From Tubulanus polymorphus (taxonomy: Eukaryota; Animalia; Nemertea), in the NCBI RefSeq assembly GCF_964204645.1, contig NC_134031.1, forward strand, positions 3,720,001-3,784,000: a stretch of 64,000 nt of DNA, read 5' to 3'. This document shows, piece by piece, positions 1 to 64,000 of the stretch. A program made the position numbers and the translations under genes. The first letter of the stretch is position 1, and every line of letters starts with the position of its first letter. Under the pieces are notes generated by a model. That model saw nothing but the letters and a program-made list of their open reading frames with translations, did not search any database and was not told where the DNA came from.

Positions 1-3000
1 ATTGAACTGAAGTCATCGTAACTTTATTCCATATACAGATGATTTAAACCATCAAGACCTTGGTCCGAAGAATATTGACATTTACAAAACTGTGACCAAC
101 TTACGACTTTTATAGACTTTTAGTTCGATGACTTAAACGTAATAACATTAATAACATGGCTATCATTTTGAAAAACTATTTAACCAAAGAAATTGTAACT
201 TTCACAGATGATTTCAACCACCTACAAACTGGGTTTGAAGAATAGCCATATTCTAATACTGTGACTTACAAAGCCTATTAGTTTGATGGCTTGTGAAGGC
301 AACGGGACCAAAGAAATAGTGACTTTCTTGTTCACACTGATTACACTGACCAAGTCATGACTTAAACACTCAGGATCTTCTATTCGACTGAAGTCTTGAT
401 TGAAACATGAAAGATGACTTCGATGATTGAAAATCTTAGCCCGGCTTTATTCAACGAATGCCTAGAAAAAGTAATATTCAATCTCGAGACCTGCAGCAAT
501 TTCCTCGACCCCGGTGAAATATGACGATCTTATCGACGAAAAAAAAAAAAACCCCCAATGAAATATTTGAGTCTCGGCGATCACGACAATGACAACAAAA
601 AACGATAAGTCAGCTGCGTGATAAATACGAATCCTTGTCAACGTACGAATCGGAAATGATTCGTTTCCCGCGGACGCAAAGCCGTGGATGTGATAGATGC
701 AGATTTAGCCAATTAATGGACACCATTCATCCCTGCCAATACCATTAACCATCGCGATCATAGTCGCCGATACTCTCCGCATACCTCATTAACTCTTTAG
801 CGCACGCACGCTACAGCTTCCCGACCGACCGACCGTCCGCTCGCAGGTTTCTGAGCAGCGCAATTCGACCGCAAGTGACAAAAACTCGATTTATCTGCAC
901 TGACGGAAAAAAGATACGATATGTAGACTCTAGTCTCTAGTCCTTGGCGATTTCAACTGATCATAGACCGTGCTAACATTTATGATTGTTCTATGAACAG
1001 TTGCCACAGGACATCTCTAGTAGGTTATCCAAGTTCCCGTGATCCCACATGGTCCCCACGGGTGCGGCAGATCATATACCATATAATTTCCATACATTTA
1101 AAAAATGCTCCGACTAAATTTATGGGGAATTGGTCTAAAAAAACGCCTTCTTCACTGGGACTGTAATTTATCAAAGCCTAAAAATCCATTATAAGAATAC
1201 CCTACGGCTCTAAAAGAGTGGTAAAAATGTGGTCTAAATAGAGGTGAGCCTTTAATCTAGAATACTGATAGTAATGTTCATCCCATCGATACAACGACAA
1301 ACCGCGCACTCCCCGCATGTTTACAATTCCTGCCTGCGTTGAAGATATCGAGCGAGCGGTTTTTTAATTTACGACTGATCCATCGAAAAACTGAGACGAT
1401 TCGTTTCATCAAAACACTGTCGACGTGTCAGGAAACCAAGTCAGTTATGTCAGCGATGAATTGAGATACTTCATACGACGCACGAGACCCGATGATTGTC
1501 ATCTTTCGACCTTGCAGTCAATTGTAACGAGTACGGTATATACTAATCTGTCGAAACCCTCAGCAGCCCCAGTTTATACGGGAGAACTGCGGGCGGTATC
1601 TATGTCAACCAGATATCGCCCAAGTGACGAGCATACGTATAGACAGATGACATCGAAACAACAAACTTCAAGTTCTGGATTCATAGACAAAATTAAACTT
1701 TGATCTATAAATAGGAATGGTTGTCCATCTATTCGGGCGCATCCCTTCCAAACCCAGCGCACGTGCCGGGAACGAAACATGATCAGTAAAATTAATATTA
1801 CATTTCCAATCTCGAAATGGGAATTGTCCCTCTCGATTGATACTTTTTTTGATATTATTTGAATTCAATTTTGTGCCCCTAATGAACCTGACACAGCTGC
1901 CCGGAATGAAACTGGGTTTAGTTTGAATAAGTTAGTAGACAATTTTGGTTCCAGTTCATCTAAACCTTTTCTTACTAAGTCTAAATCTTAAACATTAACC
2001 CTGCGATTAAAAACTGTGCAATCGTTTCACGCAAGCGTAATTCATGAAAGACGCATCGGTACCTCTCTCACGTTGAACGACGCTTTCAACGCGGAGCTCT
2101 TTCCACCGACAGCCGGCGGTCGAATCCAATCTAACCAGAGACTTCTCCGCGGCTAAAAGTCTGTTCACGATTAGAACACCTACGACGACGACGACGAACG
2201 GATCGCGCCAGCCATAAATATCAAATGGTCAATTGACGGCGGACACCTCGTATCTACTAGCCAGTGACAGCAAATCGATACTTTCAGGTAACGAGAAAAA
2301 GCCGCCCGACGACGACTTACGCATTCGCAGTGTATATAGAGCTTAACACCGTTTGAAGACGATAAGACGGTGTTCGTATTTGATTCGGCAACTGATCGCA
2401 TCTCGCAATATAAGTCGCGACGACGCAATCCGCTTGCAACCTCGAGATAAGTACGACGGGTTTTTTGACGAAAAGCTTCTCACGCAGGGTGAATCTACTT
2501 ACGCCCGCGCGCAAAGCTAAACGTAAATGTCACGAGTCAAACACCGGGACTGGTCGCAACGGAAGCCGACTTTCTGAATAGGTTAAGTTAAAGGCAGGCG
2601 TTCTTCAAACATAGAGATTTCTGAGATTGGCTGCAGAACCAAAGTTGTTAAGCCTGGCCGTACAGAACCAAAACAGTCACGATTAGCTAGCAATTAACTA
2701 GAACCATCAATAGGCTGTATTTTAAGTTTTAAGTAGTTAGATTCGCACAAATAAGTAAAATTATTGAAGCTAGGTCTTTAAATGATAGATTGGCTTAAAG
2801 AAAGGATAATGGATTAAGAATGGTCTTAGGTCTGACTTCGATCAGCTAGAGGCAAACGAGGTCATATCTACATTTTCCTACTTAACTATCTGGCCCCGGG
2901 TTAAACCCCACTTATCAACGAGCCCAGAGTTAACCCTTTCATTTCCAATAGCTATTTGTAAATGCGGCTTAAATCATTCGGCGGCCAGGTCCATCTTAAC

Positions 3001-4027
3001 AACTACAGGGTACATCCAACCATCATCGGATCCGTATATTAGATTATAGACAGATCGTGCAACAGACACATCAACTTCACTTCATGTCAATCAAGACTGA
3101 CCGCGCTCTCGCAGCGAGCGTGCATGCGAGAACCCGGCCAACAAAAGATAATGGCATAATGCTTATCGGCCGTAAATCAATAAGAATAGTTCGGTTAATG
3201 GCTACTTATCGGCGGTAAGGTCAATAAGCGCTAAGCACTGACAACGAGGACGATCAGCCAATCGATCAGCCAATCGGTGTAATAACCAACGTAAACTATT
3301 GTTATAATTGTCACCGCGTTTGATTGACAGGTCCGTCCGTCTGCTCTAGTATGTAAACACAAAGATCCACGTATAGATATTGATTACTATCGTGTTCGCG
3401 ATCAAAGGTAACCCGGTAAATTTAATGATAATCGAGAGAGAGAGAGCGCGAGAGATGAGATGGAAAGCTTTGTCGTCAAATTGAATAAAATGAAACTTTA
3501 AATATAACTCGGGGCGGTGTGTACCGGGTTACATCGTAGTAAAGTTTATAAGTACAAGTCAATACTGCTGGTTATAGGTGGAACAATGCGTTACATTTCT
3601 CACCAACAGAGACTTATGAATGAATGAATCTAACGCTCGAAAATTATCAAACTTCACGCTTTCTCAATATCATCTATTCTTCGTATTAATGGAAAGTTCG
3701 TGCTTATTATTATCTGGTTGTGTCGAATTGTAAGCGGTCGGACACTTCAATATCACCGGTATTTGTCTAAGCTTTAAAAGTGTACGCGGGCACAAAAGTG
3801 CACTCCTTGAAACGTTCCTACGTGTGCTATTGCGGTCGAAGTAAAAGCTGTTACGGTTGTGTGCGCCGCGCGCTCGCTTATTATTTCATTAATCAACAAA
3901 CCCCCGAATAATGTTTAATAAGCGATTCGGTGACAATTCTTATGAATGAAACACGAGCCCAGGCGGTCACTTGCACTCCAGACAGTGTAACATAATATCA
4001 CTGCGGGGTGTCTCGAAGAAATATGAC

Positions 4028-4207
4028 TGTAAACGTGAAGACAAATAGTACTTTGAAGTAAATTTATCCGGAGCAAGAGCCTACACTACTAATGCATAGT
4101 AGCTTCATCAGGTGAATTTTCTCTTGATTACCGATGAAGCTACTATACACTAGTATAGGTCATTAGTTAGTTAAGCCTCAAAGTACTTTTTGTTCTTAGA
4201 TTTACTG
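4028..4207. mobile_element. Foldback/MITE-like palindromic element
   Basis: Inner arms ATAGTAGCTTCATC / GATGAAGCTACTAT, with imperfect outer arms GTAAAC..CAAATAGTACTTTGA / TCAAAGTACTTTTTG..ATTTAC. Confidence 0.6.
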
Positions 4208-5319
4208 ATTCGACTGCAGGTCAACACGACGCTCCCATAACTATCTTCAAAATACCCTCGTCCACTAGCAACTTAACATTCCTCAAACCGAAGTCTCCTC
4301 ACTTTGTTTTCTCAAGGAACCAGTCACTCGAGTCTATTGAGAGCGCTACACGACCAATTACCATCGGGGCTTAAAACGGTCATCTCGAAGACAATCGAAA
4401 CCAACTGCGGTCAACTTGACCGCATAATTGACCGCAGTCCATTTTTGAGACGATCCGTAGATACTGTAACTCGCTTGCCACGCAACTGATTTCGACCATC
4501 TCGCCCTCAATGATATTCACAATACGTGAACGGTGACCACCAAGTCACGACCTTCAAAGAACTCGGCTGAATCACGACCTTCAAAGACATCCCCAGACCT
4601 TCAAAGACTCCCGCGATCGGCTTAAAAACTCGGCTGAATCATAACCGAGATGCCGTTCATTACGAACGCTTCGACGGACTTTTTAGACGACGACGACGAC
4701 GAACGTCCATGAAAAAACTCGATATCAGATTTATATGGTGCAGGTGTCCGCGTATTCACCGTCGCTCGTCGCACCGGAGAGATGGTGACTCAGCAGCAGA
4801 CGCAATCATCAGCAATACACCGACAACAGGAGGACACCTCGCAGGCATGTAATGACTCGACGAAAATCAAACTGCGCCGGGATTCCGTCGCTCGTCGTTT
4901 ACACCCACCGGGCGCTAGGCTATCATCAGCAGAACTACGTGTGTGTATCTTATCAACATTCCTTCTGAAAAATAATAATAGCATAACTCACACGCGGCGA
5001 TCTACTAGTGATCTACGGATGCGCGAGTGAGGGTGTATGCGAAAAATGTAGCGGATAAGATCTTACGAAAACAACGCGGGCGTAGATGACGATAAAGAAT
5101 ACATGGTGAAAAAACGGCGGAACGCGACGATGATAGAGAGTGCGGGAGTGCGCAAAATAGTCACCTGATACTGAGAAAAAAATGGTGGAACTCGGAATTT
5201 AATGGATACCAGTTGATGATCGTGAAAGTAAACCTAGTGACAAAGATTAGAGAATTCACCTGCAATCGAATTCAAGAAACCAAGGTTGACAGATTGAAAG
5301 ATGGACCTTTTTCACCAAA

Positions 5320-5490
5320 TTTGGCCCGTGCCTAATTAGCTGGCATGTTCACACGTAAACCATGGTCCGACATTTTTGGTCAGGCCAAACAGGCACGAGC
5401 CCATATTTGGCACCCTTGTGAACAGTTGTTCCGGGCCTAATTTGGCACGGGCTAAAAACGCTCTTGGGACCGTCAGTAAAGAGGCTGTAA
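5320..5490. repeat. Dispersed repeat family (TTTGGCCCG/GGCACG/TTCACAC motifs)
   Basis: Similar degenerate segments at about 7040-7120, 34140-34330, 38830-38910 and 44320-44580. Confidence 0.55.
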
Positions 5491-8400
5491 ATAGTTCACC
5501 AATTTGAACAGAGGCGGGTTTTGATTGAAAGTATTGCGGTTTAGAAGCAGCATCTCTGTACCGATTCTCGATTCCGGAATAGACAGCGGGGCGTTCCGGA
5601 ATCTGTTCAGAGACCGAGTCGAGAATAGCATAACTATATCTCAGACAGTCAGTGAACTCGACGGCCGTTTCAGACATGTGAAATACTTCACCGAATTACA
5701 CAACCATTTATATTAGCAGACGTTGAAAATCGGGGAAACATAAAACGACGACGACGATCGGATGATGATTCTATCCACTTATCTATGTCACCCGCGGACG
5801 ACGTTTATAATATAGAGAACCGAGTCGCAAAACGCCAAATGAATATCAAAAAACGACTAATAGCGTTTCGAGGAGGCAGACGCATAATCGTCGCGCAAAG
5901 TGACAAAGTGTCAAACGAAAGCGCGCGCGTTATGACAGACGACGAAAGTGAACAGCCGAAGTGGCTTAAAACGCCTTCGAAAATAGATGACATTTTATGC
6001 ATTCTCCGAGTCGTCGTCGGGTTCCGTCGGCTGTACACGAGTAAACTCATAAAAACAGCCGCAGCTCTCGGCGAGCTTACGGCTTCTGGCACGACGACAG
6101 GCGACGAAGTCTCGTCGGCATCTCGTGAGACCGACTTGTTGGAAACGGAAGATAAAGTCGCGTACGCGGAAATAAAGCGAAAAACGTTCATTTCGATGAA
6201 TGTCAAAAGCTGATGAGCTTTTCTAAAAACAGATGATATTCCGAAAATGCGGCAAAATCTATACTTCTTCAACAAACGCTATCCTTTATTCAGGTCAAGG
6301 TGATGGGAAAGGTTGATTACTGTCGTGCGCGGATTTTTTCCTGACTAACACAAGAAGAAAGTTATTCATCAAATGCAGGCACAATGTGAAAAGAGGTATC
6401 TGCCCAATCAAAGGACATGCCAAAAAACTGTTGCTTATACCTTCAGAGCCAAAGGGATTCGCAACACCCCCAGAAGCCTATTTCATTAATAGACCCTTGA
6501 TTTTAATGACAATCATTTCATCTGGTTGAATATCAAACAGGTTCCACAGATGAGTAACAATTTGATATCTGAAAATGAACTACATGTAATTCAAGTCTTT
6601 GAGTCTAAGGACCCAGAAGCACATAAAATGTATTTTGTGTTTCAGAGTCAAAAGCCAGTAAGCGTTTCTGTTTTTGTGGTTGCGGATTTCTGTACTACTG
6701 TTATTTGGTTAAGTTGTCAATAAACTAATGGCGTTCGATGATAATGGTCCCAAATATGACGACAAAATAAATGAGAGTTTGACTATAGCTGCATTAACAC
6801 TGTTATGTCATCTAGAGTGGTCCAAATTAATTTAGTCCTTTCATGGACGTCTAGTTTATACGTCCACGGTCAGTTCCAATTTGGAACGGACCGAGTATTC
6901 ACGCAGGGAAAAAGTTCATACTATCAACTGGCCCATTCCATTTTAGAATGGACCAAGTTAGACTGACCAGAGATAAATCTCCGCAGTATGCACGAATAAC
7001 AGATTTCAAAATGTTTGAGAACGCACAGGTACTGTTCGGTCTTATTAGCCGCGATCACACGGAGACGATTTGGCCCGGGTCAGACCAGTCAAATTTGCCC
7101 TTGGCCAAACACGCTGGCATAATCGCAGCTTCGGTTGTTTGAAGGTACAATCAAACCGACAGACTAACGACCAATCGCGTGAACACGATGTATTTCAGCT
7201 TAGGCCTATAAGAATGTATAGATTCTCCGCCGTCTTTTTAATTGGCAGCCATTAAACCAGGTGCAAAAACATCGCATTAGATCGCATTGGATCGTGGTGT
7301 TTTTCCTCGTATTGAAACTCATGTTCGGAGTGAAGAACACCCAATAAATGGATAGATATAGATACCCACTCGCCAGAGAGAGTGGAGAGATAGAGCGGAG
7401 AGAGAGCGGAGAGAGAACGAGAAGATCGTGGGAAAATAGAACATCAACTTAAAAACATATACACTCATTCTCTCTTGAACTGACTACGAGTGGCTGCTTG
7501 TAAAAATGACGTACCGACGAAAATCACATCGAAACCATCGAAGAGGTCTGATTTCTACAAATTAGCTACTTAACTATCGTCGAAAAACAAATCACAAATA
7601 CCGGCAGATTTACGATATAAACCACTTCAAACGGGAGAGAAGATTTTTTGCCGAAACCGTGCGAAGAGACGATCTCTTGATCGCGACAGAAAAACTACGT
7701 CGCGAAATAGACGTAGAAATACACGATAAAAGAGAATTACCCTATGAATATAGATTGTGAAGTGTATGTCATAACACCAGATCGGCCATTACTCCCTGAT
7801 TGCTTAAAGTAAAGCGATGATCGCGCGGGGAAGATTTGGTTTCGGGTCAAACTGTTTCGAACCAGACCGGAGTCAAATACGCCCCTTGCCTTAGAGAGCA
7901 CTCACAAGTAAACCACTAACTAGATACTAAAACGCTATCAAAGATGCCGTGGCAAGCGAGGTGAGACACTTCCGGAACAGTTAGCATCATTCGGCATAAG
8001 ACCACAGCTCAAAGATGCGTAGGGCCAGACCCCAAAAATAGTACCTAGAGCAAAGAAAAGGTCCCCCATAAATGTTGCCATAATTCTGCAAATGGGATAG
8101 GTAACGAATTTCGGCTATATGTATGAAATCCATTGGTCCTGAGAGACAGATTGATGATAAATAAGGGATTCCCTGGACTTCTTTTTGCTTGGAGTAAGGG
8201 TACCGAACACAATGGGGGATTCCCTTGTATATTCGGCTCAGATGTACTGGCATACCTGTACTGGGATACCCCTCCTTTCTAAAGGTTTGATTATTTCAAA
8301 AGTTAGGTTGGGTATGTGGGTAAAAACCACTTCAATACGTAGCTAAGATGCTGGCCTATGAGCCATAAGCAGGATTCCCCCTGAATTTACGCGCTTATAT

Positions 8401-9254
8401 ATGAACTAAATTCTCGAATTTCTTGTTTTTACTATAGGATATAGAAGATTTTGGAATAGTGGTCTGAGCTCATTCAGCACAGGCCTGGTCGGACGTTTTG
8501 ACCAGGTTACGGACGTCTACACCAACAAACATCTCCGCCATTTCCCAGGTAATAATAAACACCACATCACTCGCCTGCCGATAATAATCGGGCTTTTAAA
8601 GAATGAAAGTGCAATGAAGGGAAGTAGAAATGCTTTTTCATCGCATGGGAAAATATTTTTATCCAACGACATTATCGAGTGCCCACGTCCACGGAAATCC
8701 TGATAATTGTATTTCACGTTTGTTTTCAATAGTCAAGCGTGTGCCGCGCCAGAACGAAAACTAAATGACCCGTTCACGTATACACAACATTCCCACAGAT
8801 ATACAGAAAAAAATAGGGAAGGGAATTGACGTCGTATTAATTTGATTTGCGTGTTGTTGCTATTGACCTGAATTCTACGACTGTTTATAGTCTCCCAATC
8901 AACGACAATTATAGAAAATAATCTTATCTATAAACGGCACGTACATAAACAACTACTTCACAATTGACAATCAATTATATCGACTTCAATGAACATTATG
9001 ATTTTTGAAAAGAGAGTAGTAGTAATGTGAAATGCCCCCCCCCCCCCCGGAAACCTTAGTTTCATTACTCCTATTCTATCATTCAGCTGCCTGATGATAG
9101 CTAGGCCTACCACTCTAGTTATTCCTGTACCAGAGCCCCCATAACAATCCCAAAGTCAGTGTCCCCAAAAACTCTATCAATTGGGACCCCTTCGCTTTCC
9201 CATAACAAATGCCTGGAACCTCCTAACTCCCTTATACTAGTAAAGGAGCCTGCT

Positions 9255-9520
9255 AACACTCCTATACCACCAAGGGGCCTCCTACCACTCTTATAGTAGT
9301 ATAGCATCCAACACTCCTATACCACCAAGGGGCCTCCTACCACTCTTATACTAGTGTAGCATCCAACACTCCTATACCACCAAGGGGCCTCCTACCACTC
9401 TTATAGTAGTATACCATCCAACACTCCTATACCACCAAGGAGCCTCCTACCACTCTTATAGTAGTATAGCATCCAACACTCCTATACCACCAAGGAGCCT
9501 CTAACACTCCTTTACCAACA
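9255..9520. repeat. 55-bp minisatellite, about 4.5 copies
   Basis: The unit CCTATACCACCAAGGGGCCTCCTACCACTCTTATAGTAGTATAGCATCCAACACT starts at 9261, 9316, 9371, 9426 and 9481. Confidence 0.95.
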
Positions 9521-10763
9521 GAAACTCCTAAACACCCCACATAATTTCACTAGATGATGACTACTATGTTACTAACTTTTATTAGGCCTATAGGCCTACG
9601 CTGAAACACTGTGGTTTCAATAAAAGATTTTTAAAGGCTATCTTCATATTTTCCGTATAAAGCATGCATTTAACGACTTGTTTCACAGAATAGCACAATA
9701 CTATAATCAAATTTAGGCCTATTTACATTATTTATCATCATAATCAGGTGAATTTTGCGCAGCATGAAATACCCTCATGTGCGCGCACCTAAGTGTAGGC
9801 CTTGGCCCACCCTTTTAGAAAGATGGCTTCATGGCTTTTTCCTGATAGGATAGCCTGAATTTTTTCTTTCTGCACAGCCCTAGTATCTACATGAAATTTT
9901 TCATATCAATGATATAGGTACTGATCGAGTACTCGCAATCTAACATTCAAGTTCCAAATAATAGGGAAAACCTGGGCTACAGAGCAAGTTCAAAGTAAAT
10001 GTCTTGAATAGCTCGGGAGGATTGCGAAATATCAACCATAGTGATGGACAATAGGCAACAAGCATAGTATGATGAAATAGTAGGAAATGCTATGCATTGT
10101 GAGATACTTAGTCATAGCGTATATGGCTTCACTGGTGACACCGCTGTCATTTCAAAACATTGTGTCCTGTTGTTTTAACAGGGACCAATTGTTTCTAATT
10201 GCTTTCAGTACATTCGGAGGACAATCAAATATCGTTTAAACAATAGGTTTGAACTCAGAACTATGGAAATATTGATTCACAATGGGTCCAATTCCATAGA
10301 ATTATTAACAGAAAAAAGGATTTAGGATTGAAAATTAACAATTTCAAGAATCAAAACATTTTGTTTTGTTTAAAAAAGCGAACACAGATTTATATTGACC
10401 TCTTAACAAGTTGATATGGGTTTTTCATTAATCTATGGCACTGGGTATCGACACAGAAAAAAGGCTAGGTCAGTAGGATAGTCATCATGATTGTTGATAT
10501 TTAATGGGTTTCAACATCATTAGACCTGATGTTGCAATGGACATATGAATATTTTAGGTAGACATATATTGTTAGTGAATGGTCAGTCAATCCTGACATT
10601 GACATAACGATTAGTTAATTAGGCTTATTGCTAATTAACAAATTTCGATATTAGGCTATTCTGAATCATTAAATTTTAAACCCACATGATTAGTCAGTTA
10701 AGTGACATTATGAAAGATAAATAAAAAGTAGGTTAGAATAGAAAACCATTAGGTGACACCTAC

Positions 10764-10902
10764 CTAGACGTATCCTAGCTTCATCCAGCCTCTGTATTTC
10801 TCTCTCGAGATGGAAAATCACGTAGAAAATGAACAGCAAACAAGCGACTCCTGCAAACCAAACGTGCTTAGTCTGCATGCCTCTAACCGATCTTAACAGC
10901 AT
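10764..10902 (-). CDS. HS2ST1: Heparan sulfate 2-O-sulfotransferase, first coding exon; remaining exons apparently left of the window
   Basis: Translates MLLRSVRGMQTKHVWFAGVACLLFIFYVIFHLEREIQRLDEARIRL, then a phase-1 donor (G|GTAGGT). This is a type II TM anchor followed by HLEREIQRLDEARIRL, resembling the remembered human HS2ST1 segment FLENQIQKLEESRSKL. A probable non-coding exon ends at a GTAAGT donor near 11276. I found no sulfotransferase (YNRVPKT) exon in 1-10763. Confidence 0.75.
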
Positions 10903-11712
10903 CACACCATGTTGACGTCCTGATAACTGTGTGAAGGCGTATAGTAATCCGGTATTTTCAGGAGGATAGGTTTTGACAGTCGAAAAGCGCCAAGTGAACT
11001 GCCATTTCATTCACTATGTAGTAGTAGTATATGAGACGAGATATGAGACATAATAGTAAAAGCGATAATAAGCCTCCCGAAACGGCGAGCAATGATTTGT
11101 TATAGATGAATATAGATCATTCAAATTGAAATCCAAAAATACGATTTCTTTTGAAATACGTATTTTTTATAATCAAGAATGATACTATTTGATAAGTCAT
11201 CTCAAAACTGACGCAAAATCTATATTCTATACTGTTCGACGTTTCGGCAAATAGGTAGTGTTATATACTCACTTACTTCACTCGCTTGCCGTGGGTAGCT
11301 TCTCCGCGTACCAGTGTAGGTTCTCTATTGGCGGAGCAAAAACGCGTAATTTTTTTCCTATCGGATAAAAGCAGCGTAGCCTAATAGACGAAAATACACT
11401 TCGAATTTTTGTCTTCATGTTGTATGAAGACGAAACTAATACATTACATAATTCAGGTTGTGTGGATTTCATTTCGTATAATTTCTATCTGCCAAAATAT
11501 ACAAATAGATCAACCTACAGGTTCACTTTTGCCTTGGCTTGAAGTAACAAACTCCTCAGTGTTAATCTAAAGCCTTTAAAATTGGAGACTGGACAATGCA
11601 ATGTCCCCGAAAACAACTCAAACATGCTGCCTTAGACATCCATAAACAAATTTCAATTTTTTTCTTATTTACAAAATTTATTTATATTACAAAATATATT
11701 TGTACATATTCA

Positions 11713-14700
11713 TTATGATTTAGCCAACCGATAAACACCGCCTGAATAGACAAGTTTTTGTTCTTTTACTTTGCGGTCGAGAAATTCTTTCAATTCGGGA
11801 ATACTGCATTCGGTCGTCGTGGGATTGACGGCGAACATTTTCAACATCGAATGAATTCGGTCTAACGGCAACGATTCTAAATTCGTCAACATTCCGACAA
11901 CGTATGACCAGTAAACCTACGAAACACAAGCGAAAATAATGAATTTGAAATGCTGCAAGTTAAATGAGTTTAAAATGTATAGAGTAAAGGGAGTCTGAAA
12001 AGATAAAATAAAAGTGAGTTCAAGATAAGATAAGACATTTTGAAAAGATGAAATTCAAGTTTAAAATGATAAAAGTGAGATTGAGAAAGCAGTTAAGTGA
12101 GGTTAAAGTAAGATTGAAATGATTGAAGCAAAGTGAGTTTGAAAGGATAATATAACAGTGAGTTTGAGATAACAGTTTAGTCATTTTGAAATGATGAAAT
12201 TCAAGTTTAGAATGATAAAAGTGGAGTTTGAAATTAAAGTTAAGTGAATGAATTTGAGAGAAAAAACTGAAATGAGTATGAAATGATCGTTGATTGAGTC
12301 ATGAAGTTTCTACCTGTAGTTCTTCTTCGCGTTGATCTTCCGACGAGGCCATCGCCGATTCCATTTCATCCTCTTCGAGCGGTATTATATCGTGATGCCT
12401 TCCTTTGTGTTCTTCGATCAGTATGAACGTATCAGCCGATTCCTCTTTCAGTATTCCTTGACTTTGCCAGAATGTGATTTTACGCCGCAATGCCGACACG
12501 GGCATGTGCATCACCGCGCTTAAACCGTCTAACGTCCATTTCTCTGTAAAACATGGAAGGTGATACATTTGTGAACATTTTGTTTCGATCATTACAAATC
12601 CGATGTCAATCAAGGTGAACTATAAACAGTGTTATTTGTGAAATATATATAACGAAATCAAAGTCTCACAATAGATGACTAACAAGAAAGTATTTTCATT
12701 TAACAAAGATTTAACAAAAGTTCTTGGAAAGATTGATTTTTGGAATTTTTTACTCAACAAGAAATTTTCGTTATTTTAATAGATCATGAGAGAAAATTAT
12801 AACTTTAATCAAAACAAGCAGAAACAGCTTATTTGCATGTCTAAACAAATGCTTTGCCAGGTGCTAGGACCGTTTTCAAAGAAAACTCTTTCTCTTGATA
12901 ACAAGTGAAGATCATCTATAATTCACTTGTACCAAGAGCTTCTGTGAGCACTGACCCTGTTCTTGAAAATGCCAGAGTATCGTAGCTTGAACTGGCGACA
13001 CATTGAGATTCAACTTCTTATCTTTCAATTCGATATCAATATTCATCAGACCTAAAACGAGAGAGAATATTAGCGTGAGAACTCCAGAAAGTTTTGTTGT
13101 ATGTTACAAAGTTTGGCTATAGTGAATAAAGTACCCGGTACCTAAATGCGGTTTCCAGCTCAACGATCGATTTCCTTTCAGCATTTCGAATGATTTAGTA
13201 TAGTTTTCAAGCGATGAATTCCACGGCGGTGGAAGCTGCAGTTTCTCTTCACGGAACGTCGGCCAGAATTGCGCCGACAAAACCATTGTGTTTATGGGAA
13301 CCATCTGAAAGTCAAATCACGAGAAATCATGAAATTCAAAATGAAACCAGCCCCAGCCAGTCAGAAAACCAGCCCCAGTTAAGTTAATACTTAATTTAAC
13401 AACTTAATTAAGTTAGCTACCGAATTAAGTCATTTTTTTAATGATAACATGGAACCAACAAAAAAAACTCACATTTTTCAGATCATCAGTTGTATTTTTA
13501 GCTGATTCGTCAGCGATATTGCTATTGATACGCCGCGAGTCTGCCACATCTTTCAACATCACCTCACAGTAGTGCAACTGAGCTTCGCCGAAACGTAACT
13601 TCAGAAGTTCCAGGTAACGAATCTCTTTCTCGGTGTCGTAGCTGAACTGCGTTAGAATGCGATCGGCGAGCAGATTGCGATATTCATTCACGAATAACTC
13701 CTTACTACCGTAAATATTAACGAGCATACTGATAATATCAGATGTTCGTCGACTTTTCGACGTTTTAGCTACAACGAAGAATAACGAGAGCGTTATGAGT
13801 ACCGGTAGTTAGTCTTAAAACAAGCATTGTTTCCCAAGTATTTCATCGGTGGTCTTTCAATTTTCCCAAATGGAAATAGGGCCTTCAAATAATACCAAAT
13901 ACTACAGGGGCGTCAACATTTAGTGGTGAATGGTTGATGAAAATAATTTTCAAGAAAAATTTGGCAACGAAAGATTCCGTTGGGCAAGCAATTCACATCT
14001 TGGAACTATGCTATGTGAAGTGTCAAATGATTTCCCAAATATTTCCCAGATTAGAAAAAAGTCAATTTCACAAATATTTTCAAACCAGGAAATATCATTT
14101 GGATATTCCCAAGTTTTTCATGATTTCCCATTACTGTGGAAACCATAAAGAAGATTTAAGACCATGTGAATAAAGTAAAATCGTGGAACTCACTCGGCCC
14201 CGTATTTACAAACCTGGATCAGCATCCACTGGGTCTGGCATCCAGTTCTCCCAGTCATCGTTTTCGTCGTCGCTGTGGTAACTTTCATCTAGCACGAGGG
14301 GTTGTCCCTTAATGAGTTCGTCGGACAAATCCGAACTTCCGTCTTCTGTTAAACTCGATACGATACATCGAACCGTGTCATCACGATTTCTATCAATCAC
14401 AAAACACACGCAAATCCTCAATAATCCGTAATGATGCAGAATAGATTAATTGATTTCATTTATGTCAGGAAGGCTAATCTCGTACCATGAATGAAAATAG
14501 TAATTCTACATTCAATACTTTAAGTAGGAAAATATTGAATTAATATCTGGGGCGAATGATAATACTAAGGCAATGGGCTCGGTGACAAGCAGAGTCTACT
14601 GTATTCAGGACCCGTCCAGTTCCAACATCCACTAACATACAAATAAAAATGCATCTTTTTTACCTCAATCAAAGCTACTTTTGATAACAGACAGCAAAGC

Positions 14701-17700
14701 CTGTTTGATAGGCGATATGTATGGCTAGATCAGTTGACCAAAATAAGCAATCGTACCTGAGATATTTCCGTACTGGTTCACAGACTAATTCCAACACGAC
14801 TCCCGTATGATCTAATACACGTAGGGCTCGTATAGCGCTGATATAAGCCGTCAATATATCGGATGTATTCACTCCTGCAATAAAACGAATACTGATAATG
14901 TTCTCCTATTCTACTCGGGTTTCGCTCATGATGAAAATTTGGTTCAATTAATAAGTTGTAAGACAAATTGAAGCCAGATGACTGACTTTTATCACACTCG
15001 TAATGTGTTAAATAAGGAAGTCATACCTGGATGAAGAAGCCTTGTTTCTAAAGCCGACTTGAGAGACGTTACCAGTTGACTGCGAAGATCCGTCTTTTCG
15101 AGACACAGTTTCAAATCGACGACGGCCGGCTCCGACTCGGGAAACTCGATGATAACGTTGAACAGTTGATCGATGAGCGAGTTGGCGAACGTCTCGTAGA
15201 GAAAGTGCTGCAGACGACTTTTAAACGAACTGACGTCGATGTCGATTCGACTCGATTGATAAATATGCGAAAACCATCCGATCACTTTTACATCTAACCA
15301 CTGAAAATAAAAACAATTCAGAAACGATCTGATAACATCATCACAGATGTCATTCCTCCATATAAGGAGTTACAAGGAGAACATTTCATATTGCCAGGAA
15401 GCGTCTGAATTTCTTTTATATACATGTATCAATTACTGTAGACTCCTGCTAAATCAGTACTGTTGCTGAATAAAATCAAATCTACCAATAAATTAAATTA
15501 ACAATATGAATAACCGTGTTTAGAAATTAAAACGAGTCTATTAAATCAGTTGCCTGAAATACGAAAAACTCTTTCAAACTCACATTTTCCAAAATTCCAA
15601 CGTAGGAACTTTCGAAGTTTCCTTTACACGTGTTTTCGATATGTTGCGAAATCTGTTTATGACTGATGATTGTAATTGATTCACCACATATTCTCTCCAA
15701 CAATCCAACTTTATTCCTGAAAATTCATTTCGCTAATCTTAATTTACCGGGTAGGCCTAGTGAATTTCTAACATCATTTCTGGTTTTTATTCAACTTACA
15801 GTAGCAGGTTGACTGTGTTGAATTTATCGAGGATTTGTTGACAGTGACATTCGTCGATATCCTGGTAACAGCCGGGACACTGTAACAGGTCAGCCTCCGA
15901 ACCAGTACTAACATCAGCAGCTGTAAAAAGATGGTGCAACATTCAATGTTGTAAGTTAACAAGCTGCCTTCAGTGACAGAGTGGTCTTGGATTCAGTGAT
16001 CTAGATTTCAAATCAAACTGGCTTTTCTCTTGGTGCAGTTATCAATCTTATCTTCCAGAATACCGGTAAATGTATTAGTACTGGTCTCATCTGTAAAGAG
16101 GTCATTTGGGTTTAAATCCTTCTGGTACCACCAGTCTTTGTAGACTAGGGGTAATAGTACCGATGTCATTTGTCTTCAACTAGAGATGACTGATACACAG
16201 TTACAGATATAGGCTAGGAGTAATAATACAAATATTACTTCTCTCCAGGGAGATATGACTGATACGCAGTTACAGATATAGGCTAGGGGTAATAATATAA
16301 ATATCACTTCTCTCCAGGGTGAGATGACTGATACACAGTTACAGATATAGGCTAGGGGTAATAATACAAATATCACTTCTCACCAGGGAGAGATGACTGA
16401 TACACAGTTACAGATATAGGCTAGGGGTAATAATACAAATATCACTTCTCTCCAGGGAGAGATGACTGATACACAGTTACAGATATAGGCTAGGGGTAAT
16501 AATACAAATATTACTTCTCTCCGGGGAGAGATGACTGATACACAGTTACAGATATAGGCTAGGGGTAATAATACAAATATTACTTCTCTCCGGGGAGAGA
16601 TGACTGATACACAGTTACAGATATAGGCTAGGGGTAATAATACAAATATCACTTCTCTCCGGGGAGAGATGACTGATACACAGTTACAGATATTGGCTAG
16701 GGGTAATAATACCAATATCACTTCTCTCCGGGAAGAGATGACTGATACACAGTTACAGATATTGGCTAGGGGTAATAATACCAATATCACTTCTCTCCGG
16801 GAAGAGATGACTGATACACAGTTACAGATATTGGCTAGGGGTAATGATACCAATATCACTTCTCTCCGGGGAGAGATGACTGATACACAGTTACAGATAT
16901 TGGCTAGGGGTAATAATACCAATATCACTTCTCTCCAGGGAGAGATGACTGATACACGGTTACAGATATAGGCCAGGAGTAATTAATGCCAATATCACTT
17001 TAGAGTGAGATGACTGATATGCGGTTACAGATATAGATTAGGGGTGATAATACCAATAGGCCTATCACTTCTGGGGGAGATAACTAGAAGATAACCACCT
17101 TCTAAATGTTTATCTTGATGTTTGAAAACTCTAAATGCTGTGCTGTAAAATTGTTCGACGACATCATCGAAACATTTCGTTGTACAATAAAACATGATCG
17201 CCTTGTAAAATCCTTGCACCTTCTTCGTGACAAAGTCTTCATCTAGAGCGACGGATGAGTCGCCGCGTAAACACCCGCGTATTTTATTCAACATCGGAAT
17301 CCGACGCTGAAATTTCGACAATTGTTCGTAGAGTTTCGAAACGACGTCGTGAAACAGTTCGATGATGTCACCGCCGTCACCACCGCAGCCGGACCGCGAG
17401 TTACGCTCGTGGAAATATATCCAGAAATTCGGGCCGACGTTCGTACGGAGTTCTTGTTGAACAGTTTCGAAAAACCATTCCTCGATGACGTAAGCGAGTC
17501 CTTCGTTTTGTAACAGTTTGACGGAGTTCACAACTTTCTCCTCCGTAAAGTCAAGAAAATCCTGGAATGGAACGGAATTAAAGGAGGGAATGGAAAGAAG
17601 AAAATTCTGTAATTTCTCCTAAATCTTCTTTAAATTGTTTTGTAATGAATCAAATGTTTACAATACCTTGTTAGGATCTAAACTCGATTCAATACTGGCC

Positions 17701-17714
17701 CAAGCCTCGTCCAT
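11713..17714 (-). CDS. ANAPC2: Anaphase-promoting complex subunit 2 (cullin-like), 12 coding exons
   Basis: Exons with GT-AG borders and consistent phases: 17714-17667, 17561-17099, 15920-15800, 15716-15584, 15300-15027, 14874-14757, 14389-14214, 13768-13473, 13304-13142, 13051-12956, 12543-12314, 11916-11713. APC2 motifs include IIEFPESEPAVVDLKLCL, LETRLLHPGVNTSDIL, WMPDPVDADP, LVNIYGSKELFVNEYR, LELLKLRFGE and the C-terminal YVVGMLTNLESLPLDRIHSMLKMF. Confidence 0.97.
16145..17065. repeat. 69-bp minisatellite, about 13 copies, in ANAPC2 intron 2
   Basis: The unit GAGATGACTGATACACAGTTACAGATATAGGCTAGGGGTAATAATACAAATATCACTTCTCTCCGGGGA repeats with period 69 (for example 16321, 16390) and explains the repetitive ORFs. 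Confidence 0.97.
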
Positions 17715-18535
17715 TGCAGATATTCGATGGTTGATCCGATTTTTTAAATGAATTTGAGACTTGAAAAAAAAATTTCGATTTATTCTAGGCTGCGACCTTG
17801 AGATTGACAATCCATTTGCTGTATTGAATTGAATTGAATTGCTGTAACCGAAGGTGGCCCTGGCGGTCGTCCTGACGCCGGGTTTCTGACGGTTCTTGGC
17901 GGTGACTGACGGTATTCAGTATGCCCGGCGGATGCTGATAGGGGGCAGCACATTCCGGTAGAGTATGGATGATTGTTTGGTTTTTGACAATGTCTGTCAA
18001 TATAGGCAGGAAATGTGCTCTATTTAAAATGATGATTGATTCCTGAAATGTGAAAAGAAAAAGGGTAATTAGATATCGACCGCGTTAATTATTGCTCATT
18101 GATAATTAGTTTCTCTCTGGGCTGCAGCCTGTCTGCTCTGCTGAGTGTTACTGTTGGCTCTCCTATAGTCCTATACCGGTATGTATTTGTACTGGTGGTA
18201 GGTGATTTAGTCTTCTGACCTGATACCGATCCTACCTTCTGGCTCTGGGCCTTAGAATTGTCTTCTAAGCAGTTACTAGGAAAATGCCGTTGGTGGTATT
18301 CTAAGAATCGAACAGGCTTTTCGTAAGATGGATATTTTCCTGCCCTAGAGTAAATTACACAAAAGAAATAATGGGTCATTTCCAAAAAACCTTTTGGAAC
18401 TATGGTAGAGAGTTGTAAACCCTATGCTTTGTGACTGGTGTAGAAAACTCATTTTTCTTGTCACTACTTTTCAGAACTGGACCCGCTGACCTTGACCTCT
18501 CACCTTTAACAGTGGCAGACGCGATGTAGAAAGTA

Positions 18536-19747
18536 ATGACGAACCTAATCGAGTTAGCGTCGACATGCTTTCGAACGTTCATCGACGGACTCGAACTGCT
18601 CGGCAACATTGTCGGTTTCGTGCTTCGCGTCAACTACATCGTCGTCGTGAGCACAATAGAGGGCATCGTTTCGATTGCCGCAGCCGCGAAAAAATCCGTC
18701 TGCACGTTCGCGTTCGCCTGCGTCGACACGGTGGACTCGGCGTTTCGTTTGTGTCAGGACGTCATCAATTTACTGACAGATTTCGTAAATTTCGTCGTTA
18801 GTTTCGCGCAGTCGTGTATTTCGTTGGCGGAGTTGATTTGTTGTTGTATTTGGAACGCGGGTGTCGTCGTGTGGAATGCCACACACAGAATTTGTTTGGC
18901 CGGTAATTCGCATTTTTCCGTCGTTTATGAGACAATCGAATCTGGGTCTAGTTTACTGGTGAACACGTTTTTACGCGCGTGCGGTCACGCTTACGAATAC
19001 GCGGCGTTTCTCTCGGATGCCGCTCGACGAAACGCCTATGCGACTCTGACGGCGGCCATCTTGTGTTTAAGACAGTGCATGTATTACGTGTTGAATTATG
19101 CGTCCGCGCTTACAGACGCCGCATTTCAGAAGGTGGTCGCTGCGATCGAAGTTTGCGAAATCGGTGCTTCAAGACTCTTCGCGAATTTATCTCGCACATC
19201 TGTCGGTTTATGCGAGTCGGTTTATGCCTCGGTGTCGCATGTTTATACGGTCGTGCTGCCCGGAATTCCGTTGGACGTTTACGCCACAGTCGCCATATTA
19301 CTGTTAGTCGTCGTTTTACACCGGTGCGCGTCGGAGCATTTAGAAGCTCGCGGATTCAGCTTCCCATCGTTGAACGTGTTCACGCGAACCGACGCGCGGC
19401 ATGCGCAAACTCATAGAGTAGCGGACGAGGTGACCGAATCGGATCGTGACAATTCCGACGAGGACGATGAGTTCACTCAGCAGCAGACGCGTCACGAAAC
19501 CTGCCCGGTTTTGAATCCGAGCGAAATGTCTCAATCGGAGCTCACCCGAGCTCTCGAACAGGAACAGGATCGACAGTTGTGCGTGATATGTCGTTGCGAG
19601 CCGAAATCAGTGCTACTTCTGCCGTGTAGACACATGTGCCTGTGCGGGGTTTGCGCCAGACACATCAGCCGTTCAACTCATTACAATCAACGAATATGTC
19701 CTCTCTGTCGGTCGCAGTTGGAGGCAGTTATGAATGTTTACGTGTAA
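18536..19747 (+). CDS. RNF26: RNF26-like membrane-anchored RING E3 ligase, single coding exon
   Basis: 403-aa ORF with a long hydrophobic N-terminal region and a C-terminal RING (CVIC..KSVLLLPCRHMCLCGVC..CPLCR..MNVYV), the RNF26 architecture. Confidence 0.85.
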   Translation: MTNLIELASTCFRTFIDGLELLGNIVGFVLRVNYIVVVSTIEGIVSIAAAAKKSVCTFAFACVDTVDSAFRLCQDVINLLTDFVNFVVSFAQSCISLAELICCCIWNAGVVVWNATHRICLAGNSHFSVVYETIESGSSLLVNTFLRACGHAYEYAAFLSDAARRNAYATLTAAILCLRQCMYYVLNYASALTDAAFQKVVAAIEVCEIGASRLFANLSRTSVGLCESVYASVSHVYTVVLPGIPLDVYATVAILLLVVVLHRCASEHLEARGFSFPSLNVFTRTDARHAQTHRVADEVTESDRDNSDEDDEFTQQQTRHETCPVLNPSEMSQSELTRALEQEQDRQLCVICRCEPKSVLLLPCRHMCLCGVCARHISRSTHYNQRICPLCRSQLEAVMNVYV

Positions 19748-21105
19748 AAGTTTTTAATGCAGGGGTCAGCTGCACAGTTGTGGTTTAGATTAGGACCATA
19801 GCCGATCTAACAACTTTAGACTAGTCTTTGTTCGACCTTTTGGACTTAAGCCTCGACTTAGGCTCAGTTGCACGATCATGGTTTTGATTTAAGACCAGCC
19901 TTAATCAGAGTATCTTGGTTCCATAGCCAATCTAGCATCCTAAGACCAATCTAAAGATCGGAGTTTTAAATCTTTGGATTGGTCTTAAGTTGTTAGACCA
20001 CTTTTGTACTAAAGGCACCACTGTACAGCTAGACCCAGTCGGACCCCGTCTAATGTATGTACATCAGTTGATTATCTAATCTAGTTTATTTATGTTCCAA
20101 ATATAGGCCTACATATAATGTATGTAAAATATGGTGTTCAATCTGTATTTCTCATAAACAGAATTAATTTTGTTGGTCCTAAATTATCTGAATTTAGCAG
20201 GGGTCTGCTGTAAAGCTATATGATTAAAGCTAGTTTAATGTAAACCTATTTACTTTACTAGGGTAAAAGAGGAAGACAATTTCTAAGCATATTCAAAGAC
20301 AAGCATTTAAAATGTTATTCTAAAGAGGTCTGCCACCTAGGATGTAATAGATGGATGATGTCTTCAATTGTTCCCATTAATTTTCAAAATGGGGCCGGTC
20401 CAGAGATTGCCATTAGTAATAATTCAAAAACTCAATGCCAGTAAATATAGTTTGTTTGACGGTTTTTGTTTTAAAAAAAAGAACTCATTGTCTTTGCCTC
20501 TTGCTGGGTTAGGCAATAAAAAGAATCATTGAATAAATAATCATCATCGAAGGTGCTTCGAGTCACTGTGCCATCATTCTGTACATTCATGCACGTCAGA
20601 CAATGCAAATTTGAATAAAAGCTTTATATTATATATGAATAGCATGTTTTTGTAGTGTTCTTGGATCCTCAAACTTCCACGCTTACAGATTCTTTATCTT
20701 ATTTGGATCAATAATCTAGCTGGCAATCGTACAAAGTATGGAATGGATTTCTCCGAAAGTACCTTCTTGGTGGCCTTATCCATATATACCTTAGGAGGTC
20801 AAGACTCAAGCCTGCAGAAAGTTGCATACTCCTTAGACTCGGCCTTACTCTGTACCATTTAACTCAGAAAAACATGCTCCACGTTGAACTCTATGAACAT
20901 TTCTGAAATTTTGTGAAATATTCTGTCCCAACCATGCAGAGTAAGGCGGAGTCACCCATACAACTCATTGGTGTATTTGGTACTGGTTAACTCGGAACTC
21001 CTTGTCACCAATTCTCAACTAAGTAATATATTTACAGACCCAACGTTACCAGTAGGCGGAGTCTTTAAACCAAAGCTAGGATATGAACAGCACATTACTC
21101 AGGAG

Positions 21106-21220
21106 CTGGTTGCACAGTCGTGGCTCAAATCCAAAATTGTTCTGAAATCTTAACACTGGTCTTATATTGGCTATAGTCTTTGACTGGTCTTAAGTTTATG
21201 CCATGACTATGCAACTGGCC
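21106..21220. mobile_element. Short MITE family A (GGCCAGTTGC..GCAACTGGCC termini), representative copy
   Basis: TIRs GGTTGCACAGTCGTGGC / GCCATGACTATGCAACT. Related copies or fragments at about 19765-20000, 38590-38702, 43475-43530, 47060-47190, 48660-48750, 54247-54375, 57240-57345 and 62370-62512. Confidence 0.75.
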
Positions 21221-21339
21221 TCGGGACATAATTCCCACCACTTTATAATATATACGAGAATCCTTAGATTTAATCCCTCGAATGACACCCGATTAGAACT
21301 AACAGAAATGAGAACATATATACTTTCCTAGAGCTGAAT

Positions 21340-22608
21340 TTATTTCCACCAGAAACTCACAGAAAAACTAACACTGAGTGATTTTATAAAATGCCAATAT
21401 TTCGGCGGAATGTACAACATATCTCCCGGTCTCAGTACGCCTTCTTTCACCGTCGTTTTCCGATAAAGCGGAAACGTTTCGAAATCGGGATTTTCGACGT
21501 CGACGCGACTTGTATTATTCAAAAGCGTCTCGTCGTGTGGATAAAGAAATCGCGATTGTTCCGGCGGGAAAAGTTTCACGAATTTCTCGCCGACAACTTG
21601 CGCCAGGAAGTTACGTTTCGGGTCGTGGTGCAGCGGAGAAACGGTACCGCTCGGACCGAACCAGGCGTTTATATCGACGTCTTCGTCGGTCGAGTCCCCG
21701 AGGCAACAATACGTCGGCACGACGATATCGCGGCGTAATTCGGGTATCTGATCGAATAACTGATGCTGCGCGAGATACGCGATTTTCGAAGCGCGACCCG
21801 GTTCGACGAATTCCTCGATGAATTCGCGTACGCTCATCAGTTTTTGCGACCAGTTTTCGTCGGTGTATTTGGAACCGATTTCGACCGGTACGATCCGGCA
21901 TCCGCACGTACGCTTCAAATAATGCACGCACCATTTCCGATCGCCGTCGAACGCCGGCCAGAAATCGATACAATCGGTCAAAATAACCGGTTCGCCGCGA
22001 TCCATGAAATTAGTTCGAAAATATTCCAACGACGGACAGGACAAACGCGTAATTCGGTTCGTAAGTTTTAATAATTCGTCCGCGCTTTCTAACTTGGCGC
22101 GTTTCGCGTGGCAAGCGCACGGCTCGCGCGAAACCGAATTTCGCATGATGTACGCCTGAAGAGCGGAGACGATATTTCGCAACGCGTTCTCGATGACCGG
22201 CGCGCCCATTATCAATCCACGATCGCAAGTTTCGACCGCTTCGGAATAGTCGTAAAACGTCTCGGTATCGACGTGAGAAGAATGCTCGACCTTCAAACAT
22301 TGACACAGAGCTTTCACCGTCGATAAGAAAGTGTAGAAATAACGCCAATCATCCGCTACGTCATTCCAATGTCCGGTGTTTAGCTTTTCCCAAACGATGT
22401 CCAGTAGAACGTCGCAGTACTGGATGCAGTTTTGCGAATCGGCGATGCAAAACAATTCACTATTGGAGAACTTGCTGAAAAGTTTCATGGCGCGGTAGTA
22501 CATCGCAGCTCCGACAATTTCACGGTTTATCGATTTTTGAAACTCGGTCGCGAAATGCGGATATGACTCATTCGCGAATACACCGTTCATGACGGCCGGT
22601 AACTTCAT
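21340..22608 (-). CDS. KDM8: JmjC hydroxylase KDM8/JMJD5, main coding exon; possible extra 5' coding exons up to 22946
   Basis: Motifs WEKLNTGHW, CDRGLIMGAP, VPVEIGSKYTDENWSQKLM, YLAQHQLFDQIPEL, NAWFGPSGTVSPLHHDP and SLSVSFSVSFWW. First ATG of the large exon is at 22608; the ORF-track start at 22719 runs through intron sequence. Confidence 0.96.
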   Translation of the reverse strand: MKLPAVMNGVFANESYPHFATEFQKSINREIVGAAMYYRAMKLFSKFSNSELFCIADSQNCIQYCDVLLDIVWEKLNTGHWNDVADDWRYFYTFLSTVKALCQCLKVEHSSHVDTETFYDYSEAVETCDRGLIMGAPVIENALRNIVSALQAYIMRNSVSREPCACHAKRAKLESADELLKLTNRITRLSCPSLEYFRTNFMDRGEPVILTDCIDFWPAFDGDRKWCVHYLKRTCGCRIVPVEIGSKYTDENWSQKLMSVREFIEEFVEPGRASKIAYLAQHQLFDQIPELRRDIVVPTYCCLGDSTDEDVDINAWFGPSGTVSPLHHDPKRNFLAQVVGEKFVKLFPPEQSRFLYPHDETLLNNTSRVDVENPDFETFPLYRKTTVKEGVLRPGDMLYIPPKYWHFIKSLSVSFSVSFWWK

Positions 22609-23329
22609 CTTTTCAAGGTTTATGAACTGCTGAAGAACTAAAAATTTTTTTTTTCTAGCTAGGGCGGGGTTAGCTTCAAAAAAATATGAGCAGCAAAGTA
22701 TTATTTCCCCCACAAACAAAAAGATAGTTTTTTGACCTATCCGTTTTTCAATTCGTTCAAAACTTACATCATCACCAAACAGGTTGTAGGTACTACTAAT
22801 AAAACGTACTTAGACTTGATTAAATTCACTTGTATTTACATTTTCAATAGGCCTAATCAAATTTTTCCCACGGCTCCGCGACCTTGATTAACTTACGGAG
22901 CATTCCTTGAACTTGCTTGAAAGGCGAATTCATAGGAGCACGCCATTTTACATCTTCGCTCAAGCGAGGATGGACTTGCAGTCCAATTGAATGAAGCATA
23001 TTCTCTGAAACCCCAGTGTAAACTCATTTGAACTCCAGGGAACCGAGTGTCATCGAGGCCACTTACAGGTGCGGGGAAATTTTGGGGCCAAATACAGAAA
23101 TACTCAAGTCATCAATGAGAGAATATTCCTAAAACCTCTCCAAGATACACCTGAAAATGTCTAATCAGAAATAACACCATCAATCACTCTGGAAAAATCT
23201 TTTTTGCACAACCAACCATCCATGAAATAATTTCCTTCCCTAAGCCTTCATGAGAAATAATCGGAGCAAAAAATCCTACACACAAATTTTCACGTAAATC
23301 AAGATTTATTTTAGAAGTTCAGTACAAGT

Positions 23330-24997
23330 TTATTCTCTCTTCTTTTTGTGAGCTTTCTTCGCGACCACCGGTTTCTGGCTCTGTAGGATAGCACTAGCTC
23401 TTCTCAGCGCAGCCTGCAAATAAACAAAACGTTTTATCAAACCGTTACTCGGGGAATATGAAATTCCCAGATATTTCCCCTAGACCAAAAATTTCATTAT
23501 GAAATCACAAGTGCTCAGTCGGGGGCTGTTTCTTATCACCTTCCGTATGTCGTTGATCAACAATAAGAACAAAAATTTCAAATCCCTGACTATTCTGTGA
23601 TTAACAAGTCAGAATTCCCTATCTGTGGACACCCTTATACAGTGAACCCCCGATAAACCACCACCCTCGTCTACCACCAGGTTTTCTCAATGTACATCTC
23701 AATATAAATACACAATAAAACATCCTGATATACCGCCATACTCTCTATACCGCCAAAATCGTTAAGCACTGATGTGGGCGGTATATTGGGGGTTGACTGT
23801 AGTTGTTAAATATGGTCTCACCATTTTAAGTCCACGTCTATCTTTGCTTTTAGAGATGGTTTTGCTGATCGTAGCGAAAGTACGTCTGGCGTCTTTCTTC
23901 AGTTCCACGCGGGCCATCGACTTGGATGGTTTTCTGCCACCTACAAAACAATCATTCATCTTAAATTTTAGAAAATACAAAGAACAGGGTCTGGAAAAGG
24001 ATCACTAAGGCACGTTTTGATAGGTCTCTAAAGAGACACAGGAATTTTCTTGCGGCATGTTATGACCGGAATTCTTTTTTTAACCACTTTACCGATTGTG
24101 GATTAGCATAATCTTTTACATGGCTGATACATGGCTGCTAGAGAGTTAGTTATCCGGAATTAATCAAAATTTAGCTTCATTCTCACTATCGATCAATGGC
24201 TTAGTACCGGTATGTACTAGCTCAATCGCGATCAAGGGGTAACTTTATCTCTTAAGTGGCTGATCCTTCATATTCAACTGTTGTTGGATATTTGCTCTTA
24301 TCTCTGCCCAATTTTTAACAATGGCTAATTCATTACTAGTGTATTTATTGTCAAATGTGACATAATTGAATGGTAGCAACTTGGGGCAGCACAGTATGTC
24401 CGCTGTGTCAGCGAACGTGTTCAGTCAGAGCTTACTGATATTTTTCACACGTACCTCGAGCTTTCTTCGTAACGATCACTACACCCTTGCCATCTTTAGC
24501 GGCTTCTACACCAAAAGTTTGTTTGTGGATCAGTCCGTTGTATTTGAAGGAGTTTTTGCCTTTTAAATTGTTCGCCTCCTGGAATAGAAAGATTATCAGT
24601 GAAAAACTTGTTGAAGCACAAAAATTTCAGAAGAGCCTAAAAAGTGATGGAATTTTTGTTAGGAATAGTATGATGATTATAACACCCATGTATCCATATG
24701 AGTTAGGATTAGGGAGTTAAGGTGCGAGGGACAGAAGGGTAGACAAGGGCTTCGATCTGGAGTTGCAGGGCAAGGAAGGATAGGCTGTAAGAATCACGGC
24801 AGGGTTTGAGAATCACGAATAGTGTAAGAATTTGGCCAAGGAATTAAGGGGGCAATTTGTTTTTTTTTTACTTTTCGAAAAACAACAAATACTACGTCAA
24901 ATTTAATACTTACAGTCGTGAAACTGCAACCTCGTGCTCCTTTCCTGAGGAATGCTGAATTATTCCTGATGATCGCCCAAGTCAAATGTGAAGACAT
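23330..24997 (-). CDS. RPL28: 60S ribosomal protein L28 (eL28), 4 coding exons plus a non-coding exon 1 (25752-25713)
   Basis: Exons 24997-24914 ([17 protein letters not shown]), 24578-24455 ([19 protein letters not shown]), 23940-23822 and 23413-23330 ([15 protein letters not shown]). Poly(A) signal at about 23305. Confidence 0.97.
23640..23799. mobile_element. Tc1/pogo(Tigger)-type MITE in RPL28 intron 4
   Basis: TA|CAGTGAACCCCCGATAAACC ... GGTATATTGGGGGTTGACTG|TA: imperfect TIRs with CAGT ends and a TA target duplication. Confidence 0.8.
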
Positions 24998-25214
24998 TTT
25001 GCCGTTTCTTGTGTCTGAAATGTGTATAGAGAAAATATTTTAAGTCATCAGCAACGGATAACAATATCAACCCAATCACGATCTAAACAGAGCACATAAT
25101 TTTATAACTCAAACTTTCAATTTGAATTCTGGAATTGAATCTAGATTTAGTCGATTATTTCAATATCCTAATTACCATATAACAGCAGAGCAATAACATC
25201 TTAAGGTGAATAGT

Positions 25215-25405
25215 TTATGTACCGATGCGACCTAAAACCCTTAACCGTTTAGTACCAACTCCCACCAGCAGGGTTCCTTACAGTTATACTATTATTGGGT
25301 ACGTCCAGCTTGATGGGTAGGCATCCTCTCCATCATCATGGACAGGACGACGGAGCTTGCCGCCGTGCCGTTTGAGGCAAATTCGGAAATTTACGCTTAA
25401 GGCTC
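25215..25405 (-). ncRNA. Candidate box H/ACA sno/scaRNA in RPL28 intron 1
   Basis: Several hairpins (TGATGG/CCATCA with GTCCA/TGGAC; ACGGCGG/CCGTCGT), an H box (ATAATA/ATAGTA, 25287-25295), a 3' hairpin (GGAACCCT/AGGGTTTT, ACTG/CGGT) and ACA at 25220-25218. It lies on the sense strand of a ribosomal-protein host gene. Confidence 0.45.
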
Positions 25406-25453
25406 AAGAAATGAAATATCATCAATATTTCCACTGCTGGTAGTTTTGATAAA

Positions 25454-25570
25454 TAATGTGAGATGATTAATAAGGACCACATGAAATGCCATGAAGAGCA
25501 ATAGACATATTGGGGAACTATTTTCGCAACCAGAGCCAGGACGGGGAAATTTCCTCTTTACGGTCGACGA
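25454..25570 (-). ncRNA. Second candidate H/ACA snoRNA in RPL28 intron 1
   Basis: 5' hairpin CG(T)CGACC/GGTTGCG with an internal pocket and AGGA/TCCT upper stem, H box AAAATA (25524-25519), a weak 3' hairpin and ACA at 25459-25457. Confidence 0.3.
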
Positions 25571-25744
25571 AAATTCTACTTTCCGAATATCGCAGACATC
25601 GGTAAACCGATTCATTTCATAGCTTGGAAAATGTGGAACATGAATCTACATTCTAAAGACCGAAACTCGGTAATTCTAGGCAGATTTCGGGTAAATTTCA
25701 ACACACGTGTACCTGAGATATACTACAGCCTAACCGAACAACAC

Positions 25745-25756
25745 TCAAAAAGAATC
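25745..25756 (-). promoter_or_regulatory. TCT / 5'TOP initiator of RPL28, in a bidirectional promoter shared with RANGRF
   Basis: Minus strand TTC(+1)TTTTTG with +1 at 25752 matches the ribosomal-protein TCT motif. It is followed by a 40-nt exon and a CAG|GTACAC donor at 25713/25712. Confidence 0.75.
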
Positions 25757-25933
25757 GCCGGAAGTGCACGAAATCGGTGCGCGACTCCGATAAAGGACGG
25801 CTCCGAAAATATTAAAATCGCCCACATCAGTTCAATGCTCAATTAACTAGCTTTATTGACCATAATTACATTTCGCAATCATTCGTTACTCGCGCCTCCA
25901 TCAAAGAGGATTTACTGAATATAAAAGGCTAAA

Positions 25934-27250
25934 ATGACCAAAACTCAGCCCTTATTCGGAGGTGCCTTATCTGTCAATCTGCCCAACACAATCGTTGATG
26001 CCAGGTAAGATTAGCCTGAATGAACAGATGAATATTTCGGCCCTACCTACGATCAAGTTAATAATTGCGGCCAATTCAATTCTGTTTTTATTGATCATGA
26101 AATTAATGTAGTCTAGAATAAATCAGATTTCACCTTTTTACGTAAAGTTGAAAGAAGGGTTCATCTTTGTATGATATATCTTGCATACTTTTTAGTTGCC
26201 GATATTGTTCAGGCGCCATGTTTTTGTCTACTGTCTAAATTTTTGCATCTGATTTTCTACTTTTACAGCGATGTTCGACAAATACCAGACAATCAAGAAG
26301 TGTTCATGAACAACTTCGACCAAACGATGATCGTTGAAATATTGGAATATGTTCAAGAACCTGATGAACAGGCATTAAAGTAAGCTATCCCTATCTTAGT
26401 TTTACCAAATTTTCAAATCTGAAAATTATTATAAATTTATTGTACCGCTCCTATTTTTGTTTCGCAGGACACATTTCTACGATATAACTCAAACCGGTGA
26501 TGAAGGCACGGGGATTGAAATTTTAAACGCGGAAAAAGTTGAATCCTATTCAATGACTCAGTAAGTTTTGGGAATTGCGAAAATTTCCCATTCTTTTTAA
26601 AGGAATTATTTTGAGTCTCTGTTTTGTTTTCCTACTCAAGGTGCAGCGGTGTTTATTACATCAGCGGAAAATCTCACGTCGCCAAATTCAAAGAAGACGC
26701 CCGTAACGAAGTGGAAACTCATATAGCTATGTTTCGTCTGCCGCAATTCACTACAGATATCCTCATTAACTTCACATCGTCTTGTTTAATAAAGTAAGTC
26801 AATATTATCAGAACTCGCGGAGAAAGCATACGTACTTACCATATTTTTAAAGCTATTCTAAATGAAACTTGGTACATATTATCAGGGATCTTATACTGCA
26901 GCACATTCCAAATACCATGTGACTTGGGGACCTATGCCTTAAGTTGAAATTGAAGCCACTACTAGCAAACCTGCTAACTTTCCTATACTAGATAATCCTA
27001 TTGTTCTAAGTCGTCATGGAAATATTCAAATCCTCAAAATTGCTAAAATTTTTGAGAAAATAAACATTAAAGATTGATGTTTATCACATGCATGCCAATC
27101 CCAATAACTTTGAACTGTTTTTTTTGCAGCCCTGAAAGCAGTAGTTATAAACAAGTAGATGCAGCTGGAATGTCTCAGAGATGGACGATTGAAGATTTCA
27201 CCCGAGCTGTCTCGTCTCTTACCCTTATCGATGCCGGGCTGTTCGGATAA
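25934..27250 (+). CDS. RANGRF: Ran guanine nucleotide release factor MOG1, 5 exons
   Basis: Exons 25934-26004 (PLFGGALS..DAS), 26269-26379 (DVRQIPDNQEVF..IVEILE), 26468-26560, 26641-26793 (VAKFKE..FRLPQFTTDILI) and 27130-27250 (..DAGLFG*). Phases are consistent and the Mog1 motifs are present. Confidence 0.95.
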
Positions 27251-27952
27251 TTTCAATCTATTTTCCAAGATTGTTCCATGTTTTTATATTGTACTTTAGT
27301 TAATGTATTTTCACAAAATAAACCACCAACTTATTGTTTGATATAAAAATCTTTTCGTTCCATATACAAACACTTAAAACTTGCCAGCCAAACCGGGCCT
27401 GTCAAAATCGTTCAGAGTTAAGTGAAAGTCTGAGTTAAAGACTTGGGAAAATACTTAAGGAAGTCCAAAAATGATTTGGTTTTTGTCTACAATTAGGCGC
27501 GGCCAAGTTGTTTGGCCAACGAGAATTTCCAGCTCAAACCTGTACCTGCTCGAGAGGATTCCTAAAACACCCAATTCAACAATTTCTTTGGCACATCCTG
27601 TAGGATTTTTTAAGACCAGTGAAGAACTATGACAATATGCTGACCTGACTACAGCTACTATCGGAGCTCTTTTCGAGCTCAACCACTTCAAAAAAATTAT
27701 CAAAGTACTCAAATAATTTCTAGTTAATTTTCCATGAAACGACTATTTTTTTAAATGAAATAACTGCAAACTACCACAAATAGATATAAAAGGTAATCTG
27801 GTCTGCACATGATGAAACCCAGTGACTATTTATTTTAGATATTTATTTACAACTTGCTGTACAATTCATCAAGTCCTGAACTACAGTCTACGTTAAAGTA
27901 CACAGTTCAGTTAACACACAGATAATTAAAGTTAGAAAATCTTGACCTATTT

Positions 27953-30900
27953 TCACGAAGTCGACACCTCAGGATGTACTTCCTCGTAACTCTGCAGTGC
28001 CAGTTCGATGTCCCCTTGTTGATGATGAGTGGCGTCTTTTTCGGCGTAAATCTGAATCAAAATTATATTAGATAAGATTTTTAATCCGGCAAAATACCGG
28101 GTAGATGAGGTGATAATAGTATAGTACAGTAAGACTTCTTACTCTTAACTCAAACTCATTAGTGAAATAATCATGATCAAATATCTTAGAAGAATTGCAA
28201 TGGTTTATCGAGGAGTCTACTATATGTGTGATACAGTACGTACCTTGATAAGTTCTAATGAGTCCATTGAAGCGTTATCTTTGATCGTTTGCGACGTAGC
28301 ACATTCCGGGTGAACTATCGTGTACAATCTCACTAAATCTGCAGCATTATCTAGTCTGAAAACGAGGAAAATCTTTATGACGGTTTCATTTCACTAAATC
28401 TGACGGACGACCAAACTGCCATCTTGAATCTGATGATGGGTCTTATCGGAGACATCGATATAACAAACTTCAATACAATGTCCTGAGGATTTTTAAAAGT
28501 GTACAATAAGTATTTTGAAGACGAAAAGTAATTTACTGATTTTGGCTAACGAAAAGGCCATCACAATTTCTAGTTGGCAAAAACAATTGAATAAAACTTA
28601 ACAAATGGACAAAGTGACTGCTGATGCCTTCAGTGAGCTAAAAATCTGGATTGATCATTGGTTTTGACAGTAATTGAAAGAATCATTTCACACTCAATGT
28701 ACTTACAAATCGCTCTGTAATGTATCGACCAGTAAGTTGTTGATTGTTTTTTGAATCGTGAAGTGTAGAGTCATGCATCCGAAATGCCGCGTCGAACGCA
28801 AATGATCGAAATGTTTTTTGTCATTGATGAAATCGTAAACTTTGTGCGTAATCTGAAATGACCAAAGGTTGAACACACAATGCAGGAGTTTATCCGGGAA
28901 TCAGTTGCGAATTATGGTGGTGACAGAGTTTCTTGGTCGAAGGTTCTTCTCTGGTCTCTAGTCTCCCATTGGGAATAAGAAACATCGAACCCGCTAATAA
29001 TGCCCAGCATGGCGCTCAATGGGTCGAGGGTGTTAAAAATCTTTTTAAAATAAGTTGTGAATTATTATATAAGTGTCTATCTGCAGCTCTGAATCATCCC
29101 TTCAGATATTCACCATCATTGGGTGAAGCCTGACATTCAATCTTTGAAAGTGTGTGGATATAAAACGTCTGTAGTCCATTTCTAATTAAAGCTGTCTGAA
29201 GCGAAGGCTGGACGATCACTTTTAATATTGAAAGTGTGCTCATAAAATGTTTGTTGTGTCTACTGTTTGTTGTTCATTTTTAATGAAAACATAGGTGAAC
29301 TTGGAAGAATGGCAAGTGATGAAGGGTCCACTATCTGAGGGAGTGGGTTCAGCAGATTGTTTCTAGTGTTAAGCTCTTGAGATCTTCTTAAACAGGGTTC
29401 ATAATCTCACTCACATGAATATAATGCGGATCATCCGGTTCAAACTGGATCAATGCTCTTTCCAGAATGTACTCATAACGCTCCTCTTTCAGTATTCTCT
29501 ACAATGAAAATAATCAATATGAATAGTGACTAAAAGGATATTGAAGGTATTTAATCTGTTATCATCAAATTGTACTGTGAGTTCTAGATCACAATGCATA
29601 GTGAAACAAGAAACATGGTTTCAGGAAGCAATGTTTCTGAAATTAAACATGTTTGATTCCATTTTTCTGTTTAGCGTTCGAAATTTGTTACTGCTTACGT
29701 TTAAATGTTCCTCTTCAAACATATGCGGGGTGCGGAGTTTACGTCCATGTTTCGGGAAGTAAATTTGCAGAGCTTTTTGCCGTTCGGCCCAGGAAGCGTT
29801 GCGCAAAGTTCCATCTGGTTCTCGAGCAATTATAAGTCGTTCCTATTGAACAGAAGAAAAGACAGTATATCGAACTGCAGTAATGCATTTGTATCGTAAC
29901 AGTGTTCTCCATATGTTAGAATTGTAAAGAAGCTGCATTCATTGATAAGTGTTAGACGTCGTGGCTATTGGCTTTCAATCCCCCAAAAGATACAGAAACT
30001 TAGGCTTAATTTTTCTTCTATTTAACACATAAGCTAAATGTATTTCAAAGCAATCATCAGCATTGATAGAATATTGACATCCACTCGGGTAAGGGCTGCA
30101 GATATTTAATGAGGGTTGGCTGATTCTCAGAGGGTGGATGTAAAAATGGAAGGGGTGGCCGCCTTTCTAAAACCTGTAATTGAGAGCACCGCATTTACTC
30201 ACCCTATCCGAATGACCCGGAGAAATGTCCGTGAACAAAAATTTACAGTCGTCCAATCCTTCGAGTTCAGGGTTTTTTGTCAGAACTGTTTCTATTTGTT
30301 TTCTCGGGTTCATTACCGGAGGCATCTTTAACTTGTTGACGACTGTTTTCATCGCTTCTGCTTGTACCTAGACGAAATGACAATTGTGAAAAATTAATAT
30401 GGAAGAAAATCAAAATGAGCTAGAAATGGGCCGAATCGATTGCAAAAACACTTTTTATAAATGAACATTAGAAAATGAGATTTATATTTTTATCACTTCT
30501 AAGGACTTTCAAACTCTCAGCATAAGAATTACCTGTTTTAATTGTTCATCGGAAAGAAGTTCATATTTCGGCGGTTTCAACCTTTCTTTGCGAGGTCTGT
30601 TCACCTTGTGTGCGTCTATACCGGTGATCTTGAGTAGTATTTCTTGCACTCGCGGGTTGAGAAAAATGCCTTCGACATCTCTGATGACGCTTGTTTGTTC
30701 CGTTACTACAATGAAACGAAATCAGCAGCATTGCATTTATTTTAACTTTGAAAATGAAGCAAGTTATGACACCGGCGATGATGATTTTTTTCACAACTGG
30801 CTGGCTTGGCTTCACTTAGCTCCTAGCTTCCTACCACTCTAGCCCTAGTCTGTAACCTGTCTGTCTGAGACTGCTGTTTACCACAATTAGATATTTTCAC

Positions 30901-31272
30901 TATCAAAGCTTTACTGCCACAGGCAGAGAAGGTAACTAACTAACTACCTAACCCTAAGTTAAACTGATGCAAAATACACCGCGGCTACTGCATTCTTGCA
31001 AACAAAAATACTTAAACAGCTCAATCAGCATTAAAAATTTTAAACGTTTCCATTCGGTAATTAGTGTGCTTCATGCAACATTTCGGCAAATATTGGTGAT
31101 ATTCGTGACGTTTTAAATGAGTTATCTTACTTTCAGTTGGCGAATCATCTTTTCTGTTTGTCGTAGTATGTATTCCCGAGGAGCTAGCATTCCAAAATCT
31201 AGTTTTTCTCCCAGATATTTGCAAAAATTCACATTTTCTGAAGAAATTCACAATTTTCATGGTGGCTGACAT
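27953..31272 (-). CDS. MRPS22: Mitochondrial ribosomal protein S22 (mS22), 8 exons
   Basis: Exons 31272-31131 (presequence-like), 30705-30533 ([19 protein letters not shown]), 30367-30203 ([13 protein letters not shown]), 29842-29699 ([20 protein letters not shown]), 29498-29415 (QFEPDDPHY), 28852-28707 (LRSTRHFG), 28355-28244 and 28051-27953. Confidence 0.95.
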
Positions 31273-31497
31273 TTTTACAAAGCATGCCGGGAATCTGCTC
31301 TTTATCGGACATACTTTTTGCGATAAAACGTGATTTGATTAAAAGAAATCATCAAGCTATACATCCAAAACCATGTCATGGCTGATTATTCGTTATCATT
31401 TGATTCTTAATAGACTGATTTGAATTATTAAAATTGTGTAAATAAATGTAAATTGAATTGTGACAGCTATCGCCATCTATCGAGGAAGAAACCCACT

Positions 31498-31515
31498 TAG
31501 CAACGCTGTAGCAAC
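31498..31515 (+). promoter_or_regulatory. Two RFX X-box half-site motifs upstream of CFAP107
   Basis: TAGCAAC at 31498-31504 and 31509-31515, 55-70 nt upstream of the ATG of a ciliary gene. Confidence 0.55.
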
Positions 31516-31570
31516 AACGCTGTCACTTACTAGGCTCTTTTTATTGAAATATAGCTAAAACCGAAGAAAA

Positions 31571-48457
<16,887 letters not shown>

Positions 48458-51400
48458 ATATACGTCATCAAATCATGTGAAATCTTCCGTATTTTTGCCG
48501 AAAAAAATTATGATGAGTAAAAAAATATATTTCTAAATCGAATCGAGTGCTACGTTAATATAATAATGCAATAAATCATATATTTGAATTCCCATGAAAC
48601 ATAATCACATTATTAGGCATATTCACTTTCCATATCTCGCTGATTTTGTCACCAGGTGGCAGTCCTGTAGTTTCTAGTTGTTAGATTGGCTATCGAACTA
48701 ACATGGTCTTAGAGTCGTCTTAAATCTAAGCCCTGACTACGAGACCGACCACTGGAGTCAGTTTCATGGAAAAGCTTTAAGCTCAAAACGGTTAAGAGCG
48801 AATCCATTATCTTCATTGAAAACATGGAGTTACTGATAGCATCTTAGCCAAAAATTTTGAGCTCAAGTTTTTCGAGAAGTTTCGTTGGGGAATTTCAGAA
48901 TATTGAATTCTTTCAGTGCTTGTTTGGATGGTTATACTGTGATATAAAGACCTCTTTTTGCCTTTTCAAATCTTCTTACTAAATAATTAGAATATGTAGA
49001 TGCAGATTTTTTAAATATTATGTAAAATCGACTGTAAAAGTATCTTGCACTAGTGGAGTGCTGTTTTTAGCAAATTTATGGAAAATTTTTTAGAAAAGCA
49101 ATAAGTAATGTATCATTTTGATTAGAAAAATAAGAAATACTTTTTTGTAAAAAATTGGACCCACTTTCACTGTTGATAGGCTTAAGCCACGTTCACACTA
49201 TGTTCTAATTTCAGAACGGACCAATTAAGATCGACCAAAAAGATTGACCCAGTTCCATTCTAAATGTTAGAACAGACCATTTCTCTTGTGTTCGACTGGA
49301 GTGTTGGGTCAAGCTGGACCCAGTGATGAACAATCATTTGGTCTAATGTGAATTGGTGCATTCCAGGTAGAGGCCAGTTTTAACAAGTGATAGTTTGAAT
49401 GCAGTGCCCTTTAAACTTGTGCCAGGTCTCCTGCTGCAGCCTTCATCAATACATTCCATTTACTATCTTATACTTTTAAACATTGCTCGATACTTTTTAC
49501 GGTGAATGCCTATTTTTATATGAAAGATAAAAGAATGTTGCCAGCCAAGGACACTGTGATAAATTAATTACTACTCATAATTAATTGTTGTTGATTATTA
49601 TTATCATTATTAGTAATATATTTATTAGAATTGATACGATTTCATATCATGCATAAAATTGAGTGCTGTCAATTTTCAAGTCAATGTATTGATTGATGAC
49701 TTGAAGTTTTTTTTCAATAATTTGCTTCATCTCAGGGGTACATAGTGCCTACCTCTTTTAGGACATAACATGACCCCAGATTCTGGGATATGGGCTTCTC
49801 CAAACCATCATTTTTCGAACAGTTCTATACCAATTCAAAGCATTGTCAGAGGGTCTTCTTTTGTTAAAGTTATGTTGAATCAGAGCCTTTCGTGAAATTT
49901 CTTGGATTAGGCCTAGTACTTATCTAATTATGATTCGATTATTTAGTAACTGTATTGGGGGGAGGATATTGGGAACCAGAGGCTGTAAATACTTACGTAT
50001 CCCTTATTGTAAATAGGTATGAAAAAAATTTGTGGCGTCAAGCGTCACATGGTCCAAATATGGAAATGATTGGCTTCTATGCATCAAACGTTTTATCACA
50101 ATGTATAGTAGAAACTATTTCAGTATCCATCCAAAACTCGAGAAACATTCCAATGAAAATCATCCAACGATTTTACTGCTAAGATTGTTAACCGTAAAAT
50201 TAAGACAATTTTGATCGTTTTGAAGTCAACCACCTGTACAGATCGATTCTTTACTTTTAACGATGTTTTGTTTAAGATGGCTTTGAAACTACTTTTATAG
50301 TATCTAGAAGATGTACGGATAGATTCTATAGAATAGTTTTGATTTAGATTGTGTTATTAATGGTTTAATTTTTCGCCCAGTTAATTCCCAAAGACAAGAA
50401 TACGTGCAGATTTATCAGTCGTATGATCAAAGATGTCCATGGAAGCAAAAACCTTTGGCTAAAAAGTCTGAGGCCGATTTCAAAGGCATTATAACTTAAA
50501 CTCTGACGGTAAATAAACTCAATTGACTTAAAGTTAACTCCACAGCGTCAAAGTTTAAAACCTCTTTGAAACTGGCTTCTTTTTCTGTGGACTAACTGCT
50601 CATTAGAATATTTTTTATCGCCGCATTGCGACATTTACGCAGGCATGATTTTCCTGGATTGTACGTTGATACTGCGAACTTAAGGAATGCGCATTGCACA
50701 CACTTCGCTTCGCCTAGGGTTTTAATGGTTTTTAAACGGTGCAATAATCACGTCGGTTTTATTTACTTAAACGGTAGTTTTTCGAATTTGTCCATGTCAA
50801 AAAAATACTCATTAATCTTATAGACACATTTGTGGTCTAGACTGCTGAATTAAAGACAAAAAGATTAATTGTAAAAAGTGATGATGATTTAGTTTTGTAA
50901 AAAAAAAGGAAACAGGTTTTCTATATTGCCCTGTGAAGTAGAACTGATAGATAGTCTTCCGGGGGGCACAGTCCCCTTGGAAAACAGTTAGGAACGTACC
51001 CTGGAACCAGAACCAGAAGCCAATTCCACAGTTTTGGGTTCCATAATGGACTTTTTAGAACTCTACTCAAGTCAGACCTAACTGTGGAACTGGCTTCAGT
51101 ACAACATTCAACTTAGCAGTTAAATGACTTGGTAGAGTAAACCTTGTCTTACTCTGACAAACTGGGACCAGTAGAAGTGGTCCTAGGTTAATGAGGTCCA
51201 AGTAGAGGATAGCAAAATATGTTAGCAAGTCACAAAATTCCGAATTAGCCAAAAGTCTTGAGTTAGCCATGTCAGAGTGAGGCGAAGTTTACTGTAATCA
51301 ATAAATGAGTTTTTGAGTAAATCTAGAATGTGTCATCTCGGCTACCGATTCACAGGGCTTTTATAGCAAAAGTTATTTTTTGGATTGCGGTGTCTACCTA

Positions 51401-52639
51401 CATAACTAATCTAATTGTTGTAGTTGGAGTTTGAATTGCTAACACTAATAATAAGATTACGGTCACAGTTTTGTCCTCATGTGTGTCACACATTTTTGTA
51501 CATGGAACGATTTTACCCACCCATATTATCACGCGCGCGCGCGAGCGCTTATCAAGGAGTAATCTAACCAAAGAACAAAATACATATTTACGCATCTTCG
51601 TTCGAAGTTTTAAAAGTTTAAAACTCACCTGGGGGTCAGTTACCACATGTAAATCGGAAATAATGCATCAGTTGTTGAGATTTCAACTTCGTTTAAGACC
51701 TCAGACCACTGACTGAGAGATATTTTGTCTCCACGGCTAGGAACCCATAGCTACAAGACAGAAGCTTGGCAACCAGAAAGAGCCATAGCAATCAAGAAAA
51801 ATCCACCATTCTGTTTATGATGATAGAGGTTTTTGGGTTTTTTTAACCGGCCTCTAGGTTCTAGACCTTCTTGTGAGTTTCCGCAATACAAAGCGCTGAA
51901 GCAATGCACCTTCTTATCACTAACACATTTTTGTTGATGTTTTTTTTTCTGAATTATTTGAATGATTTTAGATATTTGTATAGTTTGTCTCTTGTCTAAT
52001 TATAATCGTTATCAATGCAAAATATTGAAAAAGTGTTTACTATTTACTATTGATATCTATGTCTATTATAGAGCCATGTACAGATATATAGAATGATTAA
52101 ACACTCCCTCCTGAGTCAGAAGGGAGTGTTGTGTAAATTTGAATAGGTGTTTGTGTGTATCCATATCGACAGAATGTAGTTGTTGCCTAGGACCCACAGT
52201 TAAAATGGTTTTGTTGAACTCTGAGGAACAAAATTAGTTCATTTCTAATGATTTCCTCACAGAAAAGCTTTAAGTCATAAGTAAATTGACATATGATGAA
52301 CTGAATGAATTGCACTGATTTAAATGTTAAAATGTTGAACACTCTTGTGGAATCCAATCCTGGAGTCTAAATTTTATTCAACCTACGGAATATCTTCATG
52401 AATGATTGATTCTTTCAAGACTCAATCAGCAGCTTTGGCTCAGAAAGATATTCGGGAAAAGACTCAAAATTTTCAATCAAATAATTTGCAAAATTCTCGC
52501 ATAACTGTGCAGAACTAGGTTCTGGTTTTTAGACTCTACAATGTCTGTCAATCAATTGGGTAGTTTGAATGTATTAAGAGTATTGATTGTCGTTATGTGT
52601 AAATTTAACTTGCGAGTTTTCGAGCTCGCAAAAAACATC

Positions 52640-53204
52640 GTCCTATCAGCTAATCCGTCCATGATTTAGCGATTACCATCTGGTCGCGTGGTTGGTCGGT
52701 GTCCCTGCTACCACTGCGCCAAGGTGGATGTTTTTGTATTTGATTTATATATATATTTATGATATTGTGTAATTGTCTTATGTTTTTACAAACCTTCAAA
52801 ATTCAAACTTTAGCAGACATGAATTTCTGGCATCAGTCCAAATTTGAAAAACTTTCCAAAACTGATATGATTCCTGCTACTGTTTGCATTTTTTTGTGGT
52901 TTTATGGTTTTATGAAGCTAAGCTGCTTTTCTAGTGTGAGAGAAATCCCTAAATTCAGTGATGATCTTTTTTGACATCTCGAATGAAGCAGGGTGTCCTT
53001 ATCAGTAAATCCGTCCATGATTAATAATGCTGATTCATTATGTATATAATATTGATGTTTGTGTGTGATGTATCTTCAAATGAAAAGCTGAATTTTGAGA
53101 ATGTAAATCTGTGGTTTTGCCTATATTTTCCAAAATGTTATACTGATTTTCATATCATGAAAGAATCATGAATTTTGTCCTTTTTTATCAGTGAATTCCA
53201 TCCA
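52640..53204 (+). promoter_or_regulatory. Cluster of three extended miR-184-complementary sites (candidate TDMD trigger or sponge)
   Basis: GTCCTATCAGCTAATCCGTCCA (52640-52661), GTCCTTATCAGTAAATCCGTCCA (52995-53017) and GTCCTTTTTTATCAGTGAATTCCATCCA (53177-53204), compared with the miR-184 reverse complement GCCCTTATCAGTTCTCCGTCCA. Confidence 0.75.
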
Positions 53205-54914
53205 TGGTTAGCTAACTGCTCCAACATAAAGAGACTAGCAGGATGAAGACCTTGTTTAAAGGAGTTTCATTCTGCCAGCACTTTTTACAGTTGGAGAGTT
53301 ACAGTATACCACAATGCTGAATTTATTATAATCTATTACTGTATCCATATCATACATATATAGGCCTAAATATCGTGTCTAAAATTGTTTTTAATTTATT
53401 TTTAATGTTTTTAGTAGAAATTTCTTCATCTACACTTCGTTGATGTCGACCATATTGTAGCCCTTGAGTCTAGTGTTGACTGGGCGTATATTGTCTGAAT
53501 CTTCGCTGATTTTGTAAAATGTCTTTTTTAAACGATTTTCAACGACCAATATTTGTTGATATTCTATGATATTCCAGATGATGACTGCGATTATGAGTGT
53601 TATTCGTAACAATGATATTTGCTGTTGAAACAATTGTAGAGATATTCTACTTGTGGTAGTGTTACAATAAATAGTCAAAAATAGATCAGTTGTTTTAACA
53701 AACTTCTTTCTTCAGACTTATTCATGTTGCTAGGAGATATTATCGAGAAACCTTTACAATGCATTTGTGAAGAAATGCTCAAGGATCATCCACAAGTAAG
53801 AGGTTCATGTAGTTCCATTCGTTTGAATCCACTGATTCTGCCTATAGATGTCTTGGTGGCCATGTGCCTTTCCACGCCATATTTTTGGTTGTACGCAATA
53901 AGTTAATGCCTTGATCCAGTCTACTCACTACGTAAGGGAAGACGACACCCTAACAGCAATCCTGTTGTATGACATCGGATATCTCCATCAAGTTGTGTTG
54001 TAGACTCAGGGGTGGGTTTGCACACTCTACCGAGGTACAGGGGGGGGGGTAGGGGGTGTACATGAGTCTTGCAGCCACTAAACGATGTTTATGAATCTCC
54101 TGGTTATGTTGTTGTTATGTATGACAAGTCTACAGGGCAGCACTGGTTGGCAAACGATGGCATCACATCCTACTATAGACCTCTATAGGCCTTCTTGTGG
54201 CTTACAACCAAGACTTGATGGACTCTAAAACATTCTAGAGTCCTTGGGCCAGTTCCCCAGTCGTCGTGACTTAAGTCCAAAAGTGGTCTTACATCTTGAA
54301 GTTGTTAGATTGGCTGTAGAACTAAGTTGGTCTTAGACGGGACTTAGTCAAAGCCATGACTCCGCAACTGGCCCCCCTTACGTCTACCTGGCATAGAACA
54401 CCCAGATTGGTTTGCAAGAAATCTAGCTTCTCTACTAAATGATCGAAACTGTGAAAACAACCCCGATCCAGGTACATGTGCGTGCCAAGTGAAGTCCAAG
54501 AGTATTCTCGTTGCGTGGCAACCCAAGGACCATCTAGAATAAAATTCATCTTCACTCAGGACCTTGTGTACGAAATAGATCTGAATCTAGCAAAGTAAAA
54601 TAGTCAACAAGAAACACAGCTGATGTATATTACATAAATTGATACGATATTTATATATTTTAACATATCAAATTTTACAAGTTTTCCAAATATATGATAC
54701 AAATATTAACATCTCCGTCGTCACTGATTTCAGCAGAAAAAGTGATATTTATCTATTATCAATGAATACACAAGCACAATACCCAGTACTTATTGAACAA
54801 GATGGGTGAATATTATTCCGACTAACATGAAATATTCCTTCTCTTTCGACGCGAAACTTCACATATTCACCCACATCTTCACATATTCCCTGAATTTTAA
54901 ACCATTGTCTAGTG

Positions 54915-55080
54915 CAGTAGAACGCGCTTAATTTGAATCAATTCATCCGATTTATAAGAAATCTGTTTCAAACATCGTACTTTTCATTAACATTAATGTA
55001 TAGGTTAGAACGACTATAGATGATGTCAAGATGAGATCAAAATGCGGATTAAACTGATCCAGATCAAGCGGGTTTTATCG
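54915..55080. mobile_element. Degenerate Tigger-like MITE; related copy at about 61170-61280
   Basis: Imperfect TIRs CAGTAGAACGCGCTTAAT ... ATCAAGCGGGTTTTA. The internal GATTAAAC.GATCCA..T.AAGCGGGT is shared with 61270-61296. Confidence 0.55.
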
Positions 55081-56684
55081 TCATGAATATGTAGGATCAG
55101 CAAATATTCGCTGCCAAAATGCTCATTTCAGTAGACACAAAATTTTCAACTTTCTTTTGACTGAAGAAAATGCTACAAACATTCATGCAGGAATTACTCC
55201 GCTGTCTGAGCCTGACCCGATAAGATCTTCGATACTTTCATCAATCTTCTTCCGATTTTTCATTGTTCAGGTTACATACGTTTTCAAGACCCCAAACGAG
55301 ACATCTTTAATCGGAAAAAAAACGAACTAGAAATACCAGACATTTCATGACATCACACTTTCAAACAGTGGTGCCCAGGAAGCAGACTAATACCTGCATA
55401 AACGAGATTTCATATCGTCAATTACTGTACAATTTGAACAATTCGCAAATTCAGTTTTTTTTCTACACATTATCCGACTAATAATAATAATAATAATACT
55501 ATTTACAAATATCTACATATCACAGGCGCGGAAGAAAAAAAATTCATCTCCGCAAAATATCGTTACAAATCATGATTCTGCAATTTGGTGAATACAGTAG
55601 GTACAAAATGAAACTATCAGTGTTTGTTAAGTCTCAGAAAAAAATTCTCAAAATTCACCATCAGCCTTGCCTTGGGAAAATTAAAACTATAAGAACTATG
55701 TTAAAAGGCCTCAATATTTGAAAACTCAAATGACTTAAACTAACGCGAGGCCCTAAAATAGTCGTAACTACAAACTTTCAACTGACTGAAAACTGATGAA
55801 ATGCATTTCTTCATAGAAGAAATAACATTAACTATGATACAGTGTAACACGAGAGGTAACAACTACGAGTATAAGAATTTTCAATTCAGTTTTTTTACAT
55901 GGACAGATTTTTCCCTATAAATCAACCAGCTAAAGCCTTCTTCAAAGAAACAAATGCACATATTTCGAATGGAAAATTGCGTCGATTGGCGGGACTTACG
56001 TAGTCGGAAATTGAACAGATGTGACAGAACTGGCATGAAGTTGGCGGATGTTTTACCAATCCGCTTCAAAACAGATCGAATTCGATTATAAGTCTTGAAA
56101 ATTTCAATAAAATAACCAGAGAGACTGACGTTTTGAATCGGTATCTCTCGATGCATAACATTTGAGACCGATGAAATCAATCCCGTTCACGAGAAATCCA
56201 GATTAAACAGCTTATTTTACATATGTTTATGTATAAGTGGACCGAGTTAAATCCCGATTAGATCATAATCTGGATTTAGCGCTTACGACTGGAATTTATC
56301 ATCGAAGCAGAATTACGAGTTAGGTTTCCGAAATGACAATCTAACGTCTGACAGCACCAACAAGCAGATCGTGAACTGCCAGTTCCCGTTTTAAGTACGC
56401 AGTTAACTCCGCTCAAGTCGTATCCGATCGACTTAGGACATGAAATATCTGATGATCCTTTTTACGATTTATATCCAAAATATAGGTGGAATACCGTGAC
56501 TCCAGATAACCGGTGGTGGATCATTTTTTGAGGAATGACTTTTAAGCATTCAACTCAGATATCACTGAACATGGGCTCTAAGTTGGACACATGTTCGTGG
56601 TCGGAAAAGATCTGACTCGAGCGGAGACTACAGCATCACAGAGGAGGAGAAGGGGGAAATTATCTAAATGCAGTTGAGCGGGGG

Positions 56685-59600
56685 TTATCTACGATTCGAG
56701 TAACGGTCTTTCGATCGGTCGCCTCCGTGGCCGTTGTGTTTTTTCGACTTTCGTTTTTCGAACGCCGGCGACCGAGACCGCACGCCCGCGCCGCCCATAC
56801 CGTCGTATTTCGACACTTTCTCCTTGTAATACTTCTTATGCGAGCCGCCGCCGCGTCCCCCGTCCGGCGAGTAGGTCGGCGACCGGCTGCGACTTTTCGA
56901 GTACGACGAATGATGGCGTTTGTGTTTTTCTTTCAACGGGTAACGATCTTTCGAGCGCCGGTTCGTCGACGACGTCGTCGATTTTTTGTGGTGTTTCCGC
57001 GACGACGGCGAACGTCGTTTGTTGCGTTTCGGCGACGGGCTTCGACTGTAGCTGCGACTGCCGCTGCGGGACGTATACGACCTGAAATCGATAAAACGAG
57101 GAAATCAAAACCTTCGTTCATTCATCGTATACGCAACTTTTATTTGAAAACAATGGTAATAATAATTGACATTCATATAGGGCAAGAATCCGGAATTGAA
57201 TACCCTCATTCTTTCTAGAATTATTACCCCCCCCTTATATTTAACCAGTCTAAGACCTGCTTAGTTCTATAGCCAGTAATAGCTCAAGACCAGTCTGAAG
57301 ATCATGATCACTTTTGGAATAAACTCTAGACTTTGCAATTGGGCCCTGAGCTGCTAGAATCTATCATCATCTACCAGGCCAGATACCCATTTACTCCTGG
57401 GTGAGAGACAAGTGTCTTATCTCAAACCCATGCCTGCATGCCATCAGGCATGGAACTGAACTAAAGCATCAGGCATTGGACTGATGAATGTTTAAACCTT
57501 TCAGAATCTATCTATCTTCGATGAAATGAAGTTAGAGAGAAAATGAACGTTAATTACCCGCTCTTAAGAGCGTAAGCACGCGGAGCTGACCTTGAACGAC
57601 TTCGTCGCTTTTTATTGTTCTCGCGGTGATGAGGTTTCAAATTGGCGCTGAAAAATATCGAGAGAAAGAGAACGAAATGAAATCCTGGTAAGTGGCAGCG
57701 GCGGAGGAGATTGATAAGATGATGACTGTAGATGAACGTACCCGAAACTAGAGTTGGAATGCTCATCTTCGTCTTTGATTCGTTTGACACCGGCGTTCGA
57801 CACCGGAGAGCTGCCGTAATTCTTCTGAGGTGTATCTGAAAACAGAAAACCAACTATGTGTAATACAACAGTCTAACTCGCTGAAGTGTTCATCTTTTAA
57901 CCCTTTCAGTGCCGACTAATTAATACCCTATAGTGCTGGAGATAATTTGAATTTTTTTTTAAAATTCCACCCTAGTGTGTTGAATAGCGAGAATATCACT
58001 GTAGTGCGTCTACACCCCAGTGCGGTGTATCATTAGTTACTAGAATTTCACTATGTTTGACAGGTGCTGCTATTTTTCAAGAGCGATAATTACTAATTAC
58101 ATCAAGTAATTAGTACACTGCAGTACTAATTAGTACACATCAAGTAATTAGTACACTGTAGTACACTGCAGTGCAGTGTACTAGCAAAATCTATCACTTA
58201 GTATTTGTGAATCCGAAGTTCGATCACTTTGAAAGCGACGATATTGAAGTGAACTGACCTGGTTGTGAACTGGGAGTGCCGTCGCTTTTCATTTTCATCT
58301 TCGCTTCACTCTGAATCTTTTTAATATCGTTCACGGCTTTCTCCAGTAAGTCCATATTAGGCTAGAAACGCCGGAAAATATATCTTAGTTTCAAAATCCC
58401 GCCAACAGAGAAAATTAATTCACCGAGTTACTGAGGCTTAGATCAAGTTCAACTTGAGCGCAAAGTTCACATAACCAAATTGTGACTCATTTACCACTAT
58501 ATACAAAATTTGGACTGGGTGCACCCACAGTTTAAAACTAATGCGTAGGGAGGGTAAATATACCTTTGCTCTGGAGTAGAGTCGTAATATTGTTAAACAG
58601 ATTTCGGTAATGTCGGTTTCATCGGCATCAAATATCGCGTACCACGGCGGGTTACTCGGCAACGGCATCTACAACGACGCAACAAAGAAAGTATGATTAT
58701 TTCTGCAGGGTAAAAGTCCGGGACCCCATGATTTGTAAGAACCCTGATTATGGTGAGTTTAGCTATTGTATTATGACTTATATGTGATTTTCATCCACTG
58801 ACTAACAGTTCTGAATTCAAATTTGTCTGTTACCTGTATTTGCCGCGCGGCGAGGTGAATACAAGCGCAGGCTATCGTCTCCGGCGGATACCGCACAAAC
58901 ACGTTCGACCTTAAACTATCGTTCATATAGTTCCTGAAAAGGCGAAAACATCACGCATGAAATTAAAACATTCGGGGGCCGGTCAACGAGACCCTTCCCT
59001 AACCCTGATCCGCAAAAACAGATCAAATACATAATTGCAGGTATCAATCTGCTGCCTTGACCCTCCCCGCGTTCAGCTAGAGACATTTCTAAATGAACGA
59101 CAAAAGCTAGGCATTTTTATCGGTGCACTTGGGCACTCTAGGCGTCACCTGAGTTGAGGACCATACTCGAGGCAATTTTCAACGCAAGTGTACGACGAAC
59201 ACCGGACAGGTAATCAGCACACTTTTAAAAGAATAGCAAGCAGCAATCGCCAGAGGACTTCCAACTACAATCAGGTGAACCGTTAGAGGGTGGTTACAGG
59301 TCGCAGATTGATACCTCCAAACATTTCGTGCACTGGCCTCGGCGATCTATGTTCGTGTATATGTAGGATTGAGCTTTTTTCCAATTGTAACCACTCCTCC
59401 GCGTATGGGGGGGCACAATTTTATATATTACAACACGTAGTACTTTTCATGACCGAATAATAGGAGAGGTGATATTATACTTTACCGGTTCGTTGCGCGG
59501 TGATCCGATGATCTTATTTCCGGGTAAACAAGCATAACACACACGCGTACACATAAATAGAGAACATGATATCGACGTACAAACTAAACCGATATTAAAT

Positions 59601-62600
59601 ATTTGACGGCATTTTGTTGTCGGTTTTTTTTTAAAGGCAAAAAAACAAAATCGAAAGACACCACCACGACGGAACACAGCCATTTTTATAATCCCAATGA
59701 CTCCTGCCAGTCGCTAGCGATCTACGAAGCTGTCAGCCAGGAAGGTGGGCGACCAATCCATGCATCCATACTGCTGCTGCTGCTGCATACCTGCAATGTT
59801 CAGTCGATATACACTGGATTAAACGTTCTAATCTTCATACAACAATATAATAACTACGTAATTTATCACTGAGTTCACTTGGATTTTAGAGAGAGAGAGA
59901 GCAGCTTTCACAATCTTTAGTCTTTTCATTCTTTCTTTTTTTTTTAGTGTTTATAAGAACCCAGCCACACTGGTGGCCATTTAAATCTTAATAACATTAT
60001 TCTTTTTTTCAAGAGAATAACACTTTTCGAAGGCACGGCAGCCATTTTTGCCTCGACAATACAACGACGATATAATCCAACAGCAACACGGATTTTTATT
60101 CCTTCCTTTTTTTTCCATTTTCGAGTCCTAGTTGTCGTTTCGTACGTTGTTGCGGTCGGTCGGACTGCGGTGGCAGTGTAGTCGGCTGTGCCCGTTGTTT
60201 GTGTGTTCGCGTTGAGATCGACAGAGATAGAGAGACTCACCGGGCAGGTGATGTGCGTCATTCGATCAATCGTTCCTTTTTTGTCTACCCACCTAGCCTG
60301 GGTAGCAAAAAATAAAAAATACAGTGTTAATTGCGACATATAACAGCGTATAGCACACTGAAAACCAAGAAATTCATAGTCTTATTTATAACCCACAAAA
60401 TATCCGAATATTTAAAAACTAATTCCCTCCCTTTTGGAAGCTGGCAAATTTTCCTTTCAAGCCTTAAGTATTGTAAGACGCTAAGATAACATATTTTGAG
60501 AATAAGAAATTCAACTTCTTCAACCGAAGTGAACAAACCCTTGGTTTCATGTTTACTAAGGAGCCTGGTTTCGTAGACTGGGATTACACCCAATGATAAA
60601 TTCTGAATCTGAACATAAATCTGGTTAAAAAATATCACCGGATTACAAACTCTCTTTCTACCGGTCGCTTCTAACGGATTATGCTATTTCCGAATAGGTA
60701 CGGCGTAATTTTGTCGAGAATGCGCAGAAACCAATCCAGGCCTGCCTGAAATTCGTTGTCCGTTACAACGTTCATATTTATCGCTTCCAAATATCCCGAC
60801 GACTTAATTAGCTCCCGAACATCTTCGAAACTGGGCCCAGGAATTATTCATGATTGTGACAGTATGACCGGCGCGTCATGTTTGCCTATTTATGAAAACT
60901 GAAGAAGGTCCTAAAATGAGATGTGTCGGTTATCGTCGATCATCAATGAGATACGTGTACAGGTGTACTCACCAAATAATATCGCCAAAAATTCAAACAA
61001 AAAATTTACTACAATTAGCAAAATTCTCCAACCCTACATATACTCGCATAGAAATGTGCCGTGCATTTTTTTCCATTATGTTGGGTAATTCACGCGAACG
61101 CAAATAGTATTTGAAGTATTGCGCGACTTTAAAAATGGATCATTCGCCGTCAAAATCCTGAACCGAATAAAGTAAAAAACCCGCTTAATCCGGACGATTT
61201 GGGACCAACAAGAGAAATCAGGATTTTACATACATTTATGTAAGATGAATCATATAACATCAAAATCCAGATTAAACCGATCCAAATTAAGCGGGTCCAA
61301 TTAGAATTTTGAAATTTACTACTAAAGCGAAGTACAATCGCGTTAAGTTAAAACTGATCGATAATCAACGGATTTTACAACTTCAATAAACAGGCCAAGA
61401 TTGAAACGGCGAATGATTTTAAAGTTGAGAGCCGCTTAGTTCTCAGTTCATGCGCGTATAATTCGACTTTGTCTTTTCTCTTTCTTTACAAGTCACTTTC
61501 TCAAGGAGGGCCTCAAACCCCGGATCATCCAAACAACCTTCAATATCGCTTCGAATGGTTCCATAATTTGGATAATACGGCGTTTAAAAGTCGAAGTTAT
61601 ACGGGTTTCCCCCCAGATCGCCATTCATTGAATTCGAATCAAAATTTCATCGCAAAATTCCAGTGCTAGCTAATTTTCCAATCAACGCTGCTTGATGAAG
61701 ATATATCTGACCCTGAAATACTGAGACATCTCGGCAGCAGCGCAAACGCAACAGACCCGCGCGCGCATGAACTGAATGAACTCACGCGGCTTCCGGTTAA
61801 AGAGATGGCGTAAAAACACTTACCACGCTAGTTGCACGAGACCCTGGTTCTGCTCGCACTCGAGAACTTGTAAGAACATGACTATAATCTAAAATAGAAA
61901 TGGCTTCCACATTGAAATATATTGAACAAGTGACTGAGGACGGACGGACGACCGCTTAGCGCCGTTACAACGCAGGATTGGTATCGTTTCTTAGAGGAAG
62001 AGATAGCGAAATACTCAGGGTTGTATCATATTTAAATAATTTGAGAATCTCAATTGATAAAAGGATGAAAATCAAATGGGAAAACCGACGCAAATTCATA
62101 ATTGATTAGTGATATTTCGAAGAATAATCATTTTAGATCAATCCATAAAATAAGACCTGCAGAATTTTAAGTCTTTCAATCTGCATATCAATCTGTGCTG
62201 TCCTTGCGAAGAAATCCTATGTTTCGAGAAACTTAAGAAATTAAAAGGAAGCCTAGAAACAGAATGAACAGATAACTCATTTGTCATTTTTGTAACCCGA
62301 AATATATGCTAGTTTTATCTAACAGAAAATTCTCTTACTACTGCCAGGCATTTTACTAGCCATTTGCAGATGCGACTCAAGTCCATAAGTGGTCTTAAAT
62401 CTTAAAGTTGACATCAAGTTGTTTGATTGGCTATAGAACATAAGAATCTTAGTTCTTACAGATAAGCTCGCGCGAGACTGGTCTTAATCAAAGCCTTAAC
62501 AGTGCAACTAGACCAGGAGCCGATTTCATAGACTGGGTATTAACTTAGCCCCAGGAATGACTCAGTGTCTTAGTTCAAACTGCGGAAAATGGATCTAACT

Positions 62601-62956
62601 TTTAAGTTAAATCTAATGCATTTAAATCAACAAGGTTGCCGCCGCCATGTTTGTTTCTTCCCAATTGCTACTACGAGCTATCTATGTAACAGTGAATACG
62701 AAGGATCAGCTAAGAAATAACTTGTAGTAGAAATGATGGCAGAACCGAGTGTAGGAGATCCCCTAGTCAACAGCGAACGTGTTGATAATTTACACAGTCT
62801 ATAAAACCAGCGTTCAAGTGACCGAGACAACTCACCTTATGCGGGTGTTTGACGTGAACGCAGAAGCCGAGTTCCTTCAGCAGACGACGTTCGGCTTTGA
62901 TCACCTGATTTTTCAGATTGATGTAATTCGAATCGAGAATTAACGGGTGAATTTTC
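56685..62956 (-). CDS. CCNL1: Cyclin L (CCNL1/2 ortholog), last 8 coding exons; 5' exons right of the window
   Basis: Exons 62956-62836 ([21 protein letters not shown]), 61888-61824 ([16 protein letters not shown]), 58933-58834 ([25 protein letters not shown]), 58668-58564, 58361-58259, 57835-57742, 57647-57558 and 57081-56685 (RS domain). Confidence 0.96.
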
Positions 62957-63485
62957 CTGCGAAAAAAACACAACATGCAACAACATATTTAATACACGAA
63001 CGGGAATTTATAAACAATAGCGATGACGGGAGACATCGATTTCGGAGAGAAATCAGCGTTCTTTCTTTCTTTCTTTACCGCATCTGGTATCGGATCAGAA
63101 CCAGAGACAAAAATCAACTGCAAGAAAACTGGGCAATCTCCAGAACTTAAGACGCATTGATATTACAACAAATGCTCTGTTTAACCCTCCTGCAATAATT
63201 CGCCTGAAGACATTCCGAAATAATTTTGACCATCCAGACGTCACATGCCTTTTTGAAACTTAACCCAGACACTGAACTCATGTGAAACCTGGACAAAACA
63301 AAAATTGGATGAATGGAAAGTATCTAATGATCTTGAACTCGGAACTTATTTCTGCACTACGGTTGTGTGTTAAGATTTGTAGCAAGGGTGAACGCATCAG
63401 AAATGACCAAATTCAACAGTGGTCAAATTTACCCATGAAATCCGGAAATGGGTCCAGGTACTCGGACTTGTAGTCTAAGGTTATG

Positions 63486-63609
63486 GGACCAGTTGCTCAT
63501 AAATTGGTTAAAGATAATCAGTCGATAAATACCATTGTAACAATGAACCTTTAGTTGTCACTAGGTCATCTACTGGTTAACTCTAACCAACTTTTAAACA
63601 ACTGGCCCC
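63486..63609. mobile_element. MITE with GGGACCAGTTG / CAACTGGCCCC termini
   Basis: TIRs CCAGTTGCTCATAAATTGGTTA / TAACCAACTTTTAAACAACTGG. A related fragment lies at about 42530-42570. Confidence 0.65.
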
Positions 63610-64000
63610 AGGTGTTCTTTACGACTATGAAGGCTGATGGGTCATCAGGTGTAGGGTTCATACTGCGTTTCAAAGTTGACAGCCGGCTCTACGAGGTCGA
63701 TTCAACCTTTGCAGTAGGAATTACGCGTTTCAAATCAAATCGATTTCACACTCTCTAGATACAAACCATAAAGCGAGGCATCATCATCATCATCAAACTG
63801 ATGACAGAGTTGAACCTCACCGTACCAGTGTCTCTTCACCCGAGGCTACAGAGGCGGCAAAGAAAGAAAAAATCACACCATCAATTTCCAGAAAATAAAG
63901 CACACCATCGTTTTCTCAATAAGCCTACTACAGTTTTACAATAATGATGGTGGGTCCAGACATGTGTAAGTCTTAAATTCTGAAAGATCCTTGCACTAAA

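Follow-up and report, generated by a model that had tools for sequence, protein, structure and literature searches.

The window, that is, the whole 64,000-nucleotide stretch that was analysed, spans C7:3,720,001-3,784,000 of the 268-Mb Tubulanus polymorphus genome. It contains the gene for CFAP107 and, behind it, a transcribed stretch with three sites complementary to miR-184. The features are as follows, in window positions:

31619..48457, plus strand: CFAP107 gene, with coding exons at ~31,619-31,684, 38,972-39,267 and 48,169-48,457 (stop codon 48,455-48,457)
48570..48575, plus strand: proximal CFAP107 AATAAA, directly preceded (48,569) by the end of the RNA contig that includes the final coding exon
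48662..53660, plus strand (probable): unspliced, ORF-poor transcribed stretch carrying the sites, tiled by contigs of run X1
52640..52661, plus strand: miR-184 site 1, with an 8mer seed match, a 4x3 central loop, and nt 12-17 and 19-22 paired
52995..53017, plus strand: miR-184 site 2, with an 8mer seed match, nt 9-10 looped out and 12 pairs to nt 11-22 (G:U at nt 21)
53177..53204, plus strand: miR-184 site 3, degenerate, mismatched in the seed at nt 5 and with 4 target nt bulged out of the 3' pairing
53666..53671, plus strand: AATAAA poly(A) signal ending the transcribed stretch; contigs of runs X1 and X3 end at 53,660 and 53,643

CFAP107 and the RNA downstream of it

A CFAP107 gene upstream of the sites had been recognised in an earlier, sequence-only reading of the window, and it is indeed there: three exons, all on the plus strand, match Pfam PF22595, the middle one best (E 3e-34). 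The cyclin L gene named as the other border was not found in the plus-strand frames of 55-64 kb. The same reading had taken the region for an unannotated non-coding one. Rather than an orphan island, it has to be tied to CFAP107, as either a long 3' UTR isoform of that gene or a separate co-oriented non-coding RNA downstream of it; a repeat at 48.6-48.7 kb, which breaks the assembly, hides any continuity with CFAP107.

Evidence of transcription comes from contigs assembled from public runs, which in themselves do not show strand, start, end or level. Run X1 derives from RNA, as is plain from a contig in which 39,267 is followed directly by 48,169, the last CFAP107 intron (8.9 kb) having been spliced out. 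A single 963-nt contig of this run (52,369-53,331) spans all three sites with zero differences, and no X1 contig falls within 53,700-54,099. The k-mer depth of X1, a poor measure of RNA level, climbs from ~10 to 63 toward 53.66 kb, against 22 on the CFAP107 coding exon. The ORFs of the 48,662-53,660 stretch gave no Pfam domain, and no minus-strand poly(A) signal was found near 48.66 kb. Since the contigs stop at the plus-strand AATAAA at 53,666, a plus-strand, unspliced, polyadenylated RNA extending up to ~5 kb downstream of CFAP107 is likely. The plus-strand transcript postulated earlier is borne out as far as RNA coverage of the three sites goes, while its strand is read from the poly(A) signal and the rising depth rather than from stranded reads.

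On either side of the interval lies a copy of a short interspersed repeat, both in the same orientation (48,640-48,760 and 54,250-54,380). X1 k-mer depth reaches ~200 on these copies, and contigs of all runs branch there into other copies. A contig of run X3 (2014, same species label) covers 52,915-53,225 with 10 differences and one insertion over 311 nt, or ~3%.

Pairing of the three sites with miR-184

Nine mir-184 hairpins were detected genome-wide with the Rfam model RF00657. Two of them, on C12 (1,911,047-1,912,058, minus strand), contain the canonical mature miRNA, UGGACGGAGAACUGAUAAGGGC; the better of the pair reaches 67 bits with the model. The 22-mer used in the earlier reading is identical to this mature sequence, and the 3' pairing claimed for the sites holds with the local miR-184. 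The remaining seven hairpins form a paralog cluster at C7:15,050,823-15,052,837 (~15.05 Mb, plus strand). In the mature arms of this cluster, nt 1-8 are retained throughout and nt 14-22 in almost all cases, most of the variation falling at nt 9-13; the central loop of the sites lets all five paralog variants pair too.

The coordinates and letters reported for the three sites match the sequence exactly, and RNAduplex returns the same pairing for each. Site 2 is paired at nt 1-8 and 11-22 (-32.7 kcal/mol), site 1 at nt 1-8, 12-17 and 19-22 (-26.6 kcal/mol) and site 3 at nt 1-4, 6-9 and 11-22 (-21.2 kcal/mol). Pairing of the TDMD type, which combines a seed match, extensive pairing of the miRNA 3' end and a central mismatch or loop, is found in sites 2 and 1. 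These two also rank first and second among the duplexes of the whole window (21,322 positions, both strands; mean -8.8, sd 3.3). When miR-184 was shuffled 3,000 times with its composition preserved, no version found an equally good seed site in the 6 kb that follow CFAP107.

As a 23-nt repeat, sites 1 and 2 differ by two substitutions, both in the central loop that is unpaired with the miRNA. The predicted accessibility of the three seed matches lies at the 83rd-89th percentile along the transcript. A U opposite G21 is common to all Tubulanus sites, and nearly all of the sites compared in this work have A at both t1 and t9. The GTCC start and TG(A/G)TT flank already described for the sites are real, with sequence beyond the flanks aligning poorly. 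The sites do not belong to a high-copy repeat: allowing up to two mismatches, the 23-mer occurs in the 268 Mb only at sites 1 and 2. Pieces of 140 nt around the sites match only themselves in a genome search, which rules out an interspersed repeat.

Other identities were rejected as well. Folding of both strands gave no hairpin and never placed a site in a stem (z-scores -1.8 to +0.8), and Rfam returned no family at gathering score for the sites and no mir-184 match even at E 10; a mir-184 gene, or an antisense or minus-strand miR-184-like hairpin, was dismissed for want of both a stem and an Rfam match. Weak C/D snoRNA-like Rfam matches occur around site 2 only (21-26 bits, E 0.55-3). A C/D box snoRNA at this site was discarded, as the best match has 26 bits against a gathering score of 44 (40-48 across the families) and sites 1 and 3 are without C or D boxes. 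A putative fourth site at 50,412 was dropped on inspection, and the transcript contained nothing convincing among enriched 7-8mers for other miRNAs.

Site 1 lies between two hairpins, a 9-bp palindromic one upstream (52,610-52,631) and a GC-rich one downstream (52,676-52,725). The minus strand of the latter resembles the 5' half of a tRNA; a tRNA or SINE origin was rejected, ARAGORN being negative and the piece unique in the genome. At site 1, as at the CFAP107 site of Lineus and the SPMIP1 site of Lottia described below, a UAUCA(G) segment can pair with the downstream (C)UGAU(A) flank. Such predicted pairing may be the reason for the conserved TGATT flank; the folding signal is weak (z -1.4 to -1.8).

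miR-184 sites behind axonemal genes in other loci and species

We searched the 268 Mb with a pattern consisting of the complement of nt 13-22, a gap of 2-10 nt and a 6mer seed match. Nine matches were obtained: seven mir-184 genes (on the other strand), site 2 and a site at C3:216,300-216,323; the reversed pattern, used as control, gave none. The C3 site (-29.9 kcal/mol) lies in sense 830 nt downstream of an intronless gene for SPMIP1. Like CFAP107, SPMIP1 (ATP6V1FNB) is one of the microtubule inner proteins in axonemal doublets (PMC10973386). With both non-self matches (two of two) lying behind genes of this kind, a chance origin is very unlikely.

Two further groups of miR-184 matches stand out in the genome. 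On the minus strand of C12, positions 1,921,449 and 1,921,573 hold near-perfect sites (-34.7 kcal/mol, 1-nt target bulge), also with U opposite G21, ~9.5 kb upstream of the mir-184 genes and on the same strand. On the minus strand of C7, nine 6-8mer seed matches, mostly seed-only, fall within 850 nt (4,290,721-4,291,560), ~4-5 kb downstream of an MFS/nodulin-like transporter gene. Both groups share with the window sites the miRNA and the clustering on one strand. The window sites are unlike either, the C12 sites being near-perfect and the C7 matches at 4.29 Mb mostly seed-only. As the gene upstream of the latter is not a cilia gene, the cilia theme misses some miR-184 clusters. An MFS/nodulin-like gene is the direct neighbour of CFAP107 in Lottia, which suggests old synteny.

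For CFAP107 in other genomes, the largest exon alone served as query, the exons not being joined, and full-length relatives were then found through the recovered protein. T. polymorphus is a palaeonemertean and Lineus longissimus belongs to the Pilidiophora; we take the miR-184 of Lineus, Lingula, Lottia and Paralvinella to be identical to that of Tubulanus. The sites retained at orthologous genes, all in sense orientation, are these:

CFAP107, Lineus longissimus: 850 nt beyond the coding end, with an 8mer seed and pairs at nt 13-17 and 19-22, -27.2 kcal/mol
CFAP107, one further mRNA contig: 190 nt past the stop, miR-184 seed site, nt 1-11 paired
SPMIP1, Tubulanus: C3:216,300-216,324 (2000-2024 in the extracted locus), -29.9 kcal/mol
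SPMIP1, Lineus: 7943-7966 and 9498-9522 in the extracted locus, two sites, -28.9 and -29.4 kcal/mol
SPMIP1, Lingula anatina: 9935-9955 in the extracted locus, -25.8 kcal/mol
SPMIP1, Lottia gigantea: 8549-8571 in the extracted locus, -25.5 kcal/mol
SPMIP1, Paralvinella palmiformis: 10793-10813 in the extracted locus, -26.2 kcal/mol

A miR-184 site is thus kept by CFAP107 in Lineus and one mRNA contig, and by SPMIP1 in five species. The Lineus CFAP107 site is the best duplex in its 25.8-kb locus, equalled by 4 of 3,000 shuffles. Since the rest of the interval has no significant similarity between the two nemerteans, the site is conserved as an island; the conservation expected from the window alone is seen in the one nemertean relative compared, a distant one. 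CFAP107 of Lingula and Lottia, and two further CFAP107 loci from ENA assemblies, are without an extended miR-184 site.

Downstream of SPMIP1 the sites lie 0.8-2.9 kb past the stop in all five species, with 9-11 pairs in nt 11-22 and nt 9-10 never paired. Between Tubulanus and Lineus the site is the sole BLAST-detectable island in ~6 kb of downstream sequence. No shuffled miRNA gave sites at or below -25 kcal/mol in at least two of six regions, while the real miR-184 does so in five of the six. What loci and species have in common is exactly the two segments that pair with miR-184; loops and flanks differ. The window sites belong to a broader link, conserved across species, that joins miR-184 to genes for axonemal microtubule inner proteins.

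In nemertean SPMIP1 a conserved mini-hairpin with a stem of 4-5 bp (GCCA/UGGC) holds the seed match in its loop of 10-12 nt (Tubulanus 2013-2032; Lineus 7955-7974 and 9511-9530 in the extracted loci), again with a weak folding signal (z -1.4 to -1.8). An FBXL5-like gene (hemerythrin, F-box, LRR) stands head-to-head with SPMIP1 in Tubulanus, Lineus, Lingula and Lottia.

What the sites may do

Because comparable sites are found elsewhere and shuffled miRNAs almost never match them, we consider the window sites to be functional miR-184 elements, and the link between miR-184 and cilia genes to be an old one. They are probably real regulatory elements, and we put the probability that they act as such on a plus-strand RNA, where miR-184 would bind them, at roughly 0.85. 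The kind of element is known; what is new is the instance, the gene association and the depth of conservation.

How binding would act is a matter of lesser confidence. In the mechanism that we favour, these would be genuine, selected miR-184 sites on a polyadenylated plus-strand RNA extending from shortly behind the coding region of CFAP107 as far as the poly(A) signal at 53,666. A miR-184-carrying Argonaute would first engage the accessible 8mer seed match, and pairing would then extend to nt 11/12-22 of the miRNA; with nt 9-10 unpaired, the RNA would not be sliced. The RNA would titrate miR-184 and, like known TDMD triggers, mark it for decay, in cells running a cilia or sperm-flagellum programme. 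Four observations favour this action on the miRNA, be it TDMD or decoy: pairing reaches the last nucleotides of miR-184, the central mismatch is universal, the principal CFAP107 mRNA apparently stops at a poly(A) signal of its own, 4 kb upstream, and the downstream RNA has the higher depth. We hold to such an effect on miR-184 tentatively, giving it somewhat less than even odds.

The ZSWIM8-dependent TDMD triggers to compare are Cyrano/miR-7, NREP/miR-29b, Drosophila Marge/miR-310 family and 3' UTR triggers such as Ago1/miR-999. The window sites resemble them in the seed match, in the small central loop that blocks slicing and in the long pairing to the miRNA 3' end, as well as in their setting, a conserved island amid unconserved sequence in a non-coding RNA or 3' UTR. 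Unlike those triggers, the present RNA has three sites instead of one. Three are more usual for repression or sponging, and they count against catalytic TDMD. A search of the genome for SWIM domains gave 11 matches, mostly transposon-like and none assignable to ZSWIM8. Sponge RNAs (CDR1as/miR-7, competing endogenous lncRNAs) likewise carry several same-strand, centrally mismatched sites on a well-expressed, apparently non-coding RNA; the window RNA differs from them in having only three sites, and no circular junction was seen among the contigs.

The sequence-only reading had a transcript here degrading or sponging miR-184. Its sites, 3' pairing and RNA coverage have stood up, but ordinary high-affinity repression fits the conserved link about as well. 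The three sites would then be very high-affinity targets in a long CFAP107 3' UTR isoform; through them, and through those of SPMIP1, miR-184 would keep axonemal genes off in cells expressing it, the 3' pairing serving only to raise affinity and occupancy. We regard this as a serious alternative, to be believed with a little more than one-third confidence. In each of the species looked at, the sites come after the coding region and in sense, the prevalent A at t1 and t9 is like that of canonical conserved sites, the seed site of the further CFAP107 mRNA contig is 190 nt past the stop, and multiple sites would suit cooperative repression. For this miRNA, the G-rich nt 19-21 may just be the part at which 3'-supplementary pairing gains most in affinity, which would serve repression no less.

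A precedent exists in the let-7 sites of lin-41, which are repressive and whose extended pairing is deeply conserved. Like these and other canonical sites with 3'-supplementary or compensatory pairing, the window sites combine an 8mer seed, an A at t1, no pairing in the centre and further pairs on the 3' side, and they lie in sense downstream of the coding region within a deeply conserved miRNA-gene pair. Against repression, 3'-supplementary pairing in canonical sites usually amounts to 3-6 pairs centred on nt 13-16, whereas here it comprises 10-12 pairs and extends through nt 22. Unlike canonical sites, moreover, those of the window are 4.2-4.7 kb beyond the stop codon and past the proximal poly(A) signal at 48,570, where the RNA contig with the last CFAP107 coding exon stops. 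The downstream stretch is also deeper in k-mers than the coding exon, so that most of this RNA may be detached from the coding sequence.

Expression data from mussel bear on the same question: miR-184 is ovary-biased and low in testis there, and SPMIP1/ATP6V1FNB is among its predicted, differentially expressed targets (PMC7804246). The pattern fits repression as well as TDMD or decoy. In the literature searched, SPMIP1 is connected with miR-184 only in this mussel target list, and no paper links the miRNA with CFAP107.

That the sites are functionless relics of duplicated mir-184 genes, old 5p or antisense 3p arms of a decayed cluster, is improbable. The genome does hold nine mir-184 hairpins in clusters of similar spacing, the real 5p arms start with a similar (G)TCCTT(A/G)TCA, and the U opposite G21 runs through all Tubulanus sites. 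A relic is contradicted by the folding and Rfam results given above, with no hairpin on either strand, the sites outside stems and no mir-184 match. The seed complement is perfect in the sites and imperfect in real star arms, the loss of the partner arm with the site arm intact is not what neutral decay leaves, and the link with CFAP107 is conserved in Lineus.

Least probable of all is that the minus strand or some other conserved unit, such as a C/D box snoRNA guide or a protein-binding motif, is what functions here and that complementarity to miR-184 is incidental: the weak snoRNA-like matches at site 2, the blindness of contigs to strand and the conservation of the TGATT flank outside the miRNA-pairing part speak for it, but those matches are far under the gathering scores, sites 1 and 3 have no C/D boxes, no minus-strand poly(A) signal lies near 48.66 kb, and the common part of loci and species is confined to the two segments that pair with miR-184, loops and flanks being different.

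To return to decay of miR-184, the preferred outcome, its broadest form would have CFAP107 and SPMIP1 transcripts carry an ancient, pan-lophotrochozoan TDMD trigger, by which cells building motile cilia or sperm flagella would clear miR-184 as they differentiate; we consider this unlikely, though worth stating. To our knowledge, the endogenous RNAs that cause the decay of a microRNA are very few, and none of them concerns miR-184 or comes from a spiralian. The earlier statement that no miR-184 trigger has been described agrees with the searchable literature, which holds no paper linking miR-184, as a substrate, to TDMD or ZSWIM8.

Altogether, a transcribed RNA with two TDMD-grade miR-184 sites has been found, and like sites lie behind two structural genes of cilia and the sperm flagellum in nemerteans and, for SPMIP1, also in brachiopods, molluscs and annelids. 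Whatever binding does, miRNA and targets form a pair whose conservation is deep and takes in the pairing at the miRNA 3' end, and this provides a concrete hypothesis for a role of miR-184 in ciliated and male germ cells. The natural variants in loop and 3' pairing are useful for telling decay triggers from repression sites. If an ancient TDMD trigger proved to be true, it would predate every other known trigger by a wide margin, and miR-184 would have its first one.
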